Positions 1 through 64,000 of a stretch of 64,000 nt of DNA are shown here, one piece after another. Both the position numbers and the translations under genes were made by a program. The number at the start of each line of letters is the position of its first letter. Position 1 is the stretch's first letter. The stretch covers positions 87 to 64,086 of the IMG/VR virus record IMGVR_UViG_3300034069_001154; one strand, written 5' to 3'. Source of the stretch: a virus. The notes under the pieces were generated by a model that saw only the letters and a program-made list of their open reading frames with translations, had not been told where the DNA came from and made no database searches.

Positions 1-7306: not shown

Positions 7307-9458
7307 CTCCTAGTTTCTCAAATTCATCATACAGGTTGATAATAGATTTACTGCCGTCATCATACTTTTCCAGGAACTTAACAAACATCCTCTGCACATC
7401 GTTCTTACATATCCTGTCGTTAAATTCTAATCCATCTCGCTTACATTTCCTATAGACCTGCATGATTCTCCTGAGTGATTTTACGAAGTTATAGTAATCG
7501 AACTTAACTTTGAATTTAAATCCTCTTGCATCCGTCACTACAAACCCTTCTATGTCACAATTATCTACACTATATAATGCGATAGTGTCCCACAGTGTAT
7601 CATCATCGTGGATAGTAAATTCATTCGGCGTTCTGATAGATGTATTCTTCTTAACTACCTCTTTGAACCTATCTGAAATTGTTTGATAGTCCGGTTCCAA
7701 GTTTAACTTATTATGTAGGATATCAAGAAGTACTACCTCTTCTTTTTCGTACTTAATAATATGAGGATCTTCTGTTGGGCTAATTACTTCAAATACGGCC
7801 GATGCATTCTCCTTCTTTAGTAAACTCTTAAGGAAGTCGGCATCATGTTTACTTACCGTCTCGCTAAATATCCTTTCAAATCTCTCAGCAAAAGGCCCAC
7901 TATCTGTTGTCTTAGATGCAAATACTACCTGTCCATCTACCACAGACATAATTCCTAAGTATCCATTTTCCTTGACTGCGACTTTAACTGGAAATACAAG
8001 TGATTTTTCTAAGTTTTCCACCCTAGTTTCTTTCTGTTCGCCTAGGTTAAAGAATTTGTCATAAGATCTCATCCTAACTTCACCAGTATTTTTATCTACA
8101 AAAAGTCCCCTTGCCTTGATTGTTGCTAGGTTCCACTTCTTGCCAATAAATGCATTCCTAGTAAAGTTCAGTGAGTACATATTATGCTTACAGCCCTTGA
8201 CATTAACCAGCCTACTATTCATCATCTTACAAACTTCAGGATCATCTACTTTATAGACTGCTTGTTGAAAATTATTTAGCCTCTCTGTGCTGAATACTTT
8301 ATTTTCAAACGATAGTAATTCTCTATCCCCTTCAGTTATAGATAGTACTTTCAGGTTTCCTCCAAATTCAACACTATCTTTTAAACAAATAGAGTGTTCT
8401 GTTGGGTCCGTATTTCTATGTCCATGTACTTGTATGAAATCTTGACATCTCCCTAGTAGGTAATTCTCTTCATAGATCTTATCAACTTCCATATCATATC
8501 CACCTACTCCTTTTATCATATTAATTGTTGGGATAGTGGTTAAGCTAGGAACTGCAGTAAGACCTCCATGTGTAACTAGGTATTTCTGTCCCCTATATAC
8601 AAAAGCGAAACATTGACGTAGCTTGTTGTATATTTCTTTTAGAATCTTTACTACCTGATTTCTTGGGACTGATTTTTCTATTTCTTCTAGTGTTTCTTTA
8701 AAATCACTAGAGGTTATATCCTGTCCATTTATGAGTTTCCATATATGCTTTTCGTGATTACCTTCTAATAGTATTACATTGCTATCTTTATGGTGCCTTA
8801 CTAGAAAATCATACATCTCTTTATTTTCAATTCCCCTATCAAAGTAGTCTCCAACAAATACATACAAGATATCAGGATCCAATGTTTCACCTACTGCCTC
8901 TTTTAGACAAGTATAGCAACCATGAATATCTCCGATTATCTTTACTTCTTTATAGTCTGATACATCCGTGACATAGTAGTTTATTATTTCATCAATACTA
9001 CTTATCTGTTTAAACCGGTTTGATAATTTATTTGTCTGTAATATCTCAAAGGCCCTAATTATTTCAGAATCTGGTACTCGTCTTATTGGGTCACGCAGTA
9101 AGTTTCTCTCTAGGCACTCTTCTAATGTTGCCTCTATGTTGAGTTGGTAGCAGTTATATCTATATTTATCTGCTAGTTCCAAATACTTAGACACTGCCTT
9201 ACTTGTTTTATGGGTTGCATCAATTACTGTAAAATCACCACACGTCATACGAACCTCTAACATCCTGTGCAGTGTATTCCAGACCTCTCTATCAGACCTT
9301 GCACTTATTGACATACTACCATCTTCCGTCATGCTGGGTGAATGGAGCATCAACCTAATCTCGTCTGCAGATAGTGTGTAGTCTGTTAAGTTATTGTTTT
9401 TGATGAAGGTAGATTTTCCACTACCCACACAACCTCTTAAGATCAATAAAGTTCTCAT
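7293..9458 (-). CDS. pnkp: trifunctional polynucleotide kinase / metallophosphatase / RNA ligase (Pnkp-like RNA repair enzyme)
   Basis: P-loop GCVGSGKS; phosphoesterase motifs GDIHG, GDYFDRG, GNHE, HGH; ligase motifs KENGYLG, EGFVV, KVK. Confidence 0.88.
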   Translation of the reverse strand: MRTLLILRGCVGSGKSTFIKNNNLTDYTLSADEIRLMLHSPSMTEDGSMSISARSDREVWNTLHRMLEVRMTCGDFTVIDATHKTSKAVSKYLELADKYRYNCYQLNIEATLEECLERNLLRDPIRRVPDSEIIRAFEILQTNKLSNRFKQISSIDEIINYYVTDVSDYKEVKIIGDIHGCYTCLKEAVGETLDPDILYVFVGDYFDRGIENKEMYDFLVRHHKDSNVILLEGNHEKHIWKLINGQDITSSDFKETLEEIEKSVPRNQVVKILKEIYNKLRQCFAFVYRGQKYLVTHGGLTAVPSLTTIPTINMIKGVGGYDMEVDKIYEENYLLGRCQDFIQVHGHRNTDPTEHSICLKDSVEFGGNLKVLSITEGDRELLSFENKVFSTERLNNFQQAVYKVDDPEVCKMMNSRLVNVKGCKHNMYSLNFTRNAFIGKKWNLATIKARGLFVDKNTGEVRMRSYDKFFNLGEQKETRVENLEKSLVFPVKVAVKENGYLGIMSVVDGQVVFASKTTDSGPFAERFERIFSETVSKHDADFLKSLLKKENASAVFEVISPTEDPHIIKYEKEEVVLLDILHNKLNLEPDYQTISDRFKEVVKKNTSIRTPNEFTIHDDDTLWDTIALYSVDNCDIEGFVVTDARGFKFKVKFDYYNFVKSLRRIMQVYRKCKRDGLEFNDRICKNDVQRMFVKFLEKYDDGSKSIINLYDEFEKLGDDEQ

Positions 9459-9473
9459 ATTTTAATTTTGTTT

Positions 9474-9911
9474 TTAAATTTCATGATCATATCCATACTC
9501 ACGACTTCCTAAGGTACTTTCATCAATTGCCAGTCCCTTGTCAATAAGTCCTCGTGTATCAAAGAATCTACTACACAGCCAATCATGTTTTTCTTGACTA
9601 TCCATTTGTAGTATATCATCTCTTGTTGCTGTCTTGTCACCACTGTACTCCCTATAGTCAATCAAGTCACGTTCTTCTATGTCTTCCAGCTTTTTGAGAA
9701 TAGGTCGTACATGCTCAATACTCACATACTCATCATCCCCAAGAAATCCACACATTGCCAGAACATCTTTTGCTTGATTTGTGTGATTATAGATCGGTTG
9801 TACATAGACTCTGGTTAATGTATACCTAATTTCACTAACTTCTACCTTGAGTCCGAAACACAATCTACTAGTTATATCTCGGACTAGTTCTATTTTTTCT
9901 TTTTCGTTCAT
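9474..9911 (-). CDS. hypothetical protein
   Basis: 145 aa ORF in the minus-strand operon. Confidence 0.7.
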   Translation of the reverse strand: MNEKEKIELVRDITSRLCFGLKVEVSEIRYTLTRVYVQPIYNHTNQAKDVLAMCGFLGDDEYVSIEHVRPILKKLEDIEERDLIDYREYSGDKTATRDDILQMDSQEKHDWLCSRFFDTRGLIDKGLAIDESTLGSREYGYDHEI

Positions 9912-10350
9912 ACTTACAAATTGCTTCTATTATATTTTTTCTAACATTAGCTCTATACGCTTGATATCCGCCTGTATAGTCGATTATGTAATTACTAGAA
10001 CACCATACTATATCGAGCTTAGTCTGTTTCTGTTCTGTTAGTTCTTCCCAGTCAAACTCGTAATGTAGCAAATAGGCGGTCGGGTAGTCTGTATTAGCTG
10101 ATTCATCTTGTACTGAGAATAAGAAATCGTTATCGTTCAGGTTAAAAATACAACCACTAGTACATACCCACTCATCGGGCCCTGCAATAATGTGTAAGTA
10201 GCCTGATTTTACTGCTTTTTTGCCGTTGATAATTTCTGCCCTAACCGTATACCAGGCTGAGAGGTTTGGATCTGCATTATCACCCACTAATCTACAGGCT
10301 GAAAAACTAGATTCACCGTCTCTTGTTATCTTAAGAACTATACTGCTCAT
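9868..10350 (-). CDS. hypothetical protein, paralog family 1
   Basis: Tandem duplicate of 10357-10827 (LKITR..ESSFS.CR, KSGYL, YLLHYEFDW, LD.VWCSS). Confidence 0.8.
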   Translation of the reverse strand: MSSIVLKITRDGESSFSACRLVGDNADPNLSAWYTVRAEIINGKKAVKSGYLHIIAGPDEWVCTSGCIFNLNDNDFLFSVQDESANTDYPTAYLLHYEFDWEELTEQKQTKLDIVWCSSNYIIDYTGGYQAYRANVRKNIIEAICKYERKRKNRTSPRYN

Positions 10351-10356
10351 TGCTCA

Positions 10357-10827
10357 CTAAGTTCTATTTTTTCTTTTTTCTTCATACTTACAAATTGTTT
10401 TTACTATATCATTAATTAACCTACTTTTATACTTCTCATAACCACTAGTATAATCTATCAGGTAACTACTAGAACACCATACTACATCAAGTTCTGTCTG
10501 TTTCTGTCCCTGTAATTTTCTCCAATCAAACTCATAATGTAGCAAGTAGATAGTTGGATATTCATGGTTAACATATTCACAGTTTACCGATAAGAAGACA
10601 TTACTATCGTTCATGCCAAATATACAATCACTAGTACATACCCACTTATCAGGTCTTGCGATAATATATAGATAGCCTGACTTAACCGACTTTCCTCCAT
10701 CTATTCTCTCTGCATTAACTGTATTCCAACTAGATAAGAAGTCTAGATTAGCACCACTTCCAGCTTTCCGACATACTGAAAAACTAGATTCACTGTTTCT
10801 TGTTATCTTAAGAACTATGTTTTTCAT
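10357..10827 (-). CDS. hypothetical protein, paralog family 1
   Basis: Closely similar to 9868-10350 at protein and DNA level. Confidence 0.8.
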   Translation of the reverse strand: MKNIVLKITRNSESSFSVCRKAGSGANLDFLSSWNTVNAERIDGGKSVKSGYLYIIARPDKWVCTSDCIFGMNDSNVFLSVNCEYVNHEYPTIYLLHYEFDWRKLQGQKQTELDVVWCSSSYLIDYTSGYEKYKSRLINDIVKTICKYEEKRKNRT

Positions 10828-11257
10828 CCTCTACTATCCTTGTTGCAGTTTTTAACAGTTCGTCAATCTCTTCCTTTAGTTTACCCCTACCTGTTTCTTC
10901 ATACTTACTAAAACTCCAGACCACTCTTAGTTCTGTTGGTCTATTATTTACGTAGTCTTGTCGGTTGAATTTATAGTAGAGCAAGTAGAGGCTATATCTA
11001 GTACTACCTCTGGCTATTTTTATAATATTAGCCTTAAGATTTTCGTAGAAGAAATAATCTAGGTCTTCTATTCTACCACCAAACAAATAACGTGTTCTAT
11101 TTTCTGTGACTACTAGGTATCCAGACATATAATCTTTGTCACCTAGCCTTGTATAAACCATGCCTGGCCTATAGTGTTCACTGTCTCCTATTACTCTATT
11201 CTTTTCGAGATAGAACTTACCTCCTATTTCTTTCGTTATATCAAATTCTACTAGCAT
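10808..11257 (-). CDS. hypothetical protein, paralog family 1
   Basis: SGYLVV..YLLYYKF..ELRVVWSFSKY. Confidence 0.75.
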   Translation of the reverse strand: MLVEFDITKEIGGKFYLEKNRVIGDSEHYRPGMVYTRLGDKDYMSGYLVVTENRTRYLFGGRIEDLDYFFYENLKANIIKIARGSTRYSLYLLYYKFNRQDYVNNRPTELRVVWSFSKYEETGRGKLKEEIDELLKTATRIVEDEKHSS

Positions 11258-11705
11258 TATATTTTCTTGCTTTATAGTTTTTTACTGCTTGTCGTATATT
11301 ATCCCACAGGCCATCTAGTATATTTTTGTAGATATTTTCACCAACTCCTTTCTCACGGTACTTACTAAAACACTATATAACATCTAAGGTAACTGTATCT
11401 GGACCACCAATTTTGAAGTCGTAGTATAATAGATACCAAGTACTTTTTATAGGTGAGCTGTCAATAGTAGAATATAATCTAGCCATTACTACTTTTTCAT
11501 ATCTAAGTTTATTGCCTATATACATCGCACCTCTATCAGAATCTTCAAAGTAGGCCGTTATATATCCAGGCTCACAAAATTTCCCGTTAGTGTCTATAAA
11601 AACATACCTACCTCCAGTATTAGGTAACCTTGTTGGAAGTTTTGTAAGGAAGAATTTATCGTTGCCCACTCTTGTAATCTCAAACATTATCTTCTTCTTG
11701 TCCAT
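11241..11705 (-). pseudogene. family 1 paralog interrupted by an in-frame TAG at the conserved Trp
   Basis: Reads TLDVI-TAG-CFSKYREKGVG (stop at 11373-11375) where the neighbour has ELRVV-W-SFSKYEETGRG; frame stays open to TGA at 11241-11243, giving 154 aa. Confidence 0.75.
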
Positions 11706-12096
11706 CTTTGAAAATAGTCTTATATAGTTTATTATAGTAGGCCTCTAAATCTTTAGGTGTCTTACTATTCTTTATCTTACTACAACCCCAAACAAGTTCA
11801 AGTTTACTATCAAAGTAATTACCTGTCTTATACATCAATACAGTTCTACCTTGTACTTCTTGAAATTCTATCATAAGACTTGTGAAGAAATCCTTAGTAA
11901 CTCCTTTCTGTGCTGTCCTCCTGATTGGTCTTACCTTACCATCCTTTAGGTCAACTGATAGGATAATAATACCGGGCTCTAAAAATTTCCTAGTCTTTGT
12001 GTGTACTACTACTCTTACCGAATCACTATTACTAATACAATAATGTCTCAAATAGTAATCATCTTTTTCTTTTTCTATTATTGCTTTTATCCACAT
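11680..12096 (-). CDS. hypothetical protein, paralog family 1 (divergent)
   Basis: EPGIII..VLMY..KLELVWG; first gene after a promoter motif. Confidence 0.7.
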   Translation of the reverse strand: MWIKAIIEKEKDDYYLRHYCISNSDSVRVVVHTKTRKFLEPGIIILSVDLKDGKVRPIRRTAQKGVTKDFFTSLMIEFQEVQGRTVLMYKTGNYFDSKLELVWGCSKIKNSKTPKDLEAYYNKLYKTIFKDGQEEDNV

Positions 12097-12140
12097 ACTT
12101 ACAATTAAGGGGTCTAGGTCACTTCAATACCTTACTAGTG
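12094..12140. promoter_or_regulatory. divergent phage promoter pair
   Basis: Minus strand CCTAGACCCCTTAATTGT and plus strand TTCAATACCTTACTAGTG back to back. Confidence 0.55.
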
Positions 12141-12159
12141 AAGATTAAATAATAAAAAC

Positions 12160-12645
12160 ATGGATAATTATTTCAGGTATCTAAAAGAATTATTAAAAGA
12201 AACCGGATCGAATACTTTTAGCGATCTGGTAGAAGATAATCAGACATACTTAGCTGACTTGAGTGGAACTATTTACTGGTCGACTGGTGATAAAGGTTAT
12301 GAATATTATCAGACTACCAATATCTTAGATAGTGAATCTTTCTTAGAGAGTGGCGGCATGTATTTCTGTGAGCTATCTAGTAAGTCTGTTAGTAGTGAGG
12401 AATATTCAATCTACACTGCTACAATAACACTTCATACATTAGTCGGCGAGGTGAGTCTTATGGCAGAGGCAGAAGATAAGGTAGGTGCTGATAGGTTTGC
12501 AAAAGAACTGGCAGAGCTTAGTAGGTCTTATATAGTTGAGTCTAGTAAGTTTAGTGCGAGGGATTGGAAAACATATCTCTACAATAATTTTGGTGGTTCA
12601 AGTTTAATTGATAATAGTATAGATGATGGAGAAATTGAATATTAA
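12160..12645 (+). CDS. hypothetical protein
   Basis: 161 aa ORF overlapping the start of the AAA+ protease gene. Confidence 0.7.
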   Translation: MDNYFRYLKELLKETGSNTFSDLVEDNQTYLADLSGTIYWSTGDKGYEYYQTTNILDSESFLESGGMYFCELSSKSVSSEEYSIYTATITLHTLVGEVSLMAEAEDKVGADRFAKELAELSRSYIVESSKFSARDWKTYLYNNFGGSSLIDNSIDDGEIEY

Positions 12646-14731
12646 TAGAGTACCAAGTAAGAGAAAGGATAGAATTAAACTCCTAGATTCAGCACTTGTA
12701 CAACTTAAGCGTGAATTTGTAGGTCTTGATGATATAATTGATCAACTTGGTGCTAGTGTGTATGCTTGGTATGTGACGCCAGAGATTATTACTAGACCGA
12801 CCATTGTATCTATCTGGGGTATGACAGGTACTGGTAAGACAAGTGTAGTTAAGAGATTAATTAGCTTGTTGAACTTGGATGACGTAAGAATTTCATTTGA
12901 TTGTGGTGAGTGTAGAGATAATAATAAATCTATCAGCACGGACATTATGGATACTTTTGGTAAGTCTGAAGAGTCTGATAGTGGTGATAGATTTTCCGGC
13001 AGTAATAGTCTTGTATTTATGTTTGATGAATTTCAGTATGCAAGAACTATTAATGAGTCTGGTGAAGAAGATGTAGCACCAAGTCTTCGCCCTATCTGGT
13101 CAATCTTGGATAGTGGTATTATAGATATCAATGATTATAACTATGATTTCAGTAGCTTATGTGATTTTATAGATGAACTAGTTGATACATCTAAGTCATT
13201 ACCGCATATTATAATCAAGGATAATCATATTGAATCTCCTGATGATGTATCTGCATTTCTAAATATTATGTTCTTTCACTATGATATGGGACCTTCTATT
13301 AAGACGGACAATACAGAAGATCAGAATAAGCCACTTGAAGTATTGACTAGTAGATATCTTAGAACAATTATTAGGAGGCTTAACAATAAGAGTGATGCAT
13401 TGGGTAGTAGGGTAGCAAAAGAATTATTATCAGGTGAGTATACAATAGGCCAACTAGCGGAGAGACTTGAGGATATTAAGAAACTTGCAGCCTCTTCTCG
13501 TAAACTTGATTGTAGTAAGTCGCTTGTATTTATCTTAGGTAACTTAGATGAGGCATACAAGGACAGTTCTGATATAAGCCCAGATATTGATGCAGACTTA
13601 TTCTATGATATTACTAGTAGGGTGACAACAACTGACATCAAAGAAGCGCTTAAGGAGAGATATAGGCCTGAACAGATTGGAAGACTTGGTAATAATATAA
13701 TCAAGTATCCAACATTGAGTAAGGATAGTTTTAAGAAGATTATTGACTTAGAGATAGGAAGGATCTTAGACAGATTTTCAGAGGTAGATAAGATAAAGGT
13801 AGTATTCGAGCAGAGTATGAAAGACCTCCTGTATTCCGAGTCTGTATATCCGACGCAAGGTGTAAGGCCAGTTCTCAGTAGTATTGACACTCTTATTACA
13901 CCATATCTTTCTAAGGTAGTGGAACATAAAGGCCGTAGTAAGTCAGTTAGTATTGGTGTTGTTGGTGGTGTCAGAGATTTTAGATTACCTAGCGTCGATA
14001 TTAGACTCAAGTTCGATAAGGCAGAGGAAGTAATAGTAGAACAGAAACTAGAACTTGGTAAGGAAAGATGCCCAGAGAATAGAAAGAAGAGATTTATTTG
14101 TGCGGTTCATGAAATTGGCCATGCAGTAATGTACTCTTGGTGTAAGGGCGAAGTACCAGATAATATAGTTAGTGTTTCTACTGATCATGGTGGATTTTGT
14201 AGTACTTATGATAGACGTTTTGCAGGAGAAATAGACTGTAGAAGGGATGTCTTAGATGAGGTCAGAATTTCACTAGGTGGATATCAAGCAGAAAGGGTAA
14301 TCTATAATAACCCTGATATGTGGTTACTTGGTAGCAGTAGTGATATACGGAGCTTGTGGAAAGAGCTTAGTAGTGCTGTTATGGATTGTGGATTTGACTT
14401 ACCACTACCATTGTCGCATAGAGATGTTGAACAGAATGGTAGCATAAGTAATGGTCTTGACTGTAAAGATGTAATGGTAACAAATAAGTCAACAGGTGAT
14501 GGTAGAATCTTGGAGCTCATCAAGGAAGGTATGGATTATGTATGGTCTGTATTGAGTGATGAAAAAGAACTGATCAAGAAAGCAGCAATCAAGTTAGGTG
14601 AGCAAGGCAGTATGAGTGGTCAGGAGTTCTCAGATTTTATAAGGCAGTATGGTAATAAGCTAACACTGGATAAGATGAAAGAGGTCTACAATGAGAGAGA
14701 TCCAGAGTATTATTTTAAGGAGTTAGTATAG
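12623..14731 (+). CDS. AAA+ ATPase fused to an M41 (FtsH-type) zinc metalloprotease domain, no obvious TM segment
   Basis: Walker A GMTGTGKT, Walker B FMFDEF, RPEQIGRLG, GVRP; C-terminal HEIGH, LGGYQAER, GSSSDI. Confidence 0.75.
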   Translation: MMEKLNINRVPSKRKDRIKLLDSALVQLKREFVGLDDIIDQLGASVYAWYVTPEIITRPTIVSIWGMTGTGKTSVVKRLISLLNLDDVRISFDCGECRDNNKSISTDIMDTFGKSEESDSGDRFSGSNSLVFMFDEFQYARTINESGEEDVAPSLRPIWSILDSGIIDINDYNYDFSSLCDFIDELVDTSKSLPHIIIKDNHIESPDDVSAFLNIMFFHYDMGPSIKTDNTEDQNKPLEVLTSRYLRTIIRRLNNKSDALGSRVAKELLSGEYTIGQLAERLEDIKKLAASSRKLDCSKSLVFILGNLDEAYKDSSDISPDIDADLFYDITSRVTTTDIKEALKERYRPEQIGRLGNNIIKYPTLSKDSFKKIIDLEIGRILDRFSEVDKIKVVFEQSMKDLLYSESVYPTQGVRPVLSSIDTLITPYLSKVVEHKGRSKSVSIGVVGGVRDFRLPSVDIRLKFDKAEEVIVEQKLELGKERCPENRKKRFICAVHEIGHAVMYSWCKGEVPDNIVSVSTDHGGFCSTYDRRFAGEIDCRRDVLDEVRISLGGYQAERVIYNNPDMWLLGSSSDIRSLWKELSSAVMDCGFDLPLPLSHRDVEQNGSISNGLDCKDVMVTNKSTGDGRILELIKEGMDYVWSVLSDEKELIKKAAIKLGEQGSMSGQEFSDFIRQYGNKLTLDKMKEVYNERDPEYYFKELV

Positions 14732-14792
14732 AGTATGTTTTTTTTGGGAGAGGGTAGTAATATTCTCTCCCTCTTGTTTCCTTATTAGTAGT

Positions 14793-15536
14793 ATGAAAGA
14801 TTTAACAGAAGAATTAAGAAAAAAACATATTGGAAGAAGAGATCCAATAAGTGATGTAGTTAATACTTTACTAAGAACAGGCTTTCAATGTACTGAACTA
14901 TCCACTCACAAAGGGGACTTATTGTTAACAGTACTACGAGAGAAAGGTATGAGTATTCTAGATTCAAGAATAGTAGTTGAAATCTATACAGACGAGAAAA
15001 AGAAAAACTTAGAGTTGGTAGTCGTTAATAATAATATAATGACTTACAACTTCACTAAGTACTATTATGATGTAACTAACTACTATATGGGGCTAGATGC
15101 AAAAGTCTTACTAGGTCCAGAAGATACGGATCAGTTAAGTAAGATACTGAGTGTAATCTATAATAGTACTAAGTTCTTTGAGTATGAACAAAGATTACTA
15201 GAACTAAGATTTGAGCTATCTATTATGATCGAGAGTACTATTTATCCGATGCTGAAAGAAAATGGGTATAGGATTTATAGGAATAGACAATTTAGTAATT
15301 CTAGAATTGACTTAGGAGTTGTTCCAAAGGTGCGTGTTAAAAACTCTTGCCTTGACTATATCTTTGCTAGACTAAATGGAAATACTCCGTTCATTGGTTT
15401 TGGTGTTCATCCAATAACTGGTAGATTCATAGTGTTGGATGCAAAGGAGAGCAACTTACAGAATTATCATCGGGTAGATCTCAATGAACTATCGAAGGAA
15501 GAATTAACAAAATATATTAAATCAATTATTAAATGA
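14793..15536 (+). CDS. hypothetical protein
   Basis: 247 aa ORF directly after a promoter motif. Confidence 0.7.
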   Translation: MKDLTEELRKKHIGRRDPISDVVNTLLRTGFQCTELSTHKGDLLLTVLREKGMSILDSRIVVEIYTDEKKKNLELVVVNNNIMTYNFTKYYYDVTNYYMGLDAKVLLGPEDTDQLSKILSVIYNSTKFFEYEQRLLELRFELSIMIESTIYPMLKENGYRIYRNRQFSNSRIDLGVVPKVRVKNSCLDYIFARLNGNTPFIGFGVHPITGRFIVLDAKESNLQNYHRVDLNELSKEELTKYIKSIIK

Positions 15537-15540
15537 GATT

Positions 15541-16722
15541 ATGGGAAACCTAAGTATTAAGAAAAAAGAAGAAGCACTTATCAAAGCAGGTAGAACAGTT
15601 GATGATAAGGGCAAAGTAGATGTAACAAGACTTGATGACCAGACTATCAAGAGGTGCAGAGATATCACAAAGGGTATAACTGATTCTGATAGTCTTAAGA
15701 AATTTGGTTCAGATATAGTAAGTACAGGCAGTGATTGTGTTAGTACTTTGCTGGAACTCAATAAGCTAGATAAGGCTGGTGAAGCTGGTAGGTATGTAAA
15801 AGAGCTTATCAGTACAATCAGAAAGAACGAGCTGAAAGATCCAAGTACTATGAAGGGTTGGAGAAAGTTTGTTGCTATGATTCCAGTATTTGGTACACCA
15901 GCGGTATTGTCGGCGGATAAGATCATGGCTAGGTACGAATCAAGTAAGGATGATGTTAACAAGATCATCGCCAAAGTCAAAGAGATGGAGGTAGACTTGG
16001 ATAGTGACATGAATTCTCTAGTCTTAATGGAACAAAGGGCTGAGGAGTTGTGTGAATATTACGGCGTTCATGTAGTCGCACTAGCTGTCTTATATAACGA
16101 CGAGACAGAAAAGCTGCAGAAGATGTTGAGGGAATTTGAGCAAGACCCTTCATCTCACAGTCAATCAGAATTAGATAAGCAGCGTGAGTTCGTCGAAAAA
16201 ATAGACAGACACTCATTCGACTTATTTATGGCCGGACAGAAAACACACAATCTCGACCTTCCTCAGATTAGAATGATGAGGCAGAATAATGAGAGACTGC
16301 GTGAGAATAATGAGGAAATCTATAGGACGATCATACCAAACTGGGAGACATCGATCGCTATTGCCATTATGAATCAGAAACAGAGGGCAGTGCTTGAAAC
16401 TCAGAAGGCGATCAAGGATGTTAATAATGAGCTGACCTTGAATAACGCTAAGATGATGAAGGAAACAACAAGTAAGATCTTAGTGGAGGGAAGTAGAAGT
16501 ATTATTGATGTCGAGACTTACAAGAAGGCAATGAATGATGTATTTACTGCCCTCTCTGACACAACTGAAAAGCTAGCACACATCAAAGAGCAGAGGGATA
16601 ATGACCGTGCTGAAATTGTGAAGGCTAATAAGGAAATGTCAGCGAAGATGTTAGAGCTGAGTAAGAGATCTGAAAACCTCTTGCTTAGTAATACTGAATT
16701 TGTACCAGATGCACTTAAGTAA
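15541..16722 (+). CDS. telA: TelA/KlaA toxic anion resistance family protein
   Basis: Coiled-coil pattern with KFGSDIV, LPQIRMMRQNN, IIPNWETSIAIA, KTQKAI.DV.NEL..NNA.MMK. Confidence 0.75.
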   Translation: MGNLSIKKKEEALIKAGRTVDDKGKVDVTRLDDQTIKRCRDITKGITDSDSLKKFGSDIVSTGSDCVSTLLELNKLDKAGEAGRYVKELISTIRKNELKDPSTMKGWRKFVAMIPVFGTPAVLSADKIMARYESSKDDVNKIIAKVKEMEVDLDSDMNSLVLMEQRAEELCEYYGVHVVALAVLYNDETEKLQKMLREFEQDPSSHSQSELDKQREFVEKIDRHSFDLFMAGQKTHNLDLPQIRMMRQNNERLRENNEEIYRTIIPNWETSIAIAIMNQKQRAVLETQKAIKDVNNELTLNNAKMMKETTSKILVEGSRSIIDVETYKKAMNDVFTALSDTTEKLAHIKEQRDNDRAEIVKANKEMSAKMLELSKRSENLLLSNTEFVPDALK

Positions 16723-17759
16723 TGTACAGAGAAGATAAGATAAGAGACGTTACATACAAGTACAATGAGAAAACCGGCGAAATACTTTATACTAGCACTA
16801 AGAGAAGGTACCTAGAAAAAGTCAGAGCAGTATCTATCAGGTCTAGCTTACCAAATATAGAGTATGAACTAGAAGGTATAGAAGCACCGAACAGTAAGGG
16901 CGTAGTTCTGAAGGAAGGTGATTTATACAAGCTAAGAATGTCAGGCTCGGATTTGATATTTAGGTTGATAAAACACTTCCCCGACAAGTCAATAGTAGTA
17001 ATGCAAGTACTATCTGACGAGCCTAGTAAGTTTAGGTTGATGAATAAAGAACAGTGTGAGGAGTTGGGTATTGTATATCAAAACTTCCTTGCCGTATTCT
17101 CAGCTGGCTTAGGTTGGATTAGTACTAGTCTGGAATGTGATGATTTTGATCCGTTTAACTTAAGTACGTATGATAAGTCTATAGTACCGGGGAAGACAGG
17201 TAGTATTAGATATATGATTGTAGAACTCCCTGGATTTAGGTATGTAGATTCAGATACAGTCTGCTTGGATTGGACAGGTAGACCGATATTATACTTAGAC
17301 TTAGAATTACTACTTACACAGCTTGAGGTTAGGCTGAAGAAAGATATAATTAGTACAGACCTAGATAAGTATAATGAGCTATCGAGGGGTACATATCTCA
17401 GTTGGTCCGTAGTTAGAGAATCTTTCCCCGGTTCAATTAAGAGAAATGATGTTGAACTACTAGACCAGAATGGGAGTATATATCTGATCTTGGATTTTAC
17501 TTGGAAAGGTTTAGGTATTTGTCCGCTTGCACTAGATGGAATTAAACTAGAAGACTTAATTAGTGTGTCGATTAATACATCTTTTAATATTAAGCCAGGC
17601 GAGAAACCTGAATATCTAAAAGCAAGTAGTACTGGATTTGTAACGGTGCCACCTGAAATATTTGAAAAGAGAAAAGGTAGGTACTGGAAAAAGGTATTAC
17701 AGGACAGGGTAGATTCCTTATTAGTGATAAATGATTTGTACTCAGACGTTTGTTGTTAG
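16722..17759 (+). CDS. hypothetical protein
   Basis: 345 aa ORF translationally coupled to telA (TAATG). Confidence 0.75.
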   Translation: MYREDKIRDVTYKYNEKTGEILYTSTKRRYLEKVRAVSIRSSLPNIEYELEGIEAPNSKGVVLKEGDLYKLRMSGSDLIFRLIKHFPDKSIVVMQVLSDEPSKFRLMNKEQCEELGIVYQNFLAVFSAGLGWISTSLECDDFDPFNLSTYDKSIVPGKTGSIRYMIVELPGFRYVDSDTVCLDWTGRPILYLDLELLLTQLEVRLKKDIISTDLDKYNELSRGTYLSWSVVRESFPGSIKRNDVELLDQNGSIYLILDFTWKGLGICPLALDGIKLEDLISVSINTSFNIKPGEKPEYLKASSTGFVTVPPEIFEKRKGRYWKKVLQDRVDSLLVINDLYSDVCC

Positions 17760-17833
17760 ATTACATAGTTGGCCTGTGATGGGTCGACTATGTTTTTTTT
17801 TGCACCCTGAGATCCCCTAGATTTCTTATTAAT

Positions 17834-17911
17834 GAGAAATACTCTTATCAGGGAATTTTTTCTAATAAAGCCATTATTTGTAGCTTAGCCGTGAGGTTAG
17901 GCTACATTTTT
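17834..17911 (+). ncRNA. candidate small RNA cassette
   Basis: Promoter CCTAGATTTCTTATTAATG, about 45 nt, then TGTAGCTTAGCC-GTGA-GGTTAGGCTACA plus T-tract. Confidence 0.35.
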
Positions 17912-17970
17912 GTTACTCCCTAGGTATCGTTTCCTTATTTGTAGAAGAGTATTAATATAAATTTCAAGTT

Positions 17971-18294
17971 ATGACGGTAAGAATACGATTAAAGATAAAA
18001 GACTGCGAAGATATAATTCGCAGTTGTGGTTATTCTATTAAGACTATTAAAGACTTAGTAGAAGAAATTAAATTTAAAAGTGAGCCCGGAAAGTCAGCTG
18101 TTATATCTTATGCTGGTAAAGTTAGAGTTGCCTACAAAGATGAGCTCGAATTGATGAGCTTAAGAGCAGCAATAAAAAATGTAGCCCTGATTGAAGATTT
18201 TACAGCTAAGAATTGGGATACAGTACGTAATGTTTATTATGTGTACTGTAGTGGTAATTTTCAGCTAGAATCAATCGCAGAATCCTTATTATAA
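17971..18294 (+). CDS. hypothetical protein
   Basis: 107 aa ORF after a promoter motif. Confidence 0.65.
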   Translation: MTVRIRLKIKDCEDIIRSCGYSIKTIKDLVEEIKFKSEPGKSAVISYAGKVRVAYKDELELMSLRAAIKNVALIEDFTAKNWDTVRNVYYVYCSGNFQLESIAESLL

Positions 18295-18334
18295 GATAGA
18301 GTACGTGAATTAATAAGAGATAAGGACTTTTAAG

Positions 18335-19276
18335 ATGAAGAAAACTGTAGGATTTATCGTATATCATAGAGTTGATTATGATGGATTATTTTCAGCTGCA
18401 ATTATCCAAGACTACCTAGAAAGAGAGCTTGGGTATGAGAAAGTATTGACAAAGGGTTGGAATTATGGAGACAGCATTCCAGAACTACCTAAGATTGGTA
18501 AGGATGAGCTATGTCATGTTTTTCTAGTTGATATTTCATTTCCGCCAGAGGACATGAAAAGACTTAAGGAGTTATCAGGTGGTTATAGGGCTATCTGGAT
18601 TGATCATCACATTGGGGCGATTGATACAGCCAAGGAACATTCTTACGATGACATGGATGGACTTAGAATGATAGGTCTTGGTGCGTGTGAGTTATGTTGG
18701 AAATTTATGTATGGTGTTGATAGTATTGTACCTAAGGCAGTGAGGCTAGTATCTGCATATGATGTTTGGGATAAGAGTCGGTTTTCATGGGACAAAGAGA
18801 CACTAGCATTCCAACTTGGCCTTCGTACTAAGTATGGTATGGTCTTGAACTCCATTAACCAAGTATTTGATAAACTGAGGATAGATAATTCCCCACTCAC
18901 TGCAGAAATACTAGAGACAGGTAAGCAGATAACAGTATATAATCAGAAACGTTATAAAGCCGCCGTTAAGTCTCATGCATTTTCAGTAGTAGTAGGTGGT
19001 AAGTATAAGGGAATTTGTATGTTGACTCAGGAATTTGGAAGCCAGCAGTTCGAGTCAGTATATGGAGATTATGATGTTACAGTGTGCGTAAACTTAAGGC
19101 ATGATGAAAACGGCGGGCTGTACTATTCAATTTCAATGTACAGTGAAACCGAAACTGGATTAAACCTTGCTGATTATATGAAACAAAACTATAATGGTGG
19201 AGGTCATAAGTGTGCAGCGGGTGGTACAATGACGAGAGACCAGTTCCTAAGACTACTAGATAATCAGGTAGTGTAG
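18335..19276 (+). CDS. DHH/DHHA1 family phosphoesterase
   Basis: HRVDYDG, VDIS, WIDHH and C-terminal GGGHKCAAG. Confidence 0.85.
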   Translation: MKKTVGFIVYHRVDYDGLFSAAIIQDYLERELGYEKVLTKGWNYGDSIPELPKIGKDELCHVFLVDISFPPEDMKRLKELSGGYRAIWIDHHIGAIDTAKEHSYDDMDGLRMIGLGACELCWKFMYGVDSIVPKAVRLVSAYDVWDKSRFSWDKETLAFQLGLRTKYGMVLNSINQVFDKLRIDNSPLTAEILETGKQITVYNQKRYKAAVKSHAFSVVVGGKYKGICMLTQEFGSQQFESVYGDYDVTVCVNLRHDENGGLYYSISMYSETETGLNLADYMKQNYNGGGHKCAAGGTMTRDQFLRLLDNQVV

Positions 19277-19296
19277 GGCGGATAAAAAAAGAAGAG

Positions 19297-19707
19297 TTAG
19301 TAAAACTGACTCTTCTTAAATTTTTTATTTATTAACTCATTTATTGTACTGTCTTTAATATTTAATGTATCTGTTTTTATTTTCTCCGGGTAATCAAAAA
19401 GTTGGTATATTATAGACTCATCTTTATCCGGATCGCCTGTTGTTAGATGCCATGCCAGAAATTTATTTTCTTGTATTAATTTTTCTAGTTCAGACAAGAC
19501 CCTTTTCTTTGTTATATATTTAAAGCTCTTGTCCGATATTACTAGTTCGATATTGTATTTAACAGGTTTTTTTAGCTTACCCAAGTACGTTATTCCAAGT
19601 CCCATTTCTAGTTCGTATTTTGACATAAATGATATGTTTATAATGATTCCTAGGTGTGGGATAATAACTCCCCTTCTATTAATATCCCAATAACTAAGTT
19701 CTGTCAT
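19297..19707 (-). CDS. hypothetical protein, paralog family 2-like
   Basis: Contains KYITKK helix-start motif. Confidence 0.65.
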   Translation of the reverse strand: MTELSYWDINRRGVIIPHLGIIINISFMSKYELEMGLGITYLGKLKKPVKYNIELVISDKSFKYITKKRVLSELEKLIQENKFLAWHLTTGDPDKDESIIYQLFDYPEKIKTDTLNIKDSTINELINKKFKKSQFY

Positions 19708-20138
19708 AGTCTACTCAATTTTTTATCTAATTCTTTTTCTGTCATACTATTAGCCCTTAACGTATCATTTATCAGGCTATCTTCTATCTCTACTGTATCT
19801 ATCTCAAGTATTTTTTCCTTAGGTAGTTCTGGATATTCAGGTGGTTCTTCTGTCAACTCTGTATATAGTAACCTATCTGAATAAACACCATTCTTCATGT
19901 AATCTAGATAAATATCAATAATACCTTCCTTTCTTAGATATTTAGATAGAAGGACATCTATCGATATGTAGTAATCCTTAGGTACACGCAAATGGCGACC
20001 TTTAAGTATATACCCAAATACATTCTCTAATATATTATACTGAGACCTAACAGGAATAATAATCTTAGCTGAAAGATTGTCACTTTCATTGTTTAGATAG
20101 TAAAGTATTGTCACTTTCACGATGGCTTTACTCTCCAA
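19704..20138 (-). CDS. hypothetical protein
   Basis: 144 aa; N-terminal KVTILYYL..IIIPV pattern resembles 20224-20670. Confidence 0.65.
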   Translation of the reverse strand: MESKAIVKVTILYYLNNESDNLSAKIIIPVRSQYNILENVFGYILKGRHLRVPKDYYISIDVLLSKYLRKEGIIDIYLDYMKNGVYSDRLLYTELTEEPPEYPELPKEKILEIDTVEIEDSLINDTLRANSMTEKELDKKLSRL

Positions 20139-20223
20139 TAAACTATTCCTACTTTAATTATAACTTTTTCATAATACATTCAATAATAAGGAAAAGAAAG
20201 GAAAGTAGTTTTACCTACTCTCA

Positions 20224-20670
20224 TTATAATATTTTTCCAATAACGTCATAGATATCTGCCTCTTTTACTAGTAAATATTCTCTTCCCAGTATTACATATG
20301 GATTATCAGGGTATCTATCAAGCTTTTCTTCCTCACTTATCTTGAGGACATAACGCATTCTAAGTATATTAGCTGTATCTGGTATTAGGTTTTTTAGTTC
20401 CTTCATTATTTTTTTGCTAGTTAGTACTTTCTTTGTGGGTATACAAAATCTTATATAGTTATTGACTGTCTTATTACCATTACACATAGATTTTCTGATA
20501 CCTGAAAATAATCCCGTCACACATGTAAGTTTATATATACTGTTAGTGACTGGAATTTCTACCGCAGCTAATATCTCCTCTACTGATATACCTGGGTACT
20601 TAACTAGTTTATAAGATACTTTGACTTTGATCTTTTTCATCTTTCTTAGTATAATACCAGAATGTACCAA
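20224..20670 (-). CDS. hypothetical protein, paralog family 2-like (true start probably MKKIKVKV)
   Basis: KVLTSKK motif; the extended ORF overlaps the upstream gene. Confidence 0.65.
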   Translation of the reverse strand: MVHSGIILRKMKKIKVKVSYKLVKYPGISVEEILAAVEIPVTNSIYKLTCVTGLFSGIRKSMCNGNKTVNNYIRFCIPTKKVLTSKKIMKELKNLIPDTANILRMRYVLKISEEEKLDRYPDNPYVILGREYLLVKEADIYDVIGKIL

Positions 20671-21814
20671 CCTGAGCGCATATAGATACTAACAAGATAC
20701 ATAGTACTACCATGATTATTGTATTATCATCATCTGAGTCTAATTCTGGCTCAAGGTAGTCAAAATCTCTAAAATCCTTCTTCTTCCATAGTCCAATATT
20801 CTCTCTAAGGAACCAACGAAGTCTATCTAAATCAAGCTTCTTCTGACTCTGTAAGAATAATTTACATCTAGTGTCAAGTGTTATATCATCCTGCCAAGAG
20901 AAACAATCAGCCCACTTAACTTCATGCGTAGACTTATCAATCCCTACACAGATAACAAGTTCATTCTTATTACCACCTTGCCAGTAGTTCTTTTGTTCCT
21001 CCGCTATTTCTGGACCTTGACCTTCCTTAAATACTAGCACAAAAACTCTTATCTTCTTTCTGCTTCCCTCCCTAGCATTGAAGTTTGTAAATTTCTTAAT
21101 AATATCTTTGCCTGGATTAAAGCCTAAGATTGGATTTTGTTCCTGTTCATACATATTAGGGCCACTGATACTTGGATAATCAAATAAGCCAAGTAATTTT
21201 GCCTCCTCCTTACTTACATCTCTTAATCTAAATGCCGTCTGTGTTCCTTTTATTTTATTTACGTATGGCATTTCTAAGGAGTAAGTTATCAAGTGTTGTC
21301 CTAGTTGATCCCAGTAATATTCCTGCGCATCTCCGTCCACTGTATAATAGTTTCTGTGCATATCTACAAAAATGGGCTTCGTATTCCACAGGGTCTTAAT
21401 ACTGTCGAAATACTCCTTGCTTGTGTAGATTTCATTACCACCATTATCAACCAGTATCCATCTCTCAGGGTGATACTCGACGTAAGAACAATCATAAGTT
21501 TCTGTCCTAGTATTTCCCCTAGAATCTCTGATCATTCTAGTACAAGTTCTGTGTATATATTCGTTCCACCTATCCAAGTGTCTGATCTTAGAATAATAGA
21601 AAGACCAATACTCCGTATCAGATATCTTACTATACCTAATTGTGTGATCCATTGTAAATATTGTGATCACAGTTAGTATAGTAGGAACCGTTAAGAGCAA
21701 TAGATATGTTATACCCCTTCTCTCATCACTTAGATCTAACTTCTTATTCTTTCTGAAATACCAATATACAACATTAGCTGCAATAATTGGTAATAGTATT
21801 AGTAAGTAAATCAT
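20609..21814 (-). CDS. membrane protein (two N-terminal and one C-terminal TM segments; TPM-like soluble region)
   Basis: Hydrophobic segments at both ends; YWQGGNKNELVICVGID motif. Confidence 0.7.
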   Translation of the reverse strand: MIYLLILLPIIAANVVYWYFRKNKKLDLSDERRGITYLLLLTVPTILTVITIFTMDHTIRYSKISDTEYWSFYYSKIRHLDRWNEYIHRTCTRMIRDSRGNTRTETYDCSYVEYHPERWILVDNGGNEIYTSKEYFDSIKTLWNTKPIFVDMHRNYYTVDGDAQEYYWDQLGQHLITYSLEMPYVNKIKGTQTAFRLRDVSKEEAKLLGLFDYPSISGPNMYEQEQNPILGFNPGKDIIKKFTNFNAREGSRKKIRVFVLVFKEGQGPEIAEEQKNYWQGGNKNELVICVGIDKSTHEVKWADCFSWQDDITLDTRCKLFLQSQKKLDLDRLRWFLRENIGLWKKKDFRDFDYLEPELDSDDDNTIIMVVLCILLVSICAQVGTFWYYTKKDEKDQSQSIL

Positions 21815-22200
21815 TTCTTTAGATTATTTTTTATTATACTAATTATTCTATCACTACCTAATCTCATCTTATAGCACTTATTGTAGACGTCACTGTTCCC
21901 TCTCCAATTGTAAGGCCCTATACAAAAACCGGATCCTGTACCACTAAGTGTTTTCTCCAACGCACAATACACACTCTTTTCCGTTGGATGTTTTTTGTTA
22001 TTGAATTTAATAGTAACTTTATACCTATAGTATACGGGTTTTCCTTTAAACATTTCAGGGGAGTGACCTTCAAGAACAGCCCTACCTTTAATTATTCCAA
22101 AGTTAAGCTGGAAGTCTAGGTCTATCAGAAAATCTAAATTCACTTTATATGGATAGTGTGGTATAGTTTCCGTAAGGTAGTATGTTCCTAGTATTTTCAT
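21811..22200 (-). CDS. hypothetical protein, paralog family 2-like
   Basis: KHPTEK motif; coupled to both neighbours. Confidence 0.6.
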   Translation of the reverse strand: MKILGTYYLTETIPHYPYKVNLDFLIDLDFQLNFGIIKGRAVLEGHSPEMFKGKPVYYRYKVTIKFNNKKHPTEKSVYCALEKTLSGTGSGFCIGPYNWRGNSDVYNKCYKMRLGSDRIISIIKNNLKK

Positions 22201-22742
22201 TTCTTAAATAGATCAACTTTGCCATCTTCTACCTTATTCTCCATAATGCCTTTAGTGTAGGTGCTGCTGATCATTTCATATTTCAGCATCTTATCCTCTA
22301 CAAAAAGGCTAGATGGGAATGTCTGTACTAGGTTATTATGGACTCTCACAATATCTATGATTTCAAGTTGTGCATTCAAGAACTGTCTCCTCTGCACTTC
22401 GATCGTAACACTAAGATCCTTGTATAGTTCATTACTGAATTCTGGATTTTGCTCCTTTATCCAATTAAACAGGACCTTATCGTTTTGATCGTACCTTTTG
22501 CTCATGATGTGGTTGTAGATCGAATCAAACTGGCTTGCATATTCTTTTGTTACGCCCGCCTTAGATTCTAGCACTTTCCACATATTATCATGTACGCCTT
22601 CGATCTTAGATAATTGCATGTCATACTGATTAACTAACCTCGTCTGCTCATTCTTATAGTTTACTTTCATAATGAGCAAGATAATAACTGTGCAAAATAT
22701 AGCTGCACCAATACTAATTAAAATTGTTTTTGAAATTCTCAT
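22197..22742 (-). CDS. LemA-like single-pass membrane protein
   Basis: N-terminal TM helix, helical body ending VRVHNNLVQTFPSSLF (LemA-type YN..I..FP signature). Confidence 0.55.
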   Translation of the reverse strand: MRISKTILISIGAAIFCTVIILLIMKVNYKNEQTRLVNQYDMQLSKIEGVHDNMWKVLESKAGVTKEYASQFDSIYNHIMSKRYDQNDKVLFNWIKEQNPEFSNELYKDLSVTIEVQRRQFLNAQLEIIDIVRVHNNLVQTFPSSLFVEDKMLKYEMISSTYTKGIMENKVEDGKVDLFKK

Positions 22743-22853
22743 AAATATAATTAATTAAACTGAACTCTGTATTAATTTTCAACTATAAGGGGACTAGGGC
22801 GTCATGTGAGAGGATTTGAATACCTTAATAATGTAATCAAAGAAGAATAAGAA

Positions 22854-23084
22854 ATGAGAAAATTTAAAGTTAGCGAGAGAGTAGAATTTATTGATAAAAA
22901 TCCAGGAAGTACAGGACTAAGTCACACTAGCATCTATGAGATTATAGGATTTGGACAGATGAAGGATTCCCAACATAACTGGATCAATGCAGTACTATAT
23001 AAGGCAGTGGGGCATGAAACAGTTTACGTAAGAGCAGAGGAAGACTTCAACATCAAATTCAAACTCGCAGATGGACAAGCCTAG
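22854..23084 (+). CDS. DUF1653-like small protein
   Basis: YEIIGFG..H....VLYKA....VYVR..EDF pattern. Confidence 0.55.
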   Translation: MRKFKVSERVEFIDKNPGSTGLSHTSIYEIIGFGQMKDSQHNWINAVLYKAVGHETVYVRAEEDFNIKFKLADGQA

Positions 23085-23098
23085 ATTCCTTATAGTTG
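23080..23098 (+). promoter_or_regulatory. phage promoter motif (best-consensus instance)
   Basis: CCTAGATTCCTTATAGTTG; motif recurs upstream of more than 30 transcription units on both strands. Confidence 0.65.
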
Positions 23099-23177
23099 AG
23101 CATATTTGTTATCTCAATAAACATTTATAACTTGATTATGTAGTAGTTCGGTCGGGAGACTAGGCTACTACTTTTTT
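23098..23177 (+). ncRNA. candidate small RNA cassette
   Basis: Promoter, about 40 nt AT-rich, hairpin GTAGTAGTTCGGTC-GGGA-GACTAGGCTACTAC plus T-tract; no ORF. Confidence 0.35.
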
Positions 23178-23190
23178 CCGTCTATTTTGT

Positions 23191-23209
23191 CCTAAATCCC
23201 TTATTATTG
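23191..23209 (+). promoter_or_regulatory. phage promoter motif immediately before an ATG
   Basis: CCTAAATCCCTTATTATTG-T-ATG (start 23211). Confidence 0.6.
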
Positions 23210-23210
23210 T

Positions 23211-23423
23211 ATGAGTATTAAAAAATTCCTTAAAAATAACAAGGCAAATATCTTGTTAACTGCGGGTATTGTGTACCTGTATCTAGAGAGTAAGAAGACT
23301 ATGAAAGAGAATGGTCGTCTTCGTGGAATAATAGAGAACCAGAATGATGAGATCAAAGGTTACAAAAGAGTAACAGAGAGAATGATCTTCAATGCTGGAA
23401 AGAATTCACGAACACCGATCTAA
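23211..23423 (+). CDS. small hypothetical protein (hydrophobic N-terminus, coiled coil)
   Basis: 70 aa ORF directly after a promoter. Confidence 0.65.
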   Translation: MSIKKFLKNNKANILLTAGIVYLYLESKKTMKENGRLRGIIENQNDEIKGYKRVTERMIFNAGKNSRTPI

Positions 23424-23460
23424 TAGTCAAGTTATTAACAAATTAAATCAATCAAAGAAA

Positions 23461-24873
23461 ATGGAGAACAAGGAAATTTTGTACAAAGCAGTTTTAGAGA
23501 CTGTTAAATCGGAAAGCAATGAAAATGTAGCTGACCGTAAGTTAATTTTAGAAGCAGCTGGAAAAGCTTTAAACCAGTTCGGAATGGATAGTTCCGGTAA
23601 ATATAGACTTGCTGAGTTATTGATCAGTGAGTTAAAGAGTAAAAATCTCTTAGTATCTGAGAAGACTGAGGGAAACATAGAGAAAGAGGTAGGACGTAGA
23701 AAACAAGAAGTCTACCTCATTCAGTATGGCAAGGCACTCGAATATTTAGAGGGTCTTACTAAGAAAACTAGTGGCGAAGTAATATCGCTCACTAATAAAA
23801 ACAAGAAAATCCGTGATGCTAGAGTAAGTCTAGAGAAGAACGGATATAGCAAGGCGGAGGCAAAGAAAATCTCCACCGTTACAAAGAAGCAGGCCGAGAG
23901 GTTAGAACAGCTTCTGAGGTTTGTGATAAATAAATGCACAAATCGAACAATTACATTCACACAGTTGAGAGAATTGTGGGGTGTTAGCTATTTGGATGAG
24001 AAACAGTTAGAAACTATTAAATCATCCTTAAAGGTGTATGGTGTAAACTTTTTCTACACCATTACAATCGATGGAAGGTCAAAGGTACTAACACTATCTA
24101 ATGACCCAATCGGAACACTAAAGTCACTTGCTGAGATGGCAAAGGACTTATTTGGTGTAAAGATAGATACCAACATAAAGAAACCGTCTATGAACGATGG
24201 TAGAAGATTAATTAAGGTATCAGAGAAAACAGTTGGTAAGGCAGAGTTCATAACAGATCATGTTAAGGAGCTTATGTTTTACATTGGCGGTATTCTTGTA
24301 CTTGAGAATAGAGCCGTAGACGTTGATGCTATTATATCTATCTTAGGTAATAATAGCTATCGAGGACTTAAAGAAACTCGTGAGAGTATCTTTGAGGTAG
24401 TAAAAACTTATTCTGAATACTTCGCGAGAAGCATTGGGAATAAGAACTGTATCGGATTTAGTTCTATTAAGAATTCATCCGAGATCTGGGAAGAACTGAA
24501 GAATAAGTTTAGCCCAGTTAATGACAAAGTAGAGTTCGCATGGCATATAGGAAGCGGGTTAAGTCTTGAAGAGATTCAGGAGTATTTCCCAGAGTCCTAT
24601 AAGATTAGACCTGAGGCGAACATTGTGGTAATTAAGTTGACAAAGAGTGTAGAGGACTTACAGAGACTTGCACTACTGTCATTCAAATTCCGCAAGGAGG
24701 ATTTCGCAATTCAGCTAGATAATGTAGAGGAGAAACTGGCTGCAGAGCGAAAGATGTTGGAGACAAGAACAAAGAGGGTGTTTAACCCTAAGACTAATAG
24801 ATGGATCGGTCTTGACGAGTCTGATATGAGACTAAAAAATGATCGTGTTATCTATGAGATAGAGAAACTATAA
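23461..24873 (+). CDS. hypothetical protein, about 470 aa
   Basis: Long ORF (track 23392-24873); ATG at 23461 follows an A-rich tract. Confidence 0.75.
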   Translation: MENKEILYKAVLETVKSESNENVADRKLILEAAGKALNQFGMDSSGKYRLAELLISELKSKNLLVSEKTEGNIEKEVGRRKQEVYLIQYGKALEYLEGLTKKTSGEVISLTNKNKKIRDARVSLEKNGYSKAEAKKISTVTKKQAERLEQLLRFVINKCTNRTITFTQLRELWGVSYLDEKQLETIKSSLKVYGVNFFYTITIDGRSKVLTLSNDPIGTLKSLAEMAKDLFGVKIDTNIKKPSMNDGRRLIKVSEKTVGKAEFITDHVKELMFYIGGILVLENRAVDVDAIISILGNNSYRGLKETRESIFEVVKTYSEYFARSIGNKNCIGFSSIKNSSEIWEELKNKFSPVNDKVEFAWHIGSGLSLEEIQEYFPESYKIRPEANIVVIKLTKSVEDLQRLALLSFKFRKEDFAIQLDNVEEKLAAERKMLETRTKRVFNPKTNRWIGLDESDMRLKNDRVIYEIEKL

Positions 24874-24963
24874 TATTGTTGTCGTCCACGATAGCGGCTT
24901 ACTGGTTCGTGAAGGATCGGTAAGCCCATTTTTTTTCAATCCCTTACCCTAGATTCCTTAGTT

Positions 24964-25770
24964 ATGAGAATGATAGAGTTTAGAACAGTTAGATCAGATA
25001 GGTATAATAGAGAAGGAAGACCTAAATGTAGAAAGAAGTTTGGAAGGAAATTAGTAGGTGATGATATACAGAGATTATCTATGAGAACCTATTCAATGTG
25101 GTACAGGGACAATTACCATCGAAGCTCACGATGCAAGACAGAATACGGAGAACTAGTTAAGTTTCTATATCCTAGAATCGGTAAGGACTATAATGAAGTA
25201 TTCTCAGAACTTACAAAGAAACTAGGTAAGAAGACGGCAAAGAGGTACGTGTTTGGAAGAGAACTGCTTGATACTATACAGCAGGGTGAAGTAACATTAA
25301 GTAGTGTTTTTGGTTATATGAAGCCAACAAAAGATCATTATGGATTTTACTTAGATAATGAGGGTATACTCAGATATAATATGTTTTATAGTATCAATAG
25401 AAGGCCTAGTAATAGAAAACGGTCTGAGGTACAAGAAAATATTGAGTCTTATGATCCAGTTGAGGTTTGTAGTGCTCGACCAACTTACAAGCAGCACAGT
25501 TGGGTTAGATTGAAAGAGAAATATTATGTTCAGACCTTTATGGATGGACTTATAATACCGGAGAAATTACCTGTATATGCAATAGGGTTATCATCCATGT
25601 TTTACAATCGAGGAACCTTACCTGGCGCACTTAGAATGTTTGAGCCAGTTATGATATCAGGAATCGGTTTTTATCACTATATTAGTGACCGATACATGGA
25701 CACAACAATAATATTCTTAGTAAAAACAAAAAATATAGAAAAATGGAGAAAGAAAAAATCTATGAAGTGA
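24964..25770 (+). CDS. hypothetical basic protein
   Basis: 268 aa ORF after a promoter motif; start could be the Met at 24970. Confidence 0.7.
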   Translation: MRMIEFRTVRSDRYNREGRPKCRKKFGRKLVGDDIQRLSMRTYSMWYRDNYHRSSRCKTEYGELVKFLYPRIGKDYNEVFSELTKKLGKKTAKRYVFGRELLDTIQQGEVTLSSVFGYMKPTKDHYGFYLDNEGILRYNMFYSINRRPSNRKRSEVQENIESYDPVEVCSARPTYKQHSWVRLKEKYYVQTFMDGLIIPEKLPVYAIGLSSMFYNRGTLPGALRMFEPVMISGIGFYHYISDRYMDTTIIFLVKTKNIEKWRKKKSMK

Positions 25771-26240
25771 TTTGTGAGTCAGAGATTGGTAGGTACATCT
25801 CTAAGCCTGACCTAACCTACTTCTTAGAAAATGGGGAAGATGATTTTAGTAGATTAACAGAACAGGATCTTAATTTCATGATCGCAAATAGAAAATTAAG
25901 AAACCCTGAACTCATTGGATTTTTAAGTCTTATGTGTCCGCTCGTTGGGAGAAGTTATTTCTATGGTGCAAATAGTAAGAGAGATGCAGAGTTGTATGAT
26001 AATTCCACCGTCTTACTGTATGCATCAATAGTGGGTACTTGCACTGCGATAGACATTGTTAAAAACGCACCGATAGTATGGGCCATTGTAGTAGTGTTTA
26101 ACTTAGTAATGTCGGTCTATACAAGATACTGCACAAAAGTAACTAACACTAAATATTTTATGGCCAGTTGTTCGGTGCTAATAGACAACAATGGAAGTGA
26201 CGCAGTGAAAGATTTTATCAAGAACCAGGAGAGACCATAA
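25743..26240 (+). CDS. hypothetical membrane protein
   Basis: Two hydrophobic segments in the C-terminal half. Confidence 0.65.
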   Translation: MEKEKIYEVICESEIGRYISKPDLTYFLENGEDDFSRLTEQDLNFMIANRKLRNPELIGFLSLMCPLVGRSYFYGANSKRDAELYDNSTVLLYASIVGTCTAIDIVKNAPIVWAIVVVFNLVMSVYTRYCTKVTNTKYFMASCSVLIDNNGSDAVKDFIKNQERP

Positions 26241-26291
26241 AGAGGAACGAAAGAAAAAGTAGTAGAAATTAAATCTACTACTTTATTTTTT

Positions 26292-27161
26292 TTATTCACC
26301 ACCACCTAAGGTCTTCATCATTTCTTCAAACTGCTTCTTCTGTTGGTAGTCTGAGATTTCCTGCTGTTTCTTAGATTCTATATCAAGTGGATTAATGCTC
26401 CGCTTTGTATTTTCATAGAACCAAGAAATAGTCTGCCTCACTGCCATCTCTGCAATATCTTTATCCTCCTCATCGATTTCATCACCTCTAAAGAATGCAC
26501 AATGGTCGGTCATAATAAACTCAAACTCAAAAGGAAGATCCTCTGAATCAAGCTTACAAAGTACTGCATGCTTACCTCCTTCTAATGTTGGTATCTTATC
26601 ATTACCATCTAGGAAGTAGGTTTTCCACTTGTTATAATCTAGGTAAGGAATTCTGATCTCTAAGTTAAACTCATTCTTATAATCAGGTTCCTTGTCAAGC
26701 CCTTTATGCTCTACATTGTTTACATTGTTGTCGCCGTAGAATATCCTAAGCTCTGGACAAATCTCTTCTTCCCAGAGTCTATCTAGCGCCTTATAACCTG
26801 ACCCGCTAAACATGAGAACTAATCTATCATTACTGTCAACTGCAATAAACTGACCATTAAATAGGAAACAATTACCAGGCTTTAATTCTGATAAGGCGCC
26901 TAAGAAATTCCTATCTTCGAACGTTCTACACTTAACTCCGTTTTCATCTTGTACCTCCTTATATTCAATCTCTTCACAGTCAGGACCAAAGTACTTATTC
27001 CACTCGTCCTTCTCTGTTTCTATGATTGACTTCTTAGGGAACTTACAGATATCCCACTCAATGATGGAATTTAATTTTTCTAGGATGTCTGGTTGATCTA
27101 ATTTTGCAATCCCCTTATTACATCCACACTTGTACTTGTTTTTTAATACCTCAATTACCAT
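26292..27161 (-). CDS. hypothetical protein
   Basis: 289 aa acidic ORF in the nadE operon. Confidence 0.75.
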   Translation of the reverse strand: MVIEVLKNKYKCGCNKGIAKLDQPDILEKLNSIIEWDICKFPKKSIIETEKDEWNKYFGPDCEEIEYKEVQDENGVKCRTFEDRNFLGALSELKPGNCFLFNGQFIAVDSNDRLVLMFSGSGYKALDRLWEEEICPELRIFYGDNNVNNVEHKGLDKEPDYKNEFNLEIRIPYLDYNKWKTYFLDGNDKIPTLEGGKHAVLCKLDSEDLPFEFEFIMTDHCAFFRGDEIDEEDKDIAEMAVRQTISWFYENTKRSINPLDIESKKQQEISDYQQKKQFEEMMKTLGGGE

Positions 27162-27493
27162 TACTTAATCTCTTCAAATATTACTGGACTAGTTATACCT
27201 CCTTGATGTTCTGGTAGTATTAGTTTTCCACCATTCACCATTGCCTGACCTAACGGAGAATCACTTACAAAATACTCACCAAAACTAGACAGGACGGACT
27301 TAATTCTTTTTCTAGCCTGCCTCAAGTCCTCAACAAGTTCTTTCTTCTTCTTGGCATTTGTTTCTGCTAACATTGATTCAACTTTGTAGAGAGTTTGATC
27401 TATTGGTTTGATTACCTCATCATACATGCTTCTCTCTACTAGATTCTTCTCTTGACTCACACCACATGGATACGTAATCTTGTATCTTTTCAT
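27161..27493 (-). CDS. hypothetical protein
   Basis: 110 aa; coupled start/stop with both neighbours. Confidence 0.7.
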   Translation of the reverse strand: MKRYKITYPCGVSQEKNLVERSMYDEVIKPIDQTLYKVESMLAETNAKKKKELVEDLRQARKRIKSVLSSFGEYFVSDSPLGQAMVNGGKLILPEHQGGITSPVIFEEIK

Positions 27494-28410
27494 AGCTTAA
27501 TTGGTCTATGCATTCGTTTATACTCTGTTCTCTTGTGACGATCTAAGATTCTGTTAACCATGTCGACGCCAATCTCATCTATCATCTTGTATAGTTTTGA
27601 TTGTAAGCCTCTGTTCCACAAATCTTTCTCGTCATTATTCATAGATAACCAAGTCTTGAGTACTTCATCGACCTGCTCATATGTACAACCTGGTGCAATC
27701 TGGTCAAGGTCACTAGCAGATGTTCCATTTCCGTCTGTTGGTACTATCTTAAGTGCATCTTCCAAGGCAGCCACAGCATAACCAGTTCTCTTGATCTCTT
27801 CATCATCCATGCCTTCTACTAGGGTCTCGCGATATTCAAGATATTCTGTGAGCAAGTAGTCAGTAACTTCATAGATATCTGACTTCCAAAGATTACCTAT
27901 TGGATTTACATCACCCTCGTCACCATGAATCGTCCAGAACCCAGTATTGTGCTCAGTCATGTTATCTGTATCAACTACAATTCCGCCAGTTTCCCCGGCC
28001 TTACAGTACAAGAAAATCATACGAAGTCTTGCCTTAATATTACCTAATGCAATGGCCGATAGGTTGGCGGGATCATCAGTTGAACTAGTCCCAATTGATA
28101 CAAAGGTGCTAGATTGAAGATACCAATTCTCAATGTTTACCTCCTTAAATTCATTACAAAACGCTAGTCCCGCATTTAACGCAGAACTAACCTCACCCTC
28201 TGCATTAGTCTTACACATCAAAGAGTAACCAAGCAACTTAACACCTGTCCTCTTAGCAACTTCATAACATAATGCGGCGCTTAATGTACTATCAATACCA
28301 CCACTCACACCAAGTACCATAGTTTTGATCTTGTTCTTCTCAAGGTAGTCTGATAGTTTCTCAATAATGTTCTTCTTAATACTTACTGAATAATCTCTAG
28401 TTCTATTCAT
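27490..28410 (-). CDS. nadE: NH3-dependent NAD+ synthetase
   Basis: LGVSGGIDS PP-loop, GNIKARLRM, DTDNMTE..GFWTIHGD, NPIGNLWKS, PTDG. Confidence 0.9.
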   Translation of the reverse strand: MNRTRDYSVSIKKNIIEKLSDYLEKNKIKTMVLGVSGGIDSTLSAALCYEVAKRTGVKLLGYSLMCKTNAEGEVSSALNAGLAFCNEFKEVNIENWYLQSSTFVSIGTSSTDDPANLSAIALGNIKARLRMIFLYCKAGETGGIVVDTDNMTEHNTGFWTIHGDEGDVNPIGNLWKSDIYEVTDYLLTEYLEYRETLVEGMDDEEIKRTGYAVAALEDALKIVPTDGNGTSASDLDQIAPGCTYEQVDEVLKTWLSMNNDEKDLWNRGLQSKLYKMIDEIGVDMVNRILDRHKRTEYKRMHRPIKL

Positions 28411-28470
28411 ATAAATAATTTTTTTGTTGTTACACTAATAAGGAAACTAAGGCAAAATAAAAAGGTAGTA

Positions 28471-28860
28471 CTACAGTATCTTAACATATTTTTCTATTAA
28501 CTTAGATACTCTACTATCATCTAGGTCTATATCTTTTGCACTAACCTGGAATGTATTTAATCTCTCGTATTCTGATTGTACGACACTGCTTCTAATCTCG
28601 AGACGATTTATTCCTGGTTTTGATCCATTCTTTAATTGCTCTTCTATTATATTTAAAATAGTGGCACTGTCTATGAATTTACTAGTTAACCTTATAAAAC
28701 TCAATATACAAGATCTAGGGGTGCGCAGGTCAACGCCTCCCTTATACAGCTTTCCAGAACCTCTTACGATTAAATCCCTACTGAACGCCACAGGTACCAT
28801 AATTCTAGCAAATATATAGTCACTAAATCTATTTTTATAGTAAACAACTTTTGCTTTCAT
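28471..28860 (-). CDS. hypothetical protein
   Basis: Similar to 28915-29247 (IIEEQL..G, SEY.RLN, DLDD..V.KLI); own promoter. Confidence 0.7.
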   Translation of the reverse strand: MKAKVVYYKNRFSDYIFARIMVPVAFSRDLIVRGSGKLYKGGVDLRTPRSCILSFIRLTSKFIDSATILNIIEEQLKNGSKPGINRLEIRSSVVQSEYERLNTFQVSAKDIDLDDSRVSKLIEKYVKIL

Positions 28861-28914
28861 ATTCTATTCATTCTACACTATTAAGGAAACTAAGACGAAA
28901 TAAAAAGAGTAGTA

Positions 28915-29247
28915 CTAACCACTCTTCTTGAATGTATCTATCAAATTAACTATCCAATTATCTTCTAGGTCTACAACATCTGTACCTATAATAATCTCAT
29001 AGTTCAACTTCTTGTATTCTGTAGATGCATTTCTATCACTTAGATCTAAACATCTACTCCATACTTCTTTCCCACCTATTAACTGTTCTTCCATAATTCT
29101 TAGGGCAGTTCTCCTTCTTATATATTTATCATTAGTCCTCGTAAATATTAATAAGGTCTCTGCACTAGATTTTATAACAGGCACTACTACATCAACGCAC
29201 TTAAGGCCAGTAGCTTTATTTTTATAGTAAGTAATTCCAATAATCAT
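28915..29247 (-). CDS. hypothetical protein
   Basis: Paralog of 28471-28860. Confidence 0.7.
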   Translation of the reverse strand: MIIGITYYKNKATGLKCVDVVVPVIKSSAETLLIFTRTNDKYIRRRTALRIMEEQLIGGKEVWSRCLDLSDRNASTEYKKLNYEIIIGTDVVDLEDNWIVNLIDTFKKSG

Positions 29248-30110
29248 AAGTTTTCTCTAATTAATTGTGATAGATCAGGTGTTGCTAGGACTTCAAAATT
29301 ACCATCATCCTTAAGCCATACAAGTCTCCTCGCAATAACTTTAAGTCCTATGTCTTCTAGTGGTATCTGATATGTACTGAATTGGGCATAATATTCACTA
29401 AGCGGTTCAGACAAGAAATCACTAAATGGACTTAACATCTTCTTACCTGTCGATCTTGCAAACTTATTCCTAATATCAACATTTGTCTTATAATCCGCTA
29501 TTACAAGACCACTATTCTCTGGGTTAACAGTATCTTTATAGTATAGTAATATATCTGCTGTCCCCGCTAGTTGTGTCTTAAGATGAGTACTAGGATCTGG
29601 ATTGCTATTTGTATATAACATCGCCTCTGCATACACAAAGTGAAGACATGGTGGAAGACTAGACCAATAATTGATAACTGCCTCCTCTTTACCCCTTGTT
29701 GGAATAAGCCAGTTTTTATCCCTTACATACTTACACTTACAAGACTCAGTTATTCTCTCAGGGTGACCATTTATTAAGTAAGAATAAGACTCCCCAAATT
29801 CATGTACAAGTGATCCGGTAATTGTAGACATCTTATTTTTCCACAACCACTTATCCTTCCAATATTCAGGAGTCTCACCATTTTTCTTAGCATAATTAGT
29901 AGCTGTCTGTTCTGTATCAAAAGGAGCCATATACTTACCCAACATAGTAGTAACAGAGGTCAACTGCTTACCATGAAGTGAATAAATATGTGGCTCTTCA
30001 AAAAATAGTAGGTCCTTGAATGATCTAAGTATGTGAGCCCTAATCTGTGTTACTTCCTGCGGTTCATTTTTCACCACGAACATTTTTGGTATGTCTGAGT
30101 AATCTTCCAT
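29244..30110 (-). CDS. PD-(D/E)XK family nuclease (exonuclease-like)
   Basis: TSVTTML, GSLVHE, AGTADILL, IADYKT, QFSTY motifs. Confidence 0.75.
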   Translation of the reverse strand: MEDYSDIPKMFVVKNEPQEVTQIRAHILRSFKDLLFFEEPHIYSLHGKQLTSVTTMLGKYMAPFDTEQTATNYAKKNGETPEYWKDKWLWKNKMSTITGSLVHEFGESYSYLINGHPERITESCKCKYVRDKNWLIPTRGKEEAVINYWSSLPPCLHFVYAEAMLYTNSNPDPSTHLKTQLAGTADILLYYKDTVNPENSGLVIADYKTNVDIRNKFARSTGKKMLSPFSDFLSEPLSEYYAQFSTYQIPLEDIGLKVIARRLVWLKDDGNFEVLATPDLSQLIRENL

Positions 30111-30273
30111 GTTTTTTATGTTAATTATCTGTTTTCTATTAATAAGGTTCCATGTCTACCCTACCTACGAAAATGTCAACTTGGCAGGGCAGGGTGACAA
30201 AAAGGCAGAGAAATTATTTTGGTATTTCATTTGTATTATTAGCGGTACAAGAATAACAAAAAAATTGAAAAAT

Positions 30274-30630
30274 ATGATGGATAGATTTATAAAGAACTAC
30301 GTTGATACAGCGATGTCACTTTTTGATGATACATGCAAGAGGGTAGTTAGTAAGGTTGAGAATACAGAGTCCGGTGCAAGAATAATTTTAGTAGTGCCAG
30401 GACTAGATAAAGATGACCTGAAGATTACAACAGAGGATGAAAGATTGACTGTTAGTGGTGTGAATAAAGAAAACAGTGAAACTAAGGTACTACCAGATTT
30501 CAAAGAGTCATTCTATGTAGGGAGGGAAATTGATATGAATAATATTAGTGCAAGCCTTAAGAATGGTGTACTCTTGATCAACTTGCAAAAGAAAAAGGGA
30601 CTCGCAGGAAAACAGATTATGATTGACTAA
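30274..30630 (+). CDS. small heat-shock protein (Hsp20/alpha-crystallin)
   Basis: VPGLDKDDLKI..EDERLTVSG..ISASLKNGVLLINL; start reassigned from 30109 to the ATG after an A-tract. Confidence 0.85.
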   Translation: MMDRFIKNYVDTAMSLFDDTCKRVVSKVENTESGARIILVVPGLDKDDLKITTEDERLTVSGVNKENSETKVLPDFKESFYVGREIDMNNISASLKNGVLLINLQKKKGLAGKQIMID

Positions 30631-30679
30631 AAAAGAAGGAGAGATTGGTAAACTACCTTTCTCTCTTTTTTAATTTGCA

Positions 30680-30968
30680 AAAAAAAACGACTGGATGTTG
30701 AGAAACTTTCTTCGGTCATTTTTTGACGTGAACAACCTCAATCCCAACATCCTATCTCTACCAGTATTACAGCCAATAACGGGTATAGATATATCCTCTT
30801 GGCCTCCCGCCTGACTCGCAATACATAGCTCACCTTTATCGCTCTAGGGTATCTCAGCGTCTCGTGACTAATTAAGCATATCTAACAATAAGATATGAGA
30901 CTCATAAAACTGAGCAAAACTAAGCCTATACAGTACCATGTATTTCAATGGATTACTGCACCTCTTTC
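30680..30968 (-). ncRNA. multi-copy structured ncRNA, copy C (divergent)
   Basis: TTTTG-CTCAG-TTTTATG..CTGAG-ATACCC, AGC/GCT hairpin, GTATT/AATAC helix, ACTGGTAGAG, terminal GATAGGATG/CATCCAGTC plus U-tract; promoter at about 30968-30988. Confidence 0.68.
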
Positions 30969-31005
30969 ATATTTAAGGATTCTAGGGCTTTATAATCAGA
31001 GAACG

Positions 31006-31275
31006 AAAAAAAAATAAACGGCTAGGAGTTAATCATTTATGAATGATTTCCTTTCGACTCCCTACCTCTACCAGTACCGTACTATACATGTGTGTCAAAG
31101 CACTCTCGAAATATAGCTCCTGCGTACATGGCTCACCTATACCGCCCTAGGGTATCTCAATTTTAGACTAGTGATTATAAAATTGAGCAAAATTCATCAA
31201 TCCGAATACCTCTTTCCTCTGCCGGCGATTATTGGCAGAACATCTACTCCAGGGCTTACGGATTCCATTCTATTC
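31006..31275 (-). ncRNA. multi-copy structured ncRNA, copy D (closest to copy A)
   Basis: Alignable to copy A end to end with compensatory changes (TCTGCC/GGCAGA vs CCTATC/GATAGG; GGC/GCC vs AGC/GCT). Confidence 0.75.
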
Positions 31276-31347
31276 ACTATTAAGGGATTGAAGACTTTTG
31301 AATTACACTGCCATATATTAGCTGGCGAAATAAAAAGAGAGAATACC

Positions 31348-32373
31348 TTACTCGATATTCTCTTTCTTACTACCCGACCACTTAACGGGTTCAAAATCAT
31401 CATCACTTAGTTTGTAGTATACGCCTGGCATGATACAGTCTCCATCTACACGCCAAGATACTACCTCCACTGGCACTAAATTTCCTTGGTCATCTTCTTT
31501 AGTCTTAGTGAGTGTAATCCAACTACCAAGACCTGCACTAACGATTGAATTACTACCTGCATATATAGTACAATTCTTACCAGTGCTTTTTATAATAGAC
31601 CCCTCACCAACTGCACTAATGAAAGTTCTGTCACCGCAACTATAAATCTCAGTCTCGTCCCCTGTTGTACTTATTTTATTGCAAACTCCAAGTGCTATAA
31701 TGTTTGCAAAATCGTCTGATCTACTTATTGTTATATCTTCACCATCAGCGCATATAGTACTACGATAACCACTAACAGAAATACAATGACCACTTCCCCA
31801 AGCAACTACAATACTACGAGTACCTGTAGCTCTTATTGTATTACGCTCACCACCTACAAATATATTAGATTCATCTCCTGTTGAACTAACTTTTGTTTCA
31901 ACCCCGCTTACTCTTACCCTTGCACAATAACTATTTGTCGATATTAAGGAACCATCATAGCCAGAGCACAAGTCTTTACTGAGACTACTATTAGAGTTTA
32001 GTCTTATAAATTCATACCTTACATCATTATATTCAACTCTAACAGGCATCTTACTGTCCACTTTAAGTTGCCCAATACTAGCAGTGGCCGCATATGTTAA
32101 GTCTACCTCTTCGACTACCTTAAGTTTCGTTGCTTCATACTTAGTTCCGCTATTTTCTTTACTTACTTTTCCAGACAGTACACACTTTACAAGTGTCGAT
32201 CTTAACATTGGGTGAAAGCTAAAAAGTCGAACCGGAAAAGTCTCACCCTCAAACATATCACTTGGGTCTGTAGTATATGACTCACCAATTTCAAATTTCT
32301 TACCACGCCTATCAATTCCAAACTCATCTAATGTCTTAAATGCAATTACTTCTTTTTGATTCTTCTTCGACAT
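31348..32373 (-). CDS. phage protein with a conserved N-terminal domain (AFK...GKKFEIGESY) and Gly/Ser-rich beta-solenoid-like repeats
   Basis: Repeating S.G..S.I...G units in the C-terminal half. Confidence 0.7.
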   Translation of the reverse strand: MSKKNQKEVIAFKTLDEFGIDRRGKKFEIGESYTTDPSDMFEGETFPVRLFSFHPMLRSTLVKCVLSGKVSKENSGTKYEATKLKVVEEVDLTYAATASIGQLKVDSKMPVRVEYNDVRYEFIRLNSNSSLSKDLCSGYDGSLISTNSYCARVRVSGVETKVSSTGDESNIFVGGERNTIRATGTRSIVVAWGSGHCISVSGYRSTICADGEDITISRSDDFANIIALGVCNKISTTGDETEIYSCGDRTFISAVGEGSIIKSTGKNCTIYAGSNSIVSAGLGSWITLTKTKEDDQGNLVPVEVVSWRVDGDCIMPGVYYKLSDDDFEPVKWSGSKKENIE

Positions 32374-32455
32374 GTTTTTTCTATTTTCACACTAGTAAGG
32401 TATTAAGAGGAAATAAAAATAAAGGCCAGGAATTTAGTTTCCCAGCCTATATACT

Positions 32456-33550
32456 CTAACTATTTATTCTATCCTTACCACTCTTGCTTGTGATAATACA
32501 TGTAGATCTTTTATACATGTCTTCTACTTTCTTGACCCCTACATAAGACATTGCACTTCTAAGGTATGAATCAAGGTTATCAATCCACCCAGGCAAGTCA
32601 TCCGTAACAGTTAGAATCTTACTAGTACCTTCAGATGTTTTTGTCTTAGTACCATTCATAGCGACCTGACCTTCTGCACTAGCCATACCATAAAATACTT
32701 TCTTCACGGTCAGTCCATCCTCAAGCCACTTACTGATTACTTCAAAATCTTCTCTATTCTTTGGTACCACACTATCTTTGGCGCTATTATCCTGACTACT
32801 TATCGCGACGTATTCTCCACTGCTGCCTATGAGTGAGCTGAATAATCCCCCTATCATAACATAATCAGCCCCTAGTGATAATGCCTTCACCACATCAGCA
32901 TAAGATCTAATACCACCATCAGCAATTATCTTAGCAGTATGTTCTCCGTCGCACCTCATGTCATCTTTAAGTTGCGCCATCTTATCTAGTAGTGTAGCAG
33001 GGGGACAATGTATACCAGTCTGAGTTGAAGTGATACATCCAAGTCCACCACCAATACCAACTCTTACATAATCCGCGCCACACTTAGATAGAGGTATGAT
33101 TGATTCGGGATTAGCTATATTTCCTACCATCACCTCAAGACTACTACCATAATGATTCTTGGCGCGTCTCACTAGGTCTTGTACTTTCTCCATGTGACCG
33201 TTAGCAACATCAATCAGTGCCCTAGCCGTTCCAATTACTGTACTTGTGCCTCCTGAAAAATGACTACTAAATTCACCAAGACTAAATGCAGCCCACTTAC
33301 CAGATAATGCATGCTCTAATCTAATACCCAGCTCAATTGTTCTAGGTAATATAGGATGAATACCAAGCTCCCTATAGTAATCTTCATTCTCAAGTCCCAC
33401 TACTGAATTCATTGGGGCTGTGAAGATAGGGTACATATTATCATCTTCTCTCCTTGCATTACACTCTGACCTACTACTTATAAAACTTGTCGTAGCCGGT
33501 AAGATAAATACATCATCATACGAATAATAAATTTCACTCTTGTCTAACAT
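32456..33550 (-). CDS. guaC: GMP reductase / IMPDH-family protein
   Basis: YSYDDVFILP, IFTAPM, IDVANGH, VMVGNIA, VGIGGGLGCIT (catalytic Cys), IIADGGI, ADYVMIGG, FYGMAS, LRSAMSYVG. Confidence 0.85.
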   Translation of the reverse strand: MLDKSEIYYSYDDVFILPATTSFISSRSECNARREDDNMYPIFTAPMNSVVGLENEDYYRELGIHPILPRTIELGIRLEHALSGKWAAFSLGEFSSHFSGGTSTVIGTARALIDVANGHMEKVQDLVRRAKNHYGSSLEVMVGNIANPESIIPLSKCGADYVRVGIGGGLGCITSTQTGIHCPPATLLDKMAQLKDDMRCDGEHTAKIIADGGIRSYADVVKALSLGADYVMIGGLFSSLIGSSGEYVAISSQDNSAKDSVVPKNREDFEVISKWLEDGLTVKKVFYGMASAEGQVAMNGTKTKTSEGTSKILTVTDDLPGWIDNLDSYLRSAMSYVGVKKVEDMYKRSTCIITSKSGKDRINS

Positions 33551-33596
33551 AAATTATCTTTTATTATTATCACACCATTAAGGAACCTAAGACTGA

Positions 33597-34070
33597 CTAC
33601 CATGCAAAATTACTACGTAGTCTCATTAGGTCTCGTATGAACATTAACTTATCAGAACCATAACTCTTACTCGTTAGTTCATCCCTGTCTATCATAATGT
33701 CATAAACTTCCCTGCCTAATATAGTCCCATCATAGAAACTAAAACTTTCCACTTCATCGGTTATTACATAGTCCTTAAGTATCAATTGTATTTGTTTATG
33801 TGTTATGTATTTGCCGGCCGTTAGATTATCGGAGGGACTAATAACCCTAAAATACAGTCCCATAGGTTCTAGGTCTGTAAATTCTGATAGCTTCTTAATC
33901 TCAGGTGTCTCTCTTGGAAAATCTACTTCTGCAGGATAGAAGTTCATGCTGAAATATAAGTGTCTCAAATAATCCAGGAGATTTTTTGAACACCAACAAG
34001 ATAATCCTATGTAGGTACTAATATGTCCATTACAACAATCCCTAACCGCTAGTAACCGTGCTCTCTCCAT
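33597..34070 (-). CDS. hypothetical protein, paralog family 2
   Basis: KYITHK motif; 157 aa. Confidence 0.7.
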   Translation of the reverse strand: MERARLLAVRDCCNGHISTYIGLSCWCSKNLLDYLRHLYFSMNFYPAEVDFPRETPEIKKLSEFTDLEPMGLYFRVISPSDNLTAGKYITHKQIQLILKDYVITDEVESFSFYDGTILGREVYDIMIDRDELTSKSYGSDKLMFIRDLMRLRSNFAW

Positions 34071-34515
34071 TATGTAGTAGGTTTATAATGAATCTTAGTG
34101 CTGGTGATAGACTAGGTAGACTTCTCTTATCAATATCTGAAGGGTTCATGTCAACTATTACCTCTTCGAAAAAATAATTAACTTTCAAGGTATCTATCTT
34201 TCCCCTGCACCACACTCTTCCTATTACCTCTGCAGTCTCTAGGAATCTTCTTAACTGTTTCTTGGTAAATATCTTCATTCTATTTCCTCTCTCAGGTAGT
34301 ATGTCGCCCAAGTAGAAATAATAAACAGTTGGTACTAAGTTCTTAAAATGATCTATCGAGTATGTTGGTTCATTAGCTTTCCAACTAATACCTATAAGAG
34401 AGTTGTACAGATTATTAAAGTAATCCGTTAATTCTCTAGACCCTAATATTTTCACCTCTGCATAGATTCCAATTGAGCTTGTATGATTAGATCTTCTTAT
34501 TAATATCTTCAGCAC
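34042..34515 (-). CDS. hypothetical protein, paralog family 2
   Basis: KIFTKK motif; 157 aa. Confidence 0.7.
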   Translation of the reverse strand: MLKILIRRSNHTSSIGIYAEVKILGSRELTDYFNNLYNSLIGISWKANEPTYSIDHFKNLVPTVYYFYLGDILPERGNRMKIFTKKQLRRFLETAEVIGRVWCRGKIDTLKVNYFFEEVIVDMNPSDIDKRSLPSLSPALRFIINLLHNGESTVTSG

Positions 34516-34952
34516 TTCTTATTAAGTCATGTAAAAATTTAAGCCTCTTATTTTCCGGATCACACTTACCGAGAAACAAGTCTAGGTCTACCACTGTACT
34601 TATCTCTTCTATCTTATAATCACTCCTCTCTGCGATTAGTCTTATAAATCTATCTCGATCTAATATAAAATTTCCAAGCTTAGCCGTCTTCACTAATTCG
34701 TCTACCATCTTCTTAGTGGGAATCTTATGCTCCCCCTACAAAAAAGTCTACGTCTGTGGTAGAGAAATAGAATTCACGAGGGCTTAGATTTGAGAAACCA
34801 CTATAGCTTCCGTCAAAATTTCTTGACCAAAACATATCACTATTGATCAAGGATGAAATCTCCTCATTCGCCATGACAGTTAATCTTAAGTAACTCATTA
34901 TATCGGTTATATACCCAAAATACCATGTTACTGCTAAGCTACATTTTATCAT
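34487..34952 (-). pseudogene. family 2 paralog split by a one-base frameshift in a G5 run
   Basis: Removing one G from GGGGG (plus-strand C5, 34732-34736) joins ORFs 34725-34952 and 34487-34708 into 154 aa and restores HKIPTKKM. Confidence 0.72.
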
Positions 34953-34967
34953 AACTCTAACTCCCTT

Positions 34968-35459
34968 CTATGTATAACTTTTCCATAATATCACCTCTAA
35001 TACTCTTTTTAATCCAAAGTTAAAGTTAATACTACTCTCAGTATTATCTCGAAGAATACCTAAGTCAATAGTAACATCAAATAACTTTACAATTGGATCT
35101 ATAGTACCAATACTGAAACTTTCACCAACCGCATAGTGACAAAGTGGATCAATTGAAAGATGTCCTATGATGTCCCTGATAATTCTTATGGTGGGGAGCT
35201 TCATACTATTCATACAACATTCTGTGCCATTGACCATGAAATACACGTACACTTCCTCCGCATCATTCCTACCTATAGCCATGTCAATATGATTATACAA
35301 TTCACTATCAATAAGTGATTCTATATTTTCAGACCATAATGTTTTTAATCTCAGATAGCAACACATCCTCGGGAGATCTTTTTCCTTATAATATACAAAA
35401 GCTAACTTAGTCTTTACCTTCATGAAAAAGTCTCCTAACAAATTCATGGTACTGTCCAC
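34968..35459 (-). CDS. hypothetical protein, paralog family 2
   Basis: KLPTIR motif; N-terminus aligns with 34725-34952 (YLRL...E.I.SLI.S). Confidence 0.7.
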   Translation of the reverse strand: MDSTMNLLGDFFMKVKTKLAFVYYKEKDLPRMCCYLRLKTLWSENIESLIDSELYNHIDMAIGRNDAEEVYVYFMVNGTECCMNSMKLPTIRIIRDIIGHLSIDPLCHYAVGESFSIGTIDPIVKLFDVTIDLGILRDNTESSINFNFGLKRVLEVILWKSYT

Positions 35460-35889
35460 TACCTGCTTTTCTTAGTATCATTGATTGGTCTATATCTACC
35501 TCATAATCAAATACAGTCCACTTAGTATATTGAGAATTTCTTACTATTGAACCTAACACCCTATCCATCTCGCCTTCAAGAATTATAGTATCTTTCTCAG
35601 AGTATGTAAGTCCTAAGTTCTTCAAGTACCTAACAACATCTCTCTTTGTTGGATACTTTTTTACTTGACGTGGTGTGGCCGGGAAGTCTAACATAATAAA
35701 TACATCCGCGCGAGACTTAACACCTTCAAAGTAGATTGAATAGTTCAATGGTAAGCGACAAGGATTTTCAATAAACTTCATAATATCATCATTCATAGGT
35801 ACTCGCGCGGAAAAATATAGACTGTATGCTACTCCGTTTCTAAATATCAGATATACCTTTGTCCTCTTCTTTGCCATACCACCATTCAA
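35407..35889 (-). CDS. hypothetical protein, paralog family 2
   Basis: KYPTKR motif. Confidence 0.7.
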   Translation of the reverse strand: MNGGMAKKRTKVYLIFRNGVAYSLYFSARVPMNDDIMKFIENPCRLPLNYSIYFEGVKSRADVFIMLDFPATPRQVKKYPTKRDVVRYLKNLGLTYSEKDTIILEGEMDRVLGSIVRNSQYTKWTVFDYEVDIDQSMILRKAGSGQYHEFVRRLFHEGKD

Positions 35890-36421
35890 TTAATATAGAC
35901 ATCACTTCCTCCATCCAAATATATCTCTCACCTAGTAATGGAGGTTCGGAGCTCACTATTTTATCGTGTATCTCATACTTGTAATTACCAAACAGCTTCC
36001 CAGGTCTAGTAAAGTATGCAAAATCAGAATACATCCTTTCACTTACCATCCAATCCTGACTCCTCAAACGCTCTACTATCTTTCCTGCTTTAAAAATGTC
36101 AGTCCTATCAAGGAAACGGGCAATTACATCATCTACATATACTTCTACACTTACCAGGTCACCTAGTTGATCTCTACTTAATAACTCCCTAACACCTGCC
36201 AGTACTTCATTACCTATTGCTTTATCAGTAGGTCCTCTGTCCAGCCTATAAATAGTAGTCTTGTGTTTAGGAAGATTACTAACCTCAGAAAAATAAGTAC
36301 TCAATATAACTCTAGGTACTTTAATTGGAACTACATAAGCTACATGATTATAACAGTCAACGCAGATTTTTATTTTATAGTTTTTCTTCATCCTGTATAA
36401 GTTTTGTAAATATCTCATCAA
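35840..36421 (-). CDS. hypothetical protein, probable paralog family 2
   Basis: VVPIKVP N-terminal strand shared with neighbours. Confidence 0.65.
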   Translation of the reverse strand: MMRYLQNLYRMKKNYKIKICVDCYNHVAYVVPIKVPRVILSTYFSEVSNLPKHKTTIYRLDRGPTDKAIGNEVLAGVRELLSRDQLGDLVSVEVYVDDVIARFLDRTDIFKAGKIVERLRSQDWMVSERMYSDFAYFTRPGKLFGNYKYEIHDKIVSSEPPLLGERYIWMEEVMSILIEWWYGKEEDKGISDI

Positions 36422-36866
36422 TACCTGGGTCTATTCCTTTAAGAGTCAAATCAGTACCTAGTTTCATTCTAAAGGTCCTATCCCCACCACCTATGTAACT
36501 CGTACTTCTGACCATAATAGGTGCATACTTAAGACTAGTTAAGGATCTTGAACACTCTATCAAGTCTCTAGCCATATTTAGTGTTATTGTTTTATTATTA
36601 AAAGCCCTAACAGTCTTTATTAAGTATAACTTTTCTATTGAACTATAACTATTACTACCTAGTTTTTCTAATATTAGACCCTTACTTTTATCTGAAATGG
36701 GGGAGCAACAATATCCATCATTATACTCCGTAAACCAATTATCTAGGATCCAGCAAGGCATTTTAATTGGTATAAAAACGTAATCTATATTATTTGAAAC
36801 ATAATACACTCTCTTTATAATAATCTCTTTCTTCATTTCTACATATAAGGAATTATGAGGAAACAA
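36375..36866 (-). CDS. hypothetical protein, paralog family 2 (true start probably MKKEII)
   Basis: FIPIKMP and KTITLN motifs; promoter motif at about 36841-36860. Confidence 0.65.
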   Translation of the reverse strand: MFPHNSLYVEMKKEIIIKRVYYVSNNIDYVFIPIKMPCWILDNWFTEYNDGYCCSPISDKSKGLILEKLGSNSYSSIEKLYLIKTVRAFNNKTITLNMARDLIECSRSLTSLKYAPIMVRSTSYIGGGDRTFRMKLGTDLTLKGIDPGIDEIFTKLIQDEEKL

Positions 36867-36892
36867 AAAAAGAATAATACAAGTCTAATGTA

Positions 36893-37396
36893 CTACTCTC
36901 TTACTGACTTCTGATACAAGCCAGCTATTAGGTATTCAACTTTTAATCTATTGTCTATTTTTAGAATTTCTGTATCTTCTATTATAATCTCTCTTCGTTC
37001 ACAGGTCGTACCTCCGAAACCAACACCTTCTATACTAACTAACCCGCCACTATAATCTAGGTCAAACCAAGGTGAAGTAGTTGCAATAGTAGGGGTCCAC
37101 CAAGAGAGTGCATATCTTAGTAATTTATCAGTCATCCACTTAGCGTTTATAGATTCAGGTATTGCTTGGTAGTTATGATTGAATAGAGTCAACAGTATAT
37201 TAACTTCTGTAAGCTCACACTTATTGTATAATTCCAATAGCTGTTCAATTTCTACCTTAGCTAGTCCATTATTAAAGTAATAATCACTCTTGAAAATATA
37301 CTCCTTATAATCTTTAGGATACTTGAGTTTAACTGGGAGAACAACTCTGTAATAGTCATACTTCCTAGTTATTCCCACTTCTATCTTTCTTTTCAT
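36893..37396 (-). CDS. hypothetical protein, paralog family 2
   Basis: VLPVKL and KWMTDK motifs. Confidence 0.7.
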   Translation of the reverse strand: MKRKIEVGITRKYDYYRVVLPVKLKYPKDYKEYIFKSDYYFNNGLAKVEIEQLLELYNKCELTEVNILLTLFNHNYQAIPESINAKWMTDKLLRYALSWWTPTIATTSPWFDLDYSGGLVSIEGVGFGGTTCERREIIIEDTEILKIDNRLKVEYLIAGLYQKSVRE

Positions 37397-37910
37397 CTAA
37401 TAGTAGGTTATATTGGGTGATTACAAAGACTTCGTACGCCTGACTGTATGAGTACAAGTTCTTACAAAATATTTCCCTTGGGTCATATTCTAGTGTTAAG
37501 TCCTCTATTGATACTCTGTACTGGTCATATCCACCTATCAACGATTTTATCAGGCTTTCATCACTCTGGTTACGATAAATAATATTTTGATAGAACTCTT
37601 CATACATCAGAATCTCTTTGGCATTCTTTCCAGTAATTAATTTAAATTCTCGTGGTTTTTGGTACTCTAAGATCTCAAAACCTCTGTCAAATATTATATA
37701 ATAATCTTCTAAGCACCTTGATGGATCACCTATTAACTCCTCTGCTCTTACTTTAGCATTGGTGTAACTACTAAAACAATTCACCAACACCTTAGACCCA
37801 TCATCCAACGTATCAGCTACATCTTTCGTAAGACATAGTTGTGTGGGAAAAAGTAGTAATTCATATCCTCTATCCTTATCCCTTATTATCTTTAGGTTAA
37901 TCTTCTCCAT
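37365..37910 (-). CDS. hypothetical protein, paralog family 2
   Basis: LFPTQL and KLITGK motifs. Confidence 0.7.
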   Translation of the reverse strand: MEKINLKIIRDKDRGYELLLFPTQLCLTKDVADTLDDGSKVLVNCFSSYTNAKVRAEELIGDPSRCLEDYYIIFDRGFEILEYQKPREFKLITGKNAKEILMYEEFYQNIIYRNQSDESLIKSLIGGYDQYRVSIEDLTLEYDPREIFCKNLYSYSQAYEVFVITQYNLLLDEKKDRSGNN

Positions 37911-38436
37911 CTACTATGTATCTTAGAAACAGACCTGCGTTTTTGTTTAGATCCCAAGAACTCAAGTCTCCTAAGTTCAACTCTACATCATTAAATTTCA
38001 TCTTCCCTTTCAACCTCTTACCTACTGACTTTATATACTCGCCAGACTCTATAAAACTAGGATTGAAAAACTCTAGACTATAGATGGGATCTTTCAGTGA
38101 TTCATCTATTAAAGCCTCTAAGAATTTCTTGCTTGGGTATTTAAGACTTGGGTTCATAAGGTCCAATCTAACATATAAGTCTAAGTCAACATAACCGTCA
38201 GAGAGTGAACTACTAGCACCAAACCTACTAACACAAAAACACCTCCACTCCTGTTCAAAGAAATCTATATTACTATGACAAACCGTAACAGGTCTAAAGC
38301 CTTCGGCACATAGTTCTAGTTCCATCACAAAATTATCGGGGAGTCTAACTTTAATGGGGAAGATTGCATTAGACCTTACTGTATCAATGTAAGTATATTC
38401 TAAAGACTCTGCTGTAAATAATACATCTAGTTTCAT
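37897..38436 (-). CDS. hypothetical protein, paralog family 2
   Basis: IFPIKVRLP and KYPSKK motifs. Confidence 0.7.
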   Translation of the reverse strand: MKLDVLFTAESLEYTYIDTVRSNAIFPIKVRLPDNFVMELELCAEGFRPVTVCHSNIDFFEQEWRCFCVSRFGASSSLSDGYVDLDLYVRLDLMNPSLKYPSKKFLEALIDESLKDPIYSLEFFNPSFIESGEYIKSVGKRLKGKMKFNDVELNLGDLSSWDLNKNAGLFLRYIVDGED

Positions 38437-38969
38437 ATATAAGTAGTGTCTAATAGATTAATAACTTCTGGATTTCTCTTCCAGAATATAGATTTTACAT
38501 CCAGCATTCCTATCTTACTTGTTTCTATTCTATCTACCTTAAGGCTTGTAAAATTATAATAGTTAGCATAGTATGGGCCATAGAATGCACCTACCGCAAA
38601 ATTATTGGTTATAGACTCCTTACACATATCTACTACCTGCTTAGAAGTTAGATACTTACTTACATTACGATACTCACATAATACTAGGTACAGTTTCAAT
38701 GGTTCAAAAAACATAACAGCTTGGCCAACTCTAAAATAGTCTATGTAAAAAAGAGAGTTGTACAGAGTATTCATTAAGTACTCCTCTTGTTCTTTCTCAC
38801 TGCCACTATTTCCAAGTACCTCCTCTATCATATTTGATGGATTAGCTTTATGAATCCTCAAGTACTTACTAAGTTGGTAGGTACTATCTGTAAATCTAGG
38901 AACTTTCACTACTAGCTCCACACATATCTTCAAACGATTACCTGGATTATATGCCGCTACTAATTTCAT
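38433..38969 (-). CDS. hypothetical protein, paralog family 2
   Basis: LVVKVP and KYLTSK motifs. Confidence 0.7.
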   Translation of the reverse strand: MKLVAAYNPGNRLKICVELVVKVPRFTDSTYQLSKYLRIHKANPSNMIEEVLGNSGSEKEQEEYLMNTLYNSLFYIDYFRVGQAVMFFEPLKLYLVLCEYRNVSKYLTSKQVVDMCKESITNNFAVGAFYGPYYANYYNFTSLKVDRIETSKIGMLDVKSIFWKRNPEVINLLDTTYI

Positions 38970-39025
38970 ATACTGGTTTTATAAAAGTAAGGCTACCTAA
39001 CATAGATAACCTTACTCTAATATTT

Positions 39026-39760
39026 CTAGAACTTGGTCTTAATCTCATCAATCAAGCCAAACTCACCATAGACACCTGGAAGACACTGACTAGCCATCAA
39101 CCAGTTATCTCTCTCACAGTCAGCATTTATCTCCTCATAAGACTTTCCACTAGCCTCTGCAAGAATCATCTGAAGCTCCTTACGTAGTACACTAGTCTCC
39201 TCACTAAGAATTCTAATGTCAGTTTCTTGATGATGACCTGCACCTGTACCTGATAATGGCTGGTGGATCATAATTCTAGAATGCTTAAGTGCGTATCTAT
39301 GACCTCTTGTACCACCACACATCAGAATACTTCCCATACTAGCCGCCAAGCCAATACAGTACACATTGATCACTACACCTTCTGCCTTAATCATTTCCAT
39401 CAAGTCATAAAGTGCAAGGCCATAGTATACATCACCACCAGGAGTTGCAATATACATAGTAATTGGCTCCTTACTGACAGCTACCATATACAAGAGTTGA
39501 CACATTGCCGTTACCACTGAGTCTCTATTAACATCAGCATCAAAGAACAATGTACGATTCTTAAGGAGTTCAGAGAATACATCAACCTGTACTGTTCTTA
39601 TGTTCTCACTCTCCTTGATAATATAGGGTGATACATAATCTTTCGGTGTGTTTATGTTAATTCCACCACCTCTAATAGATGATGCCATAACTTGTAGTCT
39701 CTCATTACTGATACCACTACTTACTTTTCTACCTCTCAGCTTACTAAAAATACTTTTCAT
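39026..39760 (-). CDS. clpP: ATP-dependent Clp protease proteolytic subunit
   Basis: DVFSELLKNR, YIATPGG, AASMG (Ser), MIHQP (His), ERDNWL (Asp), GLIDEI. Confidence 0.92.
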   Translation of the reverse strand: MKSIFSKLRGRKVSSGISNERLQVMASSIRGGGININTPKDYVSPYIIKESENIRTVQVDVFSELLKNRTLFFDADVNRDSVVTAMCQLLYMVAVSKEPITMYIATPGGDVYYGLALYDLMEMIKAEGVVINVYCIGLAASMGSILMCGGTRGHRYALKHSRIMIHQPLSGTGAGHHQETDIRILSEETSVLRKELQMILAEASGKSYEEINADCERDNWLMASQCLPGVYGEFGLIDEIKTKF

Positions 39761-39773
39761 TTGTCTTTTATTA

Positions 39774-40256
39774 TTAAATACTAAAATTTTCTGATATCTT
39801 ACAAATTTCCCAGATTAAACACCATAGTTTTTGTCTATATAAGAACTCTCTCATCTCTGAAGGATAGGTTCTAAAGTCATCTAGGCCGAACTTACCTAAA
39901 AACCTCCCTGCATTTCTGATATTTACCTTCATATACTTGGATTGGTCTACATTACCTAAGTATAATCCTGATATATCCTTTAACTTCTTTAACCACATAT
40001 ACGCTCTATCATAGTAACCCTCTAGCCTACGAAGTTTCAAGCTAAATAACATACGATCTGCCTTACTATATATGACGTAAACAAGAGAGTTGAATTCTCT
40101 TGTGATGCTATCATGAAACATTGCATCAAAGGTATTATTCATTAAACGCCTGCCCAGCTCTTCTCTTGTTATTTCATGTTCTACTATGTATTCCCTCAGT
40201 TTATCTAAGAATACATTAACACTTACTATCTTTCCGCTCATACGCCTAAGTACCAC
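39774..40256 (-). CDS. hypothetical protein
   Basis: 160 aa; similar size and C-terminal L.CL motif to 40238-40729. Confidence 0.65.
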   Translation of the reverse strand: MVLRRMSGKIVSVNVFLDKLREYIVEHEITREELGRRLMNNTFDAMFHDSITREFNSLVYVIYSKADRMLFSLKLRRLEGYYDRAYMWLKKLKDISGLYLGNVDQSKYMKVNIRNAGRFLGKFGLDDFRTYPSEMREFLYRQKLWCLIWEICKISENFSI

Positions 40257-40729
40257 TTATTAATTCCACGTTCAAATAATAGACACAGTAGGTTCATAGC
40301 TTTACGACATCTCAAGTCTATCTCCGCCATATACGCATCTGATGTTCTCTCGTCTGGCTTAACAAACCTGTCATAATTACTCTGATTCACACGTACTGCC
40401 ATAGGGTCCCAATTGAATAACAGTATATTTGAGACATTATACAGTAGGATAATTTTCTTAAGTTCCCTAGGTGAGATTATTAGTTCTCCATTCTTAGCAC
40501 TACCTATTATAGACCTGGTTCTTAGATTAATATAATCTAAGAATGAACTAAATAATGACCTACATGAAGTCGCATTATTAGTTATAAAGAGATCACGTAC
40601 AGTATCTTTTTCTGCTAGCTCATCTAAGGTCCTACTACTTATCATAGGGTCCTTTAACTTATTACTTATTTGTTCAATCGCTAATTTTCTTGTTCTTAAT
40701 TTTCTCATCTCTATATATAAGGAATTCAC
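40238..40729 (-). CDS. hypothetical protein (true start probably MRKLRT)
   Basis: ORF downstream of a divergent promoter pair at about 40715-40755. Confidence 0.65.
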   Translation of the reverse strand: MNSLYIEMRKLRTRKLAIEQISNKLKDPMISSRTLDELAEKDTVRDLFITNNATSCRSLFSSFLDYINLRTRSIIGSAKNGELIISPRELKKIILLYNVSNILLFNWDPMAVRVNQSNYDRFVKPDERTSDAYMAEIDLRCRKAMNLLCLLFERGINKWYLGV

Positions 40730-40756
40730 GTGCTGGAAGATCTAGAAACCTTATAA

Positions 40757-41191
40757 GTGAGTATGAAAATAAAAGTAGTAACAGAGAAAGAAGACATAGT
40801 TGACGATACTATGTTATTATGTAAAGAAGGAGTGATGTATAATGATGAACTACTACCATGCCAAGAAGTAATAGAACTAGGTGGTATGAAAGTTTACGTC
40901 CTACACTCCGGCGGAATTGATCAGAGCAAGACAAGTTTTCCAATAAGGGTAGACTTAATTGTATCTGACTTAATGCCGCTCTGTTTTGAACCGCCGATTA
41001 TGAGGGACGTGGATGAAGACTACGATACCTGGAATGAAAGACTGGGGTTGAGGAAATATATAACCACAGCATTTGAAAACATACAGGCTAAGTACTGGAT
41101 AAGCGGTGGTAAGGTAGATGATAATTACTCTAAGAATTATGGTGACCTATTGTATAAGAACCTAATAAATAAAGAGGAGATTGAACTATGA
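40757..41191 (+). CDS. hypothetical protein
   Basis: 144 aa directly after a promoter motif. Confidence 0.7.
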   Translation: MSMKIKVVTEKEDIVDDTMLLCKEGVMYNDELLPCQEVIELGGMKVYVLHSGGIDQSKTSFPIRVDLIVSDLMPLCFEPPIMRDVDEDYDTWNERLGLRKYITTAFENIQAKYWISGGKVDDNYSKNYGDLLYKNLINKEEIEL

Positions 41192-41406
41192 TCAGTAAGG
41201 AGGTGAAAGAGTTTTTGATCATGCTATTGACTATAGGTTTAATATTAGTCGTTGTGTTTACGGTAATGAACTTGACAAGAGGCACTAAGTCAGAGTTTCA
41301 ACAAAAAGTGGACTCTGCATTAGACGCAATCAAGGACACTAAGAAAGATACAGTGATCACAGTTAAGAGTGGAAAAACTAAGATGGTAATTAAAGTTAAG
41401 AAGTAA
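41188..41406 (+). CDS. small single-TM protein
   Basis: Hydrophobic residues 9-28, basic C-terminus. Confidence 0.65.
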   Translation: MISKEVKEFLIMLLTIGLILVVVFTVMNLTRGTKSEFQQKVDSALDAIKDTKKDTVITVKSGKTKMVIKVKK

Positions 41407-41702
41407 TGGAAAATTTATTAACAGCTAGCGAATTAAAGGACGAGGTACTAAAGATAGTAAAAAATTTAGAACCTCAGGTAGAAGACGAGTGTAGTAGAAT
41501 AATTGAATTACTACTAAACGAACTAATAGCCGGTAAAAACTCACTAACTGAAGAATATAATAGCGAAGTGGGAATTATAAAGCTATCTCTTGTTAAAAAT
41601 CGACTAACTGACTTAGGGTACAAGGTTGAACTAAGAGAGGAAGAGAGAAAAGAAAACTACTACGAACACAGCTACTATTATGTGCTGAACGTTAGAATAT
41701 AA
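41406..41702 (+). CDS. hypothetical protein
   Basis: 98 aa, TAATG coupling. Confidence 0.7.
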   Translation: MENLLTASELKDEVLKIVKNLEPQVEDECSRIIELLLNELIAGKNSLTEEYNSEVGIIKLSLVKNRLTDLGYKVELREEERKENYYEHSYYYVLNVRI

Positions 41703-41719
41703 ACTTTAATACTAATACT

Positions 41720-41911
41720 ATGAGCGATGACACAGTGGCTAAAAAATTAGTTGGCCTGGAAAGTAAGATGAAAGAATTGCTAAGGAGGACAGAAAAACTA
41801 AACAAGAAAGCCAAGAAAACAGATGACATAATAGATTCACTTAGGAGAGAAAATAAACTTCTCAAGAAAGAATTAAGTGGTGTCAAACGAAAAATATTGC
41901 AAGAATTATAA
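41720..41911 (+). CDS. small coiled-coil protein
   Basis: Heptad pattern; terminator follows. Confidence 0.6.
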   Translation: MSDDTVAKKLVGLESKMKELLRRTEKLNKKAKKTDDIIDSLRRENKLLKKELSGVKRKILQEL

Positions 41912-41964
41912 AATCAGGTTGGGTCTAGGAGAAATACTTAGACCTGACCTTTATTCGTTCGTAT

Positions 41965-42564
41965 ATGATAGTTAGACAATTTATGTACGTTGATACTGTA
42001 AAACTGGGAATCTATATTTTTCCAGAGGTTCCTATTAAGATATATGGTGCTGGTTACTTTCTAGATTACTTAAGCGAGAAACAGTTTTATGACCTCTTGA
42101 ATGATTTTAGGTGGGGAAGAAAAAAGGAAGTTGATAAGATCCTAGATTTCATAGGTTACGTTGATAAACACCTAGTAAAAGTATGGCCGGGGTATTATAT
42201 TCTCAACTCTGGAAAAATGCCCACTAAGAAATCATTAATTAGGAAGATGTGTATAGAGGATGACGGTAACCTGACTTTTAGACTAGAACAAAGACTTCCA
42301 GCAAGACATATTAGGGTTAGCTACGGGAGAGATGAAGTGTCAGATACAGTAATAGCTAAGACATTTAAACGAAACCTAGAAGACTATAAAATACCGCAGA
42401 AGAAATTAATTGATAGAATGTGGAAAGAGTCTTTAGTAGAGGGTGAACCGCTGAGGAATAGATTTTACTTGGGAAGATCTGGCGTTATTAATATGCTTGG
42501 GTTCTATGCGGCGGGTTATCATGGAATTAATATGTTGAACAATAAATATAAGTACTTATTATGA
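41965..42564 (+). CDS. hypothetical protein, paralog family 2-like
   Basis: IFPEVPIKI and KMPTKK motifs. Confidence 0.65.
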   Translation: MIVRQFMYVDTVKLGIYIFPEVPIKIYGAGYFLDYLSEKQFYDLLNDFRWGRKKEVDKILDFIGYVDKHLVKVWPGYYILNSGKMPTKKSLIRKMCIEDDGNLTFRLEQRLPARHIRVSYGRDEVSDTVIAKTFKRNLEDYKIPQKKLIDRMWKESLVEGEPLRNRFYLGRSGVINMLGFYAAGYHGINMLNNKYKYLL

Positions 42565-43319
42565 TTAGTCATGTTACAGCTTATACAGGAACAGATGAAA
42601 ATCCTGGTGATTATAGAGCTTTCAGGTTACGTGATTATAAACTATTGCCTGACAGTACTGGATATCTCTCTGAAATAATAGAGACGGTCTACTCAGCATA
42701 CAGTGGACTAAAGAAACTAGATCTCAATAAACTTCCACGACTAGGATTTAGTATTAACCTACCAATTGACTTTTTTATAGAGTTTCGGTATGAAGTTTCG
42801 TATAGTAAAGGTGGAGCAATAGTAGAGACACTAACTTATCGAGAAGGCATAGAAGAAGATGAGGAAGTACTATCTTATAATAAGGAGGATGGACTGAAGC
42901 TACTAACAGAAAATCCTGATATAGTAATAGACTTTCTGACTGATGACCCGTATGACTTGGTTAATACAGATCTTGACCTAGTAATTCCAAGGATCATGCC
43001 TAAAGTATTTGATGGTATGGTGAATATAAAAAGGGCAGAGATTAGCAAGAAAGAGGAGGTTAGGAAAGGAATTCTAAGTAGGATCAGTGAAAAATTCTTC
43101 AAAGTTGATACAGACAGCGTAGATGACCTATTACTAGTAAAGAAGGAAATATGTAAGGCCCTGTCTAATAGTAAAGATTGTTTCTTAGTTGTCTCTGAGG
43201 TACCTAAAGATTTTATTAGTACTGATGTTGACATAATAGGCCTACTAGATAATAGTGAGTGTAGCCTGATCCTAGACCGCCCTACTGAACAAGAAGATAA
43301 TTTCGTACTACTAAGTTAG
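42561..43319 (+). CDS. hypothetical protein
   Basis: 252 aa acidic ORF. Confidence 0.7.
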   Translation: MISHVTAYTGTDENPGDYRAFRLRDYKLLPDSTGYLSEIIETVYSAYSGLKKLDLNKLPRLGFSINLPIDFFIEFRYEVSYSKGGAIVETLTYREGIEEDEEVLSYNKEDGLKLLTENPDIVIDFLTDDPYDLVNTDLDLVIPRIMPKVFDGMVNIKRAEISKKEEVRKGILSRISEKFFKVDTDSVDDLLLVKKEICKALSNSKDCFLVVSEVPKDFISTDVDIIGLLDNSECSLILDRPTEQEDNFVLLS

Positions 43320-43368
43320 CCTAAAAGTCTTATTAGTAGAGAAATAAAATATATTATTAATTAAAATT

Positions 43369-46038
43369 ATGAGAGAAACAGAATTATCAAGAGATTTGAA
43401 AGTTATTTTTGCAATGTGTTATAACTTTGCAGTAGAAAATAAGCTAAAGACAGTAACAGTCGACAACTTATTATATAATATTTTCAATTTCTACTTTGAA
43501 TTTGGTGCGAGGGAAGACTTAGATAGGATGATTGATCAAGAATTCAAAAAAATCCCAGCCGCAAGTAAAATGGATCTCCTAGAAAAGCTGAAGAACCTAG
43601 CAGCCGAAAGATGTAAGGTTAGTCAAGAGGAAGAATCATCATGGCTACCTGAGAATATTGTAATGCATGAGGACCTACAGACTATCTTGGATGAATCAGT
43701 AGACCTAACAAAAGATCAAGGAAGAACTGATGGTATCCTTCGAGTTGATGCAGTCCTGAGAAGTATGATGGATTGGATCAAGGAAGAAACGGCAGTAAAT
43801 GCAGTGGTTGATTTTGAAGTGCTTGACAAGGAAAAGGCAGATAAGCTTGTGGAACTTGTCAACATGGAACATAACTACATGAACAAAGACTCTATTAATG
43901 AGCTCTTTGATTCACTACAAGGTATGTTTAAGGAGAAGAGAATTGACTACGACGACAATCAATCAGGGGTAGTAGATTCATCAAGTAGTACATCATCAAG
44001 CAGCACTACAATGAATAGTCTGAACAAAGAGGATGATGAATTCGAAGCTTGGGGACAGAGTGAAGGTATTAATGTTAGTGATGTCAGTGAAGATAGCACT
44101 ACCCCTACACTTGATTCCTTTAGCCGTGATATGACAAAGGAAGCTAAGGGGGATAACTACGATCCTGTTATTGGTAGAGAGGATATCGTAGATGCAATTA
44201 TTGAAATCCTTAGCAAGCGTAGAAAACCAAACGTCAGCATCACAGGAAAGGCAGGTATTGGTAAGAGTGCAATTGTTGAAAGACTTGCACAGAGAATTGC
44301 AGCCGGTGATGTACCAGAGGCCTTGCAAGATAAAAGAATATGCAGTCTCAACCTCAATGACTTAGTAGCAGGTACGAAGTATAGAGGAGAATACGAAGAG
44401 AGACTCAAGAATATTATCAAAGAAGTCTGCAACGATAAGTCAGTAATCATCTATATCGACGAACTCCATAACTTAGTAGGTAATGGTAGTAACTCAGGAA
44501 ATGGTGATGCTGCTAATATTCTCAAACCATACCTTGCGCGCGGAGAATTTCAGTGTATTGGATCTACAACCGATGAAGAATATAGAAAGTTCATTGAAAA
44601 AGATGCAGCACTTAACAGAAGATTCACACAGGTATCAGTAAAAGAACCAAGCGCGCAAGAAACTGTTAAGATCTTGAAAGGTGTCTGCAAGAAATATGAA
44701 GAATTCCACCATGTTAAAATTGGGAAGGATGTCATTGATACTTGCGTCGAATGGTCTCAGAGGTATGTAAAAGATAAGAACCAACCAGATAAAGCCGTAG
44801 AAGTCATGGACATGGCTGGAGCAATCGTAAAACTGAAACAGACCGTTGATAGAACTAAGCAGAGGGAACTAGAAGAAAAACTCACCTCTATTACCGACGC
44901 GAAAATCAAAGAAGCAATGAATACTAACTTTGATGAAGCTGAGAAAATACAGACAGAGGAGTCTAGTGCTAAGGATGATCTAAACAAGGAAGTAGAGAGA
45001 ATCAACAAGGAACTGAGTGATAGGAAGAATTGGCCTACTATTACAGTCGAAGATGTAGCAGAGGCAGTTGGAAAAATCAGTAAGGTGCCAGTTGATGCAA
45101 TTAGAAAGACAGATCGAGAGAAGCTGAAAGAAATGAAGAACACCCTGGAAACAAGAGTGATCGGACAACAAGAGGCAATCGATACAGTCACTAACGTCAT
45201 CGATCAAAATGTACTGGGACTTAGAGCTGATCATAAACGCCCACTTGGTAGTTTCTTGATGGTAGGTCCTAGTGGTGTTGGTAAGTCACTCATCTGTAAA
45301 GAACTAGCCACAACATTCTATGGGTCAGAAGATAGCCTGATTAGAATTGATGGCAACACACTGAAAGATGATACCTCCGTTAATTCACTCATTGGCGTAG
45401 GTGCTGGATATGTAGGTTTTGATAGCGAACCTCAATTATTACAGGTCAAGAGAAAACCTAACAGCGTCCTACTAATCGATGAAGTAGAAAAAATGAGCCC
45501 TAAGATCTTTGATATCTTCTTGACAATCTTGGATGAAGGTAAGATCAAATTGGCTGATGCAACAACAGAGGTGGACTTCTCATCATGTGTTATCATCTTC
45601 ACTGGTAATATAGGAACAAAAGAACTAGCTGGGGATGTTAATATCGGATTTAACACGCCAAACAGAGAAGAAAAGAAAAAGAGAAATGAAGCTATCGTAC
45701 AAGCAGCCATTAAGAGAACGTTTAGGCCAGAATTCATAGGTCGACTTAGTAGTATAGTTATCTTCAATGAACTTGGGGATACAGAACTTAAGAAGATACT
45801 TGAACTGGAACTGGGAAAAATCAAAAAGCAGTTCACAAAAACTAAGCTGTCTCTGAAGGTTAGCGCGAAATTTAAGGATCATATAGTAAAATCTTGTGAT
45901 CCGAAGTATGGCGCTAGAGACTTGAGACGATTACTGGAAAAGAATCTCATCACACAAGTAAGCCAGTATATGATAGAAAACATAGACGCTACGAAATTTA
46001 ATGTAGACTTTGATGGCAATAATGTAGTGGTGAATTAA
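43369..46038 (+). CDS. clpC: ClpC-type AAA+ chaperone / ClpP partner ATPase
   Basis: Two NBDs (GKAGIGKS..IYIDELH; GPSGVGKS..LIDEVEK), short UVR-type middle domain, IGF loop (VNIGFN), RPEFIGRL, GARDLRR. Confidence 0.9.
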   Translation: MRETELSRDLKVIFAMCYNFAVENKLKTVTVDNLLYNIFNFYFEFGAREDLDRMIDQEFKKIPAASKMDLLEKLKNLAAERCKVSQEEESSWLPENIVMHEDLQTILDESVDLTKDQGRTDGILRVDAVLRSMMDWIKEETAVNAVVDFEVLDKEKADKLVELVNMEHNYMNKDSINELFDSLQGMFKEKRIDYDDNQSGVVDSSSSTSSSSTTMNSLNKEDDEFEAWGQSEGINVSDVSEDSTTPTLDSFSRDMTKEAKGDNYDPVIGREDIVDAIIEILSKRRKPNVSITGKAGIGKSAIVERLAQRIAAGDVPEALQDKRICSLNLNDLVAGTKYRGEYEERLKNIIKEVCNDKSVIIYIDELHNLVGNGSNSGNGDAANILKPYLARGEFQCIGSTTDEEYRKFIEKDAALNRRFTQVSVKEPSAQETVKILKGVCKKYEEFHHVKIGKDVIDTCVEWSQRYVKDKNQPDKAVEVMDMAGAIVKLKQTVDRTKQRELEEKLTSITDAKIKEAMNTNFDEAEKIQTEESSAKDDLNKEVERINKELSDRKNWPTITVEDVAEAVGKISKVPVDAIRKTDREKLKEMKNTLETRVIGQQEAIDTVTNVIDQNVLGLRADHKRPLGSFLMVGPSGVGKSLICKELATTFYGSEDSLIRIDGNTLKDDTSVNSLIGVGAGYVGFDSEPQLLQVKRKPNSVLLIDEVEKMSPKIFDIFLTILDEGKIKLADATTEVDFSSCVIIFTGNIGTKELAGDVNIGFNTPNREEKKKRNEAIVQAAIKRTFRPEFIGRLSSIVIFNELGDTELKKILELELGKIKKQFTKTKLSLKVSAKFKDHIVKSCDPKYGARDLRRLLEKNLITQVSQYMIENIDATKFNVDFDGNNVVVN

Positions 46039-46039
46039 A

Positions 46040-46085
46040 GCAGAAAAACCCTGGGGAGAAAATCCTCGGGGTAATTTTTTTTTGC
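46040..46085 (+). terminator. intrinsic terminator after clpC
   Basis: ACCCTGGGG..CCTCGGGGT hairpin plus T-tract. Confidence 0.65.
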
Positions 46086-46109
46086 ACATTTTCTTTATGT
46101 TGCAAAAAA

Positions 46110-46440
46110 ACATAAAGCTAAGCCTCTGGAGCGTAGCGGAGGGCAAACTTGAGGTAAGTATGTTACTTCTGAATTGACGAATGACATGAAGTGGAGCGTC
46201 AGCGGAACGGGAATGGAATGAGGAAACAGAAGAAGTTCCATGTCAAAGAGAACTAGCAAAATGATCAGTAAAAGAGATACCTCAGATCGCTTCGCTCCCC
46301 TCGGCATCACTGATCATTTCACTATGCGGCTTCGCCTTAGAGGGACTGAAGAAGAGATTATGATTTTTATGACTGACCGAATTCCGAGATTGGAGCGGAG
46401 CGAAAATCGAGGGAATGAGTGGCAGTTCCATTACCAAAAT
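46110..46440. repeat. GC-rich hairpin cluster with GAGCG-N-AGCG motifs; putative origin or protein-binding array 2
   Basis: TGGAGCGTAGCGGA, GTGGAGCGTCAGCGGAA, TCGCTTCGCTCC, GCGGCTTCGCC, TTGGAGCGGAGCGAA, mostly within inverted repeats (TGACATG/CATGTCA, ATGATCAGT/ACTGATCAT). Confidence 0.6.
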
Positions 46441-46543
46441 TTTATAATATCTTAGCTTTTATATACCTAATTACATACATAATAGTAAATATACATGTAA
46501 CATTTTTTATGTGATATTATCTATTACTTAGCAATTATATACT

Positions 46544-46666
46544 TAATTACATAGTATAATGTGCAATATATAATGTAATAAATCTTATAAAATCCTGCAC
46601 AAAAAATTAAAGGGATATAAGATATTATATGTATATTATATGGGTAATTACATACTATAATGTGCA
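46544..46666. repeat. 22-bp direct repeat pair in a very AT-rich tract
   Basis: TAATTACATAGTATAATGTGCA (46544-46565) and TAATTACATACTATAATGTGCA (46645-46666). Confidence 0.7.
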
Positions 46667-46821
46667 TTTTTGTAGTTTCGAAGAAATAGAAGACTTATTA
46701 TTGAGAACATAGCTTCAGCACTATGGGACGACAGTATGGAGTCTCATGTGTGCGAAGCTTAGCTTGGGGTGAAAGCCCAAGTTAGAAGAGAGAGTATAAC
46801 TAAATTAAAATTATTAATAAT

Positions 46822-48846
46822 ATGAATGTAATTAAGATTGACGTACCTGCAGGATGTAGGTACGTATCAGAAATTGAGGGATTCAAGATTTACGATTTTC
46901 CGCACATCTTGAATAAACAAATCCCTGGTTGCGGATTTACGGAGTACTGTATTGATCCTCTCAAGAACAGTGAGAATGTTGTCTTATGTAGTCCTAGGAA
47001 GATCTTGCTACAAAATAAACATGGTCAACATCCAGACACAACTTACTTAGTGGTTAATGATTATGAAAGTGATCCAAGTACAGACAAGGATCTCACGAAG
47101 CAAGAGAAGTCTAAGTATGATCCGTATAAGGTGGTAGATCCAGAGAAAGTGCGGAAAGAGAAGAAGGACAAGGAGGATTTCTTCAAGCGATTAACAAAGG
47201 AGATAATCGGTTACATAACAGACTGCAGATTCAATAATAAGCCAGTTAAGATCCTGGTCACTTATGATTCATTCAGAATAGTAAAGGATATCATACAGCA
47301 CAATTTTAATGACATGGATTATAGGGTTGTGATTGATGAGTTTCAAAGTATCTTCACTGATAGTAAGTTTAAGTCCGACACAGAGCTTCAATTTGTTAAG
47401 TCAGTGCAAGGTATTCAAAAGGTATGTTATGTCAGTGCTACTCCTATGATGATAAAGTACCTAGAGATGTTAGAGGAATTCAAGAACCTCCCTTACTATG
47501 AGCTAGACTGGGAAGCACTTGAACCTGGTAGAGTTAGTAGGCCGACTCTGTACGTTAAAAATCTAGTATCGGTCTATACTGAGGTTAAGCCAATTATTAA
47601 GTCTTATCTGAAGGGGAAGTTTGAGTATAGGTATGTAAAGCAAGAAGATGGTAGTGTAGAAAAGATAGTATCAAAGGAAGCAGTATTTTATGTTAATTCA
47701 GTCAATAACATCACTAGTATTGTCAAAAGGGCAGGCCTAACTCCAGAACAAGTGAATATCCTCGTAGCTAATACTCCTGATAATGTTAATAAAATACATA
47801 AGAGACTCGGTAGAAAGTATGATATAGGTACAGTTCCTTTGAGAGATGAGCCAAGGAAGATGTTTACTTTTTGCACTAGAACTGTATATCTTGGAGCTGA
47901 CTTTTATAGTGATAACGCCCGATCTTTTGTGGTTAGTGATGCGAATATAGATACCCTGGCGGTTGATATTACGCTTGATCTCCCACAAATACTAGGGCGT
48001 CAAAGATTAAAAGAGAACCCTTGGAGGAATGAAGCAACTCTATTCTTTAGGCCTATCAAAGGTGCTAATAAGAAGCCAGAGGAAGAATTCAATAAAAAGA
48101 TAGCAAAGAAAACAGAGAAGACAAAGAGGTTATTAGGTGTATTTGATAAGAGTGATCCAAAAGAGCAGGAGGATTTATCTGAAGTTTTTCAAGAAAATGC
48201 TAAGTACGGGCATTATAAAAGGAACTATGTAGCTGTTAATAAAGTGTTCATAGCAGGGGGTGTCAAGTTGGTACCAGTCTTTAATAATCTCGTCAAGGTA
48301 TCTGAATTGAGGGCTTATGAAATGCAACAGACCGATTATGCTAACAGGTTTACAGTTTTCAGTGCGATCAAGAAAATAGGTACTGCAGACATTGATAACG
48401 AGGTTGTTAAAGAGGTACTGAATAAGATAGATTCAATAAAGGATAGGAGAGAAAAGTTTAAGTATCTCTGTGAACAATCAGAGCTTCCAGAGTTTAATAT
48501 TATCTTAGACAACTTATCTAATACGAGATTTAAGGAATACATAGATGCACTAGGTGTTGATAAGTGTAAGGCGATGAGTTACAAGTTCGGTGATATGGAT
48601 AAGAAGCTGAACGTAGAGAGCTTTGATAAGGATAAACTAAAAGAGGCAGTACAATCTAAGTTCGACCTTAACGTGTTTTATACAAATCCAGCTATAAAGT
48701 CAACACTATCAGAAGTATATAAGGATATTGATTACAGAGCTAAGGCAAAAGCTAACGATATTGAGAATTATTTTGAGTCCTCTTCCTGTATGATGACGAT
48801 TAATGGGAAGAGAATGCATGGTGTTAAATTAGTTAATAAAAAATAA
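46822..48846 (+). CDS. SF2 helicase-like protein with degenerate Walker A, paralog 2
   Basis: IPGCGFT, VIDEFQ, VSATP, FCTRTVYLGADF, QILGRQR; long blocks identical to 3682-5715. Confidence 0.7.
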   Translation: MNVIKIDVPAGCRYVSEIEGFKIYDFPHILNKQIPGCGFTEYCIDPLKNSENVVLCSPRKILLQNKHGQHPDTTYLVVNDYESDPSTDKDLTKQEKSKYDPYKVVDPEKVRKEKKDKEDFFKRLTKEIIGYITDCRFNNKPVKILVTYDSFRIVKDIIQHNFNDMDYRVVIDEFQSIFTDSKFKSDTELQFVKSVQGIQKVCYVSATPMMIKYLEMLEEFKNLPYYELDWEALEPGRVSRPTLYVKNLVSVYTEVKPIIKSYLKGKFEYRYVKQEDGSVEKIVSKEAVFYVNSVNNITSIVKRAGLTPEQVNILVANTPDNVNKIHKRLGRKYDIGTVPLRDEPRKMFTFCTRTVYLGADFYSDNARSFVVSDANIDTLAVDITLDLPQILGRQRLKENPWRNEATLFFRPIKGANKKPEEEFNKKIAKKTEKTKRLLGVFDKSDPKEQEDLSEVFQENAKYGHYKRNYVAVNKVFIAGGVKLVPVFNNLVKVSELRAYEMQQTDYANRFTVFSAIKKIGTADIDNEVVKEVLNKIDSIKDRREKFKYLCEQSELPEFNIILDNLSNTRFKEYIDALGVDKCKAMSYKFGDMDKKLNVESFDKDKLKEAVQSKFDLNVFYTNPAIKSTLSEVYKDIDYRAKAKANDIENYFESSSCMMTINGKRMHGVKLVNKK

Positions 48847-48851
48847 TAGAT

Positions 48852-49814
48852 ATGATCTACATAATTGAGATGTTGGCGACTAGGGACTTAAATGATCCTA
48901 TTCGTATTTTCAAGATTGGATATACTTGTTATTTTGATAGAAGGATGTCTGAGTATATGACTTGCAATGCATCTTTTATAGTATATAAGAAACTAGAAGG
49001 TGATGAGTTTGACATGACGTGTGAGAAAATGATTCATCGGTACATAAAGGATAAGAAGTATAATGGTAGACCTGAAATGTTTATTAAAGATGATGAATTA
49101 GTTGAGTTAATAGACAGGATCAACACTAGGGAGGATATACTAAGTCTTAAAGGTACTGCTAAGGTGAGTCATACAATGGTCAACAAGTACTTTGGTGAAT
49201 ATAGAGGAGTTATTACAAAGAACTGGGATCTTATTCAGACAGTGTTTAATAATGAGTCGAGGAATTTAGTACAGGAGATGTTAGAGTCGAGTGAGACAAA
49301 CTTATTCAGTTATGTAAAAGAAAATTATGGTATAGACCTAGTAGACTTTACAGATGAAGAAAAGAAAGTGGTCAGTGAGTTCTTGGGTCATCTCAGTACT
49401 ATAAAAGATAGAAGGGAAAAATTCAAATATCTCTGTAAACAATCTAACCACCCTAACTTTGATGCACTCTTAGACTGTGTACCCTATAAGAGATTCAAGG
49501 AGTATGTAGTTAGATTAGGAATTGATAAGTGTAAGGCAATGAGTTACAAATTTGGAGATATGGATAGAAAACTCAACATAACTGATTTTGACAGGGATAG
49601 ACTAAGACCTTTTATTTACAATATGTTTGATGTTGGAAAATCATATTCAAAGGCTGATATAAAAGCAACACTGGCTGGTCTATATAAGAGCATTGATTAT
49701 AGGGCAACTGCAAAGGCTAGTGATCTTAGAAATTACTTTGATATAAAATTGTGTATTTTCACAGGTGAGAGTGGAAAGAAGATAAATGGTTTTAAAATTT
49801 TATCTAAGAAGTGA
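48852..49814 (+). CDS. T5orf172/GIY-YIG-like nuclease fused to the C-terminal domain of the helicase-like proteins
   Basis: MIYIIEM..FKIGYT..RR..CEKMIH..GRPEMF N-terminus; last 145 or so aa match the C-terminus of 46822-48846. Confidence 0.65.
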   Translation: MIYIIEMLATRDLNDPIRIFKIGYTCYFDRRMSEYMTCNASFIVYKKLEGDEFDMTCEKMIHRYIKDKKYNGRPEMFIKDDELVELIDRINTREDILSLKGTAKVSHTMVNKYFGEYRGVITKNWDLIQTVFNNESRNLVQEMLESSETNLFSYVKENYGIDLVDFTDEEKKVVSEFLGHLSTIKDRREKFKYLCKQSNHPNFDALLDCVPYKRFKEYVVRLGIDKCKAMSYKFGDMDRKLNITDFDRDRLRPFIYNMFDVGKSYSKADIKATLAGLYKSIDYRATAKASDLRNYFDIKLCIFTGESGKKINGFKILSKK

Positions 49815-49970
49815 CGTCTAATATTATATTCTAGTCAGGTTTACTATTATGGTAAGCTTGGCTAGTTTTTCCTTTAGTTTCCTTATATGTGTAATAGAGA
49901 TGCCTGGGGGTCTCTGTTAAACAAGCTCCAGGAATGTATAATAATATAAACTTTTTTATTTTAAGATCTA

Positions 49971-52900
49971 ATGAACAGAAGAATTGTATTAGTAGATCAA
50001 GAAGAGACTCCGACCTATGCGCGTTATTATGGCTCAGGTTTTTCGGAGGTTTACACACTTCAGAGCCTGTATGGTATGAGTGAGGCTGAGCGTCTTGCTA
50101 AGTTATCATTAGGTGAATCTGACGGTGTATTAATTGTTGGTGGTAAGCCTTTTAAGTATTTGAAGTCTTACTATCATTTTGGTGTAAGAAATGAGACTTA
50201 TACTGATTGTGCTATGTTACCTCGTCTTAGTATGGAGGGAGGTGCATTTTCAAAGGTAGTAGTAGAGTATCCAAGCCAAGAGGACATTGATTATTTCTTA
50301 AGTCCTGAGTTTGTGAGGCCTGTTAGTTTTTCAGGTTTCCAGCACAAGATTATTCATGATTATCAAGGTGCACTTAGGTTTCTTGAGTACTTAGATAGTC
50401 TTCCTCTTGAGCAGCACTATGGAATGGACTATGAGGCGAGTGGTATGCCGTTAGATAAGCAGTTCTGGTTAAGTGGTGTTGCGATTTGTACGGAGAGATT
50501 TGGCGGTTTTATTAGTCTTACTGATATTCGCCATTCTTTTCCAGAGGGTTCACCAGAGTATAGTAATCTTTTAAAGTTACTGGGTGAATTTTTCAAGAAG
50601 AGGATGGATCATATTTGGACTTACAATATGCAGTATGAGTGGCAGGTAAGTCATAGGGTACTTGGTGTTGACTTATATAATCTTTGTGATGCTAGTGCTG
50701 TTAATGTAATGGATGGGTTTCACCTTAAGAAATTTTCTCTTAAGTGGACAGCTCAGAGAGTCCTAGGCGTGAATGTATGGGATAGTGAGTTTGACAGAAT
50801 TAGTGAGCTCATAGATTCAGGCTTATATGAGATAGTTGGTAAGCTTAAGAAGGATCAACGTAAGGTATTCAAGGTAGATAGGTCAAGCTTTTACAATACG
50901 CCTGAGTGGAAAGAGCTTAGTAAGAGATATCCAGACTACATAGGGGAGTTCAATAATCTTATGTTAGAGTATTGGGGTTATCCTTTTATGTGTGTGCCTA
51001 GTGAAATTCTTGGCCATTATTGTTGTCTTGACTCATTCTATACTCTCCTTATTGCAATGTCTAGGTTTGATACTTATTCAGAGGATTGTTGGAAGGTAAA
51101 CTTAGACAACATTAGGCTTGGTGCTAGGTTAATGGGTAGTGGTCTTTATATTGATGAGCCATTCAGACAGTCCTATGAAAAGTACTGTCATGAGCAAATG
51201 GCCTGGAGTATTACATATTGTGCTCAGGCTAGGTGTTATATTAAGATGCAGGCTCATTCAAAACAGGCGGCATCATTAAAGCGTTATCATCCTGTGGCAG
51301 TTAAACTACTAGAACAGGGTAAGTTTCATAATGGAGATACGGTAGAGATAGTAAAGGACCTGCTACTTGAGAACTTAGACAGTATGGATTCTTATAGTAC
51401 TGGCCTGAATGAGGGTGGTATTTTGATTAAGTATGGTCCTAAGTTTGCAAATGGTTTCTTAGATATTGTCAGGGGTGCGATGTCTGAGGTAAAGATGGCG
51501 ACAAAGATAGATGAGACAGTTAAGAGAAAGAAAAAATTAGTAGGTCTCATTGCCGATAAGTTTAGTGATCTTGTTGGTATTAAGTCGCTTGAATTAGACC
51601 CCGCGAAACACCCAACGAAATTCAGGAAGCATGTAGAGCTGGAGAAATATTTGTACTATAAGAAGGCGTATGCAGAATTAGAGAAGGTGAAGAAGCAGTT
51701 AAGTGATATTCATAATGTGCCGGATACTATCTATGCATTTGGTGAGAAGCGTCCGTTGGTAGAATATGCGGGGTATGTTAGCGACAATTATTTCAAGTGT
51801 AAATCGCCAATTGAGAATGATCAGATTGCATTTGAACTAGCTACCTTGTATAGACCTCAGACATGTTACTTAGCGGCTATGATAGAAAGTACCCAACAAC
51901 TAGAGGGAACAGATAAGTTTTACAGTGATCGAGGCATTACTGACATTAACGTTGGGTATAATGAATTTTTTGAACAGTGGCGGTCATTTGTTGAGAAAGA
52001 TCCAGGGGTAAGTTTTAAGTATCCAGATAAGGTATTTAATATTGCGCTTACATCTTGGCAGGCTACTAAGAAACTTGATAATATGACTGACGGTGTTAAG
52101 GAGATATGGACAAACTTGAGAGGATTTCAAGCGCAGACAACATATTTCCCGACTCTCAATGAACAATATACTGGTTATGAAGAGCATTTTGAACCTACTG
52201 ACATGGATGATGATTTTTACTTCATGCGGAAAATGGTATTGAATTACTTAATATTCAAGAAGTATTCAAAACTAGATTCAACATATGTAGGCTCAGATGG
52301 TATGTTTCATAAGACTGGTAAGTGGGTAATAGAGGGTCAAGATCATATACCAATTAGGGAAGCGGACGAGAATGAACCTGGTGCTGTCTGGAAAGTATTT
52401 ACAAAATATGAAGTACTGAGTAAGAGTAGTAAAAGGTGGTCAAGTCCTTTTCACACTATGAGAAATTGTAGCCTTAGGTAGTAATACTTAAGTGAAAAGG
52501 CTGTGAACTAGTAAAATGCTAGGTGTGAGAATGTAGGAATTCTTGCTAACGAGGGAGGCTAAGTTATGAGAGTAATATGCTAATCTCGTGCCAAGTCTAA
52601 GTAGGGTAACCGCTTAGAAAGGTGTAACGACTATCCTGTTGTGGGGAGTAGGGGTCAAGTGAAATTCTTGGCTTCGAAGTGCAGCCTGTCCAGTAATGGA
52701 TAATGAAATAGTCTTGCCTTATTGAAAAATAAAGGAATAACAGAATTAGCCATGGAGATTGTAAGGATGTATTATGTCCTCCGCCTTCATGGGACTCTAA
52801 TGGTAATATAATATATGGAGGTTCTTCACAAATTTTGACTTATTTTGATATAAGTTCGGCGGAGGTAAAATCAGCGGGGTATTCCAGTGGTGACCCTAAG

Positions 52901-54109
52901 TTGATAGCAAAATTTGAGGAAGGATCTGACATCTACATATATTCTGCGAAGCTCTACTTAGGTGAGAGTGAGTGGGATAACTTAAGCGATAAGATGAAGA
53001 AGAAATGGAGGAAGCGTTTTAAGACTATCTTCCTTGGTGTCTTGTATGGCCTAGGTAAGAATTCATTAGCGGAGCGACTTGAATGTAGTCTGAATGAGGC
53101 TGATGATATTATACAAGGTCTTTACAATTCATTCCCAAAGCTTAGAGAGTATGTAGCAAAGCAAGGTTCTTATCCAATGACTCACGATGGTTATATCAAT
53201 ACATTCTTAGGAGATAAACTAAGATTGATTGAGTATACTGATTACCTACCAAAGGCAACAACAGATCGTGAGAGAGGAAATATTATTGCAAGAATAGAAA
53301 GACTAGGTACCAACTTGCCAATTCAGGGAGGTACAAGTTCAATTATGGCCTGTGGTTTCTATAATAACATTAGAAAATCACTAGAAGAAGGTTGGAAACA
53401 GCCACTTCAGCCAATTATCGTGGTGCATTGACAGAATGGTGCACGTTAAACCTACTAAATTGCTGGGACGTCTTGTTAAGCTGTTAGTACTTAGTGTAAT
53501 AACCTAACAGATAGAGATAATCAGCAGTGAGTGTAATAGCTCATTCAACGACTATCGAAAGGAACAGATCATGTTAACCGAGTAGAGTAGAGTATAAACG
53601 TTTGATATTCGAAACAGTAGGCAGTATAAGAACTGAAGATATAGTCTGGTCTAGCTCGAGAGGGTTAGCAGTGGGGTTTTATCTCACGGCTTAGGTGTAG
53701 TGAACCTAGGTGAACAATTACGGATTCTAATACTAACTATATACCAGTTGAGAAGGTATTTGAGATTAGAAGATTTTACGATAAGAACTATACGGATTTC
53801 TGTGCAACAATAGGTCCAAAGATTAGATTACTTTTTGACTTGCTAGTGGGTTATAGTTATGAGGAGGCGAACGAACTTAAGACAATTGATGAGAATACGA
53901 TTGAGTTTAAGGGAAGTGCGAAGTCTATCTTAAAGCTGTATGACAAGATTATGAATTGTCCACTAGATGTTGAGTGCGATACCAGCAGAGATGATATTGT
54001 GGGGGCTCAAAAGTTAGTAAGCAGCCCATACTATAGATTCATTATCGAGGGCGGTTGTAATATGTCAAAAGATTTAAGCAAGATAAAGGTTAGATTCCAC
54101 AAGAAGTAA
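49971..54109 (+). CDS. polA: family A DNA polymerase with 3'-5' exonuclease; exons 49971-52459, 52744-53428, 53723-54109 (spliced 1186 aa)
   Basis: ExoI MDYEASG, ExoIII HYCCLD; motif A YFDISSAE, motif B RKRFKTIFLGVLYG; motif C VH|DS restored only after splicing; exons sum to 3561 nt, in frame. Confidence 0.92.
52460..52743 (+). ncRNA. group I intron 1 in polA (284 nt, no ORF)
   Basis: 5' exon ends in U with a U.G pair in P1 (CUAU|GA-GAAA-UUGUAG); R GTAACGACTA, S GAAATAGTCT; terminal G; splicing gives RWSSPFHT-I-ISHGD. Confidence 0.85.
53429..53722 (+). ncRNA. group I intron 2 in polA (294 nt, no ORF)
   Basis: P1 GTGCAT/GTGCAC with U.G at the splice site; P AAATTGCTGGGA, Q AATCAGCAG, R TTCAACGACTA, S AAGATATAGTCT; P10 AGAAT/ATTCT; terminal G. 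Confidence 0.92.
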
Positions 54110-54193
54110 TTATTTAGGCTGGGTACTAGGGTTTAATGCTCTGGTACCTAGTTATTTTAGCAGACCAGTGGCGTCAATACCTTATATGTGTAA

Positions 54194-54793
54194 ATGAAAA
54201 AACATAATATGGAAAGCAGGTTATTAAGTGAATTTAAAAAAGGAAGTAAATGGTACATGGTTGAGGGTGGCCAGTTTGATGAATTTAGTCCTCGTATTGT
54301 TAATGTAGTGATTGGTGATACGGTTGAGGAGGATGCAGTAAAACGTACACTCAAACTTCAGGTACTAGATGAAAAAGGAGGATTGGTTGGAAAGATTAGG
54401 TTCCAAGACAAAGAAGATAATGGTGAATATAGTACTTCTGATTTTCCGCTCTGTTCTATTAATCCTGGAAACTTACCTGGCAGATTTAGGAGGTACTATG
54501 ATTTTAACCTATTCAGTACTATCGAACCTGCATTGGAAGAAGTTGAGAAGAGAATTACCGACATTAAGGAAAAACTCAGCAAGGTAAGGAATAGGATGTT
54601 AGAACTTGGTACAGAGGAGACAAGACTTGAGGAATTGCTTTGTACCAGAATCCTAGTGACTGATAAGGGAAATTACTGTACCTATCAAGATGCTAAGACA
54701 GGGAAGAGAATTAACTTAAGTAGTGGGTGTTACTATAAGGTTGGCACTATACTGTACTTATATGATGGATTCAAGCTCAACAAAGTACTATGA
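54194..54793 (+). CDS. hypothetical protein
   Basis: Tandem paralog of 54790-55212 (Y.VEGG..D.FSP.I). Confidence 0.7.
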   Translation: MKKHNMESRLLSEFKKGSKWYMVEGGQFDEFSPRIVNVVIGDTVEEDAVKRTLKLQVLDEKGGLVGKIRFQDKEDNGEYSTSDFPLCSINPGNLPGRFRRYYDFNLFSTIEPALEEVEKRITDIKEKLSKVRNRMLELGTEETRLEELLCTRILVTDKGNYCTYQDAKTGKRINLSSGCYYKVGTILYLYDGFKLNKVL

Positions 54794-55212
54794 TAGACCA
54801 TATATACGATGATGAATACTTTGAGGGAAAAACTCTTTACTTAGTAGAGGGAGGAGTACATGATAATTTTAGCCCAAAGATTAGACAGGTTAAGGTTGGA
54901 CTATTCTTTTTAAGTCCAGTTGCTAATAAAGGCAGGTGTGAGAAGTTCTATCCTATTCTCAGCGCGGATGGTAATTTAGTATGTAATGTCTGTTTTACTA
55001 GGGTGGATAATAACCCTTACTATCAAAGACTTAGGTTCATGTCTGTCTTACCTGGTAACATAGACAAGAAGTTCTACGCTAGATATAACCTCTTCGATAA
55101 CTTAAAAGATGCTGGAGAGGAAGTATGGAAGAGAAAGAGCGAAGTACAGAAAAGAATTATGAACCTACAAACCTCTATTTCAGAACTAGAGAGGTTAACT
55201 AGGATGATATAG
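54790..55212 (+). CDS. hypothetical protein
   Basis: Paralog of 54194-54793. Confidence 0.7.
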   Translation: MIDHIYDDEYFEGKTLYLVEGGVHDNFSPKIRQVKVGLFFLSPVANKGRCEKFYPILSADGNLVCNVCFTRVDNNPYYQRLRFMSVLPGNIDKKFYARYNLFDNLKDAGEEVWKRKSEVQKRIMNLQTSISELERLTRMI

Positions 55213-55233
55213 TATTAAACCAAAATAACAATT

Positions 55234-55767
55234 ATGTACAAGACATTTAATTTTAACTTACTAAGAAGAAATTTTTGTGGCAATATTAGCTGCAAGAAGA
55301 GTAATGATGTAAGGTGGGGTATTAAGTTTGAATATTGGAAGGGTAAGCCAAAGAAACTGGTATGGCTCAGAAAATTTGAGATCAGCCTCTATAAGTTTCA
55401 CCTACTATCTAACCTCTATAGAAATTCAGAGGAGCGAGAAAAGGAAGAGAATAAGCTTAAGATCATGATATACAATACAGAGACAGTGGTACATAATGGT
55501 CTTGACTCTATTATATCTTTTCGTATTCCTTGTCCTTGTAGAAAATCAGTAGAGGCATTACGACAGGACTTAGATATGATAGGTAAGAAACTAAGAGACT
55601 CTGCCAATAAACCGGTAATCAGAAAGGAACTAATGAAAGAGTATCAAGAAACAAGGACCTACTTAGATCATAAGGAGGGCAGATTATTAGGTAGTTGGCT
55701 CTTTGAGGGAACACTTAGACAGGCACTTCAAGAATTTCCAGATATTATTAGACTATGTACGAAATAG
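55234..55767 (+). CDS. hypothetical protein
   Basis: 177 aa basic ORF in the operon. Confidence 0.65.
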   Translation: MYKTFNFNLLRRNFCGNISCKKSNDVRWGIKFEYWKGKPKKLVWLRKFEISLYKFHLLSNLYRNSEEREKEENKLKIMIYNTETVVHNGLDSIISFRIPCPCRKSVEALRQDLDMIGKKLRDSANKPVIRKELMKEYQETRTYLDHKEGRLLGSWLFEGTLRQALQEFPDIIRLCTK

Positions 55768-55958
55768 AGGATGTAATTGTTAGTACAGAGAAGCAGGAGA
55801 ATGGAGTCTTACTTACCTTCTCTATGTACGGTAGGACGCTTGGTACGGAGATGATATCAACTACACAGGCTAAGTTATTAAGAGATAGTTTAACAAAAAT
55901 ACTAGAAGACGATGGAATTGAAAGAGATGATCAAGAAGAGACAGGTGAGCAATTTTGA
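55755..55958 (+). CDS. small hypothetical protein
   Basis: 67 aa, overlaps neighbours in operon fashion. Confidence 0.55.
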   Translation: MYEIEDVIVSTEKQENGVLLTFSMYGRTLGTEMISTTQAKLLRDSLTKILEDDGIERDDQEETGEQF

Positions 55959-56124
55959 GATAATTAATAAGATTGTCATGTACCTCACTAAGTATCCAGA
56001 CACAAGATTTCACCAGGCCTTAATCAACTTGGGGGTAACTGAAGTAGGAAGAGATCAGTTCTATGAGGAAAGTGTTACTACCTTAGAAAGAATGATAGAA
56101 GATGAGAATTCTAGGAAGTCATAA
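55912..56124 (+). CDS. small hypothetical protein
   Basis: YLTKYPDTRFHQAL..DQFYEES resembles a recurrent phage small-protein pattern. Confidence 0.6.
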   Translation: MELKEMIKKRQVSNFEIINKIVMYLTKYPDTRFHQALINLGVTEVGRDQFYEESVTTLERMIEDENSRKS

Positions 56125-56743
56125 TTCACTTTCCTACTTAAGACCTAGTTCTATCCTGTTGTGGCCCTTTCATTTCACTGCTAGATGTCAAGGCGTGGAT
56201 ATTAGGGCGCAATATAGGCTAGGTGTAAGGGTATTTGATATCAGGCTGTGGTTTGATAAGAATGGTAAGCCCCTAGTAAGACATGGGTGGATGACTTTTA
56301 AGTGTAGTGTTGAAAAGCTGAGTGGTATATTAGGCTGGTTAAATGAGAAAGGTGATGCTAGTGTGAGATTAATCCTAGAAACACCGCCCTTCTTGTTTAC
56401 GCCTGATCCACTAGCAGTAATGACAGAGAAGAAGTTTTATTTTCTTACATTCTGCACTACCCTGATCAATACATTCAGGCAGATTAAGTTCTTTGGGTTC
56501 CGTGATAAGAAAACGTGGAAAAAAATACTTGATGACAGAATTAATGATGAACCAATTCTGATAGATAGGTATAGTAGCACCACGTCTATATTCACGGGAA
56601 AACCATTAGAGACTAGTGGATGGAGAAGATGGGTTGGATTTATTGACGACCTATTCCCTTGGTTATTTGCTAGGCTGTGGAATAAGAAGATTAGAGAGGA
56701 AGTAGAGGGTGATATACTGTTTTTAGATTTTGTGGAGCTATGA
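56102..56743 (+). CDS. PI-PLC X-domain-like phosphodiesterase
   Basis: LGSHNS, CQ..DIRAQYRLGVRVFDIRL, VRHG; C-terminal ILFLDFV. Confidence 0.75.
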   Translation: MRILGSHNSLSYLRPSSILLWPFHFTARCQGVDIRAQYRLGVRVFDIRLWFDKNGKPLVRHGWMTFKCSVEKLSGILGWLNEKGDASVRLILETPPFLFTPDPLAVMTEKKFYFLTFCTTLINTFRQIKFFGFRDKKTWKKILDDRINDEPILIDRYSSTTSIFTGKPLETSGWRRWVGFIDDLFPWLFARLWNKKIREEVEGDILFLDFVEL

Positions 56744-57252
56744 AGTTTAAGCTGATAGTAGGTAATAGAAGGTTTCAAGTCGATGAGATTAGTGAGGTTG
56801 ATCTGATTTACTATGAATGCGAGTATATACCTAGTGTTAGTAGTAATATGAGGTTATTTGCTATGCCGAAGGTTAGTGATGAGATCTCTGCGGTTGTAAG
56901 TCTAGAGCACATGACAGAAAATACGCCAGACCTAGATCCATTAATTTGCGCAACTTTTCGGTGTGATGGGTCTGAACTAAGAGGTATTAGATTTCAAGTG
57001 CCGGCAAAGTATTTTCATAGTTTCAAGAAGATTAGTACACGTGAATATTGGAAGAAGGTTGATTACACAGATGACTTCTTTATCTGTAGCTGCCAGAATG
57101 TGCTAGTACTCAGAAATGCACTAATGAATAAAGCAGGGCGTACTGATAATGGAGCAGTTGAGTTGACTTTTAAGTTTGAACACTATGAAACATTCCCAAT
57201 TCAATTACTAGATAAAGTAATAGAAAGATCCTATGAGAAGAAAGAGACTTAG
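56740..57252 (+). CDS. hypothetical protein
   Basis: 170 aa; terminator follows. Confidence 0.65.
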   Translation: MKFKLIVGNRRFQVDEISEVDLIYYECEYIPSVSSNMRLFAMPKVSDEISAVVSLEHMTENTPDLDPLICATFRCDGSELRGIRFQVPAKYFHSFKKISTREYWKKVDYTDDFFICSCQNVLVLRNALMNKAGRTDNGAVELTFKFEHYETFPIQLLDKVIERSYEKKET

Positions 57253-57295
57253 TTCTCTTTTTTTTTTACTTCCTTGCCCTAAATCCCTTACTTGT

Positions 57296-58069
57296 ATGAG
57301 AAAGGATAAGTTAGTTGAATTTTTAATAAGAAGTGGATTTACATTTCAAGTAGGTGAGTTTATAATACCTGCATTTATATTTAACAAAGATAATAAAACA
57401 ATTGATCTAAGGGAGAATAGATTCAGTACCTTCAAAGAAAGAAAAAGTACGTGGGTAAGATTCTTTGAGCTAATTATTAATAGGTACTACCCAAATTTAA
57501 ACTATTGCAGGGAAGTTCCACTCATAATAGAGGATAGAAATCTTTGGAGAAACTTTTGTGTAACAGAAGACGTAGATTGTACTCCCGAAATTTTAGATAG
57601 GAATTATTTCTTGGCAGATTATATTTTTCCAGAGTATAACCTGATGGTGGAAATAGACTCTAACTTGCACGATAAAGAGTACGACAATGCTAGAGATGAC
57701 TATGTCAAAAGTACTTGGGGATTTAATATTCTAAGGTTCTTTGAATTTGGTAGTAATCCTTCAAGTATGGGAAAATATTTAGATCGACTAGATCAAGCGA
57801 CTAGCCCGAGAAACAGAAATAATGCAATATTATATTATTCTGGTTATCTAGAAAACTGGTTTATTACTAAATTTCCTAAAGTATACAACCTAATTGATCA
57901 GATAGAGTTAGACTTATCTAATTACAAAGGGGTTATAAAATCTATAAAACTTCACAATATATTACAAAAGGCTGACTTGAAGTTTTTACGGAAGAATAAA
58001 TTACAGTTTAAGATGCTAAGGAGATATTTTAAAATCATATATAAAATGGACGTAATTACAACGCCCTGA
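57296..58069 (+). CDS. Vsr/DUF559-like (EDxHD-type) endonuclease
   Basis: RNYFLADYIFPEYNLMVEIDSNLHD; paralog of 743-1492; start reassigned to the ATG at 57296 after terminator and promoter. Confidence 0.7.
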   Translation: MRKDKLVEFLIRSGFTFQVGEFIIPAFIFNKDNKTIDLRENRFSTFKERKSTWVRFFELIINRYYPNLNYCREVPLIIEDRNLWRNFCVTEDVDCTPEILDRNYFLADYIFPEYNLMVEIDSNLHDKEYDNARDDYVKSTWGFNILRFFEFGSNPSSMGKYLDRLDQATSPRNRNNAILYYSGYLENWFITKFPKVYNLIDQIELDLSNYKGVIKSIKLHNILQKADLKFLRKNKLQFKMLRRYFKIIYKMDVITTP

Positions 58070-58082
58070 AATCCTTAATAGT

Positions 58083-58342
58083 GTAATAGGGGTATTGGGG
58101 TTGAAATATACTTTGATACTAGATCGAATTTTGTCTAGTTTTATAGATCTATTAGCAAGTTTGTTTGCTAAGCTAAATTCGCTAGGCTACCCGATGTAGC
58201 GGTAAAGGAAGCTATGTACGCAGGAGGTTCTACGGAAGGCCGTGAAGGTGCACCAAATTCCCGGCAGAACTACGGTACTGGTAGAGATAGAGAGTCGAAA
58301 GGATAGTTATTTATGAGTAACTAGCTCTCTGTCGTTTTTTTT
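58083..58342 (+). ncRNA. multi-copy structured ncRNA, copy E
   Basis: GAATTTTGTCTAGTTTTATAG..CTAGGCTACCC..TGTAGCG..AAGCTATGTACGCAGG..CGGTACTGGTAGAG-ATAGAGAG..CTCTCTGTC-T8; promoter overlaps the nuclease stop codon. Confidence 0.75.
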
Positions 58343-58398
58343 CGTTCCCCTTGATTCCTTATTGTTGTGAAAGAAGTAATAACAAATATAAGAAGAAG

Positions 58399-59496
58399 AT
58401 GATTAATTTGTATGAGCTAGAAGACATTACATTATTACCAAGTGCTATTAATAACGGCCACTTATCCGCTGACGTAGATTTCTTGGTTAGTGATGAATTA
58501 GATGTAACAGGAAGTAATACAGATACACTTCCAATATTCACCTCCCCAATGCCATCAATAGTAGGTAGTGAGAGTGCCAAGATTTATGATGCAGCGGGAA
58601 TACGGCCGATCATACCTAGCACTGAAAATATTGACCTAAGACTTAATTATTGTGCTTGGGTATTCTGTGCATTTACGGTGGTTGAAGCAAGGAGAAACTT
58701 TTTGAATACGAGACGAGAGAGCAATAATCAGTTCCATATCTGTATCGATGCTGGTAATGGTCATGATGCAGGTATTATGTCTCTTTGTAATGAACTTAAG
58801 AAGATGTATGGTGGTCAGATCTTACTTATGGGCGGAAATATAGCAAATCCGAATACCTATGAGTATTACAGTAAGGCCGGATTTGATTATATGAGAGTCG
58901 GTATATCTGGAGGTTCATTGGTAGATAAGTGCAAGTATGGTTTTCATTATCCACTTGCTAGCTTACTCAATGATATAAAGGCTGAGAAAAGTAAGTCGGT
59001 TAATAAGAATCTCCGCCCAGTTAAGGTAATAGCTGATGGTGGTGTTGATTCATACCTTCATGCTGTTAAATGTCTTGCCTTGGGTGCTGATTATGTAATG
59101 ATAGGAAGAGACTTTGCTAGGGTACTTGAGGCAGAGGGTGAGATCTTGATGAAAAGTGGTCAGACAGAGTATACACCAATTGACAGAACTACACTGCCGC
59201 CGAATATGGACCAGTATAAGATAAAATCAAATCAGTTCAGTAGGTATTATTGGGGAAATACAACGCCTAAGGTAAGAGCTGAGAGGGCTGGTTTTAAGAG
59301 TGTTGAGGACTGGGAAAAATCGGTCGGTAGTAAGGTAGTATTATCGGACTCAGGCTGGGAAAGTGTTAGCATTGAATTAACACTCGACGAATGGGTAGAT
59401 GAATTTAAGAACTGTGCATACTATTCGTTCATGATGACAAACTCAACAACCTGGAAAGAATTTAAGGAGAATGTTAGGTATGCAGTTCAATACTAG
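58399..59496 (+). CDS. IMPDH/GMP reductase-fold protein lacking the catalytic Cys
   Basis: YELEDITLLP, IFTSPM, IDAGNGH, MGGNIA, VGISGGSLV (Cys position is Val), VIADGG, ADYVMIG; start reassigned from 58351. Confidence 0.75.
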   Translation: MINLYELEDITLLPSAINNGHLSADVDFLVSDELDVTGSNTDTLPIFTSPMPSIVGSESAKIYDAAGIRPIIPSTENIDLRLNYCAWVFCAFTVVEARRNFLNTRRESNNQFHICIDAGNGHDAGIMSLCNELKKMYGGQILLMGGNIANPNTYEYYSKAGFDYMRVGISGGSLVDKCKYGFHYPLASLLNDIKAEKSKSVNKNLRPVKVIADGGVDSYLHAVKCLALGADYVMIGRDFARVLEAEGEILMKSGQTEYTPIDRTTLPPNMDQYKIKSNQFSRYYWGNTTPKVRAERAGFKSVEDWEKSVGSKVVLSDSGWESVSIELTLDEWVDEFKNCAYYSFMMTNSTTWKEFKENVRYAVQY

Positions 59497-59502
59497 GAAG
59501 AT

Positions 59503-60153
59503 ATGAAGTTTGAAGAAATTAAAGAATATATAAAGAAGAAGGCCCCTAAGTATGTATATTATGACACAATGGGACCAATCTGTATTGATGATATTACAGT
59601 TCTTAATAGGCTGGAGTTATCAGTAGAGCACCTGACGATAGTGTTTAGCAAGGATCAGGATTGTACATTAAATATTGGTGTAGATATTCCGCCAGTAGAG
59701 TATAATTCTAACTCTTGGGGAAATATCACTCATTGTATCTATTGGCTCGATCTGTTGGTGTTTGACATAATTAATAAGTACGATGGTAAGGTGAGTAGGG
59801 AGGTTAATTTTGAATTTCCTTACCACGACGAGGATACAAGTATAGATATTCCACCGGGCTACCTATATGTCAGTCCAGTTGCTATGCATTTCGTAGTAGG
59901 CCTAAGTAATGTAGTGGACGGTTTAAAAGTTAAAATACTACCACCACGAGGAAGAATAGATTACACTACAATTTATGCATACTTTCCAGACTTACCAATT
60001 GACGGAGTAGAAATCGGACACTGCTTTAATTCGATCTGCAAGCCCTTCATGAAATTATTAGAGGAGAAGAAAAGGTTAGTAATTGAAGATTGTGATGGCC
60101 CACTCTCTAAGTCCTCACCTGACTATAAAGACTATATTGATTTTCTAGCATAA
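59503..60153 (+). CDS. hypothetical protein
   Basis: 216 aa ORF followed by a terminator. Confidence 0.7.
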   Translation: MKFEEIKEYIKKKAPKYVYYDTMGPICIDDITVLNRLELSVEHLTIVFSKDQDCTLNIGVDIPPVEYNSNSWGNITHCIYWLDLLVFDIINKYDGKVSREVNFEFPYHDEDTSIDIPPGYLYVSPVAMHFVVGLSNVVDGLKVKILPPRGRIDYTTIYAYFPDLPIDGVEIGHCFNSICKPFMKLLEEKKRLVIEDCDGPLSKSSPDYKDYIDFLA

Positions 60154-60300
60154 ATGTACCCTACCTAACTTGTCTGTGATAGATAGGTTAGGTACTTTTT
60201 TTGCCCCGTGAAATGTCCTAAATCCCTTATTAATGTAATGAAAGTTATCTCAAGAAAATCAAAGGTCTTGGGATAAATTATTTTTTAACACTATAAAATT

Positions 60301-60681
60301 ATGAAGAAGATAAATATTAACATTGACGTTTACTATACAAAGGTAATCGTCTTGGTAGGAACTAGAGCTGAAATAATAGAACAGCTCAGTAAGAAGAAAG
60401 ATGTTCAATTATCAAAGGTAGTTGAGCAGTTAAAGAAAAATAGTCTGAGAGGATTCGCAACAAAGCAGATCAATAGTCTTGGTGCTTATATAGTAGGTAT
60501 TGAGACTGATAACCTGAAGACTGCAAGTATAGAGTCGGTCTTAGTGCATGAGTTATTTCATGTTACAGAGAATATACTATCTGATAGAAAGGTAGTACTA
60601 GGTGGAGAACATTCTGCCTATTTGATTGGTTACCTAATGGATAAAGCCGTTAAGGGGATCAATAAGAAAGAGAAGAAATAA
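60301..60681 (+). CDS. hypothetical protein with HExxH (possible zincin-like motif)
   Basis: VLVHELFHV..EHSAYL. Confidence 0.6.
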   Translation: MKKININIDVYYTKVIVLVGTRAEIIEQLSKKKDVQLSKVVEQLKKNSLRGFATKQINSLGAYIVGIETDNLKTASIESVLVHELFHVTENILSDRKVVLGGEHSAYLIGYLMDKAVKGINKKEKK

Positions 60682-60756
60682 AAATCTTCTCTTTTTCTTT
60701 TCAACCGGTCTCTGTATTATTCACTGCATCTAGGAAGCCTTCAATCCCTTATTAAT

Positions 60757-60874
60757 GATAATATAGAATACACATTATTGACGAGGAGATTCTACGTGTG
60801 AAATAGAAGAAGCTCATATAAATAGTTGATAATGTGTGGGAGAGCTGGGATGTATTTCTCGGCTCTTTTTTTTT
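60757..60874 (+). ncRNA. candidate small RNA cassette
   Basis: Promoter CCTTCAATCCCTTATTAATG to terminator GAGCTGGGA..TCTCGGCTC-T9; no credible ORF. Confidence 0.3.
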
Positions 60875-61046
60875 GTTTCCCCTTAATTCCTTACTCGTGT
60901 GAAAACAATAATAACAGTAAAACATCTATTATGATTAACAAAAGAAATGCAGTACTTTGTTGTTCATGTAATTATTCAGAAGACAACAGGTACTTTAAAC
61001 TTTATGGACGTGATGAAAGTATGAATTCATTTTATAACAAAAATTT

Positions 61047-63221
61047 ATGGAAAGATTAACAGAACTGATGAGAGTCCAGTTTGAGAAGATGTGTAAGACT
61101 GGAAAATTATTTAGGAGTAGTGTAGATCCAGAACAGCTTTGGACTACCTACTTAGAGGGAATGAAGCCAGATCCAACTTTCAGGGACATTAATAGTAGTG
61201 TTCATAACTGTAACTACTGCCATGGTTTTATAAAGAGGTATGGTAACATTATTGCATTTGACTCTGACCTCAATATTATGACCTTGTTTGACTTGGATAT
61301 ACAGGACAAGGAAGTTGAAGATGAGTATGGTAAGTCAGTTCGTGCTATGTCTGCGCTTATTAAGGGCGCCGAGGTAGGAGGAGTTTTTGTCGAGTCATTA
61401 TCGTACTTGAAAAACCCAAGAACTCCATACGAATCAAACCCAACAGACAATCAGCCAACTTATCTCCTAGGTGTTCGGCGCAATACAAAGCGCTACCTAC
61501 TAGAAGATGTACAGAGATGGCCAGATTCAGGGATAGTAGAAAATCAGACCATCACTTTCAATCACTTTTGCGTTGAGATACCATCCGAGTTCATCAATAA
61601 AACTGGTGATAGTACTGAAAGTCTGGTTGGTCTCGCTAAGTCTAATCATGATGTACTAGTGAGGGCAATGGAAGAGGTTAGCTTGGATACATTAGAGCTC
61701 ATCAAGGACTTAACATTACAAGGATCACTACTTAATGGCGATTCTTATATGAGGGCCTTGAATTTTGCGATCGATTGTAAGAAAGAATACAATCAGGTAG
61801 AGCAAGGTAAGAGGGACAGATGGGCTTGGTCAGTATCTAGTAGGGCTGGTATTAAGTCTAGGTTCTTGAATACTGCAATTGGTACTCTTATGTCTGACCT
61901 ATCACAAGGTATGGAAATCAATGAGGCCTGCAAGTCATTCAATTACAAGGTAGATCCAGCCAACTACATGAAGGCTAGTGCACCTATTACTAAGAAACAG
62001 ATTGAAGAAGCTGAGAAGTTTGTGAAGGAGAATGGATACGAAGATTCATTCAATAGGAGGTGCGCAGTGATTGATGACATCGACCTTCCTAACATACTAC
62101 ATATTAACTCAGATCTTGCAAAGGCTAAGTCTGTGGTAAGTGTATTTGATGGGCTGACTCCTACGCACTCACAACACAAGAAGGCAGTCTTTGATAATGT
62201 CGAGGAAGTAGGAATTGAGAAGTTCATGCAAGATATTCTGCCAGGATGTACCGGTGTGGAATTATACCTTGAGAATCGCCACGCAGAGAATTTTGTATCA
62301 CTCATTACATCAACTAACAAAGATAGTAAGAGGATATTCAAGTGGCAAAATAACTTCTCTTGGACTTACACCGGAAACTTGGCAGGAAAAAGCATGATCA
62401 AAAAAGCAGTGAAGTCGGCAGGTGGTTTTGTTGATGCACCTTTCAGATTCTCAATACTCTGGAACGAAGATGGACGAAGTATTGTTGACTTTGATGCACA
62501 CCTAGTAGAGCCAGGGAGCGACCATATCTACTACGGCTTACATAATATCAATAAGATGATGGACCAGGTACAGAGACAAAAGAGTAGTTGTGGTGGTGTT
62601 ATTGATATTGATATGATTAGGCCAAGAGGAGTGGGAGTTGAAAATATCTTCTACCCCGACATGAGTACTGTAAGAGACGGCTTATATCACCTCTACATAC
62701 ATAACTTCGATGGTGGTAAGAATAGTGGCGTCAAAGCAGAGGTAGTAGTAGATAATCAAACGTTTAACTTTGAGGTAGGCCAGGAAGTAAAGAAAGATGT
62801 ACAGATAGCAGACATCTATATTAAGAATGGCCAGCTTAAGAAGATTGAAAATACACCATACCTAGTAAGCAGCGATACTAAGCAGGTGACAGTATTTGGC
62901 TTGGACACACTAGAATTCCACAAGGTTAATCTTCTCTGTCTTAGTCCAAATTACTGGCAAGAGAACGGTGTAGGTAATAAACACTACTTCTTTATGCTAG
63001 AAGGGGCTATGTCACCAGAGGATATTAGAACCTTCCACAATGAATTCTTGACACCAGAACTATTACAACATAGAAAAGTAATGGAAGTACTGGGTCATAA
63101 GTGTAGGTGTAAGTCAGTACCTGGGCAGCTTAGTGGACTTGGCTTTAATGCAACAGTCCGTGATGAGGTAGTAGTGAGATTAAGTGGATCACATAAGAGA
63201 GTAGTACGAATTAAATTTTAA
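61047..63221 (+). CDS. large conserved phage protein of unknown function (possible DUF2135/YfaP-like region in the C-terminal half)
   Basis: 724 aa; HNCNYCH near the N-terminus; NFSWTYTG..VKSAGG..FRFSILWN..DFDAHLVEP. Confidence 0.7.
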   Translation: MERLTELMRVQFEKMCKTGKLFRSSVDPEQLWTTYLEGMKPDPTFRDINSSVHNCNYCHGFIKRYGNIIAFDSDLNIMTLFDLDIQDKEVEDEYGKSVRAMSALIKGAEVGGVFVESLSYLKNPRTPYESNPTDNQPTYLLGVRRNTKRYLLEDVQRWPDSGIVENQTITFNHFCVEIPSEFINKTGDSTESLVGLAKSNHDVLVRAMEEVSLDTLELIKDLTLQGSLLNGDSYMRALNFAIDCKKEYNQVEQGKRDRWAWSVSSRAGIKSRFLNTAIGTLMSDLSQGMEINEACKSFNYKVDPANYMKASAPITKKQIEEAEKFVKENGYEDSFNRRCAVIDDIDLPNILHINSDLAKAKSVVSVFDGLTPTHSQHKKAVFDNVEEVGIEKFMQDILPGCTGVELYLENRHAENFVSLITSTNKDSKRIFKWQNNFSWTYTGNLAGKSMIKKAVKSAGGFVDAPFRFSILWNEDGRSIVDFDAHLVEPGSDHIYYGLHNINKMMDQVQRQKSSCGGVIDIDMIRPRGVGVENIFYPDMSTVRDGLYHLYIHNFDGGKNSGVKAEVVVDNQTFNFEVGQEVKKDVQIADIYIKNGQLKKIENTPYLVSSDTKQVTVFGLDTLEFHKVNLLCLSPNYWQENGVGNKHYFFMLEGAMSPEDIRTFHNEFLTPELLQHRKVMEVLGHKCRCKSVPGQLSGLGFNATVRDEVVVRLSGSHKRVVRIKF

Positions 63222-63229
63222 AGAAAAGT

Positions 63230-63643
63230 ATGTACAAGAAAGCAATGAAACTCCATCTTAGATATACTACTAAGATTGGACAAGTAACAACAGAAGAACT
63301 TTGGAGCCTTAAGATGTCAGATCTCCAGAGTGCAGTAGAAGACGCATACGAGGAGAAAGAAAGACTCCAAGGTGCAGGTGGTCAGGGTGAGCTTAGTTTC
63401 TTAGAGACAAAGCCACAAGATCCAGAGATTGAACAGGCAGTGCTCCGTTTTGAAGTGCTCAAGGATGTTTACTTGACAAGAGTGAATGACAGTAAGCAGG
63501 CAAGAGAAAACTATCAGACAAGCAAGGAGATTCAAGAACTGGAGGATATCTTGGCTGAAAAGAAGAGAGCTGATATCAAGAACATGTCAGCAGAAGATCT
63601 TGAAAAACTTATCCAGGAAAAGAGGGGTAAGCTGAGTAAGTAA
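63230..63643 (+). CDS. conserved phage hypothetical coiled-coil protein
   Basis: LRYTTKIGQVTTEELWSL N-terminus; co-transcribed with the 724 aa gene. Confidence 0.7.
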   Translation: MYKKAMKLHLRYTTKIGQVTTEELWSLKMSDLQSAVEDAYEEKERLQGAGGQGELSFLETKPQDPEIEQAVLRFEVLKDVYLTRVNDSKQARENYQTSKEIQELEDILAEKKRADIKNMSAEDLEKLIQEKRGKLSK

Positions 63644-63758
63644 AATAATTAAGAGAATAGAGGTCAGTATGTTGGCTTCTATTCTTTTTTGTTCAGGGAT
63701 AAGAAAAGAAAAATACTCATACCTAAGATTTCTCCTAAGTATGAGTAAAACTAGTTTA

Positions 63759-63992
63759 TTAAAGCAAGATCCAGAGCACCAGTAAGATTCCTACTACTAC
63801 TCCGATAATATCCGCTACTATGTCACGTGCTTCTGGTGATCCATTATTTTTTTTATCCCAGACCTCCTTCACAATACCAATACCAACTGTTAAGACTGAT
63901 GAAACAATAAGAGTCATCATTAGTGGCATGCCGGTAAGTGCAAATAGTTTATACAAGAATACAGCAATTAACATACTAACTACTGCGTGCAT
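63759..63992 (-). CDS. small membrane protein (possibly 5'-truncated at the window edge)
   Basis: Hydrophobic helices with KEVWD..DIVADIIG motif. Confidence 0.65.
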   Translation of the reverse strand: MHAVVSMLIAVFLYKLFALTGMPLMMTLIVSSVLTVGIGIVKEVWDKKNNGSPEARDIVADIIGVVVGILLVLWILL

Positions 63993-64000
63993 CCATTTGT

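Follow-up and report, generated by a model that had tools for sequence, protein, structure and literature searches.

A predicted GIY-YIG nuclease gene that carries a copy of its helicase-like neighbor's tail is probably a homing-type element of giant gut phages

Why should two neighboring phage genes, one helicase-like and the other nuclease-like, end in the same C-terminal tail? The question arises in a 64,000-nucleotide stretch of viral DNA (positions 87 to 64,086 of IMG/VR record IMGVR_UViG_3300034069_001154), the whole of which was analyzed here and is referred to as the window. An earlier note on this DNA had proposed that the tail brings a nuclease and a helicase to the same sites, as a two-component initiation, recombination or homing system. 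Our gene calls agree with that note in placing the helicase-like gene, hel2, at 46822-48846 (674 aa) and the nuclease gene at 48852-49814 (320 aa), both on the + strand, 5 nt apart and directly upstream of polA. Upstream of hel2 lies a long noncoding region (46039-46821) in which direct and inverted repeats are present. A paralogous helicase-like gene with a tail of its own, hel1, was called at 3682-5715 on the same strand (677 aa; 60% identical to the hel2 protein over the full length), and no nuclease gene follows it.

BLASTP aligned aa 463-674 of the hel2 protein with aa 101-320 of the nuclease (E = 5e-51, 44% identity over 223 aa), a similarity far above chance, and aligned the hel1 protein with the nuclease at E = 3e-32 (35% over 197 aa). 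In 30-column windows, the identity between the hel2 protein and the nuclease reached 60-80% in columns 91-150 of the alignment, which correspond to about aa 545-604 of the former, and was 20-57% outside them. The similarity is strong over ∼150 aa and weaker out to ∼220 aa, a zone in which a VFNN motif is conserved. From BLASTP and the alignments, the hel2 tail comprises aa 456-674 plus the stop codon (48187-48846; positions 2-217 of a tail profile), its strongly shared part being about aa 527-674 (48400-48846). The nuclease-borne copy comprises aa 172-320 plus the stop codon (49365-49814; profile positions 54-217), and the hel1 tail, delimited by the profile match and BLASTP, aa ∼457-677 (5050-5715). 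The earlier note had described a domain of ∼145 aa common to the two adjacent genes, with a diverged version at the end of hel1; this description holds, and the motifs that it quoted, IKDRREKFKYLC and KCKAMSYKFGDMD, fall within the BLASTP-aligned region of the adjacent pair. Its wording "near-identical DNA in places" is too strong for tail-coding DNA that is 68% identical over 343 nt (blastn) and 80% identical in the best 60-nt window. A profile built from the three tail copies matched at least 1067 representative clusters (50% identity) at E ≤ 1e-3 in a search of 1.84 billion proteins. In a tail tree, helicase and nuclease tails were intermixed; the hel2 tail was placed within a clade of nuclease-borne tails, and the hel1 tail was sister to tails that nucleases of other phages carry (P0055, P0044 and P0045). 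Recent tandem duplication was rejected as the source of the shared domain because DNA identity between the two tails at a locus is no higher than 63-68%.

The remainder of the hel2 protein, aa 1-455 (46822-48186), forms an SF2 helicase-like core. An alignment of 35 sequences revealed the family-invariant motifs DEFQ (D172, Q175), SAT (S205-T207) and QxxGRQR (Q389, G392, R393, R395), which bear out the label "helicase-like" that the gene had been given, together with a Walker-A-like stretch (K32..G36-C37-G38-x-T40; GCGxT) without the usual lysine. The match to Pfam DEAD fell short of the cut-off (E = 0.15), and Psychrobacter phage D'Alembert encodes a relative with 25% identity that bears the annotation "DEAD-like helicase". 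Neither hel2 nor the nuclease matched an informative PHROGs or NCBIfam family or found a PDB relative by sequence or profile; hel2 had no sequence match of any kind in these three sets. In tblastn searches of 50,697 deposited phages, the helicase retrieved six weak records only and the nuclease none, and ESM Atlas searches returned solely unnamed viral clusters or weak rows. The helicase family is multicopy in phage contigs of 200-400 kb, with ten paralogues in one 363-kb genome. In another jumbo phage, conservation between the helicase paralogues covers the 350-620 bp that precede them, and these upstream regions contain GC-rich hairpins and a ∼230-bp palindrome. Blastn found no DNA similarity to the window's helicase-upstream regions outside close relatives, and Rfam no family in ten helicase-upstream regions.

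The 320-aa protein is predicted, from its sequence and its model, to be a T5orf172/MUG113 GIY-YIG nuclease. Pfam matched MUG113 (PF13455) at aa 20-84 with 28.2 bits (cut-off 22.3) and T5orf172 (PF10544) at aa 2-75 with 20.3 bits (cut-off 20), both above the cut-off and in keeping with the "GIY-YIG-like nuclease" of the earlier description. An AF2 model of the protein, made from a 141-row alignment (pLDDT 93), matched MUG113/T5orf172 proteins in a Foldseek search of BFVD (E = 1e-6 to 1e-3, probability 1.0), and with VIA-align aa 1-100 matched the GIY-YIG domains of Slx1 and At-HIGLE (Z 4.0-4.5). Across 37 homologues, Y3, K21, G23, R31 and E58 are invariant, and Y35, I22, N39 and H62 are retained in 34-36; candidates for the Tyr, Arg, Glu and Asn catalytic set of the superfamily are among them. 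This nuclease domain (aa 1-100; 48852-49151) is followed by a helical linker (aa 101-171; 49152-49364), which, from the AF2 model and the module boundaries in relatives, belongs to a mobile nuclease module. The module lacks the Cys-rich zinc finger that T5orf172 homing endonucleases usually have, and the tail is the only candidate DNA-binding region that it has.

In the AF2 model, the end of the nuclease-borne tail (aa 245-320; 49584-49811) consists of helices at 248-258, 267-280 and 289-294 and strands at 264-266, 296-304 and 310-319, so that the last ∼75 aa follow the order α1-β1-α2-α3-β2-β3, as in a winged helix. Most VIA-align matches to this part were winged helices, all with Z under 8, the value that the tool deems safe; they included the RFX DBD (1dp7, Z 6.6), RFX5 (Z 5.6), Nse1 (Z 5.3), the NrS-1 C-terminal region (Z 5.0), the DpnI winged helix (Z 4.5) and the P4 origin-binding domain (Z 4.4). 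Lysine or arginine is conserved across the family at positions 271, 288, 299, 309, 310 and 320. The shared tail thus probably ends in a winged-helix-like fold preceded by a helical subdomain, and the modeled fold and the conserved basic residues would suit nucleic-acid binding. The DNA-binding role suggested earlier for the shared domain fits the model and these family-wide residues; it drew nothing from a Foldseek search of the PDB, in which the 320-aa model had no match at E ≤ 1e-3.

How strictly are the two genes coupled? The same architectures recur well beyond the window. Among the best 200 of the 1067 profile matches, the N-terminal partner of the tail was either a helicase core or a GIY domain, with no third partner, and a third class of fusion joins a GIY domain to helicase positions ∼252-454 and the tail. 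Fusion registers vary, with at least three different ones across several dozen protein clusters, and in all 25 nuclease genes examined a single ORF encodes both the GIY domain and the tail, which is in frame. Of 439 helicase loci we examined 80, which makes the frequencies rough; a nuclease gene lay 3-15 bp past the helicase stop in 23 of them, one of which (L017) had two in tandem. In a 92%-complete genome, one of ten helicase paralogues had the gene. Orthologous loci differ in its presence: in four pairs with and without it (L030/L031, L035/L036, L037/L046 and L038/L052), the flanks are 95-99.6% identical, the insert is ∼1052 bp, and the junction maps to a shared GGTTATGAATTATTA within the final 4-5 codons. 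Moreover, the nuclease genes of two relatives carry independent nonsense mutations (codon 142 of L004, GAG to TAG; codon 49 of L010, GAA to TAA). Stop-codon recoding was rejected as an explanation because the two stops differ (TAG and TAA) and one G-to-T substitution in a Glu codon yields either of them, and because the window uses all three stop codons at about equal frequency. An obligatory pairing of the two proteins, as the earlier note would have it, is very unlikely: its case, of two co-adapted proteins that a common domain guides to shared DNA sites, there to act in recombination or in the initiation of replication, has for it the adjacent same-strand genes with their 5-nt gap just before polA, the common tail and the repeat-rich noncoding region, and against it the low occupancy of loci and paralogues, the presence or absence of the gene at orthologous loci, its nonsense mutations in relatives and a free swapping of tails that leaves a helicase and its adjoining nuclease mostly with different tail alleles.

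The unit that moves consists of the GIY domain and the linker, ∼0.5-0.6 kb with no stop codon; in relatives, the stretch that is identical between loci opens a little ahead of the ATG and ends where the tail begins. At two paralogous loci, A and B, the modules of L048 (locus A) and L040 (locus B) are 100% identical over ∼570 bp, beside flanking tails of 56-80% identity (56-70% for the upstream tails) and helicase cores of 66%. Occupancy is reciprocal, one contig having A empty and B occupied and the other A occupied and B empty. An identical module at two paralogue loci and a sporadic presence at orthologous ones agree with the word "homing" in the earlier proposal.

The tails show a different history from the module. 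At L031, L044, L059 and L043, the nuclease tail is just 55-78% identical to that of its own neighboring helicase but 98-100% identical, as protein, to the helicase tail of a nuclease-free allele at the same locus in another phage (L086, L034, L070 and L067, respectively), and the DNA homology of these nuclease-free allele tails with the nuclease tails runs on into the downstream flank. The opposite was found at L030, L035, L037 and L038, where the element-free allele retains the upstream-type tail except for the last few codons or the last ∼100 nt. In the window's clade, one tail, alpha, is helicase-borne in the window and L012 and nuclease-borne in L004 (88-92% DNA identity), and another, beta, is helicase-borne in L004 and nuclease-borne in L012. 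Helicase alleles have also been swapped, with helicases 68% identical between flanks 97-99% identical. The dS of the nuclease-borne tail is about 1.0, compared with 0.26-0.85 in the remainder of the gene, which indicates mosaicism. These comparisons point to recombination that swaps the helicase and nuclease copies of the tail. The direction of events is ambiguous: recombination between the two tails could just as well have deleted the nuclease gene and so produced the nuclease-free alleles. In that case the crossovers would have occurred at the start in L034 and L070, near the end in L037 and at the very end in L030.

We consider it likely that 48852-49814 is a free-standing homing-type endonuclease gene that parasitizes a multicopy helicase-like gene family of giant gut phages. 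A nuclease module without a stop codon of its own, placed a few bases past the helicase stop, reads in frame into a second copy of the tail and thereby lies between two diverged direct repeats of tail-coding DNA. The tail would serve as the nucleic-acid-binding domain of the nuclease, since the module offers no other candidate, and the enzyme would cut module-free helicase alleles near the tail. Double-strand-break repair would use the two tail repeats as homology arms, so that the module could be gained, lost or passed from one helicase paralogue to another. A position in the 3′ end of the helicase gene together with constant recombination of tails would explain the shared tail better than the common DNA target that the earlier note had invoked.

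Such an arrangement would work like the fungal mitochondrial endonuclease ORFs that carry a duplicate of the host-gene C terminus, and by this analogy appears to be a clear phage version of that trick. These mORFs are known from atp6 of Allomyces macrogynus and from atp6, atp9, cox2 and nad3 of Glomus sp. (PMC3630166). In both settings the endonuclease ORF stands at the 3′ end of the host gene between two diverged copies of the C-terminal coding sequence. In mORFs the downstream copy resembles the element-free allele and the upstream copy is divergent; here, this "downstream native, upstream foreign" pattern was seen in four allele pairs (L031/L086, L044/L034, L059/L070 and L043/L067; 98-100% for the downstream copy), against the opposite one at L030, L035, L037 and L038. 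The phage case differs in that the host is a helicase-like gene and the nuclease of the T5orf172/MUG113 GIY-YIG type; in that the host stop codon is retained, the nuclease ORF enters the downstream copy and the protein itself bears the tail; and in that the target is a ten-member paralogue family inside one genome. The upstream tail is also not co-inherited with the module in L048 and L040, the sole pair tested; a strict mORF model, in which the foreign tail travels with the nuclease, fails for this pair, with its 56-70% identical upstream tails and 100% identical modules.

Bacteriophage homing enzymes offer further parallels. The Seg proteins of T4 are free-standing GIY-YIG homing endonucleases known for intronless homing and marker exclusion (PMC2988022). 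Like the protein described here, they begin with a GIY-YIG domain, continue through a linker and end in a DNA-binding region (predicted in our case). Insertion between genes and a sporadic distribution are also common to both, and co-conversion of flanking host sequence as by Seg enzymes would explain the swapped helicase alleles. No Seg protein, however, is known to have its DNA-binding region in common with the host gene beside it, and Seg genes lack flanking direct repeats of that region. In a survey of T5orf172 homing endonucleases, 87% carried CapR, DUF723 or DUF4397 zinc-finger domains, and the words helicase, winged and jumbo are absent from its text (PMC10448857). The T5orf172 genes of ICP1 and other phages treated there resemble ours in nuclease family, in adjoining essential or replication genes and in having modular DNA-binding regions that are exchanged by recombination, and in recombination between degenerate repeats, but here the sole partner domain is the neighbor's tail.

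Could the borrowed tail instead be a weapon? The precedent is the origin-directed nuclease of ICP1, Odn (Gp88), a T5orf172 nuclease that a RepA-derived domain directs to the PLE origin for cleavage (Barth, Nguyen & Seed 2021, PMC8263062). By analogy, a nuclease bearing the tail of a rival phage's helicase would cut the sites bound by that helicase in competing genomes, for example in the conserved noncoding region upstream of each helicase paralogue. In both cases a T5orf172 domain is fused to a homologue of a domain of a replication-type protein (the helicase here being a candidate for such a role), and the 42% identity of Gp88 to the RepA_N domain may be set beside the 44-60% of tails within a genome and the up to 100% between genomes. 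The closeness of nuclease tails to the helicase tails of other phages rather than to those of their own neighbors would fit this reading, as would the winged-helix-like tail, the presence of origin-binding and helicase C-terminal domains (P4 alpha, NrS-1) in its match list, and the hairpins and long palindrome in upstream regions conserved between paralogues. We nevertheless regard it as unlikely. The high identity runs into the same-locus downstream flank, as recombination predicts and acquisition of a targeting domain does not; near-identical tails in tandem would be unstable, and this by itself could account for the difference between the two tails within one phage; and in the window's clade the two nuclease genes bearing another phage's helicase tail (L004 and L012) are recorded as the nonsense-mutated ones. 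The borrowed domain of Odn is N-terminal, comes from a hostile satellite and was shown to bind and direct cleavage of the origin, whereas the tail here is C-terminal, comes from a neighboring gene of the same phage lineage and is a predicted DNA-binding region. A joint reading, likewise unlikely, would combine this weapon with homing. The helicase paralogues, about ten per genome, each behind a conserved region of hairpins and a long AT-centered palindrome, would be site-specific initiators or remodelers whose winged-helix tails set allele-specific DNA targets. The module would use the tails both as portable arms, with which it could hop among all paralogues whatever their flanks, and as a swappable targeting domain, so that a phage could aim the nuclease, as Odn does, at the sites of a rival's helicase allele, in an arms race among competing giant phages that tail shuffling would drive.

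Alternatively, the nuclease-borne tail might be a leftover of insertion or duplication that has no role in the nuclease and is held open by gene conversion from functional helicase tails. Indeed, nuclease tails have repeatedly been overwritten by helicase tails, and by constant conversion the selected helicase tails could keep the nuclease-borne copy open without selection on it. Its dN/dS (0.25-0.37) is higher than that of the nuclease domain (0.02-0.08), with the linker at 0.07-0.15; tail-less GIY-like genes are likewise found close to helicases (L004, 6543-7223; L056, L057 and others); and the native C terminus left downstream of a fungal mORF is often not expressed (PMC3630166). We nonetheless hold this quite unlikely, given that a stop-less module is in frame with the tail in 25 of 25 genes, across several dozen clusters and at least three registers, that the module has neither a zinc finger nor another DNA-binding candidate, and that GIY-YIG homing enzymes normally need a separate DNA-binding domain (PMC2988022).

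Homing, then, is the reading that we carry forward. The loci described here would form a natural allele series of how a homing endonuclease can live at a host gene's 3′ end and need neither intron nor intein, with a stop-less nuclease module that takes the duplicated tail of the host gene as its C terminus and probably also as its recombination arms. A mechanism known from fungal mitochondria would thereby extend to the T5orf172 family and to the giant phages of the gut, and it would account for rapid allele swapping in a large uncharacterized helicase-like family, with 1067 or more clusters at 50% identity. The finding also carries a warning for annotators, in that "shared domains" of a nuclease and its neighbor may reflect the architecture of an insertion and not a functional partnership. 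If the tail sets cleavage specificity, the natural tail swaps would provide a ready panel for studies of GIY-YIG nuclease retargeting.

The virus record containing the window is estimated to be 19% complete, and the close relatives of the window's proteins sit on contigs of ~340 kb; the window thus comes from a giant (jumbo) phage. ORF calling gave two helicase-like genes, hel1 (3682-5715, 677 aa) and hel2 (46822-48846, 674 aa), and a gene for a 320-aa protein (48852-49814) that starts five bases past the hel2 stop. The C-terminal region that the earlier note had described as common to these proteins was borne out: hel2 and the 320-aa protein matched with E = 5e-51 and 44% identity over 223 aligned residues, and the diverged version in hel1 matched the 320-aa protein with E = 3e-32. 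hel2 and the 320-aa protein agree best in columns 91-150 of their alignment (about aa 545-604 of hel2), at 60-80% identity; the remaining columns are at 20-57%. The claim of near-identical DNA was overstated, as the two genes are 68% identical over 343 nt and 80% in the best 60-nt window. hel1 and hel2 are 60% identical throughout, yet only about 40% in their last 170 residues. Elsewhere in the window, the tail profile was matched weakly and in part (positions 141-189, E = 2e-4) by the frame 9477-9926(-), which encloses a 145-aa ORF (9474-9911, minus strand); either a distantly related stand-alone gene or chance could explain this.

MUG113 and T5orf172 are both GIY-YIG families, and the first ~90 residues of the 320-aa protein scored above the Pfam cut-offs for each, in agreement with the GIY-YIG-like nuclease proposed previously. 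The residues Y3, K21, G23, R31, and E58 do not vary among 37 homologues, and 34-36 of these retain Y35, I22, N39, and H62. An AlphaFold model built from a 141-row alignment was confident (pLDDT 93) and divides into three parts. A mixed alpha/beta domain at residues 1-100 resembles T5orf172/MUG113 models from viruses (E = 1e-6, Foldseek against BFVD) and, by structure comparison, the GIY-YIG domains of Slx1 and HIGLE (Z 4.0-4.5); residues 103-245 are helical; and residues 245-320 adopt a winged-helix topology. The best structural match of this last part was the RFX DNA-binding domain (Z 6.6), followed by RFX5, Nse1, the C-terminal region of the NrS-1 primase-helicase, the DpnI winged helix, the phage P4 origin-binding domain, and the MCM8 WH domain. 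The best matches are thus winged helices in almost all cases, with scores that are only moderate. Basic residues are conserved family-wide at positions 271, 288, 299, 309, 310, and 320. The module formed by the GIY-YIG domain and helical linker contains no zinc finger of the type that T5orf172 homing enzymes usually carry (PMC10448857). Because GIY-YIG homing enzymes depend on a separate binding domain (PMC2988022), we infer that nucleic-acid binding by the nuclease would fall to its winged-helix-like tail.

The hel2 family is well conserved (39-47% identity between 50%-cluster representatives), with invariant DEFQ, SAT, and QxxGRQR motifs, and sequence searches matched it to neither a curated family nor a solved structure. 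In motif I, the canonical lysine is missing, the usual GxGKT Walker A being replaced by an invariant K32..G36-C37-G38-x-T40 (hel2 aa 32-40, window 46915-46941, in the alignment of the family); motifs II, III, and VI are intact. A pattern search of IMG/VR found 439 helicase loci (numbered with an L), nearly all of them from contigs of 100-400 kb, a single contig often carrying several. One 362,675-bp record, G001 (92% complete), encodes ten full-length paralogues (L092-L101, 59-85% amino acid identity) spaced every 20-55 kb around the jumbo phage genome, and a nuclease-plus-tail gene follows just one of the ten. Conservation between the G001 paralogues extends to the 350-620 bp 5' of each (up to 85-90%), which contain hairpins rich in GC, for example GACACCCC...GGGGTGGTGTC, together with a palindrome of ~230 bp whose centre is AT-rich; no Rfam family was found in these regions and no conservation downstream of the paralogues. 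What is repeated thus appears to be the helicase together with its non-coding region, a unit that may act as an origin or promoter module or may be mobile.

Of the 80 loci examined among the 439, 23 carry a nuclease gene 3-15 bp behind the helicase tail. Four orthologous locus pairs with flanks 95-99.6% identical differ by a ~1052-bp insert corresponding to the entire nuclease gene, and the junction lies in the helicase's last four or five codons, at a 15-nt string common to both tails; the helicase of the occupied allele consequently ends KRKD*, and the original ending passes to the nuclease. On one contig, locus A is empty (L030) and locus B occupied (L040), whereas on a second contig A is occupied (L048) and B empty (L028). 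The nuclease-plus-linker modules of L048 and L040 are 100% identical over about 570 bp, from just 5' of the ATG to the tail's first codons, while their flanking tails are 56-80% and their helicase cores 66% identical. As the module has no stop codon, it always reads into a tail. At one helicase locus, the nuclease-free allele L070 (7007-8451) has about 1.4 kb of different DNA 3' of the helicase where the occupied allele L059 (8048-8125) has about 80 bp, which adds another insertion-deletion difference at this recombination hot spot. Two tandem nuclease-plus-tail genes, their tails 52% identical, stand behind one helicase gene in L017 (1815-3751).

A profile of the three tails matched 1067 representative clusters. 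In 200 tail-bearing proteins surveyed from these, the tail was preceded by a helicase core (whole or as gene fragments), by a GIY domain, or, in ten clusters of 464-611 aa, by a GIY domain followed by helicase positions ~252-454; no other N-terminal partner was found. In L055, the nuclease is fused to the helicase from position ~392 onward. Since the GIY domain meets differing 3' portions of the helicase, the nuclease module has been joined in frame at several registers. A 611-aa protein in L009 (3333-5168) combines a GIY domain, helicase positions ~281-449, and the tail, with no recognisable helicase gene 5' of it; here the module apparently took the place of a helicase paralogue's 5' half. 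The tail may be a passive footprint that conversion keeps open, but this reading fits poorly with a module that has no stop and is always fused in frame.

A nuclease-borne tail and the neighboring helicase tail typically share 55-78% identity. Several nuclease tails are instead 98-100% identical to the helicase tail that a nuclease-free allele carries at the same locus in a different phage (L031, L032, and L048 to L086; L044 and L045 to L034; L059 to L070; L043 to L067), and the L046 nuclease tail shares 95-100% DNA identity with the L031 helicase tail. In the tail tree, nuclease-borne and helicase-borne tails are thoroughly interspersed: a nuclease clade encloses the hel2 tail, and nuclease tails of other phages are sister to the hel1 tail. 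The window's own clade shows three tails in three arrangements in three phages, with helicase and nuclease tails alpha and gamma in the window, alpha and beta in L012, and beta and alpha in L004. In line with this shuffling, synonymous divergence in the nuclease gene is about 1.0 in the tail, vs 0.26-0.85 elsewhere; the tail has a dN/dS of 0.25-0.37, compared with 0.02-0.08 for the nuclease domain. L086 and L031 have flanks 97-99% identical and helicase genes just 68% identical, indicating that whole helicase alleles are swapped at the site. A tail that directs the nuclease to sites used by a rival phage's helicase would have a published precedent in Odn, the origin-directed nuclease of ICP1 (PMC8263062), but we consider this unlikely, as the homology between nuclease and helicase tails continues into the downstream flank, which favors plain recombination at the locus.

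In relatives of the window, the nuclease gene also shows decay, with TAG at codon 142 in L004 and TAA at codon 49 in L010/L012, each a single G-to-T change from a Glu codon present in the window. The protein database also has several clusters of 177-260 aa, apparently calls of such nonsense-shortened genes. Stop-codon recoding was considered as well; the occurrence of two different stops and the even use of stops in the window speak against it. Read as an obligatory pairing, the two-component system proposed in the earlier note, in which the shared domain could bring nuclease and helicase to the same sites, is contradicted by this decay and by the nuclease gene's sporadic distribution.

The nuclease gene lies directly upstream of polA, which contains two group I introns (Rfam; 52464-52734 and 53407-53668, 54.1 and 50.4 bits vs a gathering score of 50). 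In L004, a close relative of the window, an extra gene (6543-7223) between nuclease and polA, absent from the window, encodes a tail-less 226-aa GIY-like protein 31% identical to aa 1-186 of the window nuclease. Comparable GIY genes without a tail are found some 0.8-1.2 kb 3' of helicases in L056, L057, L060, L064, L068, and L077.

The nuclease gene fits a free-standing homing-type endonuclease. Among described arrangements, the mobile endonuclease ORF (mORF) of fungal mitochondria comes closest; it is found at the 3' end of atp6, atp9, cox2, or nad3 between inserted and native copies of the host gene's C-terminus, the native copy being the one that matches element-free relatives (PMC3630166). 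Unlike the mORF, the phage nuclease ORF reads into the downstream tail copy, the host gene retains its own stop, the upstream tail copy does not travel with the module (one locus pair, L048/L040), and the target is a ten-member paralogue family. Judged from sequence, the alleles are compatible, event by event, with either insertion or deletion between the repeats. The mobile unit would be the nuclease-plus-linker module, the endonuclease's C-terminus duplicates the tail of the host gene, and the two tail repeats would act as homology arms for module gain, loss, and hopping.
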